In this document: positions 1-64,000 of the stretch, piece by piece
Layout of the letters: each line of letters opens with the position of its first letter
How positions within the stretch are numbered: the stretch's first letter is position 1
Assembly (NCBI GenBank): GCA_050309775.1
Contig: JBNRMV010000010.1
Span: forward strand, 23,193 to 87,192
Direction of reading: 5' to 3'
Source of the DNA: Christensenellales bacterium
Lineage (GTDB): Bacteria; Bacillota; Clostridia; Christensenellales; DTU072
Length of the DNA stretch: 64,000 bases
Program-made: the position numbers and the translations under genes
Notes under the pieces: model-generated
Told to the model about the DNA's origin: nothing
The model's database searches: none
The model's input: the letters and a program-made list of their open reading frames with translations, nothing else

Positions 1-11
1 AAGACATCGAA

Positions 12-2282
12 ATGATTTACGAATACATAGCTCTTTTGAGTAAATCCTTTGAATACAGAAATTATGTGTCAGCAAAATATATGCTCGAATACGTTTTGGA
101 GGAAACCCTTGGCAGAGTGTTTGAGGATGATATGCCGGCAGGAAGATTTGAAGCGTTTACACAAGCGCTTACGGAATACACCGAATATGAAGCAATGACC
201 AGGGACAAAGAAGAAGATGGATATTATGAGGTTGACCCGAAAGCGTTTTTGGATGGAATGCTGACGATATATGAAGAAAGCGGATGGGGCTCTGATGACT
301 TGGGAATCTTGTTCCACAGATATGTCTACGCCGGCCTTACAGAACGAATCATGTATTCGAATTTTGCCGAGCAGGAACTCAGAGAAATGAGAGACAGCAT
401 ATCCGAAGAGTTAATAATTGAATTCACCGAGATTGTTGTCGGAATTATGCAGATTATACAAGAGTACTATGTGTTCGGCAAAGCCGATGGAATAGAGAGT
501 TTTGCCGAAGTTGCCATTGCGATTAGCGCCATAAAAAGCACTCTTGACGAATTCATTGAGGACTATGCTGATGAGTTTGACGACAAATTAAGCACAATTT
601 TGTCATTGCTGCCGGTGTCCGAGGATATGTTGCCTGCGCTTAGTTTGATTCAAACAAAGCTTGGTATGACCAAACTGTCGGGGCTGTTGGCGTTGATTAC
701 TGAAGATATGCTCAGCAGTATCTTTATGCTGGGCGATAAGGATATTAACATAAATCGCGAATTGGAATTTGCGGAACTCAATATGGCAATTTTTGAAGCA
801 AAAGCGCTTGTGGTACTTTATGGAGAGGACTATAACGCTGCAGAATTTGCCGCAAACTATGCCGACAATGACCCTGAAATATTTAAGCCGGTTGTAGAAT
901 TTGTTTTTGAGTTTTTATTTGGCGGATTCCAACCGAAGAATAAAGCTGACCCCGGGTTCTCCGTCGCCAAAAGATTTGAAATGTCCTACTATTTATTAAG
1001 CAATATGATAAAAGACGGCTTTGGCAATAAGATTTGTATCAGCGACGAAAGGTTTGCCGCAATAAAAGAAATTGCCAACAAGCCCTATGACATGACACCT
1101 GTTCCCGAGAACCCGAATGCGGAGCTGACTCCCCCCATTACAATGGAGGATATCGAACAGCTGCTCATAATACCCGCTACTATGAAATTAAGCCAGATTA
1201 TGGAAGAGGTAGCAGAGATTATGTCGTTGCTATATCTGAACGGTGAGGACGAATATTCTAATGAATCTAAGGTAGAACAGTGGACCGTGGCGCTATATCT
1301 TGCAGATATAGATATTGCCAAAATCCAAAACTTCAGAGCTATGCTCGAAAAAAATGCTGCAGACGAAGAAGGAGGAGTTGGCTTTGAGTATGGTCTATAC
1401 GATTCGCAGATTGCTTATATTTTCTATGCGCTATTGACGGCATACGATGAGGACAGCACTCCGTTTACCGTTGAAGAAGTCCAGTCCTGGCTGATATACG
1501 CTTCAAAGCATCCTATTGATTATTATTTAGCCTCTGAACCCTTCGAGATTACTGAGTTGCTCGAAATCCTTAATGAAAATGACGGCGCATACATTGCAGA
1601 ACTTTCTTTATTAGCGGCTAAACTGATTGAACAATACGGCATATACATGAGCGCTCCCGAACATTATGCCCTAATGCTGGAAGAAATTATTGCCGGCACT
1701 TTGACTGCCGTAAAAGCCTATTACGCAGACAACCAGATTGATTTGCCGCAAGAGGCCGTCCTTACGGCGTATAATCTTCTCAAATACATTATAGCGTTCT
1801 ATGGAGATATTCCCTATTCCATTAATGTTCAAGAGGCAGAAATCATGATGGAATTCTTGTCAATCCTGGAATTGGTAATCGGCAACGAGAGATATAATAG
1901 CTTTGAAAAAGTTATTGACCTTATTCTGGATACCATAGGAATTTACAATGAGGTTAGGTATGTGGATGAATGTGAGGAAATTGATGAATATATACATTAC
2001 TTAGACCACAACCTTATCAAAATGATATATGGAATATTCGGAGACACACCAGAAGCGGACTTCGCAGGTTTGGAGGAATATGCAGGAGATCACTCGCCGA
2101 ACGCCTTACTTGTAGCCGTTATTTTGGACAACTACGAGAACATAAAGAAATGGGCGGATATGGAGTATAACTATGAAGAAAACCATGCAGAATTTAGCGA
2201 GGAGATGAATGCTGTAATAGACGCAATTTACAATAACCTCTTTGAAATTATTTATGGTTCTTTTATACGCGTCAAAAGGTAA
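12..2282 (+). CDS. hypothetical hyper-acidic (D/E/Y-rich) 756-aa protein; the frame stays open to the window edge, so the true start may lie upstream
   Basis: Long uninterrupted ORF followed by a strong terminator. No TM segment and no motif I recognise. No in-frame stop between nt 3 and the first ATG. Confidence 0.6.
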   Translation: MIYEYIALLSKSFEYRNYVSAKYMLEYVLEETLGRVFEDDMPAGRFEAFTQALTEYTEYEAMTRDKEEDGYYEVDPKAFLDGMLTIYEESGWGSDDLGILFHRYVYAGLTERIMYSNFAEQELREMRDSISEELIIEFTEIVVGIMQIIQEYYVFGKADGIESFAEVAIAISAIKSTLDEFIEDYADEFDDKLSTILSLLPVSEDMLPALSLIQTKLGMTKLSGLLALITEDMLSSIFMLGDKDININRELEFAELNMAIFEAKALVVLYGEDYNAAEFAANYADNDPEIFKPVVEFVFEFLFGGFQPKNKADPGFSVAKRFEMSYYLLSNMIKDGFGNKICISDERFAAIKEIANKPYDMTPVPENPNAELTPPITMEDIEQLLIIPATMKLSQIMEEVAEIMSLLYLNGEDEYSNESKVEQWTVALYLADIDIAKIQNFRAMLEKNAADEEGGVGFEYGLYDSQIAYIFYALLTAYDEDSTPFTVEEVQSWLIYASKHPIDYYLASEPFEITELLEILNENDGAYIAELSLLAAKLIEQYGIYMSAPEHYALMLEEIIAGTLTAVKAYYADNQIDLPQEAVLTAYNLLKYIIAFYGDIPYSINVQEAEIMMEFLSILELVIGNERYNSFEKVIDLILDTIGIYNEVRYVDECEEIDEYIHYLDHNLIKMIYGIFGDTPEADFAGLEEYAGDHSPNALLVAVILDNYENIKKWADMEYNYEENHAEFSEEMNAVIDAIYNNLFEIIYGSFIRVKR

Positions 2283-2289
2283 TGACGCA

Positions 2290-2321
2290 AAAAGGCGTCC
2301 CCAAAACGGGACGCCTTTTTA
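2290..2321 (+). terminator. rho-independent terminator
   Basis: GGCGTCCC / GGGACGCC stem with a CAAAAC loop, followed by TTTTT. Confidence 0.75.
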
Positions 2322-2361
2322 ATATGATTGCCAATGCATTGAAAATAATAGAGAGAAAACC

Positions 2362-3030
2362 ATGACAATACTGCAAGCAATAGATTTAACAAAAAACTAC
2401 AAAAACGGCGGCGTTATTACAAATGTAATAAAGGGAATCAACCTGGATATTCAAGAGGGTGAATTTGCCGCTATAACAGGTGCGTCCGGCTCGGGCAAAA
2501 GCACTCTTTTATATTTGCTCAGCGGACAAGAAAAGCCTACTTCGGGCAAAGTGTTGTTGAACGGAGAGGATATTTCCCTGTTTTCCGAAAGCAAAATGGC
2601 TGCGCTACGCCGGCGCCAGCTCAGCTTTGTATATCAGTACTACAACCTCATTCCCAACCTTTCGGTCTATGACAACATAGTGCTGCCCGTCCGCATGGAC
2701 AGGCGGCTGACGGCAGCCGACAAAGGATATCTTGAAGAGATTGTGGCGGTTGCGGGTATAAAAAATTTGCTGAAAAAGCGTCCAGACCAGCTTTCGGGCG
2801 GCGAGCAACAACGCGCGGCACTGCTTAGAGCTGTTTTTATTCGTCCGAAAATTATTTTTGCAGACGAGCCGACAGGCAACCTTGACAGCAAGTCCGGCGC
2901 GGCGGTTATGCAGCTAATAAAAGAAATCAATGAGAGATACAAAACTACAGTCGTTATGGTCACGCATTCAGAGGCGCAGGCGGCTTATGCGAACAGGCGT
3001 ATTTACATGAACGACGGAAAAATTCAATGA
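2362..3030 (+). CDS. ABC transporter ATP-binding protein (MacB/FtsE/LolD-like)
   Basis: Walker A GASGSGKST, signature LSGGEQQR, Walker B IFADEPT. The stop overlaps the permease start (ATGA). Confidence 0.9.
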   Translation: MTILQAIDLTKNYKNGGVITNVIKGINLDIQEGEFAAITGASGSGKSTLLYLLSGQEKPTSGKVLLNGEDISLFSESKMAALRRRQLSFVYQYYNLIPNLSVYDNIVLPVRMDRRLTAADKGYLEEIVAVAGIKNLLKKRPDQLSGGEQQRAALLRAVFIRPKIIFADEPTGNLDSKSGAAVMQLIKEINERYKTTVVMVTHSEAQAAYANRRIYMNDGKIQ

Positions 3031-5498
3031 TGATAGCCAAGCTGACCTTTAGAAATATCATAAAGAACAAACTCAGAACTGCGGCAATATTGCTTACCGT
3101 GGCTTTGAGTTGCGTTATGCTGTTCTTAGGGTTGATTTATAATCGCCTTGCAGTAGGTCAGTTTATGGAAACCAAAGTTGTAGAATCAGAGAATGCCGAC
3201 CTAAGATTGGCATATACCGCCGGCAGCAGCTCCAGGGTAATTACCGCAGAACACCTTTCGCAATTTGACTCGGAGATTGAATTTGCCGCCGGAGTGCTGG
3301 AACTCTATGGCTCGGCTGCGCTGGACGGACAGCAAGTATATATAAATTTGCGTGGGGCCACCGAAGAAAACATAGACAAATTGAACAACCTGACTTACAT
3401 TGCGCAACAAAACAGAGCAATGCGCAAACACGAATTAGTCATCAGCCAAAAAACCGCTGAAGAATACGGTTTGAAGATAAACAGCACCTTTATGATTGCC
3501 GTCGGCTCCAAGCAGCAGCTTTTTACAGTAGGCAAGATTGCGCAGCATCACGCATGCTTTGACGCCCCCGGCGCCATAGTTATGTACGGCATAGAGAGTT
3601 TTGTAAGCAGCTATTTTTGGGGAGGCGGATTCGGCAAAGTATATAACAAGATTTATATCAAGACTGTTGACGGAGTGAACCAAGACGACCTCGGCAAGAG
3701 AATTATGGAAATTGAAGCCTACAAGGGCTATGACATAAAAGAAACCAGCCAAGATGAGGAATTGCGGCGGCGAGCCAATGAGATAGCCATTCCCGTCACC
3801 ATAGCCGTGCTGGGCTGCCTGCTTTTGGGACTGTTGCTTGTTTATATGGTGTTCAATGCAGGCGTCAAAAAACGCGCGGAACTTATATCCCGACTCAAGT
3901 CGGTTGGCGCAAAAAACAGCTTTATTTCAACAATTTTTATGATGGAATGCTTTATTTATATTGTTATTGGCGCAGGACTGGGGTATTTGTGTAACAAATT
4001 TTTGTTTAAGCATTATTTGCCTAAAATAATAAGTTTTGATACCGCCGATATTTTCTACCGCAATGTTATGATTTATTCTTCTGCTGCAACAGCGGCGACG
4101 GTCTTTATAATGTCGCTGCTGCCGATAATAAAAACACGGGGCGTTGCCATTCGGACAAGTTTTTCCGCAGCAAAAAACACTGTATGGAAAAGCAACCTTA
4201 TTGTTTTTTTGTTGGGCATGGCTATGATTGTAACCGCCGCTTGCCTTTGTATCCCATACCGTCTGGAAGCAAATAGGGGCATAGCCTCGCTGTTGTTGGG
4301 CATACTGGGAATACTTCTTGTTGCGCCTTATGCGGCAAGATATTTTGTCAAGGGACTGCAAAAAGTGTTCCATTGGGGAGTGGCGAACCTGGCGCTCAAA
4401 AATGTTGAGAGCGAAAGAGGGCTGGCAAATACGCTTAGGGTGTTGACCGCAGGTATGATGATTTGTATCATCATCAGCAGCGCGGCAAATATAACCTACA
4501 ATTTGGGGTTGCAGACGGTAGAAAATATTGACAGCGACATTATCATAGAAAATATCCGCGCGCAAAGCCCAACTCCGATAAACACCATAAAATCCATAGA
4601 GGGCGTCTATGATGTGTATGCTTATCAGATGCGAAAAGTGGATATAGTAGCGGCTGGGGAAAAGACAGAGATAAACCTCATCGGCATAAGTCCGGACAAT
4701 CTTGGGTTTATAAAAGATACCGGCAGCGTAAGTTCACGGGAAGAAATTATAAGCATGATTGCAAAGAAAGAGGGTATGCTTATTGATATTTCATATAGCA
4801 AGGTGTTTGGCATAGCCATCGGCGACAAAATCAACATTACTATTGGCGGCATAACGCAAGATATTGCGGTAGTCGGGTTTTTTCAGTCGTACTTCTATGC
4901 GGTTGGTAAAACAGCAGTGATGAGCAATGAATTGATGTCGGAGCTTTTTGGATTGCCTCTGTTTGACAGTCTGGTGTGCAAAACCACCGAAGATGTCGAA
5001 GAGACCATTGCAAAAATCCGCGCAGGACTTGGCACCTATAACATAATTGCCTACAACAAAGGCGCAGCTTATGGCGTCTATCTTACCGTACTTCAAAACC
5101 TGGTAGACTTCAGCAATATTTTTACCTATTTTGTCATACTGGTTTGCATTTTTGGAATACTTACTAACATACTGAATTCCCGTGAAGAGAGGAAGGGCGT
5201 GTTTTATCAGCTATATTCGCTTGGCGTCAGCAGAATGCAATTGTTTTTGTGCGAATTGCTGGAAAGCGTTTTTGTCTTGATTGTGACTTTTGGTTTGACG
5301 GCCGCGGCGCTTGCGCTGTGCAATTATGCGCTGATAAACACCATAGCAATAATGCAAATCTATGTCATGCGCGCCATAAATACAAAAATAGCCTTGACCA
5401 TTTCTGCTATATTTGGAGCATTTTATTTGCTGTTGAGCATAAATTCGTTCTTTACCATAAATAAGAAACAACTTATCGGCGCTATAAAAACCTATTGA
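3027..5498 (+). CDS. ABC transporter permease with duplicated FtsX-type modules (823 aa)
   Basis: N-terminal TM, a large extracytoplasmic segment and a TM cluster, then a second extracytoplasmic segment and a C-terminal TM cluster. Translationally coupled to the ATPase. Confidence 0.85.
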   Translation: MMIAKLTFRNIIKNKLRTAAILLTVALSCVMLFLGLIYNRLAVGQFMETKVVESENADLRLAYTAGSSSRVITAEHLSQFDSEIEFAAGVLELYGSAALDGQQVYINLRGATEENIDKLNNLTYIAQQNRAMRKHELVISQKTAEEYGLKINSTFMIAVGSKQQLFTVGKIAQHHACFDAPGAIVMYGIESFVSSYFWGGGFGKVYNKIYIKTVDGVNQDDLGKRIMEIEAYKGYDIKETSQDEELRRRANEIAIPVTIAVLGCLLLGLLLVYMVFNAGVKKRAELISRLKSVGAKNSFISTIFMMECFIYIVIGAGLGYLCNKFLFKHYLPKIISFDTADIFYRNVMIYSSAATAATVFIMSLLPIIKTRGVAIRTSFSAAKNTVWKSNLIVFLLGMAMIVTAACLCIPYRLEANRGIASLLLGILGILLVAPYAARYFVKGLQKVFHWGVANLALKNVESERGLANTLRVLTAGMMICIIISSAANITYNLGLQTVENIDSDIIIENIRAQSPTPINTIKSIEGVYDVYAYQMRKVDIVAAGEKTEINLIGISPDNLGFIKDTGSVSSREEIISMIAKKEGMLIDISYSKVFGIAIGDKINITIGGITQDIAVVGFFQSYFYAVGKTAVMSNELMSELFGLPLFDSLVCKTTEDVEETIAKIRAGLGTYNIIAYNKGAAYGVYLTVLQNLVDFSNIFTYFVILVCIFGILTNILNSREERKGVFYQLYSLGVSRMQLFLCELLESVFVLIVTFGLTAAALALCNYALINTIAIMQIYVMRAINTKIALTISAIFGAFYLLLSINSFFTINKKQLIGAIKTY

Positions 5499-5538
5499 GT
5501 TACGCATAATTCTTGCGCAAGCAGCAGAAAATAGATTT

Positions 5539-6504
5539 ATGAGCTGCGCTTGTCAAAAGAAAAAGGCATTTTATGCTGTATTTATATTTGTTGTTGCCGC
5601 CGTGTTTATTTTCAACGCGGGCTTTTCCTTTGAAAACCAAGATTATATAAAATGGGTGGACTGCAAAGTACCTTATGCGATTTTGAAAAGGGCATGCGAA
5701 TATGATGTCAGCATGCACGGCAGCCAATATGAATTTGATTTTGTAAAGGCGCTGGCATATCTGGCTGTAAAGAACGGAAACAAGTTTAATTTGCGGCGGG
5801 ACATAAAGAATTTGGACAATCTGGTTTACCATGTTAAGAGCGGCAAAAAAATTGATGATTTTTTCAGTGAGAACAAATATTACAAATATTATGTTGAGGC
5901 GTACAATGCCATATTTGCTGAGTTTATCGGAGAGTACAAGACGGCAAGCGGCGATGTCAAATACGGTTGCAAGAATTATCATCCCTTTGCACGGGGGTAT
6001 TGGTTCTCACATTATGACGACTTCGGAGCCTCACGCTCTTTTGGGTTCAAAAGAAAGCACCTCGGGCATGACATTATGGGGTCGATAGGCACTCCCATAG
6101 TGGCAATAGAGGGCGGTACGGTGACGGAATTGGGTTGGAACAAATACGGCGGTTGGCGCATAGGCATAAGGTCGTTTGACAAAAAAAGGTCATATTATTA
6201 TGCGCACCTGCGCAAGAATAAACCGTATATTGAAGGCTTGAAAAAGGGCGACACCATTGTTGCCGGACAAGTAATAGGCTATCTTGGGGTGACGGGATAT
6301 AGCTCCAAAGAGAATGCCAACATGAAGACAAAACCGCATTTGCATTTGGGCATGCAGTTGATTTTTGACGAAAGCCAATACCAAGGTCCCAAAGAAATCT
6401 GGATAGATATGTATCAGATAACAAAGTTTCTATCCGAATACCGTGTGGCGGTAACTAAGGATGAAAAGGATTTTCGCAGCATAAATTTGAAGAGAAGTCT
6501 ATAA
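5539..6504 (+). CDS. membrane-anchored M23 family metallopeptidase
   Basis: N-terminal TM helix. HxxxD (HLGHD) and HxH (HLHLG) M23 motifs. Confidence 0.8.
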   Translation: MSCACQKKKAFYAVFIFVVAAVFIFNAGFSFENQDYIKWVDCKVPYAILKRACEYDVSMHGSQYEFDFVKALAYLAVKNGNKFNLRRDIKNLDNLVYHVKSGKKIDDFFSENKYYKYYVEAYNAIFAEFIGEYKTASGDVKYGCKNYHPFARGYWFSHYDDFGASRSFGFKRKHLGHDIMGSIGTPIVAIEGGTVTELGWNKYGGWRIGIRSFDKKRSYYYAHLRKNKPYIEGLKKGDTIVAGQVIGYLGVTGYSSKENANMKTKPHLHLGMQLIFDESQYQGPKEIWIDMYQITKFLSEYRVAVTKDEKDFRSINLKRSL

Positions 6505-6597
6505 ATATGTACAGAAGAGCGCTTTTTTGACTCTTGAAAAAAGCCCATACATATGGTATTATTTGTTAAAAGGAGGGCTTATCGTGGTCTAATCCCC

Positions 6598-8088
6598 ATG
6601 AAAAGGGTGCCCGACAAGCCGTTTGAAGTTATGAGCGTTGTGGTCCAAACAAAATATGGCAAAGTCAGGGGAGTTTGCACCAAAGACGGATATGTTTGGC
6701 GAGGTATACCGTACGCCGCGCCGCCCGTCGGTAAAAACCGTTTCAAAGCGCCGCAAGACCCACAAGGCTGGCAAGGCGTATACGATGCGCAACGCTTTCG
6801 CGCCATTTGTCCCCAGTTTATCCCTTTAGAAAAAGAAGTTCAAAGCGAAGATTGTCTGCATTTGAATATTTATTCCGATTCTACCATAGGGCGCAAGCCC
6901 GTAATGGTGTTTATTCACGGAGGCGCTTTTATTTTGGGCAGCGGCTCTCAAAGCATTTATGACTGTCAAAATATAGCCGCCAAAGGCGTGGTGGCTGTGA
7001 CTTTGAATTATCGGCTGGGCGTATTCGGCATGCTCAACTTTTCATTCATTGACGAATCGTTTGCGTCCAACATTGCTTTGCGTGACCAAATCAAAGCGCT
7101 TGAATGGGTGTATGAGAACATTGCAAATTTTGGCGGAGACCCCGAGGATATCACCATTTGCGGACAGTCGGCTGGAGCAATCAGCGTGACATGTCTTTTG
7201 AATGCGCCGGCGGCGCAGCCTTACATAAAGAAGGCAATTATTTGCAGCTCATTCCCCGACATGATAAACTCAAAACAGCGCAGCGTGGAGATAGCCAAGG
7301 ATTTTTTGAAATTCATAGGCATAGAAGAAAAGGATGCCCCCAAAAGGCTGTTGTCCATAACTGTTGATGAACTCAACATGCATGCCAAGGCTTTTACCAA
7401 GAATTGCCGCAGAAAGAATGGGCTGGATTTGCTTATGCCTTGCGTTGACGGCATGGTTCTTCCGAAAAAACCCCTTGCTTCCGTAAGAGACGGCAGCGCT
7501 CACTATGTACCGCTGCTGATAGGCGTAACTAAAAGCGAAGTGGACATACTCTTCCGATTGAAGTATTCCAACACCATGGCAAATGACGAAATGGAATATT
7601 TGCTGGAGGACGAAAAACAGGTAAAGGAAGAGTTGCTTGCGGCATACAATTTGCCCCCAAAGAAAGCGTATCCGCTTATCGGACGCGACTGGCTGATTCG
7701 TATACCGTCAGAGTGGTACGCAAACAGCCACAGCAAAAAAGCCCCTGTCTGGATGTACCGCTTTGATTATGAGAACTTGTTTTTGAAACTGACGGGCATG
7801 AATGCCGTCCATGCTTTGGACTTGCTGTTCATTTTCAAAAATTTTGACAACAGAATAGGTCGGCTGTTATTTTGCATGACTCCCCGAAAAGCCAAGGCTA
7901 TGGCGCTTGCCGACAGAATGCAAGATGCAGTTGTGGACTTCATAAAAAGCGGAAAGGCGCCTTGGCAGCAATTTGACGAAAAGTTCGCCACAAAGGTTTT
8001 TGACGCTGACGGAGACAAACTTGAGTATGACGATGAGGACGCTGTACGCAAAGTTTGGCTAAAAACAGAGATATATAAAAGGATATAA
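6598..8088 (+). CDS. carboxylesterase type B (para-nitrobenzyl esterase-like)
   Basis: HGGAF oxyanion motif, GQSAGA nucleophile elbow, PnbA-like N-terminus (QTKYGKVRG). The start is uncertain: the ORF opens at 6553, I prefer ATG 6598, and neither has an ideal SD spacing. Confidence 0.8.
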   Translation: MKRVPDKPFEVMSVVVQTKYGKVRGVCTKDGYVWRGIPYAAPPVGKNRFKAPQDPQGWQGVYDAQRFRAICPQFIPLEKEVQSEDCLHLNIYSDSTIGRKPVMVFIHGGAFILGSGSQSIYDCQNIAAKGVVAVTLNYRLGVFGMLNFSFIDESFASNIALRDQIKALEWVYENIANFGGDPEDITICGQSAGAISVTCLLNAPAAQPYIKKAIICSSFPDMINSKQRSVEIAKDFLKFIGIEEKDAPKRLLSITVDELNMHAKAFTKNCRRKNGLDLLMPCVDGMVLPKKPLASVRDGSAHYVPLLIGVTKSEVDILFRLKYSNTMANDEMEYLLEDEKQVKEELLAAYNLPPKKAYPLIGRDWLIRIPSEWYANSHSKKAPVWMYRFDYENLFLKLTGMNAVHALDLLFIFKNFDNRIGRLLFCMTPRKAKAMALADRMQDAVVDFIKSGKAPWQQFDEKFATKVFDADGDKLEYDDEDAVRKVWLKTEIYKRI

Positions 8089-8147
8089 AAGTTTTTAACT
8101 AATTTCTTATATCTTTCTAAATATAATTTAACAAGGAGGAAAAGCTA

Positions 8148-8855
8148 ATGAATATTCATAACCTTGGGAGCGTATTGTTTAATAATTATTTATTGCAATA
8201 TGAAAATGGTTGTATTCTCATTGACGCAGGGTACAATACCAGTTTTGAAAAGTTTTTGGGAAAACTTGAAACCCTCGGCATTAGCCTTGATGCCATAAAA
8301 TATGTTTTTCTTACGCATGTTCACAATGACCACATAAGCTATTTGAAGGAGTTGCTTGACGCCGGAGTCAAATTGATAATACATAGCGCAGCAAAAGAAA
8401 GACTGCTTGAAGGCAAAAATGTGCTGGGCGACTGTTCGACTTTGATATCAAAATGTTTTTCGTTAATGACAAAATTGACGGGAAAATCCGTGGGAGACTG
8501 GACCCCTATCGATGCAGAGAACGCCATAGTCTGTGACGGCAACGCAAATGTTTTGGCGGAGCAGGGCTTCCCCATGACGGTGGTTGAGTTGCCCGGGCAC
8601 ACTCCTGATAGCATAGGGCTGCTGACAGATGATGGCAAGTTGTTTTGCGGAGATATGACCATGAACGGTTTTCCAGCAACAAATAGGAAAACGCTGCTGA
8701 TTGAAGATGTCACAGAATATAAAAAGTCCTGGCAAAAAATCATAGCGCTCAATCCGTTGATGCTCTATCCCGGTCATGGCAAACCCTTCCCAATTGATGA
8801 TATGGTGAAATATCAGCCGGGAGTTAATGAACTAATACTTTGGCGTAACAAATAA
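8148..8855 (+). CDS. MBL-fold metallo-hydrolase
   Basis: HVHNDH (HxHxDH) motif. AAGGAGG RBS upstream. Confidence 0.8.
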   Translation: MNIHNLGSVLFNNYLLQYENGCILIDAGYNTSFEKFLGKLETLGISLDAIKYVFLTHVHNDHISYLKELLDAGVKLIIHSAAKERLLEGKNVLGDCSTLISKCFSLMTKLTGKSVGDWTPIDAENAIVCDGNANVLAEQGFPMTVVELPGHTPDSIGLLTDDGKLFCGDMTMNGFPATNRKTLLIEDVTEYKKSWQKIIALNPLMLYPGHGKPFPIDDMVKYQPGVNELILWRNK

Positions 8856-8921
8856 AACACGCATAATTTTTTTGAAATCCAAAATACTAACTACAATTCA
8901 GCGATGAATTAAGGAGGAAAA

Positions 8922-9605
8922 ATGGAATTCAAGAAATATATTGCAGAAATGTTTGGTACGATGTTTCTTGTGCTGGTCGGCTGCGGAAGCGCAGTGGCTT
9001 ATGGTTTCAGCGCAGGCTGGCTGGCAATTGCGTTGGCGTTCGGTTTGACGGTTATGGCAATGACCTATTGCTACATGAAGTTTTCCGGCTGCCACATAAA
9101 CCCCGCAGTGTCGCTGGCAATGCTAATAACAAAAAAGATTGACTTCAAAGACTTTATAGGCTATATAATAGCGCAATTTGTCGGCGGTATTGTAGGCGCG
9201 GCAGTGCTTATGATATTCTTTTCACGCGCGACGGGTCTTGGCGCCAATGGGTACGGCGCAATGAGCAGCTGGGATTTGAACTGGTGGCAAGCTCTTATTG
9301 CAGAAATACTGTTGACCAATCTTTTTGTAATGGTATTTCTCGCGACTTCCGGCAAAAAGCACAAATTTTCAGGCGGAATAATAAACGGACTGACCTTTGC
9401 GGCAGTCTATATAATAGGCATTCCTCTGACAAATGCTTCAATTAACCCGGCAAGGAGTCTTGGACCGGCGATATTTGCCGGCGGAATGGCTATCAGGCAG
9501 GTGTGGTTGTTTATACTGGCTCCGATGATAGGCGCAATACTTGCAGCTATCGGGTACAAATGTTTTTGCAACAAGGATGACAAACTAATCGAGGAAATTA
9601 TGTAG
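8922..9605 (+). CDS. aqpZ: aquaporin / MIP family channel
   Basis: Two NPA boxes (HINPAVS, INPARS), six hydrophobic segments, AAGGAGG RBS. Confidence 0.9.
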   Translation: MEFKKYIAEMFGTMFLVLVGCGSAVAYGFSAGWLAIALAFGLTVMAMTYCYMKFSGCHINPAVSLAMLITKKIDFKDFIGYIIAQFVGGIVGAAVLMIFFSRATGLGANGYGAMSSWDLNWWQALIAEILLTNLFVMVFLATSGKKHKFSGGIINGLTFAAVYIIGIPLTNASINPARSLGPAIFAGGMAIRQVWLFILAPMIGAILAAIGYKCFCNKDDKLIEEIM

Positions 9606-9652
9606 CTACGGCTACAAAAAACAGCCAATTGTTGTTTATGGCAATCGGACAG

Positions 9653-9695
9653 ACAAAGAACCCGTTATTATGCTACAAACGGGTTCTTTGTTTTT
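9653..9695 (+). terminator. rho-independent terminator after aqpZ
   Basis: 14-bp stem ACAAAGAACCCGTT / AACGGGTTCTTTGT followed by a T-run. Confidence 0.75.
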
Positions 9696-9753
9696 GTAGC
9701 AGTGCAGCGCAATGTTACAAAATAGTTCTGTAACAAAAGCAACAGAATTTACC

Positions 9754-9782
9754 TTGACAAAACGCAAAGGTTCATCTATCAT
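9754..9782 (+). promoter_or_regulatory. putative sigma-A promoter of the Dabb-copA-copZ operon
   Basis: TTGACA (9754-9759), 17-nt spacer, TATCAT (9777-9782). An inverted repeat GTTACA-N9-TGTAAC lies at 9714-9734, just upstream. Confidence 0.45.
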
Positions 9783-9813
9783 TATCGTAAAGAATTATAT
9801 ATACGGAGTAATT

Positions 9814-10101
9814 ATGATAAAACACATTGTATGTTTCAAATTAAAAGACATAGCCGATGCCGAACGCACAAAAGAAGTGCTTATGTCGATGCAGGGCAAG
9901 GTGCCTCAAATCAGAGATATATCGGTAAACCTTGACGAATTGCGTACCGAAAGGTCGTATGATGTCATACTTGAAGTGCTTGTCGATGATTGGAAAGCGC
10001 TTGAAGATTATCAGGCAGACGCTTACCATTGCGATGTGGTCAAGAAGTATATTCACAGCGTAAGGAGCGGCAGCATAGCTTTGGATTTTGAAATTAAATG
10101 A
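9814..10101 (+). CDS. Dabb (stress-responsive alpha/beta-barrel) family protein
   Basis: A ~95-aa product starting [12 protein letters not shown] is typical of Dabb proteins. There is a GGAG RBS before ATG 9814. The stop overlaps the copA start. Confidence 0.75.
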
Positions 10102-12356
10102 TAAAGAAAAAAATAATTGTAACCGGCATGACCTGTTCGGCATGTTCGGCAAGTGTAGAGAAAGCAGTACGCAAACTTGGCGGTGTCAGCTCCGCCGATG
10201 TCAACTTGCTGTCCAAAACTTTAGAGGTGGTGTTTGACGAACAAATATTGTCAGAGAATGACATAATTGCCGAAATCGAAAGGGCAGGTTATGGCGTTGA
10301 AAAACAAAAAGCCCCCGACAAAAAGAATGTTGCGGCTATTGACGGCGAAATAAAGGATATGCGCACAAGAGTTATAGTGTCCTTTGCTTTTCTGGTGCCG
10401 CTTTTGTACATCTCTATGGGGCATATGCTTGGTTTTCCATTGCCGTCATTTTTGCATGGCTATAAGGGCGCGCTGGCATTTTCGTTTTCACAATTTTTAC
10501 TCACCTTGCCGATATTGATTGTCAACAAGAAGTACTTCACAACAGGTTTCAAAACGCTGATAAGGCGGCATCCGAATATGGATTCTCTCATTGCCATAGG
10601 TTCGTCAGCGGCTGTTGTGTACGGGATATTTGCCATATTCCGCATTGGCGAAGGCTTGGCGGCGCAAAATGCCGAACTGGTGGAAAGGTACAGCATGGAT
10701 TTGTATTTTGAGTCGGCTGCGACCATACTTGCGCTGATTACGCTGGGCAAATATCTTGAGGCAGGCTCAAAGGGCAAGACAAGCGAGGCTATAAGCAAGC
10801 TGCTTGACCTTTCCCCAAAGACCGCCGCAGTCATACGCAATGGCATTGAGCAGGAAATTCACATTGAGGAAGTAGTTGTCGGCGACATAATAGCCGTACG
10901 CCCGGGCGCCGCCATACCCGTTGACGGCGTCATAGTTGAGGGCAATTCGGCGGTAGATGAATCGGCGCTTACAGGAGAGAGCATACCCGTAGAAAAGGTC
11001 GTCGGCAACAAAGTCATAGGCGCCACAATCAACAAGACTGGTTTTTTTAAGTTTGAGGCGCAAAAGGTAGGCGGAGATACGGCATTGTCACAAATCATAA
11101 AATTAGTGGAAGAGGCCGGCTCCTCAAAAGCGCCCATAGCCAAACTGGCGGACAGCATAAGCGGCGTGTTTGTACCCGTTGTTATTGCCATAGCGTTGGT
11201 TTCTTTGATAGCATGGCTGATTGCCGGCAAGGGTGTGGAGTTTTCACTTTCAATTGCCATAGCCGTACTTGTCATATCCTGTCCGTGCGCTTTGGGATTG
11301 GCTACACCCGTAGCCATTATGGTAGCAACAGGCAAGGGGGCTTCAAACGGAATTTTGGTGAAATCAGCCGAAGCCTTGCAGATTGCGCACAAAGTCAGCG
11401 CTGTTGTGCTGGACAAGACAGGCACGGTCACAGAGGGCAAACCCAAGGTTACCGACATTATCACATATGCAGACATGAACGAAACTGCGCTATTGACGCT
11501 GGCCGCCACTATTGAAAAGCCATCGGAGCATCCGCTGGCAGAAGCCGTGTTGCAAAAAGCCGCCCAACAAAACATAGAAATAGGCGCGACCGACAGTTTT
11601 GAAGCTGTCCCGGGCAGAGGCATAATTTGCCAAATAAAAGGAAAGAAGTATTTTGCCGGAAATATGGCGCTTATTGAAAGCGTAGCAGACACAAAAAGCA
11701 TGCAAACTGACTATGAAAGACTTGCCGAGGAGGGCAAAACTCCGCTTGTCTTTGCTGACGAAAACAAAGTATTGGGCATAATTGCCGTCATGGATACGCT
11801 GAAGCCCACAAGCAAAAGCGCTATTGAGCGCCTCAACGCAATGGGCATGGAAGTAATAATGCTGACTGGCGACAACAAGCACACCTCGCAAGCAATTCAG
11901 AATCAGTTGGGCATAGACAAAGTAGTTGCGGAGATTTTGCCGCAGGACAAAGAAGGCGAAATAAGAAAATTGCAGCAAAGCGGAGCAACGGTGGCGATGA
12001 TAGGCGATGGCATAAATGACGCGCCGGCTCTTACGCGCGCCGATGTCGGCATAGCCATAGGCGCAGGCACGGATATAGCCATAGAATCCGCCGATATCGT
12101 ACTGATGAAAAGCGATTTAATGGATGCGGTGACGGCTATTCAGCTCAGCAAAGCCGCTTTCCGCAACATAAAACAAAACTTGTTCTGGGCATTTTTCTAT
12201 AACATAATTGGCATACCGCTTGCCGCAGGAGTGTTCTTTTCGTGGCTTGGGTGGAAACTCAACCCCATGTTTGCCGCGGCGGCAATGAGCTTGAGCTCAA
12301 TATTTGTAGTGACAAATGCGCTCAGACTGCGCTTTTTTAAGCCAAAACACCATTAA
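10098..12356 (+). CDS. copA: copper-translocating P1B-type ATPase
   Basis: N-terminal HMA domain (GMTCSAC), CPC transmembrane motif, DKTGT phosphorylation site, GDGINDAP. Confidence 0.95.
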
Positions 12357-12386
12357 ACAAAGCAATACTATTTTCAGGAGGTTTTT

Positions 12387-12611
12387 ATGAAAAAGATTTT
12401 GGAAATTAACGGAATGAATTGTCAGCATTGCGCAACAAAAGTAGGCAAGGCGCTCAACGCTATCAAGGGAGTAAAGGCAAAAATTGACCTGAAGAAAAAA
12501 CAAGCAATCGTCAAGATGGCGGAGCCCATAGAGGACTCCATTCTCGAAAAAGCCGTCACCGACGCAGGTTATGAGGTGGTTTCGTCAAGGGAAAAGAAAT
12601 CTCTGATTTAG
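12387..12611 (+). CDS. copZ: copper chaperone (HMA domain)
   Basis: 74 aa with an MNCQHC metal-binding motif, directly after copA. Confidence 0.9.
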   Translation: MKKILEINGMNCQHCATKVGKALNAIKGVKAKIDLKKKQAIVKMAEPIEDSILEKAVTDAGYEVVSSREKKSLI

Positions 12612-12615
12612 TTCA

Positions 12616-14454
12616 TTAAGAAAAATCTTCAAGTATAACGGCGCTTACGCCTTCGATTGTGTCAACCTGTTTGCCGCTCAGAAAATCTATAAATGAGCCT
12701 TTGAGTAAATACGGGGTTTTGGAGGGATTGACAATCAGGGTGTGGCGCTGTCTTTTTATGAAAAGCACTCCGCCGTCACAATATATGCCGTCAAAAAGAT
12801 TGCAAAATGCCTGACGGTTTTTTGTGCGCAGCTCTCCAAGTTTTTTGTAATGCTCCAATATGACTTTGTCGGCTTTTTCTTCGACAAAGGTTCTGCGGTT
12901 CAAGGGGTCCTCAAAGCCCTGCATACCTGTTTCGTCGCCATAATAAATCGTCGGCAAGCCGGGAAGGAAGTATTGCAGACAGCTTGCCAACAACAGCCTT
13001 TTGCGCCCTTTTTCGTATTCGGCAGGGGTAAGACGATATTCTTTGCGCTGTTGTTTTGTCGTATTCTTTGTGTTTGCTTTTGACAAAGCGTTTATCACTC
13101 TGACGGTGTCGTGGCTGCCCAGCAGCGTCATGCATACATTCAATGCCGGCATTGGGTAGTTTTCGCATATGGTCATTATTTTTTCAATAAAAGCCGCGGC
13201 ATTATGATGAATGACATAGTCATGAATTGCTTCTTTGAAAGGATAATTCATTACGCCGTCAAGTTGTTTGCCGCGGAAATATTGCCGCTCTTCGCCATAG
13301 CTATGCTTTGTGCTTGCATCCTCCCAAACCTCGCCTATAACCAACGCGTCCTTTGAAGCCGACTTGACTGCGGCATAAATTTTTTCGACAAAGGAGCTTG
13401 ACAGTTCGTCGACTACATCCAGCCGCCAACCGGCAACGCCGGCCTGCGTCCATTTTTCAAGCAAGCCGCCGGCTCCGGCAATCATCTCCTGATAGCCGTA
13501 TGCCTTGCGTGAGACGGTAGGCACGACTGTGATACCCCACCAGCATTCGTATTGGTCGGGGAATTTTTGAAAGGTGTACCAGTCAAAATAGGGGCTGTCT
13601 TTTGATTGATAAGCTCCGACACTGTCATAATGTCCGAACTTGTTGAAATAAACGCTGTCGGCTCCGGTATGGTTGAATACGCCGTCAAGTATGACGCCCA
13701 TGCCGTACTCTTTGGCTTTTTGGAGCAGTTCAACAAATGCCTCGTCGCCGCCCAGCATTGCGTCAACTTTTGAATAGTCGCCTGTATCATAGCGGTGGTT
13801 GCTTGAGGATTCAAATATGGGAGTAAGATAAAGTAAGGTTATGCCCAGCGACTTCAGATAATCAAGTTTTTTGATAATGCCCTTGAAGTTGCCGCCAAAA
13901 AAATCATTTGCGCGGTATACGCCGTCACTGTCAACTATGGTGACATCTTCTTCCCACTGCTTCAGCACTCCGTAGCGCGGCGGCGTTATGTTGCCGTCGG
14001 TAGCAAAACGGTCGGCAAAGATTTGATAAATTATACCGCCGGCATAGTTTTCAGGTACTTTGTAACCTGCGTCGTATACGGACAACTGCCATTCGGGCAG
14101 CCAGTCCTGTATTTTTGCGCAACCGTGTTCGGCCCTGCCGACAAAGGCAATGGCATTGTTGCGTGTTATTTCAAATCGATAAAAATAAGTGCCGCTTTTG
14201 TTGAGATTGAAAGACAGATAAAAAATGTCGTATCCATCTTTTGTGTCAATTTTTGATAGCCGAAGTTTTTTGGTGTGTTCGCCAAGGCGCAGCACCAAAT
14301 CCACCTGCTCGGCGGCATAGTGGATTTTTATGGGAAAAGCTATTTCGATATTTTGGTCGTTGGAAACAGCGCCGAAGGGCTTCTTGTATCTTTGGTCTTG
14401 CGAACAGAAAAGAAGCGGATTATATCTTTTTGATGTTCCAAATCCTTTGAGCAT
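12616..14454 (-). CDS. glycoside hydrolase family 13 protein (neopullulanase/alpha-glycosidase-like, last gene of the glycogen cluster)
   Basis: GH13 conserved regions DGVFNH, GWRLDVVDE, EVWED and LLGSHD. I prefer the start at MLKGFG (14454) over the ORF-track start at 14481. Confidence 0.85.
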   Translation of the reverse strand: MLKGFGTSKRYNPLLFCSQDQRYKKPFGAVSNDQNIEIAFPIKIHYAAEQVDLVLRLGEHTKKLRLSKIDTKDGYDIFYLSFNLNKSGTYFYRFEITRNNAIAFVGRAEHGCAKIQDWLPEWQLSVYDAGYKVPENYAGGIIYQIFADRFATDGNITPPRYGVLKQWEEDVTIVDSDGVYRANDFFGGNFKGIIKKLDYLKSLGITLLYLTPIFESSSNHRYDTGDYSKVDAMLGGDEAFVELLQKAKEYGMGVILDGVFNHTGADSVYFNKFGHYDSVGAYQSKDSPYFDWYTFQKFPDQYECWWGITVVPTVSRKAYGYQEMIAGAGGLLEKWTQAGVAGWRLDVVDELSSSFVEKIYAAVKSASKDALVIGEVWEDASTKHSYGEERQYFRGKQLDGVMNYPFKEAIHDYVIHHNAAAFIEKIMTICENYPMPALNVCMTLLGSHDTVRVINALSKANTKNTTKQQRKEYRLTPAEYEKGRKRLLLASCLQYFLPGLPTIYYGDETGMQGFEDPLNRRTFVEEKADKVILEHYKKLGELRTKNRQAFCNLFDGIYCDGGVLFIKRQRHTLIVNPSKTPYLLKGSFIDFLSGKQVDTIEGVSAVILEDFS

Positions 14455-16837
14455 ACTCCTCCACACTCCTGTCGGCGGCAAAAAAGCCTGCTTTTGCTAT
14501 GTTGACGATACTCATTTTGCCCCAGCGGTATTTGTCAAGGTAGGCGTTGTTCAGGTTTTGTTGCGCCTCACAATAACTGGAGAAGTCGGCAAGCACCATG
14601 TATGGGTCGGCAACTCCGCCTCTGCCTATCGTCAAGGAATCGGCTATTTCGTTGAAACTTCTGCCGCCCCAGCCGTTGCGCAAGCCGTCAATAATGGTTT
14701 TTATGCGTTTGTCATTGGCATAATATGTTGTGGGCTGATAGCAACTCTTGTAAAGCTCCTCAACCTCATGCGCCAGCATGCCGAATATGAAGATATTTTC
14801 GTCGCCCACTCTCTCGTGTATTTCGACATTTGCGCCGTCCATGGTGCCCATGGTTATGGCGCCGTTTATCATAAACTTCATGTTGCCCGTACCTGATGCC
14901 TCTTTGCCGGCAATACTTATTTGTTCGCTGACTTCGGCGGCAGGCATTATGATTTCGGCAAGCGACACACTGTAATTCTCAATAAAGATAACTTTCAACT
15001 TCTCATTTATGCTCTTGTCTTTGTTTATGACTTCGCTGAGCGTGCAGATAAGCCGTATAATTTCTTTTGCCATGAAATAACTTGACGCGGCTTTTGCTCC
15101 GAAAATAAAGGTGCGCGGCTGTATGTCAAGATTGGGGTTGGCTTTCAGTCTATAATACAAGTCTAAGATGTGGAAAACATTGAGCAACTGTCTTTTGTAT
15201 TCGTGCAGGCGCTTTACTTGTACATCAAATATGGAGTCAGGGTCAACAATCGTACAGTTGGCGTTTTTGATATATTCGGCTAAACGCAGTTTGTTGCATC
15301 GTTTTATTTCCGCCATACGGTCAATGACCTGTTTGTTGTTCTGACAGACCAGCAGGTCTTCAAGTTTTGAGGCGTCTTTCAAGAAACCGTCGCCGATTAG
15401 CTCTTTCAAATAGTTCGTCAGCAGGGGATTGGCTTCGCCCGTCCAGCGCCTGTGCGTAATGCCGTTTGTGACATTTGTGAATTTTTGCGGCGCTACTTTG
15501 TAATAATCGGCAAACACTGTTGCTTTCAGAATTTCGCTATGCAGCATGGACACGCCGTTTATGGTGTGAGCGGCGGCAAGGCAAAGGTTTGCCATACGCA
15601 ATTGATTGTGTCCCATGATGGCGTTTGCGGAAATCTTTTCCCATTGGTTGGGGAAGACTTTCCACAAGTCTGCGCAAAAACGCTGATTTATTTCGTGTAC
15701 TATCTGGAAAATTCTTGGCAAAAGGTTTTGAAAAAGGTCCTGCGGCCAAGTTTCCAGCGCCTCTTGCATAACCGTATGGTTTGTGTAAGAAATCGTCTCG
15801 GTGACAATCCTCCATGCGCTGTCCCAGTCATAGCCGTATACATCCAGTAACAGCCGCATGAGTTCGGGTATGCAAAGGGTGGGGTGGGTGTCATTTATGT
15901 GAATGGCTACTTTTTCGGGAAGATTGTCCAAAGAGGGGTTGTATTTCAGATGCTTTTTGATTATGCTTTGGATTGATGCCGACACAAAGAAATATTGCTG
16001 GCGCAATCTGAGCGACTTGCCTTCATAATGATTGTCTGCCGGATAAAGCACCTTTGAGATAGCTTCAGCCATGGCTTTGGCTTCGATAGCTTTGACATAT
16101 TCGCCTCTAGAGAACAGCGTCATATCAAAACCAAGAGGCGCTTTTGCGCTCCATAGGCGGATTGTGTTTACGGCCGGGTTGTCATAGCCGCTTATGTTCA
16201 TGTCATAGGGTATTGCAAGAATGGTGGTGTGACCTTTCTGTTCAATGCGCAGTTTGCCGTCTTCCCAATGCTCCTCAACATGGCCTCCGAAATTGACTTC
16301 AAAAGAGTCCTCTTCACGCTGATTGAGCCATACATCGCCGTTTGCCAGCCAGTCATCGGGAAGCTCCATTTGCCAGCCGTCGACAATCTTTTGCTTGAAA
16401 ATTCCGTATTCATATCTTATGGAAAAACCGCCGGCGGGATAGCCCTGCGAAGTCAGTGAATCAAGGTAGGCGGCGGCAAGTCTGCCCAAGCCTCCGTTGC
16501 CCAGTCCTGCATCGGGTTCAATTTCTATGAGTTCGTCAAGGTCAAAGCCCATTTCTTTTATGGCTGCCCGAGTCTCTTCAAGAATGCAGCTGTTGTAGAG
16601 GTGGTTGCGCAGCGATCTGCCCAGTAAGAACTCCATGGACATATAATAGACCTGTTTCATTCCTTTTTCGCGAACGGTCTTTTTGTAGTCCAGCCTTTTT
16701 TGGGTCAGCATGTCTTTGACAACCAAGCAAAGCGCGCGGTACATAATATTTTTGCTGGCTTCTTCATATTTTATGCCATACATTTTTGCCAGTTTAAGTT
16801 CTATAAGTTCTCTTATTTCATTCTTCGTGTTCATCAA
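14420..16837 (-). CDS. glgP: glycogen/maltodextrin phosphorylase
   Basis: 805 aa with the PLP-site motif EASGTGNMKFMINGA. Confidence 0.95.
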   Translation of the reverse strand: MMNTKNEIRELIELKLAKMYGIKYEEASKNIMYRALCLVVKDMLTQKRLDYKKTVREKGMKQVYYMSMEFLLGRSLRNHLYNSCILEETRAAIKEMGFDLDELIEIEPDAGLGNGGLGRLAAAYLDSLTSQGYPAGGFSIRYEYGIFKQKIVDGWQMELPDDWLANGDVWLNQREEDSFEVNFGGHVEEHWEDGKLRIEQKGHTTILAIPYDMNISGYDNPAVNTIRLWSAKAPLGFDMTLFSRGEYVKAIEAKAMAEAISKVLYPADNHYEGKSLRLRQQYFFVSASIQSIIKKHLKYNPSLDNLPEKVAIHINDTHPTLCIPELMRLLLDVYGYDWDSAWRIVTETISYTNHTVMQEALETWPQDLFQNLLPRIFQIVHEINQRFCADLWKVFPNQWEKISANAIMGHNQLRMANLCLAAAHTINGVSMLHSEILKATVFADYYKVAPQKFTNVTNGITHRRWTGEANPLLTNYLKELIGDGFLKDASKLEDLLVCQNNKQVIDRMAEIKRCNKLRLAEYIKNANCTIVDPDSIFDVQVKRLHEYKRQLLNVFHILDLYYRLKANPNLDIQPRTFIFGAKAASSYFMAKEIIRLICTLSEVINKDKSINEKLKVIFIENYSVSLAEIIMPAAEVSEQISIAGKEASGTGNMKFMINGAITMGTMDGANVEIHERVGDENIFIFGMLAHEVEELYKSCYQPTTYYANDKRIKTIIDGLRNGWGGRSFNEIADSLTIGRGGVADPYMVLADFSSYCEAQQNLNNAYLDKYRWGKMSIVNIAKAGFFAADRSVEEYAQRIWNIKKI

Positions 16838-17084
16838 GTCTCCTCATATGCAGTATATCCTATATAATGCGTTGTCGTTCAAAACGCATAAATAAAAGTT
16901 TAGTGCCAAAAAGTATTTTTGTCAAATCAATAGCCGTCACATAGGCAAGAATATACACAAATAGACTGTTTCTTAGCCAAGATATTCTCTTTTTATGTAA
17001 TATTCTTTTTTCTTAGGGTGCGTTGTTTTGCGTAGGGGAGACTCCCGGTACAAACAGAAGTCTCCGCCGCTCAAAAAATCTGTC

Positions 17085-18500
17085 TTATAAACTTTTGTAT
17101 AAGTTAATGTATTTCCTTGCTTGCTCGTTCCAAGAATAGTCACGCTCCATGGCGTTTTTCATTATGTTCTGCCATTCTTGTTTGTTGTTGTACACCGCCA
17201 GCGCTCTCTTTATGGCGTCAAGCATGTCATAGGCGTTGTAGGTCTTGAAAGTAAAGCCCGTACCCTCGCCACTCTCGGGATTGTAGGGAACAACCGTATC
17301 TTTCAGACCGCCGGTTTCTCTTACTATGGGTATGGTACCGTAGCGCATGGCTATCAGCTGTGATAGTCCGCAGGGTTCAAAGCGTGAAGGCATGAGGAAC
17401 ATATCGGCTCCGCCATAAATTTTTGCCGCAATGTCTTTCGAGAAGTTTATGACGACGGCAAGTTTTGTGGGGAAGCGCCTTGACAATTCTGTCAGGGCGT
17501 TTTCGTATTTCCAGTCGCCTGTGCCAAGTATGACCATTTGAATGTCCAATTGAAGCAGTTCGTCAATGGCCTCCATGATAATGTCCAGACCTTTTTGGTT
17601 GGTCAGCCTTGTGACCATGCCAATCAAGGGTTTGTCAACGACGGGTAGGAAAACAAGCTCTTGCAGTCCGACTTTGTTTTTCTTTTTGCGCGGCAGGCTT
17701 TTTACGGAATAACGCTGGAATAGAGAATCGTCTTTCAGAGGGTCGTAAGACTGAGTGTCAATACCGTTTACTATGCCCGTCAACTTAAAGCTGCGCTTTT
17801 GCAAAATGTTCTCCAGTCCATAGGCATAGTAGGGGTCCATAATCTCTTTTGCATAGGTTTCGGATACCGTAGTGACTATATTGGCTTGCTCAATGCCGGC
17901 TTTCAGCATATTTGTTTTGTTGTCGTACTCGGCGGCTTTGCGATAGCTTTCGGGAATGCCAAAGACATCTGTTATGCAGTTTCTGTCCATTTTGCCTTGG
18001 AACTCTATGTTGTGAATGGTAAACACTGTCTTTATGTTGGCATAGTTCTCGTTCTCACGATAGAAGCTGTCAAGCATAACGGGTACAAGCGCTGTTTGCC
18101 AGTCATTGCAGTGTATTATGTCGGGATAAAAATCCATCAGCGGCAGAACATCAAGTATGGCTTTTGAGAAAAAAGCAAACCTTTCGCCGTCGTCAAAATG
18201 TCCGTATACGCCCTGTCTTTTGAAATAATATTCATTGTCAATGAAATAATATTGCACACCGTTTATGTTATGCGAAAACAATCCTGCGTATTGTCTGCGC
18301 CAGCCCAGGGATACTATTGTAGACCCTAAAAAGAGCATTGTTTGACGATATTTTGAGGGGATACTCTCATATAATGGCAGAATTACTCTGATGTCCTGTT
18401 TTTCTTTTGCTAGGGCAATGGGCAGCGCTCCGCTGACATCGCCAAGACCTCCTGTCCTTATGAAAGGGTCGGCTTCGCTTGTAGCAAACAAAATTTTCAT
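17085..18500 (-). CDS. glgA: glycogen synthase
   Basis: N-terminal KILFATSEADPFIRTGGLGDV (KTGGL-type motif), 471 aa. Confidence 0.95.
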   Translation of the reverse strand: MKILFATSEADPFIRTGGLGDVSGALPIALAKEKQDIRVILPLYESIPSKYRQTMLFLGSTIVSLGWRRQYAGLFSHNINGVQYYFIDNEYYFKRQGVYGHFDDGERFAFFSKAILDVLPLMDFYPDIIHCNDWQTALVPVMLDSFYRENENYANIKTVFTIHNIEFQGKMDRNCITDVFGIPESYRKAAEYDNKTNMLKAGIEQANIVTTVSETYAKEIMDPYYAYGLENILQKRSFKLTGIVNGIDTQSYDPLKDDSLFQRYSVKSLPRKKKNKVGLQELVFLPVVDKPLIGMVTRLTNQKGLDIIMEAIDELLQLDIQMVILGTGDWKYENALTELSRRFPTKLAVVINFSKDIAAKIYGGADMFLMPSRFEPCGLSQLIAMRYGTIPIVRETGGLKDTVVPYNPESGEGTGFTFKTYNAYDMLDAIKRALAVYNNKQEWQNIMKNAMERDYSWNEQARKYINLYKSL

Positions 18501-18512
18501 ATTTTACCTCCT

Positions 18513-19625
18513 TTATACTGTTTTGCCTTTTACTATTACTATCGGGTATGTGATGAATCCGGATATATTCCTGTTCTCGCTTATCAACACATTTTTGTCG
18601 GTTATGGCGTATTGCAACGACGCGCCTTTTTGGACGGAGCCGTTTTCCATTACGATAGAGTTCTTTACGACGGCGCCTTCTTCAATGCGTACATTTCTGA
18701 AAAGTATGCTGTTTTCTACCGTGCCGTTTATGATGCAGCCGTCGGCAATAAGCGAATTTGAGACATTTGCCGCTTGTTTATAAATTGTCGGCACGCTGTC
18801 TTTGACTTTTGTGTAGACTTTGTTGTCCTTTCTGAAAAGCTGTTTTCTTATGTCGAGGTTGAGCATCTTCATGCTTTCTCCGTAATAAGTCTTAATGTCG
18901 TCTACTATAGCGGCATATCCCGTCAGTTCGTAAGCAAAGATTTTTCCGCTGTCAACAAGTTTGAATAGGATATCCTTTTCAAAATCAACAAAGCCTCTGG
19001 CATATGCGCTTTCGACCAGATTGATAAGCAAATCCTTTTTTACCATGTAGATATTCAGGCTTATGAGTTTTTCGTCAGAGCCGCTGCTTTCGGAAATGTA
19101 CATGTCCCTAATTATGTTGTGGGAGTCCTTATTCAGCACTATGCGGCGCGAAGTGGTGGTCTTGCCCAATTTGCAGATGACGGTAACATCCGCCTCTGTT
19201 TCGATATGCTTTTCGTAAATGGCTTCAAAGTCAATGTTGGCGGCAATGTTGCAATTTGAGATAACGACATAGTCTTCCTTGGACTTGCGCATAAAATCAA
19301 GTATTGTATAAAGCGCCTCAATCTTGCCCTTGTAGACTTCTCTTGAAGTGTTGAGTCCGAACGGAGGGAACACGGCTATGCCGCTGTTTTTTCTGTTCAA
19401 ATCCCAATCTCTGCCCATACGGATATGGTCCATAAGCGAAGAATAGTTGCTTCTGGTGACCAGACCAATGTTTGTGATGCCGGAGTTGACAAGGTTTGAC
19501 AGCGTGAAGTCAATCAGACGATACCTTCCGCCAAAGGGCAGCGAAGCTGTTGTTCTGTGTAAAGTAAGTTCATTTAGTTTACTTTCATTTCCTGATGCAA
19601 AAAGAATACTCATTATGTTGTTCAT
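18513..19625 (-). CDS. glgD: glucose-1-phosphate adenylyltransferase, GlgD regulatory subunit
   Basis: GlgC paralogue with a degenerate N-terminal G-rich loop and a C-terminal left-handed beta-helix repeat region. It lies between glgC and glgA, as in Firmicutes. Confidence 0.85.
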   Translation of the reverse strand: MNNIMSILFASGNESKLNELTLHRTTASLPFGGRYRLIDFTLSNLVNSGITNIGLVTRSNYSSLMDHIRMGRDWDLNRKNSGIAVFPPFGLNTSREVYKGKIEALYTILDFMRKSKEDYVVISNCNIAANIDFEAIYEKHIETEADVTVICKLGKTTTSRRIVLNKDSHNIIRDMYISESSGSDEKLISLNIYMVKKDLLINLVESAYARGFVDFEKDILFKLVDSGKIFAYELTGYAAIVDDIKTYYGESMKMLNLDIRKQLFRKDNKVYTKVKDSVPTIYKQAANVSNSLIADGCIINGTVENSILFRNVRIEEGAVVKNSIVMENGSVQKGASLQYAITDKNVLISENRNISGFITYPIVIVKGKTV

Positions 19626-19626
19626 G

Positions 19627-20823
19627 TTAGTTTCCTCCTACCATTTCGCCGGCTTTTACGATAGAGCCTGCTTCCATTTTTATTTCGGGACCAACGACTG
19701 CTATTTGCCATTCGCCTTTTACCGGAGCTTTTTGTCTTGTGCCTATGATTGAATTTTCGCCAATAACCGCATCCCAGCCTATTATGGCATGAGATATCCT
19801 GGCGCCTTCGCCTATAACTGCGCCGGGCATAATTATGGAATCATTTATTTCTGCGTCATGGTCAACCTGCGTGCCGGTAAAAATGATGGAATTGTTTATG
19901 TGTCCGTTTATGTTGCAGCCTTCGCTGATTATTGAATTGCTGACCTTGGCTTCTGCGCCGGTGAAGTGAGGCGGCTCCGCCATATTTCTTGAATATATCT
20001 TCCAGCTGTTGTCATTCAGGCTGATGCCGCAGTCGGCATTGAGTACATCCATATTTGCTTCCCAAAGAGAACTGATGGTGCCGACATCCTTCCAATAACC
20101 GCTGAACTGATATGCAAACATACGCTGCTTATCGGCTAGCATAAGCGGAATAATGTTTTTGCCGAAATCGTTCGATGAGGTCTTGTCCTCTTCGTCGCGT
20201 ATAAGGTATGCGCGCAGTTTGTCCCAAGAGAATATGTAAATTCCCATAGAGGCTTTTGTGGATTTAGGGTTCTTTGGTTTTTCTTCAAATTCATAAATCC
20301 TGTTGTCGTCCTCGGTGTTCATTATGCCGAATCTTGACGCTTCCTCAAGAGGTACATCAAAAACGGCAATTGTGCAGTCGGCATTTTTTTCTTTGTGCGC
20401 CGCAAGCATAAGCGAATAATCCATTTTGTAAATATGGTCGCCTGAAAGCACAAGCACATATTCAGGATTGTATCTGTCTATGAAGTTTATGTTTTGGCAT
20501 ATTGCGTTGGCTGTGCCTTTGTACCATTCGCCGCTTTTGGCTTTTTGGTAGGGCGGCAGTACAAAAGCTCCGCCGTTCAGTCTGTCCAAATCCCACGGCT
20601 GGCCGTTTCCGATATATTGGTTCAGCTCAAAGGGTTGGTATTGTGTCAGGATACCGATGGTGTCGATACCTGAGTTTATGGTGTTGGACAAGGGAAAGTC
20701 AATTATTCTGTATTTCCCCCCGAAAGGCACAGCAGGTTTTGCGACATTTTGCGTCAAGACGCCCAGCCGCGTTCCTTGCCCGCCTGCCAGCAACATGGCT
20801 ACACATTCTTTTCTACTTAGCAT
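19627..20823 (-). CDS. glgC: glucose-1-phosphate adenylyltransferase
   Basis: [13 protein letters not shown] nucleotide-binding loop, 398 aa. Confidence 0.95.
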
Positions 20824-20828
20824 TTTGG

Positions 20829-22715
20829 TCAGTTCTCCTTTATCTTTTTTATAAATATTGCGCAGTTGCCCTCGAGATTAAGCGAGAGACTGTATTTTTT
20901 GTTGTGCATTGGCTTTTCGGCAGCTTTGATGACTTCATGTCCGGCAACCGAACCGCCGTATTTTGTGTCGGCGGAATTCAAAACGACTTCATACATGCCG
21001 TCGTGTTCGATACCTATTTCGTAATTTTCTCTCTTGGCGCGTGAAAAATTCATTACGCAGATTATGCTGTCGCCCTCTTTGTCGTATCTAGTAAAAGCAA
21101 TGACATTCTGTATGTTGTCATCGACGACAATCCAATGAAAACCGTCATAGGTGTTGTCAAGTTCGTAAAGGGGCTTGCTTCTGAGGTAAAAATGGTTCAG
21201 GTCTTTTACATACCTTTTGAGGCTTTTGTGGCTGTCATAATCCAGCAGCATCCAGTCCAATGGCTTTGTGTAGTTCCATTCTATAAACTGTCCCAGTTCG
21301 TTGCCCATAAAGTTGAGTTTTTTGCCGGGGTGAGCCATTTGGTAAGCATAAAGCGTCTTCAGGCTGTCGAACTTTTCCATGTATGCGCCCGGCATTTTTG
21401 AAATCATAGACGCTTTGCCATGCACCACTTCGTCGTGGGAAAAAGGCAAAATGAAATTTTCTGAAAAGGCGTATGTAATCGAAAAGGTCAGTTTGTCGTG
21501 AGCGCCCTTGCGGAAAAACGGGTCAATTTTGATATAATCAAGGGTGTCGTTCATCCAACCCATGTTCCATTTATAATTAAAGCCCAGGCCGCCTTTTTCT
21601 GGAGGCAAAGTCACCATTGGGAAAGCCGTTGATTCCTCGGCAATCATGATGACATCTTTGTACTTTGACAATACTGCTTTGTTCAATTGTTGTAAGAATG
21701 AAATGGCTTCAAGGTTATGGTTGCCGCCGTATTTGTTGGGCAACCACTCCCCGTGCTTTCTGTCATAATCGAGATAAAGCATCGATGCCACAGCGTCCAA
21801 GCGCATGCCGTCGATATGATAGTATTCCAGCCAGAAACAAACGGCAGAGATAAGAAAACTGCGCACCTGTCTTTTGCCGAAATCATATATTCTTGTGCCC
21901 CAGCCCTTGTGTTCTTGTTTGAACGGGTCGCTATATTCATAAAGGCATGTGCCGTCAAACTCATAAAGCCCGTGTTCGTCTTTCGGGAAGTGTGACAGCA
22001 CAAAATCCATAATGACGCCAATGCCGTTCTCATGACATTTGTTGACAAAGTACATAAAATCATGCGGCGTGCCATATCTTGAGGTCGGCGCAAAGAGGCT
22101 TATTGTCTGATAGCCCCATGAGCCATCAAAAGGATGCTCCGTAATGGGCAGCAACTCAACATGGGTATAACCCATTTCCAGAAGATAGGGGATAAGCTCG
22201 TCCGCCATGTGAGAGTATGAATAAAAGTTGCCATCGTCATATTTTTTCCATGAGCCGAAATGCAGTTCGTATATGTTCATAGGCAGGGCATAATGGTTTT
22301 TTGATTTACGCTTTTGCATATACTCCCTGTCCGTCCACTTGAAACCGCGGATATCGTATATTTTTGAGGCGGTACCCGGCGGAGTCTCTGCATGCAACGC
22401 ATAGGGGTCGGCTTTCAGCACAATGCTGCCGTCGGCGCGTTCTATGGAGTATTTGTAGATGTCAAACCTCTTTAGTGAGCGTACAAAGCCCTCCCACACG
22501 CCTGCGTCCAGATGCGTCAGCGGATGGCTTTCTCTGTCCCAGTTGTTGAAGTTTCCTACTATGGAAACGGATTTTGCCGCCGGCGCCCATATGCGGAAAC
22601 GCCATACTTTCTTTTTGTCTTTTACGATATAGCTTGGCTTAAAAAACTTGTGCGCAGAATAATTTGTGCCTTCGTTAAAAAGATATATCGGATAATCATA
22701 AGTGTTTTTGGGCAT
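20829..22715 (-). CDS. glgB: 1,4-alpha-glucan branching enzyme
   Basis: 628 aa with GH13 branching-enzyme architecture (N-terminal CBM48-like region plus catalytic regions). Confidence 0.95.
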
Positions 22716-22730
22716 TCTTGTGTTCCTTTC

Positions 22731-23546
22731 TTAAAGTAATATATATCCGCGCGGCAACAACTTTTTTAGTGTGTCGCAATTTTGTTCATGCTTTTTTTTG
22801 TCGGCGGTCACGCCGATTACGCTGCTGCCGCTGCCGCTCATAACGGTATTTTCAAAACCCGAACGGGCGAGCAACTCCAGTCCCGTTGTTATGTTATGGT
22901 TCAGTTCTGCGGCGGCTTTTTGCAGGGCATTAGTTAAAATATAAGGCTTGCCCAACCGCATATTGTCAAGTATCTTGTCGATATCGGGATTTTGTCCGCC
23001 GATTTTGTCATAAAGCGCATATGCCTCAGCGGTACTGACACCTCCCGGGCATACCAGTACGGCATAATTTGCTTGCGGCAAAAAGACGCTTTCCAGTCTT
23101 TCGCCCGTTCCCGATATCCTTTTGTCGCCGCCCTCATACATGTACGGCACATCGCTGCCCACGGCAAGTAATAAGTCGGCAGGTATGTCTCCGAGATTGT
23201 ACAGCGTACGCATACAATGAGCAACTCCGGCGGCGTCAGCGCTTGAGCCGCCCAGTCCGGCAGACATGGGAATGCGCTTTGTAATAAGTATATCCGCGCC
23301 GGCCGTACCGTATCTGTTTTGAATGAGTTCAGCCATTCTTTTGGCTGTGTCGCCGCGCAGTTCTTCCGTAAGCCCCCAATAATCAACTTTTATTTGGGAG
23401 TCGGCTCTTTTTGTGGCTTTTATGGTGTCATACACACCAATATTTGTTACCAGACTGTCAATGGTGTGCATGCCGCCCTTAACGCCTGTAACAGACAAAG
23501 CCAGATTGATTTTTGCGTGGGCGCGATGAACTGCAGTTTTTTTCAT
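22731..23546 (-). CDS. ispE: 4-diphosphocytidyl-2-C-methyl-D-erythritol kinase
   Basis: N-terminal AHAKINL and the GHMP motif PMSAGLGGSSADAA. The start is set at MKKTAVH (23546), because the longer ORF-track N-terminus runs through a promoter-like sequence. Confidence 0.85.
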   Translation of the reverse strand: MKKTAVHRAHAKINLALSVTGVKGGMHTIDSLVTNIGVYDTIKATKRADSQIKVDYWGLTEELRGDTAKRMAELIQNRYGTAGADILITKRIPMSAGLGGSSADAAGVAHCMRTLYNLGDIPADLLLAVGSDVPYMYEGGDKRISGTGERLESVFLPQANYAVLVCPGGVSTAEAYALYDKIGGQNPDIDKILDNMRLGKPYILTNALQKAAAELNHNITTGLELLARSGFENTVMSGSGSSVIGVTADKKKHEQNCDTLKKLLPRGYILL

Positions 23547-23558
23547 AATACTAATAGT

Positions 23559-23588
23559 AGTATACCATTTTTTAACTTGAAAGGTCAA
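23559..23588 (-). promoter_or_regulatory. putative promoter of ispE-glg operon (extended -10)
   Basis: On the minus strand: TTGACC, 18-nt spacer, TGgTATACT. Only 12 nt separate the -10 from the ispE ATG, and there is no SD. Confidence 0.45.
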
Positions 23589-23703
23589 CACCAATCTTAT
23601 TTTATAAAGCATGTTCTATTTTGCAAGGATTGGCTTATGTTATGGGTACAAAATTTGCGGCAAATTGCTTCAAATCTTTGCTTTAGTTAAGTGAAAAAGG
23701 TTT

Positions 23704-23731
23704 GTAAAAAAATACCGGCTATCCGCCGGTA
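23704..23731 (-). terminator. rho-independent terminator of galT
   Basis: TACCGGC / GCCGGTA stem followed, on the minus strand, by a run of 8 T. Confidence 0.65.
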
Positions 23732-23759
23732 CCTTAATAATGAAGTTTTTTCTCCTACT

Positions 23760-25256
23760 CTATTCCCGCGCAAATTTCAAAAATTTGTCGAAAGCCAATT
23801 CGCATTTTTTGTCGTTCTTGAAAACAGCCGTGCATTCGAGAATTTTTATACAGGTTTGGTTTACAAAATTTATGACGGCGTCGCGCGCGGTTTTTTTGTC
23901 GCAAGCGCCAAGGTCGTTTGCCAGCTGTACTATCATTCCGAAGTGCTTTGACAGCCGCTCATCTTCGTGTATCGATTTGAAGTCTATGTTGCCGGCGGCA
24001 AGCAAATTGATGATGTCGCTTATTTCGCTCTTTAGTCTGCCCGGTAAAATAAACAATCCCATAGCTTCAATAAGTCCGATGCCCTCTTTCTTTATGTTGT
24101 GCATGTCTTCGGTGGGGTGGTAGATGCCGAAGGGGTGCTTTTCGTCGGTGCGGTTGTTGCGCAAAATCAAGTCCAGACAATATTCGCCTTTTTGGTTAAT
24201 CGAGGCAATGGGCGTAACGGTATTGTGCGGAGCGTTTGTGTACGCAATTATGTCAATGCTTTCATCTGAAAATGCCTGCCATTTTTTGAATATGTTATCG
24301 GCAATTTCAAGCGTGCGGAACTTATTCCTTGAAGCGATATGAACCACGCTATTGTACCAGTCGCGTATGCCGACAGTAGCGTCTGCAATGTTCGAGAGTT
24401 GTTTTTTTAGCGGTCTGTAAAACATAGGCAGCACCTTTTTGCCGCCTTGGTAATGGTCGTGGGAGAGTATGGAGCCGCCGACTATGGGCAAATCAGCATT
24501 GCTGCCCATAAAATAATGCGGAAAAGCCGCCACAAAGTCCAGCAGCCTGGCAAAGCAGTGTTCGTCAATTTTCATCGGTACATGCCTGTCCGACAATGCT
24601 ATGCAATGTTCGTCATAATACACAAAGGGCGAATATTGAAGATGCCAGTTTTCGCCGTTCAGCGTGACTGGGACATAGCGCAGCGTTTGTCTTGCTTGTT
24701 GAGTTGCCGTACCGGCAAAGCCAAGGTTCTCTAAACACAGCGGACACTTGGGATATTTTTCGTCTGTTTGGTTTTTTTCTGCAAGCACTTGCTTGGGGTC
24801 CTTTTCGGGTTTGGCAAGGTTTATGGTGATGCCGACTTCGCCGTGTTCGCCTGCGGTCATCCAGCGTATGTTCTTCTTTATGTCCTGCAACCGAATATAG
24901 TTTGTGTTGACGGCCATTGAGTACAGGTAATCTGTGGCGTTGTTTGGCGAAACGCTGTACAAATCTGTAAATTCTTCAATGACAAGCGAGGGCGCAGGGG
25001 TGACAAGTCCCATAATCTTTGTTTCAAAGCGCAATGCGTCATCTTGAGAAATTATGCCGTTCTCAATGGCGTAATTTACCATTGGGTCAAGGATTTCGGT
25101 TTGTAGCGGCACTCTGTCGGCAAGCTCAAAAGCATTCGTTGCGTTGAAAAGTTCTAGCAGTTGATTTTTTGCGTAAATGGCGTCTTCAAAATTCAACCCC
25201 AGCTTTTCTTTGGCATAATACAATAGGTTTTCGATGTGTTTGTTTATGTTAGGCAT
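23760..25256 (-). CDS. galT: UDP-glucose--hexose-1-phosphate uridylyltransferase (type 2 GalT)
   Basis: ~500-aa Firmicutes-type GalT with an HDHYQGG active-site region, divergent from galK. Confidence 0.9.
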   Translation of the reverse strand: MPNINKHIENLLYYAKEKLGLNFEDAIYAKNQLLELFNATNAFELADRVPLQTEILDPMVNYAIENGIISQDDALRFETKIMGLVTPAPSLVIEEFTDLYSVSPNNATDYLYSMAVNTNYIRLQDIKKNIRWMTAGEHGEVGITINLAKPEKDPKQVLAEKNQTDEKYPKCPLCLENLGFAGTATQQARQTLRYVPVTLNGENWHLQYSPFVYYDEHCIALSDRHVPMKIDEHCFARLLDFVAAFPHYFMGSNADLPIVGGSILSHDHYQGGKKVLPMFYRPLKKQLSNIADATVGIRDWYNSVVHIASRNKFRTLEIADNIFKKWQAFSDESIDIIAYTNAPHNTVTPIASINQKGEYCLDLILRNNRTDEKHPFGIYHPTEDMHNIKKEGIGLIEAMGLFILPGRLKSEISDIINLLAAGNIDFKSIHEDERLSKHFGMIVQLANDLGACDKKTARDAVINFVNQTCIKILECTAVFKNDKKCELAFDKFLKFARE

Positions 25257-25275
25257 TTGAATTTCCCCAATATTG

Positions 25276-25304
25276 TTGATATGTGGTTTTAATCGTGCTA
25301 CAAT
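25276..25304 (+). promoter_or_regulatory. putative galK promoter
   Basis: TTGATA, 17-nt spacer, TACAAT preceded by TGc (extended -10). Confidence 0.45.
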
Positions 25305-25349
25305 GATTTACAAGAAATATTACAAGAATTATACACGAAAGGAGTATTT

Positions 25350-26594
25350 ATGGCAAGGGCTTTGGACCAAAATTATTTCCTCAACAGTCCGCGCTTTCGG
25401 GCTTCGCATGGGGAGTTGTACAACAACGACATAAGTGTAGAAGCCGAAAGATACAGCAAACTTACAGACGGACTTCAAGGCGATATCAGCTTCTTTTCCT
25501 CTCCCGGCAGAGCAGAACTAATCGGCAATCATACCGACCACAACAACGGCTTTGTGCTGGCGGCGACGGTTGACCTTGACACAGTTGCGGCGGTGGTCGA
25601 AGCAGATGACATAGTCATAAATTCCGAAGGTTATCCGCAAGTAAGAGTAAGTCTTGACGATATTGATTTGAACAAACAGGAGTACGGCAGCAGCCATGCG
25701 CTGGTGCGCGGCGTACTGAAAGGCTTTTTGGACAGGGGCCTAAAAATAGGAGGCTTTGTTGCCAACACATCATCGAATATTTTTAAGGGAGCCGGTGTGT
25801 CATCGTCGGCGGCTTTCGAGCTGTTGCTTTGCGAGATACTTAATACGCTTTACAACAACAATGAAATAGATTATGTCACCAAAGCAGTCATTTCACAATA
25901 TGCCGAAAACGAGTATTTTGGCAAGCCCTCCGGGCTTATGGACCAGTTGACAATCTCAAGAGGCGGTGTCAGCTTTATGGATTTTGCCGACTCAAAAATG
26001 CCGGTTTCGGAAAGCATAAATTGGGGCTTTTCGGATTTGGAACTGGTCATCATAAACTGCGGCGGCGACCACTGTGATTTGACGGGCGAATATGCGGAAA
26101 TCAGACAGGATATGCACAATGTGGCGGAACTGTTGGGTGCAGCCAGCCTGCGTTTTGTGTCCGAAACGGAGTTTTACAAAACACTTCCCAAGCTGCATAA
26201 AAAATTGGGAGGTAGAGCCGTATTGCGCGCAAAACACTTTTTTGATGAGAATACCAGAGTAAAAAAGGCGCTGACGGCAATAAATAACAACGACAAGGCT
26301 GAATTTTTGTCGCTGATAAACGCTTCCGGCAAGTCAAGTTATGAACAGTTGCAAAACTGTTATGCAAAGTTGGATGCCGAACAAAACATTCCGTTGGCGT
26401 TGCAGTATGCGGAACGCTTTCAGAACTTGTTGGCAAAGCGTGTGCATGGCGGAGGTTTTGCCGGCACAATACTTACTATGTTGGACAAGCAGCATGCCGA
26501 GCAGTTTACACAACACATGCAACCGCTTTTTGGCAAGGAGAACATTTTTCACTTGTTTATCCGCAAAAAAGGCACAACAAAGGTGGAGGTATAA
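25350..26594 (+). CDS. galK: galactokinase
   Basis: GNHTDHNNG galactokinase signature and the GHMP motif GAGVSSSAAFE. Confidence 0.9.
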   Translation: MARALDQNYFLNSPRFRASHGELYNNDISVEAERYSKLTDGLQGDISFFSSPGRAELIGNHTDHNNGFVLAATVDLDTVAAVVEADDIVINSEGYPQVRVSLDDIDLNKQEYGSSHALVRGVLKGFLDRGLKIGGFVANTSSNIFKGAGVSSSAAFELLLCEILNTLYNNNEIDYVTKAVISQYAENEYFGKPSGLMDQLTISRGGVSFMDFADSKMPVSESINWGFSDLELVIINCGGDHCDLTGEYAEIRQDMHNVAELLGAASLRFVSETEFYKTLPKLHKKLGGRAVLRAKHFFDENTRVKKALTAINNNDKAEFLSLINASGKSSYEQLQNCYAKLDAEQNIPLALQYAERFQNLLAKRVHGGGFAGTILTMLDKQHAEQFTQHMQPLFGKENIFHLFIRKKGTTKVEV

Positions 26595-26597
26595 ATT

Positions 26598-27482
26598 ATG
26601 CATTGGACAGGCAAGGTAGACTCCGTAGCGTTTACATTATTTGGAAGAGATGTGGCGTGGTACGGCATCATTATCACATGCGCAATGCTCATAGGTTTGC
26701 TTGCAGCAATCAGATTGGCGCGGAGGGTGAAGATTACCTCAGATGACCTTCTTGAAATGTTTTTGATAGCCATTCCTATGGCAATAATATTTGCAAGACT
26801 GGGCTATGTTGTAGCAAACGCCGGTGATTTTTTCTTCAAAGGCTTTGATTTTCAGGATTTTATCAATATATTTGCCATATGGGACGGCGGATTGACAATT
26901 ATGTCGGGCGCACCTGGCGGCATTCTTGGGGGCTGGCTGTGGTGCAAATGGCGCAAGGTGGATTTTTTGCGGCTTTCCGATGTTATCATATGCGTCATAC
27001 TGCTGTCGCAAGGATTGGGGCGTTGGGGCAACTTCTTCAATCAAGAGATTTATGGCAAACTCATAACCAACGAATCATGGCAGTTTTTCCCGGCGGCCGT
27101 ATACATTGCAAGACTGGGCGGCTTTTATCAAGCAACCTTCTTTTATGAAATGGTTTTGGATATCTTAGGGTTCTTTGCGCTGTACTTTGTGTCCAGAAGA
27201 TTGCTTTTGAGAGGCAGCGGAGTGCCGCTCTACGCCATGACATACGGTCTTATCCGCTTTATTATGGAATTTATGCGTGTGGAGAGCAGCATAAACACAA
27301 ATGGCGTAAACTATACTCAGATACTTTGCGCCGTTGTTATAGTAGCCTCGGCGGCATTGCTGACATACATGGTTATCAGACAGAAGAAAAAAGGCGTCAG
27401 AGTGTGGTACGCAAAGACTATTCCCGACAAACTTATGAAACCCGTAAAATACGCCATATTCAAGGAAGGCAAGACAAGCTAG
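26598..27482 (+). CDS. lgt: prolipoprotein diacylglyceryl transferase
   Basis: GRWGNFFNQE signature, polytopic membrane protein. Confidence 0.9.
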   Translation: MHWTGKVDSVAFTLFGRDVAWYGIIITCAMLIGLLAAIRLARRVKITSDDLLEMFLIAIPMAIIFARLGYVVANAGDFFFKGFDFQDFINIFAIWDGGLTIMSGAPGGILGGWLWCKWRKVDFLRLSDVIICVILLSQGLGRWGNFFNQEIYGKLITNESWQFFPAAVYIARLGGFYQATFFYEMVLDILGFFALYFVSRRLLLRGSGVPLYAMTYGLIRFIMEFMRVESSINTNGVNYTQILCAVVIVASAALLTYMVIRQKKKGVRVWYAKTIPDKLMKPVKYAIFKEGKTS

Positions 27483-27492
27483 GAGGCAAGAA

Positions 27493-28920
27493 TTGAGGAA
27501 TCTCACCTTATTGACTGATTTATATCAGTTAACAATGATGAACGCTTATATTGAGGCAGGCATTGCCGACAGAAACAGCGTTTTTGATATTTTTTATCGT
27601 GGCAACGAAAATATAGAATATGCCGTTGCCGCAGGACTGGATACGGCTATTGAGTATATCAACAACCTACATTTTTCCGATGATGATATAGCCTATCTCC
27701 GCAGTCTGAATTTGTTTTGTGAGGATTTTTTCAAAGCGATAAGGGACTTCAAATTTACGGGGGATATCTATGCGGTAAGGGAGGGAGAATTCATATTTCC
27801 CACAGAGCCGATATTGACGGTGAAAGCTCCGCTTTTCCAAGCGCAGTTGCTGGAAACGGCGCTTTTGAATATCATAAATCACCAAACTTTGATAGCCACA
27901 AAGGCGACAAAAATTACGCAGGAGGCCAAGGGCGGAGCAGTCATGGAATTTGGTTTGCGCAGAGCGCAGGGCCCCGATGCCGGTATATATGGCTCAAGAG
28001 CCTCAATTATCGGCGGCTGCAAATCAACCTCAAATGTGCTTGCCGGACAAATGTTCGGTATAAATGTGTCGGGAACGCATGCGCATAGCTGGGTAATGAG
28101 TTTTCCTTGCGAGTTGGATGCATTCCGCGCATATGCAAAGTCCTACCCCACGAGTTGTTTGTTACTTGTGGATACATATGACACCTTGCGTTCGGGAGTG
28201 CCGAACGCCATAAAAGTTTTTGACGAGTTGCGCAGCAAGGGTTATGAGCCACTAGGCATAAGGTTGGACAGCGGGGATATTGCGTATCTTTCAAAGCGCG
28301 CCAGAAAGATGTTGGACGATGCCGGCTATCCCGATGCCAAGATAGTGGCATCAGGTGACATTGACGAAAACATACTGTCATCGCTTCACCAACAAGGAGC
28401 AAGAATAGATTTGTGGGGTATCGGCACAAAACTGATTACTTCGGCGCCAAACCCTGCTTTGGGCGGAGTGTATAAATTGGCAGCTATTGAAGAACACGGC
28501 GTTTGGATGCCAAAAATGAAGATATCGGATACCCAAGAGAAAATAACCAATCCCGGACTAAAAACGACATACAGAATATATGACGAAGAAAACATGGCGG
28601 CTGCCGACCTCATTTGTTTGAAAGACGAGGTTTTTGATACCACCAAGCCTTTGACGATTTTCCATCCGGTGGACACATGGAAAAAGACGACATTTACCAA
28701 GTATTCCATGCGCAATCTTATGGTTGATATCTTTGTCGGCGGCAAGCAGGTTTATACATCTCCCAACCTGCACGAAATAGCCGAGTATGCCACAAAGGTG
28801 CGCAATGAGTTTTGGGAAGAATATCACCGCTTGATAAATCCGCATATCTACAAGGTAGACTTAAGCGACAAACTTTATGACCTCAAGCACCTGCTGATAG
28901 CCCAGAACACCTTTGAATGA
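27493..28920 (+). CDS. pncB: nicotinate phosphoribosyltransferase
   Basis: 475 aa with the N-terminus LLTDLYQLTMM, typical of NAPRTase. Confidence 0.9.
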   Translation: MRNLTLLTDLYQLTMMNAYIEAGIADRNSVFDIFYRGNENIEYAVAAGLDTAIEYINNLHFSDDDIAYLRSLNLFCEDFFKAIRDFKFTGDIYAVREGEFIFPTEPILTVKAPLFQAQLLETALLNIINHQTLIATKATKITQEAKGGAVMEFGLRRAQGPDAGIYGSRASIIGGCKSTSNVLAGQMFGINVSGTHAHSWVMSFPCELDAFRAYAKSYPTSCLLLVDTYDTLRSGVPNAIKVFDELRSKGYEPLGIRLDSGDIAYLSKRARKMLDDAGYPDAKIVASGDIDENILSSLHQQGARIDLWGIGTKLITSAPNPALGGVYKLAAIEEHGVWMPKMKISDTQEKITNPGLKTTYRIYDEENMAAADLICLKDEVFDTTKPLTIFHPVDTWKKTTFTKYSMRNLMVDIFVGGKQVYTSPNLHEIAEYATKVRNEFWEEYHRLINPHIYKVDLSDKLYDLKHLLIAQNTFE

Positions 28921-28960
28921 CATTTTAAGAGCAGTATACGCCAAAAGTAGGTAAAATTAT

Positions 28961-28989
28961 TTGACAAAGCGTCAGATTTTAAGGATAAT
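28961..28989 (+). promoter_or_regulatory. putative promoter of tRNA-Ser(UGA)
   Basis: TTGACA, 17-nt spacer, GATAAT, about 85 nt upstream of the tRNA 5' end. Confidence 0.5.
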
Positions 28990-29072
28990 AAGAACTGTCG
29001 TTTGCGCAAGCGTCTCTGAAAGAAAGGAGAGGGCAGAGGCGCAACAACAGCAATAGCAAAATATTCAAATAC

Positions 29073-29160
29073 GGAGAGTTGGCTGAGCGGTCGAAAGCGG
29101 CGGTCTTGAAAACCGTTGAAGTGAAAGCTTCCTGGGGTTCGAATCCCTAACTCTCCGCCA
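29073..29160 (+). tRNA. tRNA-Ser (anticodon UGA), CCA encoded
   Basis: Manual cloverleaf: acceptor GGAGAGT/ACTCTCC, anticodon loop CTTGAAA, long variable arm, T-arm with TTCGAAT, 3' GCCA. Confidence 0.95.
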
Positions 29161-29376
29161 TAGACTAGAAAGGGGGCATTTGCCCCCTTTCTACTAGGTC
29201 AATATGAAGTTATGGATTCGAACGGGCAGATAAGGCGAAAGCATGGTTGCTTTCGCCCTGCCTCGGCGTGATAGCGCAGGGCAACGACAGCGGGAACAAG
29301 CAAAAGTTCTCCTAGCCAAATTATGAATGAGAATGAGTTTATCGCCCAAGCGGAGCGAATCCCTAACTCTCCGCCA
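29161..29376 (+). mobile_element. putative miniature tRNA-targeting integrative element or its remnant (196-bp body plus duplicated tRNA 3' end); no recombinase gene
   Basis: The body is bounded by perfect 21-nt direct repeats CGAATCCCTAACTCTCCGCCA (29140-29160, inside the tRNA, and 29356-29376). Confidence 0.4.
29163..29358 (+). repeat. 196-bp repeat, left copy (inverted relative to 31255-31450)
   Basis: Manual alignment to the reverse complement of 31255-31450 shows 2 mismatches (29275, 29321). Confidence 0.9.
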
Positions 29377-29407
29377 AAACAAAAGAGAGAGCCCAAAGCC
29401 CTCTCTT
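29376..29407 (-). terminator. rho-independent terminator of the 29452-30543 gene
   Basis: Minus strand: AAGAGAGgGC / GCtCTCTCTT hairpin followed by TTGTTTT. Confidence 0.55.
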
Positions 29408-29451
29408 GTTGTCTACAAATCTAAAACCAGTTTATTTTTTCTTGCCAATCT

Positions 29452-30543
29452 CTACAAAAGCAAAGTCTTGTCTTCGCCCATGCCCATCATGCCGTCAAGG
29501 ATATATTTGTTGCCGTCTTCGTCTTTCAGATAGCCTTCCAATTCGCCGAATGCAACAAAATAGTCAATGTTTACGATGGGTTTTGCGTGGGTAACCATTC
29601 GGAAAATGTCATATACCTTAAAGGTGACATCTACCATGCCATGGTCGTCCTTGATTTTCCATGTTGCGCCGTCTACAAACTTACGTGTATCCACATCGCG
29701 TTCAAAAGTTACGGGGGGAAGCAGACTAGTTTTGTTCTCAAGCCACATAATATTTTCGTTATACTTGTCCTGGTCTATTGATTGATTGCGCGTAAGGTTA
29801 AACGCAAACCATTTCTTCTCTCCGTTTGTTTCGTTTACGCCCAGTGTTGTCACCCAATCATAGTGAGCCTTTCTGGGGTAGTAGCCTCTGTGGTCGTCAA
29901 CGACAGCGGCAGAGTCCTCGTCGGTATGGTAAGTTTTGCCGTTGAAAGTAAGGGTGCCCGTTGCTTTGAAAAAGTCTTTTTGCGAATACAAAGGACGATG
30001 ACGCACCTCAGGGTCGGCAAAAGGTATGCTGACAATGCTGGGCTTGCTGAGCCTTTCAAGGTCAAAATTGTACTCTATGCTGTTTTGGTTATCTTTGTGA
30101 TGCCCGTCAAGATGGCACTTGCCGTCTTGAAAGTTGTTGATATAATGCACATGCGAAACGGGGGTTTCGCCTTTGGATTCTGCGCCGTTAATCAGGTTTG
30201 GCGCAATTATGGTATCCTTGCTCTTCAATTGCGTGCTCCAAGAATAAACCTTTCTTTCGGCTTTGTCATAATAGATATTGAGCGTAAGCCCAAAAATCCC
30301 CATATCACACACCACCGCCAGCAAAACGCCTTGTTTCATATGCACTTCCGTGGCTTGCCAAAGAGTAAGGCGAAGCCTTTTCATAAAGTCGGGCGCCGCC
30401 GTCGGGTTTTTTATGCCAAGAAGGTCCATGGTTTCGAACTCCTTATCAAAGGTGCCAAAAACGCATTTGCCGTCCTTTACCATGTCTTTAGGAGTGGGAA
30501 CAGCCCGCCTTTCTATTGGGAAAATTCTGCTGTATTTTTTCAT
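29452..30543 (-). CDS. hypothetical soluble protein (possibly DUF2804-like; unverified)
   Basis: Globular-looking 363-aa ORF with a GGAGGT RBS 5 nt before ATG 30543. The antisense 289-aa ORF looks like junk. Confidence 0.7.
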   Translation of the reverse strand: MKKYSRIFPIERRAVPTPKDMVKDGKCVFGTFDKEFETMDLLGIKNPTAAPDFMKRLRLTLWQATEVHMKQGVLLAVVCDMGIFGLTLNIYYDKAERKVYSWSTQLKSKDTIIAPNLINGAESKGETPVSHVHYINNFQDGKCHLDGHHKDNQNSIEYNFDLERLSKPSIVSIPFADPEVRHRPLYSQKDFFKATGTLTFNGKTYHTDEDSAAVVDDHRGYYPRKAHYDWVTTLGVNETNGEKKWFAFNLTRNQSIDQDKYNENIMWLENKTSLLPPVTFERDVDTRKFVDGATWKIKDDHGMVDVTFKVYDIFRMVTHAKPIVNIDYFVAFGELEGYLKDEDGNKYILDGMMGMGEDKTLLL

Positions 30544-30661
30544 TTTTACCTCCAAGTTATTATCTGTAATACAAGTATACACCATGTACGATTTTATATC
30601 AAGATAGCAAATTTTTTGTACTTTTCACCCAAACGTGTGCAAAAGCCGTAAAAATTATGGC

Positions 30662-30690
30662 TTGACTGATACTTGCGTGTAATTTATAAT
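30662..30690 (+). promoter_or_regulatory. putative promoter of the GtrA-like gene
   Basis: TTGACT, 17-nt spacer, TATAAT. Confidence 0.55.
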
Positions 30691-30712
30691 AATTCTATGT
30701 AAGGAGAAAAAT

Positions 30713-31243
30713 ATGATAAATAGAATGAAGAACTTTTTTAGCAAAAATCCCACTGCATGGCAATTTGCAAAATATACAATATTCTCTGTGTCGGCCGGTT
30801 TAATAGAAGTGGGAATATTCATGCTGCTAAACTACCTTTTGCCCAAGAATGGCATAAACAGACCGATAAATTGGTTTCTTTTTGTATATCCCACAGCCGC
30901 CGGCGGACTGGGCGCCTTGATTGCTTTTGTTGTGTCTTCAGTCATCGGTCAAGCCCTGAAATTTATCACAAACTTCAAAAAAACATTTAAGTCCACAAAC
31001 AATATTTTGCTAAGCGCCATAGGCTTTGCCATAATGGCGATAATAGTAGTTGTGGGACTAAACCTCTATGTTGGCGGCATTCTGAACACCGCATTGTGCA
31101 AAGTCATTTCGAACGCTGATATTGCCGGAATGATAGCAAAAATAATCTGTCAAGTTACCGGCTTTCTGCTTGTGTTCCCCGTCAATAAGTTCTTGCTTAT
31201 GAGAACCAAAAAAGCAGATACAACAACAGTGCAAGAGGATTGA
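30713..31243 (+). CDS. GtrA-family-like small polytopic membrane protein
   Basis: 176 aa with four hydrophobic helices. The N-terminus WQFAKYTIFSVSAGLIEVGIF resembles the GtrA family. AAGGAG RBS. Confidence 0.65.
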   Translation: MINRMKNFFSKNPTAWQFAKYTIFSVSAGLIEVGIFMLLNYLLPKNGINRPINWFLFVYPTAAGGLGALIAFVVSSVIGQALKFITNFKKTFKSTNNILLSAIGFAIMAIIVVVGLNLYVGGILNTALCKVISNADIAGMIAKIICQVTGFLLVFPVNKFLLMRTKKADTTTVQED

Positions 31244-31452
31244 GAAGGTGGAAATCGCTCCGCTTGGGCGATAAACTCATTCTCATTCATAGTTTGGCTA
31301 GGAGAACTTTTGCTTGTTCCCGCTGTCGTTGCCCTGCTCTATCACGCCGAGGCAGGGCGAAAGCAACCATGCTTTCGCCTTATCTGCCCGTTCGAATCCA
31401 TAACTTCATATTGACCTAGTAGAAAGGGGGCAAATGCCCCCTTTCTAGTCTG
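31242..31452 (-). mobile_element. second copy of the putative miniature tRNA-targeting element, at tRNA-Ser(CGA)
   Basis: The same 196-bp body abuts the tRNA 3' end. Its inner end carries a 14/16 match to this tRNA's own 3' end (31242-31257 versus 31458-31473). Confidence 0.4.
31255..31450 (-). repeat. 196-bp repeat, right copy (inverted)
   Basis: See the left copy; 194/196 identical by manual alignment. Confidence 0.9.
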
Positions 31453-31541
31453 TGGCGGAGAAGGTGGGATTCGAACCCACGTGACGTTTCCGTCGAACGC
31501 ATTTCGAGTGCGCCTCGTTATGACCACTTCGGTACTTCTCC
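31453..31541 (-). tRNA. tRNA-Ser (anticodon CGA), CCA encoded
   Basis: The reverse complement folds as a class II tRNA: acceptor GGAGAAG/CTTCTCC, anticodon loop CTCGAAA, long variable arm, T-arm GTGGG-TTCGAAT-CCCAC. Confidence 0.95.
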
Positions 31542-31664
31542 TCTGCCGCAAGCAATAAATATAATACTATTTTTTCCGAATATATGCAAACAGAATTGAC
31601 AGTCGGTTGTAAATTATTTTTTCATATGATATAATTTTTCTAAAAATTCTCACTTGAGGTAGCT

Positions 31665-31922
31665 ATGTCAAACAATAAAAAAGCCAGCGTTGGTCAAATT
31701 CTTTCTATTGTTCAATGGTGTATTCTGCTTGCCTGCGGTATTTTTATTCCCTTTTGGTGGGGCTGGATGTTTCCGCTGGCCATGTTTGTCATTCATTCCG
31801 CAGAAGCCGTCAAGTACGGTTTGCCCAAAGGAAAAGCGCATGGCTACACCGCATTGGAGAGTCTTTGCTTGACTTGGTTGTATGGCTTTACTTGGTGGAA
31901 ATATCTTGGCGGAAAAAAGTAA
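31665..31922 (+). CDS. small integral membrane protein (85 aa), unknown function
   Basis: Two or three hydrophobic helices. An extended -10 TGaTATAAT lies upstream. GAGG RBS. Confidence 0.55.
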   Translation: MSNNKKASVGQILSIVQWCILLACGIFIPFWWGWMFPLAMFVIHSAEAVKYGLPKGKAHGYTALESLCLTWLYGFTWWKYLGGKK

Positions 31923-32012
31923 GAGCAGGAAAAAAACTCTTTGCGCAGCAAATGTTGTCAATGATATTGCCGCAAGGAATATAATGTCACTATACGAAAA
32001 AAAGGATGTACT

Positions 32013-32588
32013 ATGAAAAAAATAATTTCAGTAATCGGAGACGCTTTGATTGACGAGAGCGGCGAAAAGTATAAATTAGCTTACGAGATAGGCAAGACGC
32101 TTGTAGACAACGGATACAGAGTGCAAAGCGGCGGCATGAAAGGCGTAATGGAAGCGGCTTTTCGTGGCGCGCGCGCCTCAAAGAATTATAAAGAGGGCGA
32201 TACCGTAGCAATTTGCCCGAGCTTTGACAGAACTTGCGTAAATCCATATGCGGACATTGTCATACCCACAGGTTTGGACATCTTCCGCAATTTCATTGTT
32301 GCAAACGCCGATGCGGTGGTAGCAATAGGGGGAGGCGGCGGCACACTGTCCGAAATAGCCAGCGCATGGACGATGAAACGGCTTATTATCGGAATGACAA
32401 CAGGCGGCGGTTGGGCTGCCGAACTTGCCGGAAGAAGAATTGACGAGCGCATACGCTATGAAGATATTCCCGATGACAAGATTTATCCGGCAAAAGACGC
32501 CGATGAAGTTATTTCTATACTAAAAAGCAAGCTGGACAGCTATAATACCTATCACAAAGGAATACCATATGTCAAAAATAAAATATGA
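32013..32588 (+). CDS. TIGR00725/LOG-family-like Rossmann protein
   Basis: Motifs SGGMKGVMEAA and GGGGGTLSEIA (PGGxGTxxE-like). Confidence 0.7.
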   Translation: MKKIISVIGDALIDESGEKYKLAYEIGKTLVDNGYRVQSGGMKGVMEAAFRGARASKNYKEGDTVAICPSFDRTCVNPYADIVIPTGLDIFRNFIVANADAVVAIGGGGGTLSEIASAWTMKRLIIGMTTGGGWAAELAGRRIDERIRYEDIPDDKIYPAKDADEVISILKSKLDSYNTYHKGIPYVKNKI

Positions 32589-33222
32589 GCATATATTGTG
32601 GGATTGGAACGGCACACTGCTGGACGATATAGACGCCTGCATTATTTCTATAAACAAGTCCCTTTCGGAACACGGTCTGCCCCTTATGACAAAAGCCACA
32701 TATTTTGAAAAGTTTGACTTCCCCGTAAAGAACTATTACGCAAAAATAGGCTTTGATATCAGCGGCGACAAATACGAAAAGCTTGCTCAGCAGTATATTG
32801 AAAATTATGTTGCCGAGAGCAAGACCTCAGCAAAACTTCACAATGGCGTTGAAGAAATGCTTAAGTTTTTTTATGACAACAATGTGCCGCAATCCATATT
32901 GTCGGCATCGGATTATGACATTTTGCTTGAACGGCTCAAGCATTATGACATCTTAAAGTATTTTGAGGACATAAAGGCGCTTGACAATGTATATGCGCAC
33001 GGCAAAATGCACTTGGGGCGGGAGTGGCGGCAACAACACCCGAACAAAAAGGCGCTTTTTATCGGAGACACAAAGCACGATTTTGAGGTGGCGGCGGATA
33101 TGGGCGCAAACTGCATATTATTTAGCGGCGGTCATTGCAAAAGATATCAGCTTGAACAAAGCGACTGCATAGTCATCGATGACCTTGAGGAAATAAAGAA
33201 GTATGTATATGAAAAAGTATAA
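32569..33222 (+). CDS. HAD-superfamily hydrolase (phosphoglycolate phosphatase-like)
   Basis: Motif I-like WDWNGTLLDD and a downstream GDTKHD motif. Confidence 0.8.
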   Translation: MSKIKYEHILWDWNGTLLDDIDACIISINKSLSEHGLPLMTKATYFEKFDFPVKNYYAKIGFDISGDKYEKLAQQYIENYVAESKTSAKLHNGVEEMLKFFYDNNVPQSILSASDYDILLERLKHYDILKYFEDIKALDNVYAHGKMHLGREWRQQHPNKKALFIGDTKHDFEVAADMGANCILFSGGHCKRYQLEQSDCIVIDDLEEIKKYVYEKV

Positions 33223-33370
33223 AAAATATATCGTTCGCAATGCCGACCGTCAAGAAGTACGGGACAATGACTTGCGTCAAGCCGAAGAAGAGAACAAAAG
33301 GACATTCAAGGACCGTTACAAAGACTTTTATAATGATGTAAAGAACACTACAAAAACAGAGGATTGGTAA
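33209..33370 (+). CDS. possible unlisted 53-aa highly charged small protein
   Basis: The ATG-to-TAA ORF (MKKYKKYIVRNADRQEVRDNDLRQAEEENKRTFKDRYKDFYNDVKNTTKTEDW) exactly fills the gap between convergent genes. It is below the ORF-track size cutoff and its SD is weak. Confidence 0.3.
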   Translation: MKKYKKYIVRNADRQEVRDNDLRQAEEENKRTFKDRYKDFYNDVKNTTKTEDW

Positions 33371-33374
33371 AAGA

Positions 33375-34487
33375 CTAGCCGAAATAAAAATACAAACGGC
33401 ATTCCTTTGTGGCGTTATAGAGTTTTCGGGTTTTTGCCGCACGCGCGCCAAAGTTGCGCTCGAAACTGCGCGCCGATGTAAGCGCAAGCAAATTCCAATT
33501 TTTAAGTTCAGCATACACCTTACCCAGAGTTGTATATAGCAAAGCCACGCTTTTTTCGTCCATAAGTCTTTCGCCGTAAGGGGGATTGCATACCAGCGTG
33601 CCGCCAGAAAACCTGGAAGAAAGTTTTGCTACATCTTGCGTTTGGAAATGGATTTTGTCGGCTACGCCGGCTTTTTCCGCATGGTATGCGGCAAGCGCAA
33701 TGGCTCTTTTGTCTATGTCAAATCCGCTGATGCGCAAATCTCTTTGAACAATGTCGTCCTGCGCCGATTGCCGAATGTCGTCCATGATTTTTTTGTCAAA
33801 GAAACAGTAGTTTTCCATCGAAAATGTTCGGTTTATGCCCGGAGCAATATTCATAGCCATCAATGTCGCCTCAATAGGAAAGGTGCCTGAGCCGCAAAAA
33901 GGGTCTATCAGCGGTCGGTCATATTGCCAATTTGAAAGCTTCAGAATGGCCGCCGCAAGAGTTTCACGTAGGGGCGCTTGTCCTGAAATGTCGCGGTATC
34001 CGCGCTTGTGCAGTCCGCTACCTGACAAATTCAATGAAAGGGTTACGCTGTCTTCAAATATGTTGAAATCTATTAAATATTCTTCGCCGTCTTCGGAAAA
34101 AAAACTCTTTTTTGTGCGAGCTTTCAGCCGCTCAATGATGGCCTTTTTTATAATTTTCTGACAAGCGGAAAGCGCAAAAAGGCGGCTCTTGGAACTCTTG
34201 CCGTTTATTATATATTTGCCGTTCGTGGCAAGGAAATCCTCCCAATTGACGCTCAAAGTGTTGTCAAACAGTTCGTCAAAACTTACGGCATTGAATTTTG
34301 CCAATGAAAGCATAACTTTGTCGGCGGTGCGCAAAAACATGTTGCACTTTGCGGCGTCGTTGAGCGTGCCGTCAAAAGCAATTTTGCCGTTTATGGCGGC
34401 GGTATCGGTTATGCCCAGCGCCTTCAACTCATTTTTTGTAACAGCCTCTATTCCCGAAGCTGAAGTGACTATAAAATTGTAGTTCAT
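33375..34487 (-). CDS. THUMP-domain class I SAM-dependent RNA methyltransferase (RlmL/YpsC-like)
   Basis: NPPYGERL motif and a THUMP-like N-terminus. The start MNYNFIV (34487) overlaps the MATE stop as ATGA. Confidence 0.85.
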   Translation of the reverse strand: MNYNFIVTSASGIEAVTKNELKALGITDTAAINGKIAFDGTLNDAAKCNMFLRTADKVMLSLAKFNAVSFDELFDNTLSVNWEDFLATNGKYIINGKSSKSRLFALSACQKIIKKAIIERLKARTKKSFFSEDGEEYLIDFNIFEDSVTLSLNLSGSGLHKRGYRDISGQAPLRETLAAAILKLSNWQYDRPLIDPFCGSGTFPIEATLMAMNIAPGINRTFSMENYCFFDKKIMDDIRQSAQDDIVQRDLRISGFDIDKRAIALAAYHAEKAGVADKIHFQTQDVAKLSSRFSGGTLVCNPPYGERLMDEKSVALLYTTLGKVYAELKNWNLLALTSARSFERNFGARAAKTRKLYNATKECRLYFYFG

Positions 34488-35866
34488 GCTAAGGGGGGAG
34501 CGTTCAGCTCGGCAAACTTCTTTCTGATTGTAACAATCCCCCATGGCAGCGCTACGGCGGCGGTAATAACTTCGGCTATGGCATAACTCCACCACACTCC
34601 GTTGACGCCAATAGCCATTGAAAGCAGGTAGGCAAGCGGCATCAACAAAAGCAACTGACGCATAAGCGACAAAATAAGAGCCGCCACTCCCTTGCCAAAA
34701 GATTGCAGCATCACGCCGATTATTATTGAGAACGCTGCAAATACAAAGTGAACGCTGATTATGCGCAATGCAGGAATGCCCATAGCTGTGACAGCTTCAG
34801 TTGCTTTGAAAATCTTGAGCAGCAAACTGGGCGCCGCTTGAAAGATTATTAGTCCTACGGTCATTATGGCGGCGGAGATGGCTAGTGACAATTTGAAAGT
34901 TTTTGTATAGCGCTTTTTGTCGTTTGCGCCGTAATTATAGCTTAGAATCGGCAACGCGCCTTGCGTCAAACCAAATACCGGCATAAATACAAATGATTGA
35001 ATTTTAATATATATACCAAGGACAACAATGGCATTTTCAAATGCTTTCAGTATTACATTGATGAACGATACCGTCACACTGCCCATACCTTTCAGCACAA
35101 TGGTGGGAATGCCGACCCGTAATATGCTCGAGGATATATCTTTTCTGAGGCGGAAGCCTTTATGAAAGAAGGGCGACACCTCTTGTTTGCCGAAAATAAA
35201 CGCCGAAATGGATACTGCGCATGCGCAGGCTTGACCTATTATGGTGGCAATGGCTGCGCCTTTTATGCCCATGGCCGGAAAGCCCAACAGCCCGAAAATC
35301 ATAATAGGGTCAAGAATAATATTTGTTATGGCTCCGGTTAGTTGCGAAATCATAGGAATTTTCATATTGCCCGTCGATTGCAAAATTTTTGAGAACATTA
35401 TTTCAATAAAAACAAAGCCGCTTGCAATGAGTATTATGGAGAGATATTCCACGCCGTAAGCAATTGTTTGCGGGTCTGTTGAAAATGCGCTGACAAAAGG
35501 TTTTGTGGCAAAAATGCCCAAAAACACAAAAAGAACGGCGGATATCAGTGTGAACAGCAAGCCCGTTTGAGCGGCAAGGGCGGCATCTTCTCTTTTGCGT
35601 TCGCCCAGTTTTTTTGCGACAACGGCATTTGCTCCGACGCCAAGACCCGTGGCAAATGCAATTATTAAAATTTGCATAGGGAATACAATCGAAAGCGCCT
35701 CGAAAGCCTTTGCGTCAAAATGCGCTACAAATATTGAGTCAACGATATTATAAAAAGATTGAACAAGCATAGATAGCATGGCAGGCAAAGACATGCTTAT
35801 AAGCAACCTTGCAATAGGCGTATGCCGTAATTTATCTGAACGAGGTGTTGCCGTTTGGTTTGTCAT
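34484..35866 (-). CDS. MATE family efflux transporter
   Basis: 460 aa, 12 predicted TM helices, MATE-like N-terminus. Confidence 0.9.
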   Translation of the reverse strand: MTNQTATPRSDKLRHTPIARLLISMSLPAMLSMLVQSFYNIVDSIFVAHFDAKAFEALSIVFPMQILIIAFATGLGVGANAVVAKKLGERKREDAALAAQTGLLFTLISAVLFVFLGIFATKPFVSAFSTDPQTIAYGVEYLSIILIASGFVFIEIMFSKILQSTGNMKIPMISQLTGAITNIILDPIMIFGLLGFPAMGIKGAAIATIIGQACACAVSISAFIFGKQEVSPFFHKGFRLRKDISSSILRVGIPTIVLKGMGSVTVSFINVILKAFENAIVVLGIYIKIQSFVFMPVFGLTQGALPILSYNYGANDKKRYTKTFKLSLAISAAIMTVGLIIFQAAPSLLLKIFKATEAVTAMGIPALRIISVHFVFAAFSIIIGVMLQSFGKGVAALILSLMRQLLLLMPLAYLLSMAIGVNGVWWSYAIAEVITAAVALPWGIVTIRKKFAELNAPPLA

Positions 35867-36033
35867 CTTTTGCTCCTTGACAAAAATGTTTGAGTTTTTG
35901 TAATATTAGTATTAGAATTGTATTACTAAAACAACATAAAGTCAAAAGAAAACTGCTTCCATGCAGACTATTATTTAATATTGACCTAAGGTTTGGGCAG
36001 TATATTTTAATAAAAATTATGAGGTGTGAAAAA

Positions 36034-37083
36034 ATGGATTTTTACAATCAACCAAAATCGGGTAATGTCGCGCGAAAAAAACTGTTGACGGCGCTTGTTG
36101 CTGCTTTTGCCGTGCTTCTTGCCATAAATGTCATAATGTTTGCCATTTTAACATCGACGCTGAAAGCCAGTCTTACAGGCGATATGCAGCGTCTTGAGGC
36201 ACAGTTGGACGATAGAATAGACGGCGCTATTGCCGGCAGACTGACGAATGAAATAGCAGACCTGGTTGCCGCAGAAATTACCGACGAGGTCACACAAACG
36301 GCGACGCTTTCCGTCACTCAGGCGGTGACAGAAGAAGTCATCGAGAATTATAAGAGAGAATACAATCTGCCGGAAAATTATTCGGGCATCGGCGTTATTG
36401 CCGCCGCTAAGGTTGAGAGCGTACTGGAGCTCAAAACAAGCGGAAAAGACAATCCGCCCTATGACAACCAGACAATATCAGCCCAGTCTTCGGCTTTTGT
36501 AATCACCACTGACGGCTATGCCATAACCAACGCGCATTGCGTGACTTTTGAGGCAGGCATTTATAAACAAAGCGGCTGGACGGTTTGGAAAACGGGCACG
36601 GAAACCAAGGTTTTTTCTTCCATTCAGGCGAACTTCAAGGGTAGCACTCAACAGTACGAAATGGAAGTAATAGCTTATGACTCACCCAAAGACCTTGCCA
36701 TAATAAAGTTCAAAAATCCTCCGGCAAACCTTAAGCCGGTGGTTTTCGGCAATTCTGATTTAATCAACCTGGGCGAAGAGGTGGCGGCAATAGGCAATGC
36801 TCAGGGCTTGGGTATTTCGTTGACAACGGGAGTCGTCTCCAATCCTCCGCAAGTATATAATGATGTAAAGATTATTCAGACGGATACGACAATAAATCCC
36901 GGGAACTCCGGCGGACCGCTGTTTAACATTTATGCGGAGTTTATAGGCGTTGTATCTTTCAAAATAATTGAATCCGAACTCAATGAGGGGCTGGGCTTTG
37001 CCATAGCGTCCAACTCCGTCAAAGCATATATTGCAAGCGTAGAAAGTCAAAATAACATAAATATAAATTACACAGCCGTATAA
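36034..37083 (+). CDS. membrane-anchored trypsin-like (S1C/HtrA-like) serine protease without a PDZ domain
   Basis: TM anchor and triad context TNAHCV / DLAIIKF / GNSGGPLF. The GAGGTG RBS favours ATG 36034 over the ORF-track start. Confidence 0.8.
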   Translation: MDFYNQPKSGNVARKKLLTALVAAFAVLLAINVIMFAILTSTLKASLTGDMQRLEAQLDDRIDGAIAGRLTNEIADLVAAEITDEVTQTATLSVTQAVTEEVIENYKREYNLPENYSGIGVIAAAKVESVLELKTSGKDNPPYDNQTISAQSSAFVITTDGYAITNAHCVTFEAGIYKQSGWTVWKTGTETKVFSSIQANFKGSTQQYEMEVIAYDSPKDLAIIKFKNPPANLKPVVFGNSDLINLGEEVAAIGNAQGLGISLTTGVVSNPPQVYNDVKIIQTDTTINPGNSGGPLFNIYAEFIGVVSFKIIESELNEGLGFAIASNSVKAYIASVESQNNININYTAV

Positions 37084-37093
37084 GGGGTATTTT

Positions 37094-38428
37094 ATGAAAA
37101 AACTTAAACTGTCGTTTCTGGTAATATTGATTGCTTCCGTACTGTTGGTCTATGGTTGCCAGACGCCGCCGCAACAGAATAACGATTATGAAGAGGCCTA
37201 CAAACAGGCGGTTGCGCTGGGCTATACCGGAGAGCTGGACGATTTTATTGCCGTATTAAGAGGCGACAGGGGAGAGAGCGCCTATGATATTGCCGTAAGA
37301 AACGGATTTCAGGGTAGCGAAACTCAATGGCTGGAATCTTTGAAAGGAAAATCAGCATATCAGACAGCCGTAGAAAAAGGCTATACGGGAACAGAGGAGC
37401 AATGGTTGGCTACGCTGGTAGGAGAGCAAGGCGAAAGGGGTGAAAAGGGTGAAACCGGAGAAAAGGGGGATATCGGACTTTCTGCATATGAAATAGCCAA
37501 AGTCGCAGGTTTTAAGGGCAGTCAGGCGGAATGGCTGCTGTCCTTGAATGGAGAAAAAGGCGAAAATGGCTTGTCAGCGTACGAAATAGCCGTTCAGAAC
37601 GGATATGTAGGAACAGAGGGTCAATGGCTTATTAGTCTTATCGGAGAGAGGGGAGCGGACGGAAAATCCGCTTATGATGTTGCTGTTTTGGGCGGCTTTG
37701 AGGGTACGGAAAGTCAATGGCTGGTCAGTTTAATAGGAGCCAGCGGACAAGATAGCCAAAGTGAAATATCGGCTATTATTGCGCAGCACCGCCTTATTGA
37801 ATCGGTTATTGAAATAAAAGCCACATCGGAAAATCTGCAAGCAACTTCCAGCGGCATTATTATTTCTTCCGATGGCTACATATTGACAAATGCGCATTGC
37901 GTGACATATGAAACAAATGATGAAAATCCGCAAACCACGCTTTTCGATACTGTGATTGGAAAATTCCGCGGCGACTACCAAGACTACAGCCTTGAAGTTG
38001 TGCATTACAATATTGCAAAGGATTTGGCAATACTTAGGTTTGTGTCAACTCCCGAAAATCTTGTGCCGGTGACCATCGGAGATTCTGATGCGCTGGCAAT
38101 AGGCGATACGACAATAGTAATAGGCAACGCGATAGGTCTGGGAATAACCGCGTCATCCGGAATTGTGGCCGATACGGCGCAGGGTTATAATGTTGACTAT
38201 ATGGGCGGCGTTGTCGAAGCCATTCGTACCGACTCACCCATAAATCCCGGAAATTCCGGCGGCGGACTGTTCAATGCGCAGGGACAGCTTATCGGAGTGG
38301 CGACTTTCAAAATTGCGCCGTCAAGCCTTTACGAGGGATTGGGCTTTGGTTTGAGCGCAAACATGGTGAAAGAATATATTGATGAAGCGGCAGCGGGACA
38401 AGAGATAGCAATTGAGTATCTTGAATAA
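37094..38428 (+). CDS. lipoprotein with five tail-fibre-like repeats and short collagen-like GXY runs, fused to a trypsin-like serine protease
   Basis: Lipobox LLVYGC. Five copies of SAY[DE]IAV.NG[FY].G[ST]E.QWL.SL.G and one run GEQGERGEKGETGEKGDIG. Protease triad TNAHCV / DLAILRF / GNSGGGLF. Confidence 0.8.
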   Translation: MKKLKLSFLVILIASVLLVYGCQTPPQQNNDYEEAYKQAVALGYTGELDDFIAVLRGDRGESAYDIAVRNGFQGSETQWLESLKGKSAYQTAVEKGYTGTEEQWLATLVGEQGERGEKGETGEKGDIGLSAYEIAKVAGFKGSQAEWLLSLNGEKGENGLSAYEIAVQNGYVGTEGQWLISLIGERGADGKSAYDVAVLGGFEGTESQWLVSLIGASGQDSQSEISAIIAQHRLIESVIEIKATSENLQATSSGIIISSDGYILTNAHCVTYETNDENPQTTLFDTVIGKFRGDYQDYSLEVVHYNIAKDLAILRFVSTPENLVPVTIGDSDALAIGDTTIVIGNAIGLGITASSGIVADTAQGYNVDYMGGVVEAIRTDSPINPGNSGGGLFNAQGQLIGVATFKIAPSSLYEGLGFGLSANMVKEYIDEAAAGQEIAIEYLE

Positions 38429-38434
38429 AACTAA

Positions 38435-38459
38435 ACAAGGACGAGATTCCCGTCTTTGT
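38435..38459. terminator. hairpin between convergent genes (possible bidirectional terminator)
   Basis: CAAGGACG / CGTCTTTG stem (one G-U pair) with T-rich sequence on the plus strand side. Confidence 0.4.
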
Positions 38460-38525
38460 ACGCATTAAGCGCAACAAAAGCTCAAGGTTTCTCATCCTTA
38501 TTTATTAAAATACCATATTATAGGT

Positions 38526-38801
38526 TTATTCCGGCATTATTCCCCTTTTGTCATGAAATCCGTCTACACAGAAGCAGCCCCAAAAAGGTATGCAGCAGGG
38601 TTTCGGAGGCGGAAGGGGTCTAGGCTTGGGAGGGCAGGGTCTGCAATTGAAAACAACATTGCAGCAGAAGCAAGGCTTTCTTTCGGGTTTTCTGCATTCG
38701 GCGCATGATCCGAAACCGCAATCGAAGCAGTCGTCACGCTTTTTGTCAAAACAGTCTTTTCCACAGAAGCCTTTGAAGTTATTTAATCCGTCGTAACACA
38801 T
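38526..38801 (-). CDS. orphan 91-aa Cys-rich (16 Cys) / Pro-rich protein, no signal peptide
   Basis: AAGGAGA RBS 7 nt before ATG 38801. Product: MCYDGLNNFKGFCGKDCFDKKRDDCFDCGFGSCAECRKPERKPCFCCNVVFNCRPCPPKPRPLPPPKPCCIPFWGCFCVDGFHDKRGIMPE. Confidence 0.65.
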   Translation of the reverse strand: MCYDGLNNFKGFCGKDCFDKKRDDCFDCGFGSCAECRKPERKPCFCCNVVFNCRPCPPKPRPLPPPKPCCIPFWGCFCVDGFHDKRGIMPE

Positions 38802-38907
38802 ATTTTTTCTCCTTTGTTGTGCTTGCGCACAATACCATATTATTAAAAGACGGTTGTTTTTGTTACTTATGTTGCGTCGGCTTTTGTATATGCTATATAT
38901 GTTGACC

Positions 38908-38936
38908 GTTGACAAACTTTGGAAATGATATTACAA
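38908..38936 (+). promoter_or_regulatory. putative promoter of SCP2-like/adh operon
   Basis: TTGACA, 17-nt spacer, TACAAT read by eye. Coordinates are approximate to within a few nt. Confidence 0.4.
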
Positions 38937-38962
38937 TAAAGTTAAAGGATTTTAGGTGAATT

Positions 38963-39460
38963 ATGAAAAGACAAGGCAAAAGGATAAAAAGAAAAATTGC
39001 TTCAATTGTATTTTTCTTTCTTGGAAGAGGGCTGAAAGCCGCATACAAACTTGACGAATCCATCAGAAAAGAATTTGAGAGCTTTCAAGACGGCGAAATC
39101 ATTCGTATGAAGATTGAGCCGGTCGGACCGTCTTTGGCATTTATGGTGGACAAAGGAAAACTCTATACCATGTCCGGCGCAAAGGCGGCCACCTGCAAAC
39201 CCCATATCGATATCTTGTTCAAAAATATTGACGGCGCCTTACAGGTATTGTTGGCGCAGGCGGGCATTGCCGAGGCTTATTGCCAGCACAGAATACTGGT
39301 GGTAGGAGATATCTATAAGACGGTGGGAATTATCCGCGTCATGGACAAGGTCGAAAACTATTTGTTCCCCGGCTTTATCGCAAAAAAGCTGCTTGTCAGA
39401 AGACCGCCAAAAGCTGTGTCCTCTGCCAGAATTTATTTGAAAGTACTAACTAACATATAA
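38963..39460 (+). CDS. hypothetical protein, possibly an SCP2 sterol-carrier-like fold
   Basis: 165-aa ORF with an RBS. The family assignment comes only from the overall sequence pattern. Confidence 0.45.
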   Translation: MKRQGKRIKRKIASIVFFFLGRGLKAAYKLDESIRKEFESFQDGEIIRMKIEPVGPSLAFMVDKGKLYTMSGAKAATCKPHIDILFKNIDGALQVLLAQAGIAEAYCQHRILVVGDIYKTVGIIRVMDKVENYLFPGFIAKKLLVRRPPKAVSSARIYLKVLTNI

Positions 39461-39472
39461 GGAAGGTGAATT

Positions 39473-40654
39473 ATGATACCGAAATATTATGAATTTTTGA
39501 ACTCCGTAAAAATACTCTCCGGCGCAAAGGCGCTTGAAAATATACCGTATGAAATGAAAATGTTTGGCGTCAAAAGACCCATTATATTATCAGACGCCAT
39601 ATTACAAAAAATCGGCGCCATTGACAAGGTTATCACCGCCATAAACGGAGAATTGGATACAAGCGTCATATTTACCGACATTCCGGCGGATTCTTCAGAC
39701 AAGGTTGTCAATGAAATAAGGAAAATATATATTGAGAAAGAGTGCGACGGCATAATAGCCATTGGCGGCGGCTCCGTAATTGACACCGCAAAAGGTGTGC
39801 GTATGCTCATAAGTCAGGAAATTGAGGATATTATGCTGCTTATGGGCAGCGAGGTTATCAACAAAGGCAAAAAAGTGCCGTTCATTGTTGTGCCTACGAC
39901 AAGCGGCACAGGCAGCGAAGCCACGCTGGTGGCGGTTATCTCCAACCCCGACAAGGGCATAAAAATGGAGTTTATTTCATATGAGTTGCTGCCGGATGCG
40001 GCTGTGCTTGACACCCGCATGGTAGAAACCATGCCGCCAAAGATTACGGCATCGACGGGCATGGATGCGCTTTGCCACAGCATAGAAGCGTTCACCGGCT
40101 TGCAACGCAATCCGCTCAGCGACGCATACGCTCTTTCAGCCATTAGGCTTATTGGCGAATATATCGAAACGGCTGTAAGCGCCCCCGCCGACAAGAAAGC
40201 CAGATTGGCTATGGCGAACGCATCGCTTATGGCAGGCATAGCTTTTTCAAATTCCATGGTTGGTTTGGCACACGCCATAGGTCATGCCGCAGGCGGCGTC
40301 AGCCATATACCACATGGCGACGCAATGGCGATACTTTTGCCGCATGTCATGGAATTCAATATGGCTACCTGTGAAGACAGGTATGCCGAAATATTGTTGC
40401 ACCTTGCCGGAGCCGATGTATATGCAGGGGCGCCGAAAGAGGAAAGGGGCAAACTCTGTGTAGAAAAAATCAGACAAATGCTTGAAAAACTCAACAAGCT
40501 ATGCGGTCTGCCCATACGCTTGAAAGATACCCGAGTTACCGAGATTGACATTGTTCCCATTGCAGAAAAGGCCATAAATGACGGCGCCATCGTCGTCAAT
40601 CCCGTAGGCGCAACCAAAGAAGATGTCATAGCCATTTTGAAAAAGGCATTTTAG
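39473..40654 (+). CDS. iron-containing (group III) alcohol dehydrogenase
   Basis: GGGSVIDTAKG and a His-rich metal site AHAIGHAAGGVSHIPHG. Confidence 0.9.
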   Translation: MIPKYYEFLNSVKILSGAKALENIPYEMKMFGVKRPIILSDAILQKIGAIDKVITAINGELDTSVIFTDIPADSSDKVVNEIRKIYIEKECDGIIAIGGGSVIDTAKGVRMLISQEIEDIMLLMGSEVINKGKKVPFIVVPTTSGTGSEATLVAVISNPDKGIKMEFISYELLPDAAVLDTRMVETMPPKITASTGMDALCHSIEAFTGLQRNPLSDAYALSAIRLIGEYIETAVSAPADKKARLAMANASLMAGIAFSNSMVGLAHAIGHAAGGVSHIPHGDAMAILLPHVMEFNMATCEDRYAEILLHLAGADVYAGAPKEERGKLCVEKIRQMLEKLNKLCGLPIRLKDTRVTEIDIVPIAEKAINDGAIVVNPVGATKEDVIAILKKAF

Positions 40655-40665
40655 AGCTATATCTC

Positions 40666-41337
40666 TTAATGCGGTGAATCCGTCTTGCCGTCGTTTATGT
40701 TTATGATGCGCGAACAGCGTTCGGCGATACTAAGTTCGTGAGTAACCAATACGATAGTTTTTCCTTTGGCATTTATACGAAGCAACATATCCATGATTTC
40801 CTTTGAAGTAGAGGTGTCAAGAGCGCCGGTCGGCTCGTCGGCAAATATGTATTTTGCGTCTGCGGCGAGTGCGCGAGCAATGGCTACGCGTTGTTTTTCT
40901 CCGCCTGAGAGTTGACTAACTTTTTTCTTGAGGAAATGTCCCAATCCTACGCCATAAATCAATTCGGATGCCCTTTTGATTCTTTCAGAACCTTTCATTT
41001 TTATAAAATTCAAAGGCAGCATGACATTTTCGAGTGCCGAACACTCATTTATTAAACAGAAATCTTGCATTACTACGCCAATATTTTGAGAGCGGTATTT
41101 GGCAAGCTCAACATCCTTCAGCCGTGTTATATCTATGCCGTCGACTATTACTTCACCTGAGGACGCCGATTCAATGCCGCATAAAATGTTTAATAGCGTG
41201 GATTTTCCCGAGCCTGATTTACCGGTAATGGCAATACATTCTCCGTCTTGTATTTCGAGACTGAGACCGCCAAGAGCCTTGCATGCGTTGGGCTTGTCTT
41301 CATTAAATATTTTCACCAAATTTTTTATACTTATCAT
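40666..41337 (-). CDS. ABC transporter ATP-binding protein (MacB/LolD-like), last gene of the AT-rich operon
   Basis: Walker A GKSGSGKST, signature LSGGEKQR, Walker B IFADEPT. Its start overlaps the upstream permease-like gene by 35 nt. Confidence 0.9.
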   Translation of the reverse strand: MISIKNLVKIFNEDKPNACKALGGLSLEIQDGECIAITGKSGSGKSTLLNILCGIESASSGEVIVDGIDITRLKDVELAKYRSQNIGVVMQDFCLINECSALENVMLPLNFIKMKGSERIKRASELIYGVGLGHFLKKKVSQLSGGEKQRVAIARALAADAKYIFADEPTGALDTSTSKEIMDMLLRINAKGKTIVLVTHELSIAERCSRIININDGKTDSPH

Positions 41338-42418
41338 GTTTTTTTCCTCTGCGTTTTTTGAATATTAGGTATGTCCTTACCGTTATTGCAATAGCCGTCA
41401 AAGACCCGCCGGCAATCAGGCTGTAGGGAACAAATAGGAGGTTATTGCCTGTAAAGCGCAAGACAAAGAATGCGCATATATAATAAAATGCCCAGCTTGC
41501 GAAGGGCAATGCCAAATCAAGTATTACAATAAAGGTATTTTCGCGCCTTCTCGAAAAAAAGGCAAAGGCAAGGACGGTGTATATGATGCCAATCAATATG
41601 AAAATTGAGATTGCCTTTATGGTTTCAGAATCTTGAAAATTTTGTTTCAAATCGATGTTGCCGCTAAGATAATCTTTGGTTTTCGGCACAGCAAAAACAT
41701 TGCCAAGTCCTTGCAGCCGAGTTGTCACCTCGGTAATATCCGCCTTTTCTGTAAAAGTTAAATATAATGCCTCGTAGCGTTCGGGCAACAGTTCGATGTC
41801 GACATAATTGCTGATGTCGGGAATAATAAGGGAAACATGTGTTATATTTCCTACATTTGGAGTAGGGTAGGGAAACGAATAATACCTATCTACAATGCCG
41901 ACAACTTCAAAACGCACCATAATACTTTTACCCGTAGTAATATCTTGAAATCCTGCGTTGAATATGGTTCCTATATCGTATTTTTCATTTGTATCTGATG
42001 AGGTAATTATGCTGCCTAACAAAACTTCTATTGTTTCGTTCTCCTGTTGTGGCACCGGCATTCGCCCTTTTTCGAGTACTAAATAATCTTCATTGAAAAG
42101 AAAAGGGTCGACAACTTTAATGTCCGGAATGTTGCCTAAAGTTATAGAATTATTCAAAGAGGATATACCTTCAAGTTCGGCGCCGATTATTTCGTTCAGC
42201 ATCGTATAAAGATTGGGAAGCATGTCTTCATCAACAAAGGGAGTGAAAAGCACGCTGTTTTCTTCAAACTTTGAGGAGTGAACATCCATTATATGTTGCG
42301 ATAATTCGGCGGACGTTGATGCTTCATGCAAATTGTTCGCAATCAATCCCACCGAATACAAGGAAAGCGGTAAAAACAATGCGAAGGCGATTATTATCAG
42401 CGTATTATATTTTTTCAT
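41303..42418 (-). CDS. FtsX-like (1 TM + ectodomain + 3 TM) membrane protein, paralogue 4
   Basis: Topology read from hydrophobic segments. The sequence is divergent. Overlaps its neighbours at both ends. Confidence 0.7.
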   Translation of the reverse strand: MKKYNTLIIIAFALFLPLSLYSVGLIANNLHEASTSAELSQHIMDVHSSKFEENSVLFTPFVDEDMLPNLYTMLNEIIGAELEGISSLNNSITLGNIPDIKVVDPFLFNEDYLVLEKGRMPVPQQENETIEVLLGSIITSSDTNEKYDIGTIFNAGFQDITTGKSIMVRFEVVGIVDRYYSFPYPTPNVGNITHVSLIIPDISNYVDIELLPERYEALYLTFTEKADITEVTTRLQGLGNVFAVPKTKDYLSGNIDLKQNFQDSETIKAISIFILIGIIYTVLAFAFFSRRRENTFIVILDLALPFASWAFYYICAFFVLRFTGNNLLFVPYSLIAGGSLTAIAITVRTYLIFKKRRGKKHDKYKKFGENI

Positions 42419-43493
42419 AGTGCATATCCTTCTCTGCTTTCTTATTTTTTACGCGAACAATTGAAGTTACTGCGATTTTTAAGAAAAGCGGCAATTGTGA
42501 AATAGCAAATACTAATAATGCATAGCCAAACCTCAAGCTGCGCCACGAGCCGGTCAGATTAACAAAAACAGTAATAAGTATTGTTGAAAGAGCAACGGCA
42601 ATTATGAGAAGTAGGGAGAGGGCTTGGCTTGACAAATAATGTTTGTTTATGCCTTGCAAAAGCTTGTTTATATAGAAATGAATGAGAATAAGCGAAATTG
42701 CGCAAACAATAATGCTGATTATTACCGTTGAAAGGTAATACCTGTTCATATAATATCCGCCTTTCCCATCGAGCTGCGCTATTCCGCTTTGGTCTTGGAT
42801 AAGCTGTATATACTCTTGATTTTCATATACGCTCATATAATCATTGAGTAAAACGACACTGTTTCTTCTTTGTGTAAACAAATCGTCATAAACTCCGGTA
42901 TCGGGCAGAAGAATAAGGTTTTGGGAATATTCTAAAAAATCTTTTGAGCTGTATCTCTTATATTCGGGAAGGGCGTAAAGATTGTCGGCTTCCCCCGAAA
43001 CCCTAGCGGCTATTTCCTTTGAGGTTTGCCCGTCCTCAGAAAAAAGCGTAATAGAAAGAGGGGTGTTTAATTTTATATTTGCCAAACGGTCACCCGTCAA
43101 GATGACTGTTGCCATGTTACTGTCGCTGAAACTCAATGTTTCACCTTTCTTCAAACGAAAAAAATCAGCTTCTTCCAACATTGTGCGGTTTACGAGCATC
43201 ACGGGAACCATGGATACCTTGTTGCCGAAGTTAACTTCAGCATACAGCACATTGCATTCGTAGATGTATCCTTTATAAGAACTTATATTGTTTTTCAGCG
43301 TGTCGTCCAAATCAATCAAAGCGCTTTCTTTTTCCACCGATAAATGTACGCGTCCGCGAGGGGCGCTCATCGAATCGGTTATGCGATTTATCCTGATATT
43401 AGAGAAGTCGTAGCAAAGTGATATCAAAATGCCTACAGAACATAGAAAAAGCAAAATTATTAGAGCAATAACTTTATGTTTATGTGAAAGCAT
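42405..43493 (-). CDS. FtsX-like membrane protein, paralogue 3
   Basis: Same 1+3 TM topology with a ~200-aa ectodomain. 14-nt overlaps with neighbours. Confidence 0.7.
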   Translation of the reverse strand: MLSHKHKVIALIILLFLCSVGILISLCYDFSNIRINRITDSMSAPRGRVHLSVEKESALIDLDDTLKNNISSYKGYIYECNVLYAEVNFGNKVSMVPVMLVNRTMLEEADFFRLKKGETLSFSDSNMATVILTGDRLANIKLNTPLSITLFSEDGQTSKEIAARVSGEADNLYALPEYKRYSSKDFLEYSQNLILLPDTGVYDDLFTQRRNSVVLLNDYMSVYENQEYIQLIQDQSGIAQLDGKGGYYMNRYYLSTVIISIIVCAISLILIHFYINKLLQGINKHYLSSQALSLLLIIAVALSTILITVFVNLTGSWRSLRFGYALLVFAISQLPLFLKIAVTSIVRVKNKKAEKDMHYEKI

Positions 43494-44499
43494 TTTTTTC
43501 CCTCCTTTTTTTTATAGTTCGTAGAATAAAAGAAATTGAAACTACGCCAGTTAATAAAACATAAAAAAGACCTACCGCAATATAATCCGAAAAAGAAAGT
43601 CTTGGAAACACAAATATCAGATTCTTCAACTTTTCCAGAAGAAATATATCAAAAAATAAATAAAGGCAAACAGACAAAAGGTATTGAATAAGCGTGAGCG
43701 CAAAAATTTCTGCAGTTAGTATGGCGGTTAGATTGCGGCGAGATTGTCCTAAAAGCCGATAAATTTCAAAACTTGACATTCGTTGCCTTACGATATAACT
43801 ATAACCCAAAAGGAAAGATATAAGCACGCTTACCGCAGGAAGCCAAAGAGTGATAGCTTCCGACCTAAAAAGAATGTTTCGCCATGTCAATTCAGGCATG
43901 GTCTTTACATTTACACTGAATATCTCCGATAAAGTCGAGGCATACCTTATTCTTGCCCTTTTGCTTCTTATATCGATTTTTATTATATTAGCGCCATATA
44001 TTTGCTGTGTCTTCGGCAATGAGGTATAATTGATTTCCAAAATTTCAGCATCGGACTTTCCCACAACTAAGTATTCTTTGCCAAACAATTCAATGCTTTC
44101 TCCTATTTTAATTTCGGCATTTTGAGGAGCAACAACTTGGTTTTCAGATTTTGACCAATCGATTGGCTCTCCTAATAAAGGATATTTGTAGACAACACCT
44201 GTTAAGGATGCGGATATTTTGTAATCGTTATCAAGGTAAATGATGATATTGTCACTCTCGTAGCTGTCCGTGAAAAAAGCGTTCTTCTTCTCGAATTCTT
44301 CCAGCGTAAGCGCATTAGAGAACTTTAGGTCAAAAACTCCGATGTCAGTAGAATTCAAACTTCCCAAAAGAAAAGAATACATGCCCAGCAGGGTGACGCA
44401 CCCCACCGCTTGCGATAATAGAATTGTCAAGAAAACGACTTTATAGGCGGCTATTGTTTTGAAAGATAATTTTAAGAGATTGCTAATTTTATTTATCAT
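43480..44499 (-). CDS. FtsX-like membrane protein, paralogue 2
   Basis: 1+3 TM topology. YRLLGQSRRNL segment after TM2, as in FtsX/MacB permeases. Confidence 0.75.
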   Translation of the reverse strand: MINKISNLLKLSFKTIAAYKVVFLTILLSQAVGCVTLLGMYSFLLGSLNSTDIGVFDLKFSNALTLEEFEKKNAFFTDSYESDNIIIYLDNDYKISASLTGVVYKYPLLGEPIDWSKSENQVVAPQNAEIKIGESIELFGKEYLVVGKSDAEILEINYTSLPKTQQIYGANIIKIDIRSKRARIRYASTLSEIFSVNVKTMPELTWRNILFRSEAITLWLPAVSVLISFLLGYSYIVRQRMSSFEIYRLLGQSRRNLTAILTAEIFALTLIQYLLSVCLYLFFDIFLLEKLKNLIFVFPRLSFSDYIAVGLFYVLLTGVVSISFILRTIKKRREKNAFT

Positions 44500-44506
44500 T
44501 ATTTTG

Positions 44507-45703
44507 CTATCCTCGCCTTAAAATCAAAGATATATTGCGTTGTTTCAATGCCGCCTTCGAACTAAAGAACGCTACCGTTAAAAAAAGGCTACATACAAAC
44601 ACAATCATAACTAAGGCTACCCAAGTATCCAATGCTGCGCGAATAAAGGCGATGGAAGGAACTATGTAATTCAAAAGCAGTATCAATAAAACAATAGAAA
44701 CAATGCAAATGGCTCCGGCCGATAACATTATTATAATGTTTGCGTCTTTGCGCTTTGCGCCGCATAGATACAGGATAGCCACATCTTTTATTGAGATAAA
44801 GGTGAACAGGGCAACCGCCATAGCGAAATTTGAAAGAGTGGTAAGCATTAAGAAACCAAGGATGGGAAAGAAGGTATTCAATATTCCCTTCATCTCGACA
44901 ATTGATTGTGCTTTTAATTCAGATAAATCATAATATGTTCCATAGGATTTTAGATCGGTTACGATTTCCTTCATTCGAATGTCAGTCACTTCGCTCTTAA
45001 ATACAAAAAGATTGGTATGATGCAGATTTAGTTTTATACCCTGTTCCCCCAAAGCGTCGAGGTTGCATAATATTATAGAATCAGAAACGGTTTTGCCCCA
45101 GTTGAAAACCCAAGACAACTCTGTTACGCTGCCCTTCATTCGGAAATAAGGAAAGGATTGCCTTAATATTCCGGTTATTAGGAAGGTCACACGCTTGACG
45201 CTCGCCCCGAAGTATATATCCGTTTCAAAGCGTTCTCCCACCTTTCCAAAAGAGGTAACGGCATTTATTGCTCCGTCTTGATTGGGAACAGAGGTAAAAA
45301 CTTTTCCTTTTAATAAAGGTAAGTCAAAAAGTCTCATCATATCGCCGCTAACACCTTCAACCAGTGTTGTTTTTCCGTCGGAGGTTTTTGTTGCCATACT
45401 TGAGGCTACGCGATAATTGCGCAGTTCTTCAGAATATTTTGTCTCCAGGTCACGTACGGAGATCAGCTCATCAAATTCGCCACCGGAGAAGTCTTCCCTT
45501 AAAAAAGCTTGGCTCTCTACCATATAGAATCCACCTCTCGAAGACAGCGCCTTAGATGAGATTGCGAACTCTGCATTCGCGCTTAAAACATACGTGAGCA
45601 AGGCATACAGAATAACCACGCAAACCGAGATTTGCAATATTAACAGCAAAAAAAGTATCCGATTCTTCCGATACAATCTATAAGCAGATTTTAAGAAAAC
45701 CAC
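44507..45703 (-). CDS. FtsX-like membrane protein, paralogue 1 (GTG start)
   Basis: 1+3 TM topology. LYLCGAKRKD segment after TM2. AAGGGG RBS before GTG 45703. Confidence 0.8.
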   Translation of the reverse strand: MVFLKSAYRLYRKNRILFLLLILQISVCVVILYALLTYVLSANAEFAISSKALSSRGGFYMVESQAFLREDFSGGEFDELISVRDLETKYSEELRNYRVASSMATKTSDGKTTLVEGVSGDMMRLFDLPLLKGKVFTSVPNQDGAINAVTSFGKVGERFETDIYFGASVKRVTFLITGILRQSFPYFRMKGSVTELSWVFNWGKTVSDSIILCNLDALGEQGIKLNLHHTNLFVFKSEVTDIRMKEIVTDLKSYGTYYDLSELKAQSIVEMKGILNTFFPILGFLMLTTLSNFAMAVALFTFISIKDVAILYLCGAKRKDANIIIMLSAGAICIVSIVLLILLLNYIVPSIAFIRAALDTWVALVMIVFVCSLFLTVAFFSSKAALKQRNISLILRRG

Positions 45704-45721
45704 TCGAAACCCCTTATTGTA

Positions 45722-45931
45722 TTATTGAACTGTAATTGTCGTCCAATATGTGTTAACCAAAGTACCGCTGGAATTTCGATCTTCTAACTTGCTATCGTGA
45801 ATAACCTTTTTTGCTTTTGAGGTAACAAAAGCTTCTTCTACTGCACGATTGTTAGACGAGATTATTTGCGTATCGGTTTGAGAAACGACAGAGCCATTTG
45901 TTTTTGTTACAGTAGTGGTTGCGGTCATCAT
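45722..45931 (-). CDS. 69-aa Thr/Ser/Asn-rich protein, no signal peptide
   Basis: The ATG overlaps the upstream stop (ATGA). No recognisable motif. Confidence 0.5.
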   Translation of the reverse strand: MMTATTTVTKTNGSVVSQTDTQIISSNNRAVEEAFVTSKAKKVIHDSKLEDRNSSGTLVNTYWTTITVQ

Positions 45932-46202
45932 ATCTCCGATAAAGCCGCTTGCGCATATGTTGCTGGGTCAACTTTAATAGTAAGTTTTGTAGTATAATTA
46001 TTAAGTCCTAACCCGTGACATCCATCATAATGCTCAGTTAAAGTTAAATTACCGTCCATGAAATAATGATGATCATTGTATACAGTATCCCAAGCGTGTG
46101 ACCCTGTATGATGCCAAGTATAAGCAAACGCTGTTGCGCCCATGCTGATTGTTAATGCAAAAAATATGCCGATAACAGCAGACAAAAAACAAATTTTTTC
46201 AT
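45928..46202 (-). CDS. small secreted His-rich protein; the signal peptide is interrupted by a frame change at a T6 run (46184-46189)
   Basis: GGAGGA RBS (46211-46216) sits 8 nt before ATG 46202, which gives MKKFVF in one frame. The rest of the signal peptide and the mature part (LSAVIGIFFALTISMGATAFA / YTWHHTGSHAW...) lie in the -1 frame. The ORF-track ATG 46233 sits inside the -10 box. Confidence 0.5.
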
Positions 46203-46231
46203 AATTTAAATCCTCCCATAAAGATGCTATC

Positions 46232-46260
46232 ATTATAAATTAAACTGCTTCATTTGTCAA
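46232..46260 (-). promoter_or_regulatory. perfect consensus sigma-A promoter of the AT-rich operon
   Basis: Minus strand: TTGACA (46260-46255), 17-nt spacer, TATAAT (46237-46232). Confidence 0.7.
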
Positions 46261-46354
46261 TACCATGGGTATGATATCTTTCTATTCTAATAATGCGTAT
46301 TTCGGCATTATTCGTTGTTTTATTTATGGAAGAACAGTTCATAATTAAAAATGT

Positions 46355-46897
46355 ATGAAAAAGATATGCAAAAACTGCCAGACGCTGTCAAAGAACAACG
46401 ATATTATGCGCGAGCAGGCAAAGAGGATAGCCGAGCTTAAGAGGGAGGTAAACGACCTCTCTGTTGCTTTGGAGCAGTATCGCAGTCGCGAGACGCAGAC
46501 AATGCAGGTCATTACTTTGGCAAAGCAAAAGGCTGATGAGCTGGCGCAAGAGGCAAAGATAAAGTACGCTCTTGAATGCCAGCGGCTGAGGGTGTACCGT
46601 GACAAATGGATGCGATATATTAAAGACCGGAATGCCGCGGGCAAATTGGCTCAAGATATAGAAAAAACCAATGAGGTGTTGAAGGAGTGCCAGGCTTTGC
46701 TGGAAGATATGCTCTATACTGATTTGGGAATAAACTGCAATGTGGCGGACAGTTATATTTGTGAACGGGAGAGAATAGACGACGAGCCGCTGCTGGATTA
46801 TAAGACAATTATTGCAGAAGCTGAAAGAAAAGCCGCAGCAGAGGATACCATTACTGATGAAGAACTGGAGAAAATGCTGGAAAAACTCAGGAATTGA
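46355..46897 (+). CDS. coiled-coil protein (DivIVA-like?), N-terminal CxxC
   Basis: 180-aa ORF with a heptad-like charged helical sequence. No clear SD. The family assignment is tentative. Confidence 0.55.
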   Translation: MKKICKNCQTLSKNNDIMREQAKRIAELKREVNDLSVALEQYRSRETQTMQVITLAKQKADELAQEAKIKYALECQRLRVYRDKWMRYIKDRNAAGKLAQDIEKTNEVLKECQALLEDMLYTDLGINCNVADSYICERERIDDEPLLDYKTIIAEAERKAAAEDTITDEELEKMLEKLRN

Positions 46898-46957
46898 ATT
46901 TTTTTATTAAGGTAAATCGATTTTATAGTAATTTCAAAAAAAAGTGCAAAAAAATGT

Positions 46958-46986
46958 TTGACACGGCTTTTTTGCTATGATATAGT
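46958..46986 (+). promoter_or_regulatory. putative promoter of the S10 ribosomal operon
   Basis: TTGACA (46958-46963), 17-nt spacer, TATAGT (46981-46986). A ~185-nt structured leader follows. Confidence 0.6.
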
Positions 46987-47174
46987 GATTAGGCTGCGTA
47001 AAATTGGGATGATGCGGGAGGTTACCTGAGTATCGGGATAGTTTCCGCAGACAAGCGTCGGAGCAAGACTCAGGCGGCCGAACTCAAAAAAAGGTGAAAA
47101 CCTTTTTTAAAAAAAGCAGTACGACACACACGGACAAGTGTAAGAGTTAGGCAAAAACTAGGAGGTACAAAAAC

Positions 47175-47483
47175 ATGGCAGGTCAAAAGATTAGAATCAA
47201 GCTCAAAGCGTATGACCACAATCTCATCGACAATTCTTGTCAAAAAATTGTTGAGGCAGTCAAGCGTACAGGCGCCGGCATATCCGGTCCGATACCGTTG
47301 CCCACAGACAAGGAAATAGTGACTATCCTGCGTTCACCGCACAAACACAAGGATAGCCGCGAGCAGTTCGAGCTGCGCACGCACAAGCGTTTAATCGATA
47401 TCTACAATTCTACTTCAAAAACGGTAGAAGCGTTGATGAAGCTGGATTTACCGGCAGGCGTTGACATTCAGATAAAGCTGTAA
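47175..47483 (+). CDS. rpsJ: 30S ribosomal protein S10
   Basis: [15 protein letters not shown], conserved uS10 sequence, first gene of the cluster. Confidence 0.97.
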
Positions 47484-47496
47484 CAGGAGGACTTAT

Positions 47497-48126
47497 ATGA
47501 AGAAAGCTATATTAGGCAGAAAGCTCGGTATGAGTCAGATATTTACCCCGGCAGGTATTGTTATTCCGGTGACGATAGTCGAAGCCGGACCTTGCCCTAT
47601 TGTGCAAGTCAAAACCGCCGAGAAAGACGGCTATGAAGCAATCCAAGTCGGATTTGGCGAAAAGAAAGAAAAGAACATCAATAAACCGGTAAAAGGTCAT
47701 TTCGCAAAGAGCCAACTGAAACCAAAGAGATATCTCCGCGAATTCAGAACGGAAGAGGGCGACAAGTTCGAGGTCGGTCAGGAAATAAAGTGCGATACAT
47801 TCGTTGTCGGCGACAAGGTTGATGTAGTAGGCACGACAAAAGGCAGAGGATTCACGGGCACCATTCAGAGATGGAACACCCACCGCGGACCTATGGCCCA
47901 TGGCTCAGGTTATCATCGCGGCGTAGGCTCGTTGTCCGCCAACTCAAACCCCTCCAGAGTCTTCAAAAATAAGAAGATGCCCGGACAATACGGACATGAG
48001 CAGGTCACCATAAAAAATCTTGAAATAGCAAGAGTAGACAAAGCAAGGAATCTGTTGTTCATAAAAGGCGGAATCCCCGGACCCAAAGACAGCCTTGTCA
48101 TTGTCAAGCAAACGCTTAAGGTATAA
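47497..48126 (+). CDS. rplC: 50S ribosomal protein L3
   Basis: Conserved uL3 sequence and operon position. Confidence 0.97.
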   Translation: MKKAILGRKLGMSQIFTPAGIVIPVTIVEAGPCPIVQVKTAEKDGYEAIQVGFGEKKEKNINKPVKGHFAKSQLKPKRYLREFRTEEGDKFEVGQEIKCDTFVVGDKVDVVGTTKGRGFTGTIQRWNTHRGPMAHGSGYHRGVGSLSANSNPSRVFKNKKMPGQYGHEQVTIKNLEIARVDKARNLLFIKGGIPGPKDSLVIVKQTLKV

Positions 48127-48138
48127 AGGAGTACGGCA

Positions 48139-48762
48139 ATGATTGAATTAAAGGTATATAATATAGAAGGCAAGCAGACAGGTACTCTGAGTGTAGATGA
48201 GTCGATACTCGGCGCCGATTACAACGAAGCGCTGATTCACCAGGTTGTGGTGGCGCAACTCGCCAACAAACGCCAGGGCACAAAGTCAACTCTTACACGC
48301 GCTGAAGTACGCGGAGGCGGCGTCAAGCCTTACAGACAGAAAGGCACCGGCAGAGCCAGACAGGGCAGCATACGCGCTCCGCAATGGAGAAAGGGCGGTG
48401 TTGTATTTGCGCCGAAACCCAGAGATTTTTCTAAGAAAATCAACAAAAAAATGAAAGAAGCCGCAATGAAAAGCGCGCTCAGCCAAAAAATTCGTCAAGA
48501 TGAATTCATCGTGCTTGAGTCGCTTACGCTTGAGGCGCCCAAGACAAAACTTATGGCGAACATTCTGAAGAATTTTTCGCTGAAGGGCAAGACACTTTTG
48601 GTTCTTGACCAAGACAACGAAACTGTGCTTAGAGCAGCACGCAATATTGAGGGCTTGACCACCTGCAACGCAGACCTTTTGAATGTCTACGAAATAGTCA
48701 GGAACGGAAAGTGCATCATCACTGCCGATGCTGTCAAGAGGCTTGAGGAGGTAAATAAATAA
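48139..48762 (+). CDS. rplD: 50S ribosomal protein L4
   Basis: Conserved uL4 sequence (KGTGRARQGS) and operon position. Confidence 0.97.
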   Translation: MIELKVYNIEGKQTGTLSVDESILGADYNEALIHQVVVAQLANKRQGTKSTLTRAEVRGGGVKPYRQKGTGRARQGSIRAPQWRKGGVVFAPKPRDFSKKINKKMKEAAMKSALSQKIRQDEFIVLESLTLEAPKTKLMANILKNFSLKGKTLLVLDQDNETVLRAARNIEGLTTCNADLLNVYEIVRNGKCIITADAVKRLEEVNK

Positions 48763-49052
48763 TGAAGGCATACGATATAATAATCAAGCCGGTTTTATCC
48801 GAGAAGAGCTATGACGGTATTGCAATAAAGGATTATACCTTTATCGTAGCCAAATCGGCGACCAAAACAGAAGTCAAACAAGCCGTTGAAGAAATCTTCA
48901 ATGTAAAAGTTGACAGAGTAAATGTCGTAAATTATCAGGGCAAGATAAAAAGAATGGGCAGGACACAAGGCAGAAGGCCGTCTTTCAAAAAGGCCTATGT
49001 CAAGCTGTCGGCAGAAAGCAAGCCGATAGAATTCTTTGAGAGCTTGTCATAA
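48762..49052 (+). CDS. rplW: 50S ribosomal protein L23
   Basis: Conserved uL23 sequence and operon position. Confidence 0.95.
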   Translation: MKAYDIIIKPVLSEKSYDGIAIKDYTFIVAKSATKTEVKQAVEEIFNVKVDRVNVVNYQGKIKRMGRTQGRRPSFKKAYVKLSAESKPIEFFESLS

Positions 49053-49067
49053 GAGTAGGAGGCAAAA

Positions 49068-49895
<828 letters not shown>

Positions 49896-49909
49896 GAGGA
49901 TAACCGATA

Positions 49910-50188
49910 ATGAGTAGGTCAATTAAGAAAGGTCCTTATGCACATGAGAGCCTGAAAAAGAAAATTATAGCGCTCAATGAATCAGGAGAAAAAAAGCCGG
50001 TTAAGACCTGGTCAAGAGCATCGACTATCTTCCCTGATTTTGTCGGACACACAATTGCCGTACACGATGGCAAAAAGCATGTTCCCGTATATATTACAGA
50101 GGATATGGTAGGTTTGAAGCTGGGCGAGTTTGCCCCGACGAGAACTTTCAGAGGTCACGCCGGAAGCAAAACCTCCGGCAAAAAGTAG
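49910..50188 (+). CDS. rpsS: 30S ribosomal protein S19
   Basis: [10 protein letters not shown] start, conserved uS19. Confidence 0.97.
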
Positions 50189-50200
50189 GAGGTAAGATAG

Positions 50201-50587
50201 ATGGCAACCAGAATTAGGGAAAAGGCGCAATCAAGAAAAGACTATGCCGACAAGCGTCCTATGGCGAAGGCGAAATATATCCGTATTTCCCCTTACAAAG
50301 TAAGAGCCGTGTTGGATTTGATTAGAGGAAAGGGATATATCGAAGCCGTGGCTTTGCTCGAAAACCTCAACAAGTCCTCATCGCTGCCAATACTCAAGGT
50401 GGTGAAATCAGCCGCAGCGAACGCCGAACACAACCTTAGTATGAGCAAAGAAGCGCTTTATGTCGCTGAATGCTTTGCCGACCAGGGAGCAACCTTGAAG
50501 AGGTTTATCCCGAAAGCTCACGGAAGGGCCGGCAGCATATTGAAAAGAACCAGCAACATAACAGTTATTCTTGACGAAAGGCAATAG
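50201..50587 (+). CDS. rplV: 50S ribosomal protein L22 (with ~20-aa N-terminal extension)
   Basis: uL22 core from AKAKYIRISPYKVR. A strong AGGAGG RBS supports the upstream ATG 50201. Confidence 0.9.
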   Translation: MATRIREKAQSRKDYADKRPMAKAKYIRISPYKVRAVLDLIRGKGYIEAVALLENLNKSSSLPILKVVKSAAANAEHNLSMSKEALYVAECFADQGATLKRFIPKAHGRAGSILKRTSNITVILDERQ

Positions 50588-50599
50588 GAGGAGTAAAAG

Positions 50600-51271
50600 A
50601 TGGGTCAGAAAGTAAATCCGCACGGATTAAGAATAGGCATAATAGAGGGTTGGGATTCTCAGTGGTACGCAGATAAGAAAGGCTTCTCCAAGAATATCAG
50701 CGAAGACTACAAGGTTAGAACACTCTTGAAGAAAAAGTATTTTGCAGCGGCCATCTCCAAAATCACTATTGAGCGCGCCGCCAATACTATTACGGTGAAT
50801 ATGTATTGTGGACGCCCCGGAGTAGCAATAGGCAAACAGGCCGCCGGCATTCCGCTCATAAAGAAAGATATCGAGAAGATTTGCCCGGGCAAGACCGTAA
50901 ATGTGAATATCCACGAAGTCAAGAAAGTTGACATCGATGCGCAGCTGGTGGCAGAAGCCATTGCCGCTCAGCTTGAAAGAAGAATACAATTCAGAAGAGC
51001 CATGAAGCAGGCTATGCAGAAGTCAATGAGAGGCGGAGCAAAGGGTATCAAAACCATGGTCAGCGGCAGACTTGACGGCGCCGAAATCGCCAGAAGTGAG
51101 TTCTACCATGAAGGTTCCATTCCCCTCCAGACATTGAGAGCCAACATAGATTATGGCTTTGCCGAAGCCTCCACAACCTACGGAATAATAGGCGTGAAGG
51201 TTTGGATATATAAAGGTGAGGTTTTCACCAAAGTAGGTAAAGGAGGTAATGACAATTATGTTAATGCCTAA
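50600..51271 (+). CDS. rpsC: 30S ribosomal protein S3
   Basis: [13 protein letters not shown] start, conserved uS3. Confidence 0.97.
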
Positions 51272-51695
51272 GAGAGTGAAAAGAAGAAGACAGCACAGGG
51301 GCAGAATGAAGGGCAACGCCAACAAAGGCAACATCATAGCATACGGAGAGTACGCTTTGGTAGCAAAAGAGCCTAGCTGGGTAACCTCCAATCAAATTGA
51401 AGCCGCCCGTGTGGCAATGACAAGATTTATGAAGCGTGGCGGACAGGTTTGGGTCAACATATTCCCCCACAAGCCCGTCACAAAGAAACCCGCCGAAACC
51501 CGCATGGGAAGCGGAAAGGGATCTCCGGAATATTGGGTAGCAGTAGTAAAACCCGACAGAGTGCTTTTTGAAGTAGCAGGAGTGTCAGAAGAAGTAGCAA
51601 GAGAGGCATTGAGATTGGGAATGCACAAGCTGCCGCTAAAATGTAAATTCGTACGCAAGGCTGATATGATAGTCGCGGAAGGTGGTGAGGTATAA
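51258..51695 (+). CDS. rplP: 50S ribosomal protein L16
   Basis: [10 protein letters not shown] start, typical of uL16. The ORF-track ATG 51249 is too close to the RBS. Confidence 0.93.
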
Positions 51696-51937
51696 TGAAA
51701 TCGACAAAGTTTTTTGAAATGAGTACACAAGAACTCAATGATAAGTACAACTCCTTAAAGTCTGATTTGTTCAATCTCCGCTTCAAGCATGCCACCAATC
51801 AGTTGTCCAACAATATGACTATGGTGGAGTGCAAGAGAGATATTGCGCGGGTTATGACAATTCTGCGCCAGAGAGAACTCAACATCAGCTTTGAGCCGGA
51901 AACCAAGCCAAAGAAAGCCAAAAAAAGCTCGAAATAA
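51695..51937 (+). CDS. rpmC: 50S ribosomal protein L29 (with short basic C-terminal extension)
   Basis: uL29 core (ELNDKYNSLKSDLFNLRF) and operon position. Confidence 0.93.
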   Translation: MKSTKFFEMSTQELNDKYNSLKSDLFNLRFKHATNQLSNNMTMVECKRDIARVMTILRQRELNISFEPETKPKKAKKSSK

Positions 51938-51952
51938 CAGGAGGAGCAAGAA

Positions 51953-52207
51953 ATGGAAAGAAATCTAAGAAAGACCAGAATAGGAACAGTAGTCAGCGAC
52001 AAAATGGACAAGACCATAGTAGTCGCAGCTGTCAGAAAGGTTAAGCATCCTCTGTACAAGAAGTATATCAAGACCACAAAGAAGTATAAAGCGCACGACG
52101 AACTTAACGAGTGCGGAATAGGCGACTTTGTCGAAATCGAAGAAACCAGACCTATCTCAAAAGATAAGTGCTGGAGACTTGTCAAGATTATCGACAAGGC
52201 GAAATAG
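51953..52207 (+). CDS. rpsQ: 30S ribosomal protein S17
   Basis: Conserved uS17 sequence. Confidence 0.96.
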
Positions 52208-52219
52208 GAGGAGCAAGAT

Positions 52220-52588
52220 ATGATACAACCACAATCAAGACTTAAAGTAGCTGACAATTCCGGCGCAAAAGAAATTATGTGCATAAGAGTTCTCGGCGGT
52301 TCCTTCGTCAGAAGCGGCAATATCGGAGATGTCATAGTGGCTTCGGTAAAGTCTGCGACCCCCAACGGAACAGTGAAGAAAGGCGATGTCGTAAGAGCTG
52401 TTATCGTCAGAACCCACAAAGGACTCATGAGAGCTGACGGCTCGCATATAAAGTTTGACGACAATGCTGCGGTTATCATAGACAACCAGAAGCAGCCCAA
52501 AGGCACTCGTATCTTTGGACCGATAGCCAGAGAGCTAAGAGAAAAAGACTATATGAAAATCATTTCTCTTGCCCCTGAAGTAATGTAG
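52220..52588 (+). CDS. rplN: 50S ribosomal protein L14
   Basis: [17 protein letters not shown] start, conserved uL14. Confidence 0.97.
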
Positions 52589-52597
52589 GAGGAAGAA

Positions 52598-53155
52598 ATG
52601 GCGAAATATAGCATAAAAAAAGACGATTATGTAATGGTTATTGCCGGCAAAGATAAGGGCAAAACAGCACTTGTTCTTGGCATTGACACCGATAACAACC
52701 GCGCCACAATCGAAGGCAAGGGTCTTACCGTTAAGAAGAAGGCAATAAAAGCAAGAAAGGCGTCCGACAAGAGCGGTATCATAGATATGCCTGCTACCAT
52801 CGATGTCTCGAACCTTATGCCCATCTGCGCAGCGTGTGACAAACCCACGAGAGTCGGACACACCGTAGTTGACGGCAAAAAACAAAGAGTTTGCAAGAAG
52901 TGCGGCGCTATCCTTGAAACAAAGAAAGTTGTCGAGAAGAAAGCTAAAGCAACCGTAAAGAAGAGAGCCAAGAAAGAAGAAGCTGTTGCAGAGAATGTCG
53001 AGAACAACGAAGCGACAGCAGCAACAGAAGCGGTAGAAACAGCAGCAACCGAAAATAAGGCGGCTGAAGAAGTTACCGAAAAGGCCACCAAAGAGGCAGC
53101 AGCGGCGCCCAAAGCCACGGCTACCGTAACAAGAAAGAAAGTAGTTAAGGAATAG
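52598..53155 (+). CDS. rplX: 50S ribosomal protein L24, atypically long (185 aa) with CxxC...CxxC and an A/E/K/T-rich tail
   Basis: KOW-type uL24 core (KKDDYVMVIAGKDKGK) and operon position. Confidence 0.9.
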   Translation: MAKYSIKKDDYVMVIAGKDKGKTALVLGIDTDNNRATIEGKGLTVKKKAIKARKASDKSGIIDMPATIDVSNLMPICAACDKPTRVGHTVVDGKKQRVCKKCGAILETKKVVEKKAKATVKKRAKKEEAVAENVENNEATAATEAVETAATENKAAEEVTEKATKEAAAAPKATATVTRKKVVKE

Positions 53156-53171
53156 GAGAGGAGGTAAATAG

Positions 53172-53759
53172 ATGGCAAAAGCTAAAGAAGCTCCGGCGGC
53201 AGCACCCGTCGAGAAATACGAGAACAGGCTCAAAATACGCTACAAAGAAGAAATCGTTCCTGCTCTTACTAAAACCTTCAATTACAACAATGTAATGCAG
53301 GTTCCCAAGATTGACAAGATTATCTTGAATATGCGTTTGGGCGATGTGAAAGACAATGCCAAAAGTTTGCAGTCGGCAGTCACCGAGCTTGAAACCATAG
53401 CCGGTCAAAAGGCAATCGTCACGAAAGCCAAGAAGTCCGTAGCAAACTTCAAACTTAGACAGAATATGAGCGTTGGCGCCAAGGTTACTTTGCGCGGCAC
53501 AAGAATGTGGGATTTCTTGGATAAACTTGTATCGATTGCGCTGCCCCGCGTAAGAGACTTCAGGGGAGTCAGCCCCAAGTCGTTCGACGGCAGAGGAAAT
53601 TATTCCATCGGTATCAAGGAACAGCTTATTTTCCCGGAAATAGTATATGACCAAGTAGAGAAAGTAAGAGGTTTTGATATTTGCATCGTAACAACGGCAA
53701 AATCCGACGAAGAGGCAAAAGAGTTGCTCAAGCAAATCGGCATGCCTTTCAGCAAGTAG
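53172..53759 (+). CDS. rplE: 50S ribosomal protein L5
   Basis: Conserved uL5 sequence. Short N-terminal extension. Confidence 0.96.
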
Positions 53760-53772
53760 GAGGTTTGACAAA

Positions 53773-53958
53773 ATGGCAAAAAAAGCAATGATAAATAAGC
53801 AACAAAGAAAGCAAAAGTTCGCCACAAGAGAGTATACGCGTTGCAGCATTTGTGGAAGACCTCACGCTGTTCTGAAAAAATACGGTATTTGCAGAATATG
53901 CTTCAGAAATTTGGCTTACAAAGGTCAAATCCCTGGCATAAAGAAAGCAAGCTGGTAA
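53773..53958 (+). CDS. rpsN: 30S ribosomal protein S14 type Z (zinc form)
   Basis: 61 aa with CSICGRPH...CRIC. Confidence 0.96.
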
Positions 53959-53970
53959 TGGAGGTGTAAT

Positions 53971-54465
53971 ATGGCAATAACAGATCCTATCGCGGATATG
54001 CTCACCCGTATAAGAAACGGGCTGACAGCCAGATACGAAAGCGTAGATGTTCCCGCATCAAAAGAGAAGTTGGCAATAGCCGAAATTCTTGTAAAAGAGG
54101 GTTTCATAAAAAGCGTAACAGTACTGACGAAAGAAGAGGCGGTTGCCGCCGACAAAAAGGACAAAAAAGACGGCAACCAACCCAGAAGCAGTATTGACAG
54201 AAAGGCTATCGCGCGCCAAGCAAAGAGAAAACTTTATGACAACATTGTCATAGAACTTAAGTACGGCGCCAATAACCAAAAAGTAATAACCGGATTAAAA
54301 AGGATTTCCAAACCCGGCTTGCGTGTGTACGCCAGAAAGGAAGACCTTCCGAGAGTGCTGAACGGTTTAGGCATAGCAATCATTTCCACCTCAAAAGGCA
54401 TTATGACCGACAAAGAGGCTCGTGCAATAGGCGCCGGCGGCGAAGTGCTGGCTTATGTTTGGTAG
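53971..54465 (+). CDS. rpsH: 30S ribosomal protein S8 with ~30-aa internal insertion
   Basis: [13 protein letters not shown] start and a conserved C-terminal half. Confidence 0.93.
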
Positions 54466-54475
54466 GAGGTAGACG

Positions 54476-55018
54476 ATGTCAAGAATAGGAAGATTACCCA
54501 TTACCCTTACCGATAAAGTTAAGGCGGAAATAGAAGGCAATGTCATTACGGTTACCGGACCTTTGGGAAAACTTTCTCAAGAAATTGAGAACCCCGACAT
54601 AAAGGTCGAAATTGCGGACGGTGCCATACATGTTACACGCGCCAACGAACAAAAGAGCGTAAAATCCGCTCACGGGCTGTATCGTTCATTGATAGCCAAC
54701 ATGGTAGAAGGCGTAGAAAAAGGTTATTCAAAGAACCTTATTATTGCAGGCGTAGGTTACAAGGCAGTCATGCAAGGCAACAGGCTTGTGCTGAATGTAG
54801 GCTACTCGCACCCTGTAAATATAGACGCTCCCGAGGGAATTACCATTGAGTGCGTATCGAACACCGAAATAAGCGTAAAAGGCATTGACAAAACAAAAGT
54901 AGGACAATGCGCCGCCAACATAAAAGCAGTCAGAAAACCCGAACCTTATCATGGTTATGGCGTCCGTTACAAGGATGAGACCATCTTGAGGAAAGAGGGC
55001 AAGACTGCCGGCAAATAA
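54476..55018 (+). CDS. rplF: 50S ribosomal protein L6
   Basis: MSRIGRLPI start, conserved uL6. Confidence 0.97.
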   Translation: MSRIGRLPITLTDKVKAEIEGNVITVTGPLGKLSQEIENPDIKVEIADGAIHVTRANEQKSVKSAHGLYRSLIANMVEGVEKGYSKNLIIAGVGYKAVMQGNRLVLNVGYSHPVNIDAPEGITIECVSNTEISVKGIDKTKVGQCAANIKAVRKPEPYHGYGVRYKDETILRKEGKTAGK

Positions 55019-55032
55019 AGGAGCGATGAGAT

Positions 55033-55413
55033 ATGATTAGCAAAAAGAACAAAAACCAAATCAGGAAAGACAGGCATGAGCGCATGCGTTTCCGCATTGC
55101 TGGCACGGCAGAGAAGCCTCGTTTGAATGTTTATAGGTCACTGGGTCACATTTATGCGCAAATAATCGATGATACCGCCAACAACGGCTCGGGAAATACG
55201 CTGGTGTCAGCAGCCTCCGTCGAAAAAGTCATAATTGCTCAGACAGCTGACATGAACAAGACCGATGCCGCAAAAGTTGTCGGCAAAGTAATTGCAGAAA
55301 GAGCCAAAGAAAAGGGTATATCCACAGTTGTTTTTGACAGAGGCGGATACCTATACACTGGGCGCATAGCTGCATTGGCCGACGGCGCAAGAGAAGCCGG
55401 TTTGGATTTTTAG
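55033..55413 (+). CDS. rplR: 50S ribosomal protein L18
   Basis: Conserved uL18 sequence. Confidence 0.96.
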
Positions 55414-55422
55414 GAGGCAAAA

Positions 55423-55983
55423 ATGGCATTTGAAAATAGAGAACAGAAAGGCGAATTCAGACAGAACGACAGGTTCGGCAGGAGAGGCAGACGCCAAGAA
55501 GAGAAGGATGACGGCATAATATCAAAGACCGTTACCGTCAACCGCGTAACAAAGGTTGTTAAAGGCGGACGCAACATGCGTTTTGCTGCGCTGGTAGTTG
55601 TCGGCGACGAAAACGGCAGAGTTGGCGCAGGTTTGGGAAAAGCAAAAGAAGTTCCCGAAGCCATCGAGAAAGCCACAAAGGTCGCAAAGAACTCAATGTT
55701 TACCATCGCTACCGAGGGGACGACTATTCCTCACGCTGTCGAAGGTATTTTCGGAAGGGGCAAGGTATTGCTTATGCCAGCCGCCGAAGGAACCGGAGTT
55801 ATTGCCGGCGGCGCAGTGCGCGCAGTGCTTGAAGTCAGCGGCATAAAGGACATCAGAACAAAATCTATCGGCTCCGGCAACCCCATAAACAGCGTCAAAG
55901 CAACTCTTGAAGGACTTAGGTCATTGAGAACCGCCGAAATGGTTGCTGCTTTGAGAGGCGTGCCTGTACAAAAAGGAGAATAA
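55423..55983 (+). CDS. rpsE: 30S ribosomal protein S5
   Basis: Conserved uS5 sequence ([12 protein letters not shown]). Confidence 0.96.
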
Positions 55984-55985
55984 CG

Positions 55986-56171
55986 ATGAGCAAACTAAAA
56001 ATTACATTGATTAGATCGACAATCGGTTGCTTAGAGAACCAAAAGAGGACGGTTGAGGCGCTGGGTCTCAACAAAATAGGTGTTGCCAAAGTATTTGAAG
56101 ACACACCTTCGCTTCGCGGCATGCTTGATAAGGTGGGTCACCTGGTCAAGACCGAAGAAGCAGCGGAATAA
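55986..56171 (+). CDS. rpmD: 50S ribosomal protein L30
   Basis: 61 aa, KITLIRSTIG, conserved uL30. Confidence 0.95.
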   Translation: MSKLKITLIRSTIGCLENQKRTVEALGLNKIGVAKVFEDTPSLRGMLDKVGHLVKTEEAAE

Positions 56172-56186
56172 ACAGGAGGTAGAGGT

Positions 56187-56630
56187 ATGAGGATAGAGAA
56201 ATTATCCCCGGAAATCGGAGCGACACAGGCACCCAAAAGACTTGGCAGAGGCATTGGCTCCGGTCACGGCAAGACCAGCGGCAAGGGTCACAAAGGACAG
56301 AACGCCAGAAGCGGCGGCGGAGTGCGCCCCGGATTTGAAGGCGGACAAATGCCGCTTACCAGAAGGTTGCCCAAAAGAGGCTTCAAAAACCAATTCAAAA
56401 AAGTGTATTCCATCGTCAACATCGAGACTCTCGAGGCTTTTGATGACGGCGCGGTAATAACCCCGGAAATTTTGCTTGACGCAGGTATTCTCAGCAAAAT
56501 TGAACCTTATGGACTGAAGATATTAGGTGACGGACAGCTTACAAAGAAGCTTACGGTGCAGGCCCACAAATTCACCAAATCCGCAGAGGAAAAAATACTC
56601 GAGGCAGGCGGTAAAGTAGAGGTACTATAA
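56187..56630 (+). CDS. rplO: 50S ribosomal protein L15
   Basis: Conserved uL15 sequence ([19 protein letters not shown]). Confidence 0.96.
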
Positions 56631-56631
56631 A

Positions 56632-57948
56632 ATGCTGCAAACATTAAAAAACGCTTTTTTATCTCCGGATATTCGTAAAAAGATATTTTTTACGATTATG
56701 ATTATATTCATTTATAGAATAGGTTGCTATATTCCTATTCCCGGAATTGACGCGACAACTTTTCAAGATGCCGCCAGCAACGACTTTATGCAAATGCTAT
56801 ATATGATTACCGGCGGTTCGTTGCAAAACGGCACATTGTTTGCTTTAGGTATCATTCCGTTCATTAACTCTTTCATTATCATGCAGCTTTTGACTTTGGT
56901 AATACCAAAACTCGAAAAGCTCAGCAAAGAGGGTGAAGAGGGCAGAAAAAAGATTACACAATATACCCGTTATCTTGCTATCGGGCTGGGACTTGTACAA
57001 GCAATAGGCGTTATGTTCAGCTGGAGAAGCGCAATACTGCCTGTGTTTGGTGACAGCGTTGCCAGCGAGATATTCACAATGATTTGTATCGTCATAATAC
57101 TCACGGCAGGTTCGTCGTTGGTTATGTGGCTTGGAGAGAGAATAACCGAATACGGCGTAGGAAACGGCACTTCCCTAATAATATTCATTGGTATCGTATC
57201 CAACCTCGGACTTTCGATAGCTCAGGCTATATTTAAGACTATTCCCGACCAAATCAAAGCCGGAGAGGGTACTGCAGGTATATGGTACTTGCTAGGCTTC
57301 TTGATTTTGGTTGTACTATTGTTCTTGCTGATAGTCTTTGTAGACCTTTCAGAGCGCAGAATTACAGTGCAGTATGCCAAACAAATCAAGGGCAACAAGA
57401 TGTACGGCGGTCAAACCTCCCATATCCCCATAAAAGTAAACAGCGGCGGAGTTATGCCAATCATTTTTGCCAGCTCGCTGATTATGTTCCCCCAAATGAT
57501 TATGCAGTTCGTCGGAAATACTTCCTCGAAGTTTGTCATCTGGTGGTATGAGTGGATGGGAGTCGGCGGCAACATTTATCCGCTATTTATGTTCCTGCTG
57601 ATAATATTCTTCGCATACTTCTATGCGCAGATTCAGTTCAACCCTGACGACATCGCCAGAATGATACAACAAAACGGCGGATTTATCCCCGGCATACGCC
57701 CCGGAAAGTCCACAAGCGACCACTTGCGCAAAATCAACAACCGCATAACCCTGTTCGGGGCGCTGTTCTTGGCCTTTGTGGCGCTTATACCCACATATAT
57801 ACTACAGCTGAAAGGTTTTGAAAGTTTCGGCTTTGCAAATGCGTTCAGCGCAACAGGTTTGCTCATCGTTGTCAGCGTGGCGCTTGAGTTTGAAAAACAG
57901 CTTGAGTCACAGCTGCTGGTGAAAGCAAACAAAGGATTCTTGAAATAA
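56632..57948 (+). CDS. secY: preprotein translocase subunit SecY
   Basis: 438 aa, 10 TM helices, conserved SecY sequence and position. Confidence 0.97.
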   Translation: MLQTLKNAFLSPDIRKKIFFTIMIIFIYRIGCYIPIPGIDATTFQDAASNDFMQMLYMITGGSLQNGTLFALGIIPFINSFIIMQLLTLVIPKLEKLSKEGEEGRKKITQYTRYLAIGLGLVQAIGVMFSWRSAILPVFGDSVASEIFTMICIVIILTAGSSLVMWLGERITEYGVGNGTSLIIFIGIVSNLGLSIAQAIFKTIPDQIKAGEGTAGIWYLLGFLILVVLLFLLIVFVDLSERRITVQYAKQIKGNKMYGGQTSHIPIKVNSGGVMPIIFASSLIMFPQMIMQFVGNTSSKFVIWWYEWMGVGGNIYPLFMFLLIIFFAYFYAQIQFNPDDIARMIQQNGGFIPGIRPGKSTSDHLRKINNRITLFGALFLAFVALIPTYILQLKGFESFGFANAFSATGLLIVVSVALEFEKQLESQLLVKANKGFLK

Positions 57949-58562
57949 TGAAGCTCATATTATTAGGCGCGCCGGGAGCCGGTAAAGGCTCTCAGGCAAC
58001 CAAGATATCAGCAGAATACAACATACCGCATATCTCGACAGGAGACGCATTGAGAGCAAACATAGCCGCCGGCACAGAGCTGGGGAAATATGCTCAGTCG
58101 TTTATCGAGAAGGGAATGTTGGTGCCTGACGAAGTCGTCGTAAACATTGTTGCCGACAGAATAAGGCAAGATGATTGCAAAAACGGCTTTTTGCTTGACG
58201 GTTTCCCCCGCACAATAGGACAGGCGGAAGCCCTTGACAAGCTCACCGACATTGACATGGTCATAAACCTTGAGGTTGATTTTGGTCTTGTCATAAACCG
58301 CATAAGCGGCAGAAGAATGTGCGCTTGCGGCGAGACATACCATATCAGCACTTACAGCGCTGATGACTGCGCAAAATGCGGCGGAAAACTCTATCAGAGG
58401 AAGGACGACAACGAGGAGACAATAAAAAACCGCCTTGAGGTATATACTCAGCAGTCGGCGCCGCTGGTGGATTATTATAAGGACAAAGGTATCTTAGTCA
58501 ATGTTGACAGCAACACGACAATACAGGCTACCTTTGATGCAATAAAAGAGATACTAAAATGA
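57948..58562 (+). CDS. adk: adenylate kinase (zinc-lid type)
   Basis: GAPGAGKGS P-loop. Lid CACG...CAKCGG. Confidence 0.97.
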   Translation: MKLILLGAPGAGKGSQATKISAEYNIPHISTGDALRANIAAGTELGKYAQSFIEKGMLVPDEVVVNIVADRIRQDDCKNGFLLDGFPRTIGQAEALDKLTDIDMVINLEVDFGLVINRISGRRMCACGETYHISTYSADDCAKCGGKLYQRKDDNEETIKNRLEVYTQQSAPLVDYYKDKGILVNVDSNTTIQATFDAIKEILK

Positions 58563-59305
58563 TTACTATCAAAAATGCCCAACAAATAGCAGCTATGCGC
58601 AAGGCGGGGCAAATCGTACGCGATGTACTCAGCATTGTAGAGGAGCATGCTAAGGAGGGCGTAAACACCAAGTATCTGGACACGATTGCATACGAATACA
58701 TTAAGAAACAAAATGCCCACCCCTCGTTTTTGGGTTTCGGGGACTTCCCCGGCTCAATATGTACATCAATAGACAGCGAAGTGGTGCACGGTGTACCCTC
58801 AAAAAAACGAATACTCGAAGAAGGTCAGCTGCTCAAGATTGACGCCGGAGCGCAGTATAACGGTTATCACGCCGACGCCGCGCGAACAATTGCCATAGGC
58901 AATGTAGGAGAAAAGAAAAGCAAGCTGATGGAGGTTTGCAAACAGAGCTTCTTTGAAGGCATAAAAGTCCTCAAAGACGGAGCCAGACTAGGCGACCTTG
59001 GCTATGAGATACAGAAGTATGTGGAGTCGCACGGCTTCAGCGTAGTTCGGGAACTCATAGGGCATGGAGTAGGCAGCCAGCTGCACGAAGAGCCGAATGT
59101 GCCGAATTATGGCATAAAAGGCAGAGGCACAAGGCTGTATACGAATATGACGATAGCCATAGAACCAATGATAAATCTCGGAGGCAAAGAGGTGATATTC
59201 AGCCAACAAAATTTCGCTGTGGTCACCGCCGACGGCTCGCCGTCAGCGCATTACGAGAATACGGTTGTCATACTCCCCGACGGAGTAGAGATACTTACAT
59301 TGTAG
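58559..59305 (+). CDS. map: type I methionine aminopeptidase
   Basis: Conserved MAP sequence and operon position. Confidence 0.96.
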   Translation: MITIKNAQQIAAMRKAGQIVRDVLSIVEEHAKEGVNTKYLDTIAYEYIKKQNAHPSFLGFGDFPGSICTSIDSEVVHGVPSKKRILEEGQLLKIDAGAQYNGYHADAARTIAIGNVGEKKSKLMEVCKQSFFEGIKVLKDGARLGDLGYEIQKYVESHGFSVVRELIGHGVGSQLHEEPNVPNYGIKGRGTRLYTNMTIAIEPMINLGGKEVIFSQQNFAVVTADGSPSAHYENTVVILPDGVEILTL

Positions 59306-59309
59306 AGAG

Positions 59310-59585
59310 GTGAATGTGGAAAAATCCATACAAATCGGCTCAATAGTATTTTCCAAAGCGGGCAGGGACGCAGGCAGGTTTTTTATAGTAACGGAAGTCG
59401 TCGACGAAAACTTTGTAAAATTGGCAGACGGCAAGCTGCGCAAACTGGAAAAGCCGAAAATGAAAAAAATTAAACATCTTAAGGCAACGGGCGACATAAG
59501 CGAAAAGATAAGAGAAAAGCTGCTTGAAGGCAAAGTGATATACGATGCCGAAATAAACAGCATAATAAGGAAATATAACGCATAA
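59310..59585 (+). CDS. KOW-domain RNA-binding protein (L14e-like) found between map and infA in Clostridia
   Basis: IGSIVFSKAGRDAGRFFIV KOW-like motif. GTG start at 59310 or 59316 (uncertain). Confidence 0.75.
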   Translation: MNVEKSIQIGSIVFSKAGRDAGRFFIVTEVVDENFVKLADGKLRKLEKPKMKKIKHLKATGDISEKIREKLLEGKVIYDAEINSIIRKYNA

Positions 59586-59599
59586 TTGGAGGATTGAAG

Positions 59600-59824
59600 G
59601 TGTCAAGAGATGATATTATCGAAGCAGAAGGAACAGTAACGGAGATATTGCCGGGAACCAATTTCCGTGTGACATTGACAAACGGGCATGTTATCACCGC
59701 TTACCTTTGCGGAAAAATGAGACAGCATACCGTAAGAGTATGTGTTGGTGACAGAGTAAAAATAGCGATGAGTCCTTATGACATCACCAAAGGCAGAATC
59801 ACTTATCGCAACAAAAACAATTAG
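59600..59824 (+). CDS. infA: translation initiation factor IF-1
   Basis: Conserved IF-1 sequence (IEAEGTVTEILPGTNFRV). GTG 59600 has proper spacing from the GGAGG RBS; the ORF-track TTG 59594 does not. Confidence 0.93.
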   Translation: MSRDDIIEAEGTVTEILPGTNFRVTLTNGHVITAYLCGKMRQHTVRVCVGDRVKIAMSPYDITKGRITYRNKNN

Positions 59825-59847
59825 CATAACAACAGGAGGATATCAAG

Positions 59848-59964
59848 ATGAAAGTCAAGCCGTCAGTAAAGCCTATGTGCGATAAGTGCAAGGTCATAAA
59901 AAGAGAAGGAAAAGTAATGATAATATGCAGCAAATATCCCAAGCACAAGCAAAAACAGGGATAA
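59848..59964 (+). CDS. rpmJ: 50S ribosomal protein L36 (zinc form)
   Basis: Not in the ORF track (38 aa): [47 protein letters not shown]. Confidence 0.95.
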
Positions 59965-59979
59965 ACAAAACAAAAATGA

Positions 59980-60008
59980 TTGCTAACCTTTGTTTTATTT
60001 TGTATAAT
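59980..60008 (+). promoter_or_regulatory. putative internal promoter for the alpha operon, embedded in an 11-bp-stem hairpin
   Basis: TTGCTA (59980-59985), 17-nt spacer, TATAAT (60003-60008). Hairpin arms at 59983-59993 and 60009-60019. Confidence 0.5.
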
Positions 60009-60153
60009 ACAAAGGTTAGTCCACAAGAATAAGGTATTCTTGCGGCGCATAAATGTGAGTTCAGTCCGAGGGCGGCTGAATTGTCGGAAAGACGATTTTC
60101 CTCGGTGATTTATATAGATAAAAACAAAAACAGAAAAAGATGGAGGTTAGTTA

Positions 60154-60528
60154 ATGGCTCGTATAGCAGGTGTAGATTTACCCCGTGAAAAGAGAGTAGA
60201 AATAGGTCTTACCTATATATATGGTATCGGCCGCACGACTTCAAACAAAATTTTGCAGTCTGCTGAAATAGACCCCGACACCAGAGTAAAGGACTTGACA
60301 GAAGACCAAGTAGCCAAGATTCGTGAGTATATCGAAAAGAATATACATGTTGAAGGCGACAGGAAAAGAGAAGTAATGATGGACATTAAGCGCCTTATGG
60401 AAATAGGCTGCTACCGCGGTGTGCGCCACAGAAAAGGTTTGCCGGTGAGAGGACAAAGCACCAAGCAGAATGCCCGCACCAGAAAGGGACCAAAGCGTAC
60501 CGTCGGCCGTAGCAAAGCCAAATCCTAG
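60154..60528 (+). CDS. rpsM: 30S ribosomal protein S13
   Basis: [14 protein letters not shown] start. Confidence 0.97.
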
Positions 60529-60541
60529 GAGGTAAACAAAA

Positions 60542-60934
60542 ATGGCAGTAAGAAAATCCACGATAAAAAAGAGAAAGGACCTCAAGCGTATTGACAGAGG
60601 ACAGGTGCATGTTCATACCACCCACAACAATACGATAGTAACCGTCACAGACCTGAACGGCAACACCATAAGCTGGGCGTCGTCGGGTATGCTCGGACTG
60701 AAAGGCGCCAGAAAAGAGACGGCATTTGCCGCCACTCAGGTTACCGAAAGAGCAGTCAATGAAGCCAAGATGCACGGTTTGAGAAAAGTAGAAATTTATA
60801 TCAAAGGCACAGGACAAGGCAGAGAGCCGTCAATCCGTGCCGTACAGGCAGCTGATGTTGATATTACACTAATCAAGGATGTGTCGCCCATTCCGCACAA
60901 TGGTTGCCGTCCGCCAAAACGCAGAAGGCTGTAA
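60542..60934 (+). CDS. rpsK: 30S ribosomal protein S11
   Basis: Conserved uS11 sequence. Confidence 0.97.
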   Translation: MAVRKSTIKKRKDLKRIDRGQVHVHTTHNNTIVTVTDLNGNTISWASSGMLGLKGARKETAFAATQVTERAVNEAKMHGLRKVEIYIKGTGQGREPSIRAVQAADVDITLIKDVSPIPHNGCRPPKRRRL

Positions 60935-60952
60935 TCAGGAGGGAACGAAACA

Positions 60953-61576
60953 ATGGCAAAATATACAGGAGCAGATTGCCGTCTTTGCAGAAGAGAAGGC
61001 GAAAAACTATTTTTGAAGGGAGACAGATGCTTTTCCGGCAAGTGCGCTATATTGAAGCGCCAATACGCCCCCGGCGTACACGGACAAAGAAGAAAGAAGC
61101 CTACGCCTTATAGCATCCAGCTCAGAGAAAAGCAAAAAACAAAGAGAATTTACGGCTTGATGGAAAAACAATTCCACAAGTATTATGAAATGGCAGAAAA
61201 AATGAGAGGCATCACAGGCGAGAACATGCTTGTACTGCTTGAAAGAAGACTTGACAATGTCGTATACAGAATGGGCATCGGCGTATCCAGAGCCCAAGCA
61301 AGACAAATAGTCAACCATGGCCATATCACCGTAAACGGAAAGAGAGTCAACATTCCTTCGTATTTAGTCAAAGTAGGGGACGAAATCGCAGTAAAGGAAA
61401 ACAAGAGAGAAAAGGCGTTCTTTGTGGAGCTGAAAGATTCAAGTTTCAAAAACTCATTGAAATGGCTTGAATTTGACCCCAAGACGCTCAAAGGTTCAAT
61501 AATTACTTTACCGAGTCGTGAAGATATTGATATGAATATAGCTGAACACATGATTGTTGAGTTGTACTCTAAGTAA
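60953..61576 (+). CDS. rpsD: 30S ribosomal protein S4 (zinc-ribbon form)
   Basis: [16 protein letters not shown]...CFSGKC, conserved uS4. Confidence 0.97.
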
Positions 61577-61604
61577 TATTACCCCAATAAGGAGGATTAC
61601 CACC

Positions 61605-62558
61605 ATGATGGAAATAGTAAAACCAAAAATAACCGAAATCGAAAGCGCCGACCAGACTGAAGCCAGTTTTGTTGTTGAGCCGCTTGAAAGAGGTTATGGA
61701 ATAACAATAGGAAACTGCCTCCGTAGAATACTCTGCACGGCACTTCCCGGCGCCGCCATTATTGGCGTGCAAATCGAAGGAATAAGCCACGAGTTTTCTA
61801 CCATACCCGGAGTAAGAGAGGATGTAGCCGAAATAGTGCTCAACCTCAAAGGCATTTTCGTAAAGGTATACTCCAGCGACCCCGGATACACACATGTGGT
61901 CAAATTGCGCGCAAACAAGGGCGGCGAAATCAGAGCCAAGGATATCGATATTCCCAGCGATATAGAAATCAAAAACCCGGAGGCATATATTTGCACACTC
62001 GAAGACGGCTATGAACTTAATATGGACTTGACAATAGGTGTAGGCAGAGGTTATGTCTCCGCAAACTACAACAAGCCCGCAAAGGCGCCTATCGGATATA
62101 TTCCCATAGATTCGCTGTTTTCACCAATCGTATCCGCCAGCTATTCCGTAGAAGCCACCCGTGTGGAACAGTCGATTGACTATGACAAATTGACAATGCA
62201 GGTTAAGACCAACGGCACGACATCACCGAGAGAAGGCATCAGCCTTGCCGCAAAGGTTATGAGCGACCATCTGAAACTGTTTATCAACCTTGTTGACGAC
62301 ATGAGTTCGCTTGAAATCCTCGTAAATCCCGACGAAGGCACCGGACCCAAGGTACTGTCGATGAGCATTGAGGAGTTGGATTTATCGGTTCGCCCGCTGA
62401 ACTGCTTGAAGCGCGCCGGCATATTCACCGTCGAAGACCTTGTGAAGAGAACAGAAGAAGATATGCTGAAGGTTCGCAATCTCGGACGCAAATCGCTTGA
62501 AGAAGTTATCAGCAAGCTGGACGCATTGGGATTGGGGCTGCTAAATAAAGACGAGTAA
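61605..62558 (+). CDS. rpoA: DNA-directed RNA polymerase subunit alpha
   Basis: Conserved RpoA sequence. The start at MMEIVKPK has an AAGGAGG RBS; the ORF-track start 61554 overlaps rpsD. Confidence 0.96.
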   Translation: MMEIVKPKITEIESADQTEASFVVEPLERGYGITIGNCLRRILCTALPGAAIIGVQIEGISHEFSTIPGVREDVAEIVLNLKGIFVKVYSSDPGYTHVVKLRANKGGEIRAKDIDIPSDIEIKNPEAYICTLEDGYELNMDLTIGVGRGYVSANYNKPAKAPIGYIPIDSLFSPIVSASYSVEATRVEQSIDYDKLTMQVKTNGTTSPREGISLAAKVMSDHLKLFINLVDDMSSLEILVNPDEGTGPKVLSMSIEELDLSVRPLNCLKRAGIFTVEDLVKRTEEDMLKVRNLGRKSLEEVISKLDALGLGLLNKDE

Positions 62559-62572
62559 GGAGAAAAGGCAAT

Positions 62573-63085
62573 ATGGCAAAACACAACAAATTAGGCAGAA
62601 GAACCGACCAGAGGGTACAACTGGTATATAGTCAGGCATCCCAATTGCTTTGGCATGGCAAAATAGAAACTACACTAGCCAGAGCCAAGGCAGTACGCAA
62701 GGTTGCCGAAAAAATGATAACTCTTGCAATCAGGTCATATAAGGACACCGTCACTGTGACAAAAATGCAAAAGAACCAAAAAGACGAGCTTATTCCCGTC
62801 GAATACACCAACGACGGACCCAAGAAGCTGGCAGCGCGCAGAAGAATGCTTGCAGACCTTGCAGACATAAAGGAAGTAAAGGCCGAAAAGGAATCAAACC
62901 AGAGCTTCCGCGAGAGAACCAAGGACATTAAGTATCCCCTTGTTGAGAAGATATTTGGCGAGTACGCTCCCAAATACGAAAAAAGAGCAGAGGAACTTGG
63001 TCAAGGCGGCGGTTATACCAGAATAATAAAACTGGGCAACAGACGCGGAGACGACGCAATAAAGTGCATTCTTGAATTAGTTTAA
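62573..63085 (+). CDS. rplQ: 50S ribosomal protein L17 with ~50-aa internal insertion
   Basis: bL17 N-terminus (KLGRRTDQR) and C-terminus (GGYTRIIKLGNRRGDDA). Confidence 0.93.
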   Translation: MAKHNKLGRRTDQRVQLVYSQASQLLWHGKIETTLARAKAVRKVAEKMITLAIRSYKDTVTVTKMQKNQKDELIPVEYTNDGPKKLAARRRMLADLADIKEVKAEKESNQSFRERTKDIKYPLVEKIFGEYAPKYEKRAEELGQGGGYTRIIKLGNRRGDDAIKCILELV

Positions 63086-63086
63086 C

Positions 63087-63116
63087 AAAAAGACGCTCGT
63101 AAGAGCGTTTTTTTTA
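63087..63116 (+). terminator. rho-independent terminator of the ribosomal cluster
   Basis: ACGCTC-GTAA-GAGCGT hairpin flanked by an A-run and followed by 7-8 T. Confidence 0.8.
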
Positions 63117-63202
63117 TAATGATGAAATGGTATAATGCTGCACTTCAAATGAGATGTATGTCATACCGATACAATGCCGAAATTTTATGGTATAATATTC
63201 AT

Positions 63203-63889
63203 ATGATTCGACAAAAAATTGTTACTGTCGGCGGTATTGAATTGACCTTGGTTTTCAAGAGGGTCAAGCATCTTCGCATTACCGTAAAGGCTGGGAGCGC
63301 CATAGTATCTATACCGCAATTCATGCCGCAGCAGCAGGCGCAGGCTTTTATTCTGCAAAAGCTGGACTGGATAAAAAAGCACCTTGAACGCAGCGCACCG
63401 CCACAAGAAGAAAAACTGGCTGACGGCGATATTGTGCCGCTGTGGGGCAGAGAGTATGTGCTGAGAACTTCAATTGGCGGCAACAAATGCTCATTTGATG
63501 AAAACTATATTTATTTGCAAACGCAAGACGGCAGCTTGGAAACAAGAAGGAAGTTGCTGAATGCGCTTTACCGCAAAGAACTGTTATGCAAAGGCAAGGA
63601 GTTTTTGCAACACTGGCAGAGCGTTACGGGACTGAAAAGTAATGAACTGCGCGTACGCGATATGCGCACCCGTTGGGGCAGCTGCAACATAAAGGCAAAA
63701 AGGCTGTGGCTCAGCCTTAGGCTGGCAAGATTTGAGGAAAGATGCGCAAGCTATGTAATATTGCATGAACTGCTGCATCTTGCGGAAAAAGGGCACAACA
63801 AAAGGTTTTATCAGCTGCTTTCACACTACCTTTGCGACTGGAAGACAGCCAAAAAGCTGTTGAATGGCAAGGCTGTTGAGATAAGTTGA
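63203..63889 (+). CDS. M48/YgjP-like (DUF45) zinc metallopeptidase
   Basis: HELLHL (HExxH). The start is set at MIRQKIV because TGgTATAAT (63188-63196) lies just upstream. Confidence 0.75.
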   Translation: MIRQKIVTVGGIELTLVFKRVKHLRITVKAGSAIVSIPQFMPQQQAQAFILQKLDWIKKHLERSAPPQEEKLADGDIVPLWGREYVLRTSIGGNKCSFDENYIYLQTQDGSLETRRKLLNALYRKELLCKGKEFLQHWQSVTGLKSNELRVRDMRTRWGSCNIKAKRLWLSLRLARFEERCASYVILHELLHLAEKGHNKRFYQLLSHYLCDWKTAKKLLNGKAVEIS

Positions 63890-63944
63890 CATACCATATT
63901 ATTTATGATATTATAGCAAAAAATAGCGAGAAAATTGGTGAAAT

Positions 63945-64000
63945 ATGATACTCTTAATGGACGCGGGCAACACAAATATAAAGATTGGGCTGGACAACGG
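63945..64000 (+). CDS. coaX: type III pantothenate kinase, 5' fragment (runs off the window)
   Basis: MILLMDAGNTNIKIGLDN matches the CoaX N-terminal DxGNT motif. GGTGA RBS. Confidence 0.7.
   Translation, partial: MILLMDAGNTNIKIGLDN

Follow-up and report, generated by a model that had tools for sequence, protein, structure and literature searches.

A gene-less, folded element behind two tRNA-Ser genes of a Christensenellales bacterium belongs to an apparently undescribed family at tRNA 3′ ends

What occupies the interval between an intact tRNA-Ser(UGA) gene and a second, displaced copy of the same gene's 3′ end? The question arises in a 64,000-nt stretch of a Christensenellales contig (the window, meaning all of the DNA analysed here), where the first-pass annotation had described a perfect 21-nt duplication of the tRNA end around a body at 29163–29358. 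A repeat search places the 21-nt sequence CGAATCCCTAACTCTCCGCCA exactly at both 29140–29160 and 29356–29376, with a spacing of 216 nt and 21/21 nucleotides identical, and the body limits are correct to within 1 nt. The locus is arranged as follows.

28961–28989: promoter-like site upstream of tRNA-Ser(UGA) (11/12 matches)
29073–29160, plus strand: intact tRNA-Ser(UGA) (ARAGORN; Rfam tRNA, 56.9 bits)
29140–29160, plus strand: repeat copy 1, the last 21 nt of tRNA-Ser(UGA), C56–A76
29163–29200, plus strand: strong hairpin GACTAGAAAGGGGGC ATTT GCCCCCTTTCTACTAGGTC at the 5′ end of the body (sequence, repeats, fold)
29208–29223, plus strand: anti-T segment AGTTATGGATTCGAAC (inverted-repeat search; complementarity to the local tRNA)
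29224–29263, plus strand: helix P2 (GGGCAG/CTGCC) around hairpin Pb (GGCGAAAGCA/TGCTTTCGCC) (gut-class alignment and fold)
29264–29279, plus strand: joining block CGGCGTGATAGCGCAG (alignment)
29280–29355, plus strand: variable P3 domain with closing pair GGC...GCC, followed by the tail CAAGCGGAG (alignment)
29356–29376, plus strand: repeat copy 2, exact copy of tRNA-Ser(UGA) positions 56–76 including CCA
29383–29407: hairpin terminator, also serving the convergent DUF2804 gene (terminator scan)
29452–30585, minus strand: convergent DUF2804 gene (Pfam)

The terminator at 29383–29407 is probably the original downstream flank of tRNA-Ser(UGA). A database look-up for the DUF2804 protein of the window returned no record.

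The anti-T segment is a 15/16 reverse complement of tRNA-Ser(UGA) positions 53–68, covering the T-loop, the T-stem, and an acceptor segment, and in consensus folds helix P1 arises between its 5′ part and the fragment downstream. The hairpin preceding it lacks a clear U-tract and occurs in both window copies of the body; most relatives of the element have a hairpin or terminator at the equivalent place, between tRNA and anti-T. The joining block hardly differs between the window and the elements at tRNA-His in other gut Bacillota; the P3 domain closes with GGC...GCC in the window and ACC...GGT in the His-class elements, which amounts to compensatory changes, and the conserved tail ends with a G directly before the fragment. 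Small ORFs over copy 1 were rejected as coding, as they are not preserved in copy 2. Two tRNA-like readings, one folding the fragment together with upstream sequence (T-arm/minihelix) and one on the reverse strand, were rejected by eye, their stems being unpaired.

The same body had been reported at another tRNA-Ser, and the alignment bears this out: positions 29162–29358 match 31255–31451 (minus strand) at all but 2 of 197 nt, the differences being at 29275 and 29321. This second locus comprises the following features.

31453–31541, minus strand: intact tRNA-Ser(CGA), host of the second copy (ARAGORN; Rfam)
31258–31451, minus strand: second body copy, differing from copy 1 at 2 positions
31413–31450, minus strand: hairpin of the second copy
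31390–31405, minus strand: anti-T of the second copy
31350–31389, minus strand: P2/Pb of the second copy
31334–31349, minus strand: joining block of the second copy
31237–31257, minus strand: decayed partial 3′ end of tRNA-Ser(CGA), CGATTTCCACCTTCTCAATCC

The second body is thus followed by a partial copy of its own tRNA's end (CGATTTCCACCTTCTCAATCC, against CGAATCCCACCTTCTCCGCCA in tRNA-Ser(CGA)), and 14 of the first 16 nt of this fragment match CGAATCCCACCTTCTC. Its anti-T fits tRNA-Ser(UGA) and not the adjoining tRNA-Ser(CGA). Covariance model R1 scores the second copy at 21.7 bits, and a 29-nt probe from the body finds two sites in the window (0 chance matches expected). The UGA-adapted body may have reached the tRNA-Ser(CGA) locus by a second insertion or by gene conversion. 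The latter is likely because the two bodies are inverted, 2 kb apart, and 99% identical; likewise, 2 mismatches in 16 nt of the CGA fragment, set against 2 in 197 nt of the bodies, fit an older copy with later gene conversion better than a recent insertion.

The 196-nt insert is a member of a widespread, apparently undescribed family of gene-less, folded elements located just after tRNA genes. Literature searches by concept and by sequence string gave nothing relevant, and we found no earlier description of a gene-less, RNA-like element of 100–200 nt at a tRNA landing site. Members of the family measure 100–200 nt, contain no ORF, and lie immediately 3′ of a tRNA in the same orientation, with a constant layout: the tRNA, usually a hairpin or terminator, the anti-T, a folded core, and the local tRNA 3′ end from the T-loop onward. 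The neighbouring tRNAs are His, Gln, Arg, Lys, Tyr, Trp, and Ser, which answers in the negative the earlier question of whether copies are restricted to tRNA-Ser. The hosts are gut Bacillota and Patescibacteria, the latter with reduced genomes, so that at least two phyla are represented; the suggestion of a miniature gene-less element in the first-pass annotation is borne out to this extent. In Firmicutes bacterium CAG:475, a divergent homologue follows tRNA-His, and its last 25 nt repeat the end of that tRNA exactly. A metagenome scan returned 48 occurrences of the motif at His, Gln, Arg, Tyr, and Ser tRNAs, each with the end of the upstream tRNA repeated behind it, and a covariance-model search added copies after Lys and Trp tRNAs. 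The class-E covariance model, built from Patescibacteria-type copies only, matches the window copy with 27.4 bits (E = 7e-6). At least three further core types share the layout. All confirmed copies lie directly after a tRNA or after a tRNA fragment within an array, with the exception of a decayed orphan (L068).

In the anti-T, all copies at tRNAs with a TTCGAAT loop carry GGATTCGAAC, apart from variants of the last base (CGAAG in type-2 cores, CGAAA in the Trp copy of L071). At tRNA-Lys (L063), where the loop reads TTCGATC, the anti-T is GGGGATCGAA(C/G) although the class-E fragment starts with AAAT, indicating that the anti-T matches the real tRNA. This local adaptation occurs in two different core types at the Lys locus of L063, which is poorly explained by a guide carried in by the element. 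Together, the anti-T and the fragment form a tRNA-derived inverted pair of 5–13 bp.

The cores fold, and the folds covary. In 11 class-E sequences, pairing holds in 94% of the cells and both partners change in 13 pairs, a level equalled by 0/500 shuffles, and slid partners give only 29–46%; P2 and Pb both covary in this class. The gut class, which includes the window copy, shows compensatory changes in Pb and P3, and the window RNA folds with z = −6.9. This argues against the earlier notion of a precisely reduced remnant, as the body belongs to a conserved family with covarying helices and is not leftover island DNA. The excess of G:U over A:C mispairs (17 versus 4) favours the tRNA-sense strand as the folded one. 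G:T pairs are also tolerated in single-stranded DNA, and the strand evidence is therefore no proof of RNA.

Comparison of related genomes revealed both filled and empty sites. The tRNA-Ser(UGA) site is empty in L108, a relative with 80% NAPRTase identity, and the tRNA-Lys site is empty in L054 and carries one to three elements in L063, L112, and L113. The sequence behind the tRNA is hence no ancient fixed spacer, and relatives with an empty site, which the first-pass annotation had proposed looking for, do occur; the pairs compared are too distant to fix the insertion junctions to the base. Orthologous short-read contigs mostly stop inside the tRNA or the element, which breaks short-read assemblies at tRNA genes, and most gave no filled-versus-empty call for this reason. 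Tandem arrays occur as well. In the CAG:475-like genomes, every contig recovered has an element at tRNA-His, in a search that could find filled sites only.

Both flanks of the element are of local origin. In the window, near-identical bodies are bordered on each side by the end of their own tRNA, and the class-E copies at tRNA-Arg and tRNA-Lys in L063 have cores that are mostly alike (read by eye); their fragments are local, their terminators differ from locus to locus, and each anti-T matches the tRNA beside it. The right junction always falls in the T-loop, between 55/56 and 60/61, and the left junction is variable, lying behind nt 73, behind nt 76, or beyond the terminator; the duplicated tRNA end accordingly spans 16–82 nt. 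CCA is encoded on the displaced fragment and absent from the intact tRNA in L096, and the fragment in L050 has no CCA. A fragment made as cDNA of mature tRNA was rejected on these grounds.

The explanation we favour, at roughly even confidence, is a non-autonomous insertion element that acts through a folded single strand, probably RNA, and duplicates its tRNA target. Insertion would set the anti-T and core just downstream of the tRNA gene and duplicate the target, starting in the T-loop and stopping at nt 73, at nt 76, or where the terminator ends, either by a staggered cut or by target-primed synthesis. The active form would be a folded single strand, most likely RNA produced by read-through from the tRNA promoter; its anti-T may recognise a T-arm, whether that of the tRNA gene or that of the tRNA, and an enzyme would act in trans. 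The element contains a built-in complement of the T-arm and leaves behind a copy of the tRNA end derived from its target. Good terminators stand right before many copies (L063, L081), which would limit read-through and argues against an RNA intermediate and for a process at the DNA level. If the element is mobile, the trans-acting machinery is possibly an RT, a nickase, or a recombinase with RNA or DNA pairing as its guide, and it would use a programmable-looking segment for target recognition.

Candidates for such an enzyme were sought on several levels. The element contains no ORF and no integrase, RT, or transposase was found among the 30 window ORFs scanned, in agreement with the earlier statement that the island of ~200 bp encodes no recombinase. 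The integrase that it was proposed to find beside the same sequence did not turn up, either in the window or as a recurring neighbour of other copies; more generally, no protein is shared among the loci, including those of Patescibacteria, and hypothetical ORFs beside arrays have no Pfam match. Blastn searches of phage and plasmid collections with the window element and a class-E element returned nothing relevant, and two pattern scans of viral contigs gave one antisense tRNA and otherwise no match. In Rfam 15, the window and seven related loci yielded tRNAs only at the gathering threshold; permissive E values (up to 5–10) added noise, with no ribozyme and no group I match.

Known miniature elements provide a partial parallel for the favoured insertion element. 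MITEs and REPIN/RAYT are likewise ORF-less, about 100–200 nt long, folded, multi-copy, and presumably moved in trans. Unlike those of a MITE, the duplications are anchored in the T-loop and vary over the 16–82-nt range instead of having a fixed short length; the terminal inverted pair of the family is tRNA-derived, and no parent IS was found. REP/REPIN palindromes are dispersed across many intergenic sites, whereas the family is found strictly at tRNA 3′ flanks in one orientation; the two copies in the 64-kb window are the only ones there, both at tRNAs.

A possible, more tentative reading is that the element is an RNA-based agent recognising tRNA T-arms by pairing, either as a SINE-like retroelement or as an RNA that replaces tRNA 3′ ends. 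In the SINE-like version, the element would be co-transcribed with its host tRNA and guided to tRNA genes by the anti-T, and the duplicated 3′ end would arise from target-primed synthesis or from template switching on tRNA. Target-primed retroelements (R2, LINE/SINE) similarly have one precise and one variable junction, variable target duplications, and a conserved site in a structural-RNA gene; the element would be co-transcribed as R2 is with 28S rRNA, and a structured RNA would be the mobile form. Chimeras made by RT template switching include Neurospora Mauriceville retroplasmid variants carrying tRNA sequence. The family differs in having no A-tail, terminators upstream of many copies, and no RT in the window. 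No target-primed element of this type is known from bacteria apart from group II introns. Group IIC introns insert after terminators and possess domains I–VI in at least about 600 nt; the family element, at 100–200 nt and with no Rfam match, is different. In the replacement version, the anti-T would splint a tRNA cut in the T-loop beside a spare, genome-encoded 3′ fragment for joining, as a repair or counter-toxin device.

We consider it rather unlikely that the element is a structured RNA tied to tRNA genes for the benefit of the host and not primarily mobile. It might be a module for processing or regulation in tRNA operons, serve as a decoy, or donate a tRNA 3′ part. In the donor role, the anti-T would again be a splint: the end of a T-loop-broken tRNA would be held by its 3′ half (CGAAC; AAC in the gut class) and the spare fragment, through P1, by its 5′ half, with a ligase or the RNA itself joining both. 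As in riboswitches and ribozymes, unpaired blocks are conserved and the hairpins variable but covarying, which speaks for a host RNA, as do the GC-rich elements in AT-rich flanks (L050, L081) and the multiple copies kept in streamlined Patescibacteria genomes. The conserved CGAAC, which has last-base variants only, is unpaired with the class-E fragment and would pair with G53–G57 of the real tRNA. Moreover, the fragment equals the tRNA end across diverged His lineages: at the CAG:475-like locus it is perfect and the trailers are strongly diverged, which looks like selection or concerted evolution and not like a neutral insertion scar. At tRNA-Lys, the fragment follows the acceptor-stem changes between L063 and L112. 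Against a host RNA stand the habits of selfish DNA, namely presence or absence among relatives, arrays, decayed and orphan copies (L068), and interchangeable cores. Terminators also separate tRNA from element, an intact upstream tRNA makes a spare 3′ end needless under normal conditions, and no ribozyme family in Rfam matches. Were it a host RNA, it would represent a new class of structured RNA linked to tRNA integrity.

The model put forward in the first-pass annotation, a miniature integrative element or remnant mobilised in trans, with attL and attR generated by a tyrosine integrase in the T-loop, appears unlikely. tRNA genes are classic landing sites for large islands and prophages, and a direct repeat that begins in the T-loop and runs to the end of the tRNA is the signature classically associated with such integration. 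Decayed or truncated copies are tRNA-distal in most arrays examined, as if new integrations had hit the intact tRNA, and the displaced CCA of L096 would also fit. In L071, partial copies of the tRNA also start in the anticodon arm or loop, which is the second classic site of crossover. In the attL/attR model, the element supplies the tRNA-proximal 3′ end and the sequence adjacent to it. These parts should then travel, including the adjacent hairpin, but they are local in the window and in L063. A UGA-type element within tRNA-Ser(CGA) predicts a mismatched acceptor stem, and none is seen. With ends on either side that agree with the local tRNA, and a duplication of variable length, the classical attL/attR scar is not supported; the covarying helices and the anti-T would have no role in it, and neither an integrase in the window or near copies nor a phage or plasmid homologue was found. 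The islands themselves (P4-like elements, cis-mobilisable elements, satellite tycheposons) resemble the family in occupying the tRNA 3′ side, in a direct repeat starting in the T-loop, and in tandem arrays with older, decayed units farther from the tRNA. They measure kilobases, in contrast to a gene-less 100–200 nt, and the family further departs from them in its two local flanks, its variable duplication, its internal reverse complement of the T-arm, and its conserved covarying core. Island-finding software would misread such att-like repeats of tRNA fragments as integrase scars.

An intron-like element in the T-loop is very unlikely. Exon 1 would be tRNA nt 1–55/57 and exon 2 the downstream fragment, with an intron made of the first 3′ end, the hairpin, the anti-T, and the core; the anti-T would serve as a group I-type internal guide to both exon ends (P1/P10), and a G would precede exon 2. 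The order of guide, core, G, and 3′ exon follows group I logic and resembles that of group I introns and engineered trans-splicing ribozymes; the pairing geometry fits a guide complementary to both exon borders. When the window transcript is folded at minimum free energy, the second fragment takes up the 5′ strand of the tRNA, and the anti-T pairs with the T-arm; in L071, a partial tRNA leads directly into the anti-T, the two forming a perfect hairpin. Nearly every copy has a G before the fragment, but this G carries little weight in a stretch that is rich in G anyway. Opposing an intron, an intact tRNA always stands upstream and splicing is never needed, the would-be 5′ splice site has no U.G pair, and cores of about 90–150 nt are far too small and match no group I or II model.

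Lastly, a one-off duplication of tRNA-Ser followed by gene conversion to the neighbouring tRNA-Ser, to which the inverted, closely spaced, and nearly identical window copies would lend themselves, is hardly credible: these are not the only two copies, and homologues with the same layout stand at other tRNAs in unrelated genomes and phyla.

The two tRNA genes in the window, both tRNA-Ser, are followed on the 3′ side by copies of one ORF-less folded element, whose 197-nt body differs at two positions between the loci.

29073-29160, plus strand: tRNA-Ser(UGA)
29162-29358, plus strand: element body
29208-29223, plus strand: anti-T, a segment complementary to the tRNA T-arm
29356-29376, plus strand: second copy of the tRNA-Ser(UGA) 3′ end
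31255-31451, minus strand: element body, directly adjoining tRNA-Ser(CGA) on its 3′ side
31453-31541, minus strand: tRNA-Ser(CGA)

Both observations made in the first-pass annotation, an exact repeat of the last 21 nt of tRNA-Ser(UGA) (CGAATCCCTAACTCTCCGCCA, C56 to A76) and a body shared with a second tRNA-Ser, were confirmed. A 29-nt body probe matched only these two copies in the window, with no match expected by chance. The anti-T (AGTTATGGATTCGAAC) is the reverse complement, at 15 of 16 positions, of the T-loop, the 3′ strand of the T-stem and the start of the acceptor strand of tRNA-Ser(UGA). The copy at the CGA locus likewise ends in a decayed partial copy of its own tRNA end (CGATTTCCACCTTCTCAATCC versus CGAATCCCACCTTCTCCGCCA). 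Its anti-T is of the UGA type, and decay has gone further in its tRNA fragment than in the adjacent body; gene conversion with the UGA copy as donor has therefore probably overwritten this copy, or else it is an off-target insertion.

The neighboring genes are ordinary chromosomal ones (galactokinase, Lgt, nicotinate phosphoribosyltransferase or NAPRTase, DUF2804, GtrA, glycogen genes, a ribosomal-protein operon), and homologues of the flanking NAPRTase carry the labels Clostridia or Christensenellales. A good promoter is predicted upstream of tRNA-Ser(UGA), and a predicted terminator 3′ of the second repeat copy is shared with the convergent gene. Elsewhere, a low-GC block on the minus strand (41303-45703; 38-39% versus ~45%) holds four consecutive ORFs of 339-398 residues almost devoid of Pfam signal, one with an FtsX-like permease C-terminus, and may be an acquired transporter cluster.

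A scan of genome collections with an 18-mer spanning the anti-T returned mostly chance matches and one real relative, Firmicutes bacterium CAG:475. In this genome, the ~200 nt behind tRNA-His have ATGGATTCGAACGGGCAG, a hairpin and CTGCCnCGGCGTGATAGnGCAG in common with the window body, and next comes the tRNA-His end once more, 25 nt without a mismatch and starting at C56 as in the window. In metagenomes, the pattern GGATTCGAACGGGCA N25-55 GYGCAG identified 77 loci, and behind 48 motif occurrences the end of the preceding tRNA is found again. The majority of these repeat-bearing matches represent the tRNA-His locus of CAG:475-like gut bacteria; other hosts are tRNA-Gln (contigs L050, L081), Arg (L054), Tyr (L067, L071) and Ser (L096), and the L055 contig breaks off at its tRNA. 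Nine environmental, Patescibacteria-type copies (class E) served to build a covariance model, which added copies after tRNA-Lys (L063) and tRNA-Trp (L071) and found nothing in the window beyond the two known copies. Scores with this model were ~31 bits for the His copies; of the window copies, one reached 27.4 bits (E = 7e-6) and the other 21.7 bits. The family is thus not confined to tRNA-Ser, a question raised at first pass, and copies abut tRNAs for seven amino acids; the exception is an orphan class-E copy (L068, 466-626) without an upstream tRNA. This orphan has a mutated fragment (AAATTCCACC...) followed by a second, degenerate anti-T-like stretch, and demonstrates that copies can outlive their tRNA. 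L063 comes from a member of the Patescibacteria, the nearest relatives of its TypA bearing the labels Harrisonbacteria, Uhrbacteria, Parcubacteria and Patescibacteria group; together with the window and gut copies, this placement indicates that the family spans at least Bacillota and Patescibacteria.

All units are oriented in the tRNA sense. Behind an intact tRNA comes, in most cases, a hairpin or true terminator, then the anti-T, a folded core and a second copy of the local tRNA 3′ end (the fragment). The anti-T follows the hairpin or terminator after 7-13 nt and matches the local tRNA over 10-16 nt; at tRNA-Lys, whose loop reads TTCGATC, the adjoining anti-T is GGGGATCGAA(C/G) in two different core types. 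The first nucleotide of the fragment lies within the T-loop: C56 for the gut class (the window copies and the tRNA-His copies of gut Bacillota) and ~A57-C61 for other copies. Its end varies from nt 73 (L096) to CCA (window, L081, L067), and in some copies it runs on through the terminator (51 nt in L054, 80 in L049, 79 in L094, 82 in L071; also L113), the duplicated length ranging five-fold overall. At least two further core types have the same layout (L063 8800-8935 and 9255-9345; L112 ~3500-3590, minus strand; L113 240-360), with an anti-T ending in CGAAG or CGAAC, then core, then local fragment. Type 2 cores start with GGCGCGAG... and type 3 cores with CCCATGGGTTCGCAAGGG..., and such units alternate with class-E units in arrays.

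The core fold is conserved. In an alignment of 11 class-E sequences, 94% of cells pair and both partners vary in 13 of 27 pairs, values matched by 0 of 500 shuffles; sliding the partner columns by 1-3 lowers pairing to 29-46%. Most of the covariation comes from helix P2 (GGGCAG/CTGCCC, with variants GGGCAC/GTGCCC and AAGCAGC/GCTGCTT) and hairpin Pb. G:U outnumbers A:C by 17 to 4, which indicates that the tRNA-sense strand is the folded one. The gut-class alignment, comprising the two window copies and five His lineages, has in common the anti-T, P2/Pb, the block GGCGTGATAGYGCAG and the tail CAARCGGMG, and the closing pairs of helix P3 show a compensatory change, ACC/GGT in His elements versus GGC/GCC in the window. 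Helix P1 is formed by the anti-T and the fragment start (GGATTCG:CGAATCC; 13 bp in the window), and the predicted fold of the window transcript has a z of -6.9 relative to shuffles. No copy matched an Rfam family, even at permissive thresholds.

Sites are found filled and empty. An empty site of the kind sought at first pass occurs in a relative, L108 (GCA_001512685.1; NAPRTase 80% identity), where tRNA-Ser(UGA) is followed by a plain terminator only. Comparison of L108 5958-7500 with window 28920-31541 also reveals a rearranged locus: L108 has neither a tRNA after NAPRTase nor the DUF2804 gene, and carries tRNA-Ser(UGA), not CGA, on the minus strand next to GtrA; inverted elements possibly mediated this change. 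Patescibacteria related to L063 vary at the same Arg-Lys tRNA pair.

Elements at the Arg-Lys tRNA pair of related Patescibacteria
L063: after tRNA-Arg, type 2, then a class-E copy with decayed fragment; after tRNA-Lys, type 2, class E, type 2
L054 (kinship from the shared locus and similar tRNA/terminator sequences; no TypA value): class E after tRNA-Arg; nothing after tRNA-Lys
L112 (TypA 87%): a different 245-nt spacer after tRNA-Arg; one type-2 unit after tRNA-Lys
L113 (TypA 83%): after tRNA-Lys, a third core type with duplicated terminator, then a decayed unit

The type-2 fragment of L112 reproduces its own tRNA-Lys acceptor sequence, which differs from that of L063. At the His loci, a short terminal copy comes after a single full unit or a pair of them, trailers recombine between units, and the tRNA fragment stays perfect in diverged loci. 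Judged from these comparisons, the elements behave like inserted DNA. The short unit ending every tRNA-His array (L002 ~2900-2960, minus strand; same place in ~40 CAG:475-like loci) comprises trailer, anti-T, one hairpin and GAAAAAGTGCAG; no fragment follows, and the tRNA-Gln promoter comes directly after. This unit is a truncated copy of some age or else a minimal form that now serves as terminator or promoter context. L112 also has a 490-residue ORF without Pfam match (1948-3420), between a T2SSE gene and the tRNA-Lys element, that is missing from the same interval of a relative's contig (P0124) and appears missing in L054.

Each unit has one precise junction in the T-loop and one variable junction at the tRNA end or beyond, with a target-derived duplication between them. 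This duplication could arise from staggered cleavage with fill-in or from target-primed synthesis; the precise cut would then lie on the tRNA-complementary strand. The conserved tRNA-sense fold and the orientation rule suggest a single-stranded active form, most likely an RNA produced by read-through from the tRNA promoter, and recognition of the T-arm, in the tRNA gene or in the tRNA, would most naturally fall to the anti-T. Against this mechanism stand the strong terminators preceding many units, the local adaptation of the anti-T in two core types at tRNA-Lys and the perfect fragment maintained in diverged His loci. The last of these, like the structure, agrees with an RNA serving the host, an unlikely competitor: with its 5′ half bound to the spare fragment, the anti-T keeps its conserved 3′ half available for pairing with G53-G57 of the real tRNA, as a splint would, and could in this way allow a damaged 3′ portion of the tRNA to be exchanged. 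The turnover of units, their arrays and decayed copies, and the exchange of one core type for another speak against a role for the host alone.

We give slightly less credence to the classical attL/attR scar proposed at first pass. An integrase-mediated insertion restores the tRNA with a 3′ end brought by the element and pushes the host's own end to the distal boundary, so copies of one element should share the tRNA-proximal end. The two bodies in the window agree at 99% of positions, but in both tRNAs the two strands of the acceptor stem match each other, whereas a UGA-type crossover in the T-loop of tRNA-Ser(CGA) predicts a mismatched acceptor stem. The L063 class-E cores at Arg and Lys, mostly the same sequence by inspection, likewise have local fragments, terminators and anti-T, and the five-fold spread in duplicated length also disagrees with an integrase. 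The 30 window ORFs scanned include no integrase, reverse transcriptase or transposase, in keeping with the first-pass view of an element without a recombinase gene; no protein recurs beside the elements at the compared loci, and searches of phage and plasmid collections matched neither the window element nor the class-E element. A T-loop intron is improbable: the order of guide, core, G and exon 2 and a predicted alternative fold agree with it, but the tRNA is intact in every case, no group I or II core is detectable, and a U.G pair is absent. A local accident around tRNA-Ser, including two copies made by local duplication, is practically eliminated by the family in other genomes.

Neither Rfam 15 nor the openly searchable literature describes the element by concept or sequence, and it does not classify as an integrase island, MITE, REPIN or intron. 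Conservatively, it can be grouped with known elements that use tRNA genes as insertion sites and leave the tRNA end duplicated; an RNA-guided or retro-type mechanism, if confirmed, would place it in a new category. The short-read contigs from the window species and from relatives (L102-L107, L111, L114) all break off within tRNA-Ser or no more than 30 nt into the element, the behavior expected of a repeat, and such elements will be systematically under-represented in metagenome assemblies. Other tRNA-derived pieces occur in L071, a Patescibacteria-like 679-kb contig (1285-1500, 2039-2215): a partial tRNA copy, from anticodon arm to T-arm, lies 3′ of tRNA-Thr(GGT), and a second tRNA-Thr-like copy with two insertions, one in the D-loop and one in the anticodon loop, lies 3′ of tRNA-Thr(UGU). 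The tRNA genes of this genome seem to draw several kinds of small insertions.

Follow-up and report, generated by a model that had tools for sequence, protein, structure and literature searches.

Members of the lactococcin 972 family have a mature peptide of about 60-70 residues that binds lipid II and inhibits septum formation, and downstream of its gene lie those of a ~7-TM protein (TIGR01654) and a TIGR03608 ATPase. Natural deletion of the toxin is known from the pneumococcal scb locus, with scbBC being kept in 25% of strains (PMC11796350). More generally, protection against peptides that are Sec-exported or self-made is a role of MacB-type systems (PMC5985334), and each characterised type VII ABC system has a dedicated extracytoplasmic partner (PMC12646458, PMC7668044). 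Here, we analysed a stretch of 64,000 nt from a Christensenellales bacterium (contig JBNRMV010000010.1), hereafter the window, in which positions 40666-46260 constitute one accessory operon under a consensus promoter (Table 1).

Table 1. Features of the operon, in window positions.
Feature	Position	Strand	Description and basis
Promoter	46232..46260	-	-35 TTGACA 46260-46255, 17-nt spacer, -10 TATAAT 46237-46232
Shine-Dalgarno GGGAGGA	46211..46217	-	8 nt upstream of ATG 46202; read from sequence
Disrupted Sec-secreted protein gene	45722..46202	-	L073 intact orthologue, P0009/P0011 fused forms, DNA alignment
'His-rich' ORF and 'Thr-rich' ORF	46233-45928 (as listed) and 45931-45722	-	both parts of the disrupted secreted-protein gene
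Frameshift 1	46184..46189	-	T6 run within signal-peptide codons; T7 in relatives
Frameshift 2	45948..45951	-	1-nt deletion near 45950, splits the gene into two ORFs
X1, FtsX/MacB-type permease subunit	44507..45703	-	398 aa, GTG start, TM1 + ~230-aa ectodomain + 3 TM (hydropathy)
X2, FtsX-type permease subunit	43480..44499	-	339 aa; Pfam FtsX (PF02687) 28.1 bits, cut-off 25.5
X3, degenerate FtsX-superfamily paralogue	42405..43493	-	362 aa; hhalign, topology
X4, degenerate FtsX-superfamily paralogue	41303..42418	-	371 aa; hhalign to X1
ABC ATPase, MacB/LolD/FtsE class	40666..41337	-	223 aa; PF00005 122 bits

Seven ORFs, all on the minus strand, lie where a preliminary description of this DNA had placed them, and their tight packing was confirmed, as adjacent genes overlap or are 7-18 nt apart. 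The TTGACA-17-TATAAT promoter that it had proposed matches the sigma-70 consensus at 12/12 positions and is the sole such match in 40000-47300. The -35 box can be aligned across all related loci, and TATAAT keeps its spacing in L003 and in the window-type loci, while in L001/L073 it sits elsewhere. GGAGGA is kept in L001, L002 and L003, and L004/L005 have GTGAGGA. AT-richness, previously noticed by eye, was borne out on calculation, with a G+C content of 38.8% (0.388) against 44.8% (0.448) in the remaining window, and no 1-kb window outside undercuts or equals the operon mean. The recommended comparison with the flanks gave lower values inside for both windowed G+C and GC3, the latter in the five long operon genes being 0.36-0.42 (0.40) versus 0.51 ± 0.03 (minimum 0.44) in 37 other long ORFs. 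The operon is neighboured by Fe-ADH and by a coiled-coil-like protein of 180 aa, after which the S10 operon comes; no two-component system was found beside it. It is a rare, accessory operon in a Christensenella-like gut bacterium. Relics alone are left of it in a sister species, and the L006-type species is an example of a relative without the module. The module X1-X2-X3-X4-ATPase is found again, with collinear genes, in a few low-GC relatives of Clostridia.

The two mini-proteins of the preliminary description, one His-rich and one Thr-rich, are fragments of one gene, as follows from the intact gene of L073, the fused forms P0009/P0011 and frame analysis. The intact orthologue (L073:1951-2433) encodes a 160-aa precursor, consisting of a 27-aa signal peptide (MKK/MRK start, hydrophobic core, AFA cleavage motif) and a 133-aa mature protein of ~14 kDa that begins YTWHH, its N-half rich in His/Tyr/Trp and its C-half in Thr/Ser. 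Of the earlier claim of a Sec signal peptide with a mature part of ~64 aa, the signal peptide stands and the length does not. The first product had been taken to begin at 46233, an ATG that overlaps the -10 hexamer. The true start is the ATG at 46202-46200, which is served by the ribosome-binding site and, in the window strain, lies in another frame than the ORF. At the first lesion, T7 relatives read MKKFVFLSAVIG..., whereas with T6 this ATG gives MKKFVFCLLLSAYFLH-stop; T6 is found in the window, L002 and L003, and T7 in L004, L005, P0010 and P0012. At the second, the window has CAAGCGG versus CAAAACGG in L003 and CAGAATGG in L073, and the -1 frame 5' of the second ORF's ATG still reads SGFIGDM, where intact forms have NGFIGDV/T. 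The window copy is inactivated by these two frameshifts, and a 1-nt deletion at 45771 is also carried by its clade. Most assemblies have a broken copy of the gene, with the five ABC genes open, and the lesions are distinct across assemblies (T6 vs T7, a 4-nt duplication, two different 1-nt deletions); the distant L078 homologue has an out-of-frame A7 run. Between 99.6%-identical strains, 3 of the 5 indels lie in this gene, which accounts for 483 of the 8106 nt aligned (binomial P about 0.002), and 5.1 kb of ABC genes show a single 2-nt change, in the tail of X4.

Among 1.84 billion proteins searched exhaustively with HMMER, only the secreted protein's own family was recovered; the protein is an ORFan without a detectable relative of known function. 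Against L001, dN/dS is 0.18 in the N-half and 0.07 in the C-half, pointing to long-term purifying selection. The mature protein is predicted to be mostly beta-strand; its AlphaFold model was unusable (pLDDT 39).

The five intact genes form a conserved module of two permeases (X1, X2), two degenerate paralogues (X3, X4) and one ATPase of the MacB/LolD class. The four FtsX-like paralogues of the preliminary description fared unequally. X2 reaches the Pfam threshold, X1 stays below it for both MacB_PCD (22.2 bits, 27-bit cut-off) and FtsX (15.9 bits), and X3 and X4 have no Pfam match (for X3, in 5/5 orthologues) and are linked by hhalign only. FtsX matches were obtained for 4/4 orthologues of X1 (best 3.7e-5) and of X2, and MacB_PCD matches for 3/4 of X1. 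All four X proteins of the window show 1+3 TM helices with ectodomains of 160-240 aa by hydropathy. At other loci the X3/X4 orthologues often have 1+1 TM, X3 being reduced at several to ~300 aa with this topology. BLAST detected no similarity among X1-X4; hhalign gave 97.9% for X3-X4 (E 5e-13), 95.9% for X1-X4 (E 5e-9 over 236 columns) and 48.7% for X1-X2. Paralogy of X1, X3 and X4 shows up in profile-profile comparison only. PDB profile searches with the X proteins returned nothing, and the AlphaFold model of X3 was unusable (pLDDT 43). The single ABC ATPase had been recognised correctly. Its best NCBIfam model is TIGR03608 (210.5 bits, cut-off 254.85), level with LolD (210 bits), and the TIGR03608, LolD, FtsE and MacB NBD models match at E 1e-54 to 1e-62. 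X4 is the fastest-evolving subunit, with 39% identity to L001 where flanking genes have 89-93%. Mature secreted proteins are 81-88% identical, the supposed immunity proteins only 39-65%, which runs against a toxin reading; X-protein divergence is even over TM and ectodomain and looks like weak constraint, not a toxin-immunity arms race.

Tentatively, and with a little less than even confidence, we propose that the operon would encode an antagonistic protein that is secreted, together with a type VII ABC machine for self-protection, the toxin having been lost and immunity kept in the window strain. X1 and X2 would form a LolC/LolE-like heterodimer driven by an ATPase dimer, X3 and X4 could be membrane-anchored ectodomain accessories, and the machine would act at the outer face of the membrane, like type VII ABC systems. 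The secreted protein would be bacteriocin-like and the ABC module would shield its producer, as YknXYZ does for SDP and AS-48EFGH for AS-48; producer protection is also the presumed role of the B/C genes in Lcn972-like loci. The recurrent independent lesions in the secreted gene, with the ABC genes open, were counted for toxin loss with immunity retention, and the window strain, like several relatives, would be an immune non-producer, with frameshifts tending to concentrate in homopolymer runs of the putative toxin gene. Modules without the secreted gene (L074/75, L077 and L079/80) may resemble orphan immunity modules, and these three loci suggest that the ABC machine may serve a separate function by itself; the L076 contig is cut off upstream of the module. 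The earlier idea of a new secreted toxin served by its own MacB-type machine remains the best functional guess, its two small products being replaced by one 133-aa protein whose gene is broken.

Alternatively, the secreted protein may lack toxicity and serve the type VII machine as its extracytoplasmic partner or cargo, ATP-driven motion of the X ectodomains activating, releasing or positioning it in the envelope, a reading that we consider rather unlikely. Precedents exist in EnvC/PcsB for FtsEX, LolA for LolCDE and TesA for YbbAP, in keeping with the partner of every characterised type VII ABC mentioned above. The secreted gene, apparently co-transcribed, lies directly upstream of the module in two deeply diverged loci, the second being L078 with a distant homologue, and the strong purifying selection would also suit a partner. 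However, a partner-dependent machine should decay with its partner, and here most assemblies combine a broken partner gene with intact ABC genes; three module loci are without it, and searches with the protein revealed neither a hydrolase domain nor any other enzymatic one.

Turning from decay to regulation, the frameshifts could represent a phase-variation switch, with slippage in early-codon homopolymers (T6/T7; A6/A7 in L078). T6 and T7 alleles with identical mature sequences exist (P0006 vs P0010, P0008 vs P0012), that is, a 5' coding homopolymer tract differing in length between otherwise identical alleles, as in contingency genes. Both states were found in two independent data sets, T6 is also present in the divergent L003 lineage, and L078 has an independent out-of-frame A7 run just past its start codon. 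Nevertheless, we regard such a switch as unlikely, as classical contingency loci have longer runs than 6-7 nt and homopolymer indels are the first to accumulate in a dead gene. Moreover, the window clade bears hardly reversible non-homopolymer lesions (the 45950 deletion, the 4-nt duplication and the 1-nt deletion at 45771), which would make the state of the T run irrelevant there. It is also doubtful that the loci represent a new Christensenellales family of Sec-dependent ~14-kDa antagonists with a four-FtsX-subunit, one-ATPase type VII machine and homopolymer on/off slippage; if so, slippage in the signal-peptide homopolymer would yield populations mixing producers with immune non-producers.

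Less probable still is a general role of the ABC module in detoxification or sensing of exogenous antimicrobial peptides or envelope stress (BceAB/HrtAB-like), the secreted gene being a captured passenger. The module does stand alone at the three loci named above, an AgrC-type GHKL sensor kinase adjoins that of L077, and the module is kept where the first gene is dead. On the other side, the window and L078 carry homologous secreted genes at the same position, with ATPases 68% identical and a different X1/X2 order, which argues for an old functional link, and the window operon is without an adjacent two-component system.

Membership in the lactococcin-972 family, the lead of the preliminary description, is very improbable and was rejected on sequence models, signature proteins and mature length. 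A Sec signal peptide is present, a TW.HH...Y.N.HH-like motif can be seen by eye, and the top NCBIfam name of the ATPase is L_ocin_972_ABC. Nonetheless, the recommended HMM searches matched no lactococcin-972 model: PF09683 and TIGR01653 found neither the two fragments, the fused P0009/P0011 nor the intact L073 protein at E up to 1-10, and the ~7-TM immunity-protein model (TIGR01654) found none of X1-X4. The ATPase lies under the family cut-off, the Lcn972 structure was absent from the PDB profile search results, and pairwise BLASTP against an approximate Lcn972 sequence gave E = 11, leaving the loose TW.HG / Y..HH resemblance without backing. Finally, two separate functional products from the mini-ORFs, or their joining through programmed -1 frameshifting, can hardly be upheld. 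The C-half does have a dN/dS of 0.07 between two lineages that are both split, and the ATGA stop/start overlap permits translational coupling. But Met-Thr creates this overlap automatically when the other frame is read, and the split in L001 arose recently through a private 1-nt deletion, as comparison with the near-identical intact L073 shows. Neither CAAGCGG nor CAGATGG provides a slippery heptamer, and the C-half alone has no signal peptide.

Compared with known systems, the ABC machine of the operon appears, by its sequences, to fit type VII ABC (MacB/FtsX), having an FtsX domain, 4 TM with a large TM1-TM2 ectodomain and a MacB/LolD/FtsE-class NBD. As in LolCDE, FtsEX, MacAB and YbbAP, X1/X2 match FtsX (X1 also weakly MacB_PCD), TM1 is followed by the ectodomain and TM2-4, the NBD stands as a protein of its own, a dedicated extracytoplasmic protein is encoded, and the permease could plausibly be a heterodimer like LolC/LolE. 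In contrast, X3/X4 are without the FtsX sequence signature and have lost two TM helices at several loci, and four FtsX-superfamily genes per ATPase gene are not among the arrangements of PMC5985334 (homodimer, heterodimer, fused). BceAB modules of Firmicutes likewise combine an FtsX-domain permease bearing a large ectodomain with a MacB-class ATPase, and the related L077 module lies beside a sensor kinase. However, their permease, BceB, is one protein with 10 TM helices and is coupled to a two-component system of the BceRS type; the window has neither, and with four separate 4-TM proteins and the neighbours described above (Fe-ADH, the 180-aa protein, the S10 operon) the operon was not assigned to this type. 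YknWXYZ (SDP resistance, Bacillus) and AS-48EFGH (enterocin AS-48) also unite a MacB-type permease and ATPase with extra membrane proteins, and shield the producer against the peptide that it exports by Sec or secretes itself (PMC5985334). They possess a HlyD-type adaptor (YknX, As-48E/F-like) that the operon lacks, and their toxins are unrelated small peptides with genes elsewhere or in larger clusters. Concerning lactococcin-972-type loci (lclA-lclB-lclC; scbABC), the layout noted previously holds for gene order and not for family. As judged before, peptide length and the four-permease arrangement do not fit, the mature protein being twice as long, four separate 1+3-TM (or 1+1-TM) proteins replacing one ~7-TM protein, and neither the toxin candidate nor the membrane proteins matching a family model. 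In both, a secreted protein that is Sec-dependent, unmodified and beta-rich (by prediction in the operon) is the product of the first gene, ectodomain membrane protein(s) and a MacB/LolD-class ATPase follow, and natural variants without the toxin gene keep the downstream genes (PMC11796350).

The operon is located on the minus strand of the window, and all seven ORFs claimed in the preliminary description were found in place, as listed in the table. They follow a TTGACA-17-TATAAT promoter at 46260-46232 (-), which was confirmed as the sole perfect sigma-70 consensus of the region. The AT-richness formerly judged by eye was also borne out by calculation (G+C of 0.388 in the operon vs. 0.448 outside), with none of the 1-kb windows outside the operon being as low as the operon mean. 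GC3 ranges from 0.36 to 0.42 in the five long operon genes, compared with 0.51 ± 0.03 (minimum 0.44) in 37 long ORFs elsewhere in the window. The operon is organized as a promoter-proximal gene for a predicted Sec-secreted protein, followed by an ABC module of the MacB/FtsX superfamily that consists of four membrane-protein genes (X1-X4) and an ATPase gene. Judged from the sequence, the secreted gene is dead in the window strain, while the ABC module is intact.

Coordinates of the operon ORFs in the window
Feature	Position	Strand
"His-rich" ORF	46233-45928	minus
"Thr-rich" ORF	45931-45722	minus
X1	45703-44507	minus
X2	44499-43480	minus
X3	43493-42405	minus
X4	42418-41303	minus
ATPase	41337-40666	minus

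The Rfam scan gave no match in the operon; the sole matches in the window are two tRNA genes at 29073-29157 (+) and 31456-31541 (-), unrelated to it. Between the operon and rpsJ, a conserved 180-aa protein is encoded at 46355-46897 (+), without a Pfam match and coiled-coil-like by eye (charged, heptad-like, with a CxxC near the N-terminus). Its gene holds the same position in relatives without the operon and is therefore not part of it.

The first two ORFs had been described as separate mini-genes, but they are in fact fragments of one broken secreted-protein gene. The related proteins P0009 and P0011 carry the "His-rich" and "Thr-rich" parts in one polypeptide (junction ...YGQNGFIGDVMTATT...), and locus L073 has a fully intact 160-aa gene, with MRKLVLLSAFLCTFFVLTISMGATAFA as its signal peptide and a mature protein of 133 aa starting with YTWHH. 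In the window, SGFIGDMMTATT is still readable in the -1 frame ahead of the second ORF, which indicates that the gene was split by a 1-nt deletion near 45951-45948. Concerning the 5′ end, the ATG at 46233 shares bases with the -10 hexamer and is thus unlikely to lie within the transcript. The ATG at 46202-46200, 8 nt past a strong GGGAGGA site, reads MKKFVFCLLLSAYFLH and then a stop in the window; cluster members P0010, P0012 and P0003 begin with MKKFVFLSAVIG..., which needs a T7 run where the window has T6 (46189-46184). The source names of P0003, a truncated secreted protein ('Tfp pilus tip-associated adhesin PilY1'), and of the X4 protein P0022 ('branched-subunit amino acid transport protein AzlD') look spurious. 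Neat overlapping "mini-ORFs" after a perfect promoter can, as this case teaches, be pieces of a single broken gene.

Both lesions recur in L002, a locus from an independent run that is identical to the window across 8.1 kb, and hence they are not assembly noise. Loci L004 and L005 (99.6% identity to the window) have the T7 run together with a 4-nt CTAC duplication, to which L005 adds a 1-nt deletion in the secreted gene. In L001, of the same lineage as L073, the gene is also split, but through another deletion that is private to it (CAGAATGG to CAGATGG). Of the five indels that separate the window from L005, three fall within 483 of the 8106 aligned nt (P about 0.002). The sole indel in the 5.1 kb of ABC genes is a 2-nt change, A7 (window 41337-41345, in the X4/ATPase overlap) vs. 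A5 in L005, which alters the C-terminal tail of X4 (371 vs. 360 aa). Over longer times, the secreted gene was under purifying selection, with dN/dS ratios vs. L001 of 0.18 in the N-half and 0.07 in the C-half. As for substitutions, 17 of the 30 that separate the window from L005 lie in the 1.5 kb at 45500-47000, which takes in the promoter region along with the secreted gene and the divergent 180-aa gene. A recombination tract or a hot spot of local diversity may underlie this cluster.

Pfam and NCBIfam gave no informative match to either fragment, nor to the fused forms and the intact protein. A word-indexed search of 5.8 billion proteins led to just three clusters for the secreted protein and two for X1, and a HMMER profile search run exhaustively over 1.84 billion representative proteins returned the secreted protein's own family alone. 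PDB sequence and profile searches resulted in chance-level matches for the secreted protein and in nothing for X1-X4. The secreted protein is predicted to be mostly beta-strand, and AlphaFold2 models of its fused form (pLDDT 39) and of X3 (pLDDT 43) were too poor for a fold search. The resemblance to lactococcin-972 suggested earlier was not supported, as the family models matched neither the fragments nor the fused forms nor the intact protein; BLASTP against a provisional Lcn972 sequence gave E = 11. By these comparisons, the operon is not a member of that family. In locus L078, the ORF directly upstream of the module (131 aa as called) matches the C-half with 38% identity over 42 residues; the E-value of 9e-5 is that of a single comparison with a homologue found through gene context. 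We consider it a distant homologue of the secreted protein. An A7 run after its RBS-served ATG (L078:1599-1680) puts it out of frame, while with A6 the ORF would start with a textbook signal peptide, MKKVLLMLVLCLIVAIPIAGTVAHA. We count this as another 5′ homopolymer lesion of the family, independent of the first.

X1-X4 show no mutual similarity by BLAST. In the window, all share one layout, with a single TM helix at the N-terminus, an ectodomain of 160-240 aa and three TM helices at the C-terminus; elsewhere, several loci have an X3 or X4 of about 300 aa with 1+1 TM helices only. X2 is above the Pfam FtsX threshold, and X1 matches FtsX and MacB_PCD, both below threshold. Among orthologues, FtsX was detected in 4/4 of X1 and 4/4 of X2 and MacB_PCD in 3/4 of X1, with no Pfam match for X3 and X4 (5/5 orthologues each). 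Profile-profile comparison, built on alignments of 6-7 orthologues, linked X3 with X4 (97.9%, E-value = 5e-13) and X4 with X1 (95.9%, E-value = 5e-9 across 236 columns), and X1 with X2 at just 48.7%. Through these links the claim of four FtsX-like paralogues is defensible, although two of them (X3 and X4) are degenerate. The nominal best match of the ATPase is TIGR03608 (L_ocin_972_ABC) at 210.5 bits, below the cut-off of 254.85 and in a tie with LolD, and its class is assigned as MacB/LolD/FtsE. Identity to L001 is 65% for X1, 53% for X2, 47% for X3 and 39% for X4, vs. 89-93% for the flanking genes. The X proteins thus evolve fast; no ectodomain-specific diversifying selection was seen, TM and ectodomain segments diverging alike.

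In both of the closest genome representatives, uncultured Christensenella sp. (Fe-ADH at 91% identity) and Clostridiales bacterium DTU072 (Fe-ADH at 76%), the present operon is missing from its site, where the Fe-ADH gene neighbours the 180-aa gene and then the S10 operon. In the former (L006), a 310-bp spacer at 4964-5272 takes the position of window 40655-46354. It holds three collinear X4 relics, matching window 41324-41358, 41556-41584 and 41925-42062 (the last with 86% identity over 138 nt), so the operon was once present in that lineage and later deleted. Through ATPase relatives of 59-72% identity, further collinear X1-X2-X3-X4-ATPase modules were located in different genomic surroundings: after a thymidine kinase (L074/75), immediately after an AgrC/ComD-type GHKL histidine kinase (L077:3-899; HATPase_c_5, E-value = 3e-15) at which the contig is cut, and in L079/80. 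The L076 module is cut off by a contig end, and L078 has X1 and X2 swapped. Among these loci the secreted gene is present in L078 only, and a profile search of the remaining ones found no relic of it. These modules have 28-35% G+C, the two with long flanks lying in 35% G+C sequence, which fits an acquisition of the window's 39% G+C module from a donor of lower G+C. Direct or inverted repeats of the kind that border mobile elements were not found on the flanks in a repeat search. Metagenome scans yielded nothing with the secreted protein and only generic relatives (≤54% identity) with the ATPase, with no homologues of X1-X4 or the secreted protein. We describe the operon as rare, lineage-restricted and accessory.

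Regarding function, the operon putatively encodes a secreted effector and a type VII ABC system. X1/X2 would pair as a LolC/LolE-like heterodimer served by two copies of the ATPase, with X3/X4 as ectodomain accessories, and the machine would act at the membrane's outer face. We tentatively propose, at somewhat less than even odds, that the secreted product is an antagonistic protein and the ABC module its self-protection machine, window-type alleles being "immune non-producers". This reading fits the secreted gene having been inactivated more than once, each time independently, with the ABC genes kept, as well as the stand-alone modules and the one module beside an AgrC-type kinase. Self-protection has precedents in YknXYZ/SDP and AS-48EFGH (PMC5985334), and at the pneumococcal Lcn972-like scb locus the toxin is missing, yet scbBC are kept, in 25% of strains (PMC11796350). 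In the leading alternative, the secreted protein would be a non-toxic extracytoplasmic partner of the type VII machine, as in FtsEX-EnvC and YbbAP-TesA (PMC7668044, PMC12646458); this alternative is weakened by the ABC machine outliving its supposed partner. Phase variation at the T6/T7 and A7 runs would be compatible with antagonist or partner function; alleles are known that differ in tract length only, but the tracts are short and the window clade has extra non-homopolymer lesions. Programmed frameshifting was rejected (the slippery site is absent and the L001 split is a recent private deletion), scans of viral contigs were empty for both the secreted protein and X1 and so lend no support to a prophage origin, and an anti-phage system was rejected, PADLOC having given generic ATPase similarity only.

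The earlier observation is real, but its first part was parsed wrongly: the window contains one secreted-protein gene in a decayed copy, along with an ABC module that is intact and unusual in its four FtsX-type subunits. Christensenellaceae are prominent gut commensals, and we know of no characterized competition or envelope system in them, a full-text literature search having found none. Should the antagonist and self-protection reading be true, the operon would represent a new secreted effector family without relatives among the 1.84 billion representative proteins, and its natural allele series (intact, split, signal-peptide-frameshifted and relic-only) would serve the study of producer/cheater dynamics. 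It would also add to the known ABC architectures, as four FtsX-type subunits, with two degenerate ones among them, are not a permutation that has been catalogued for the MacB superfamily.
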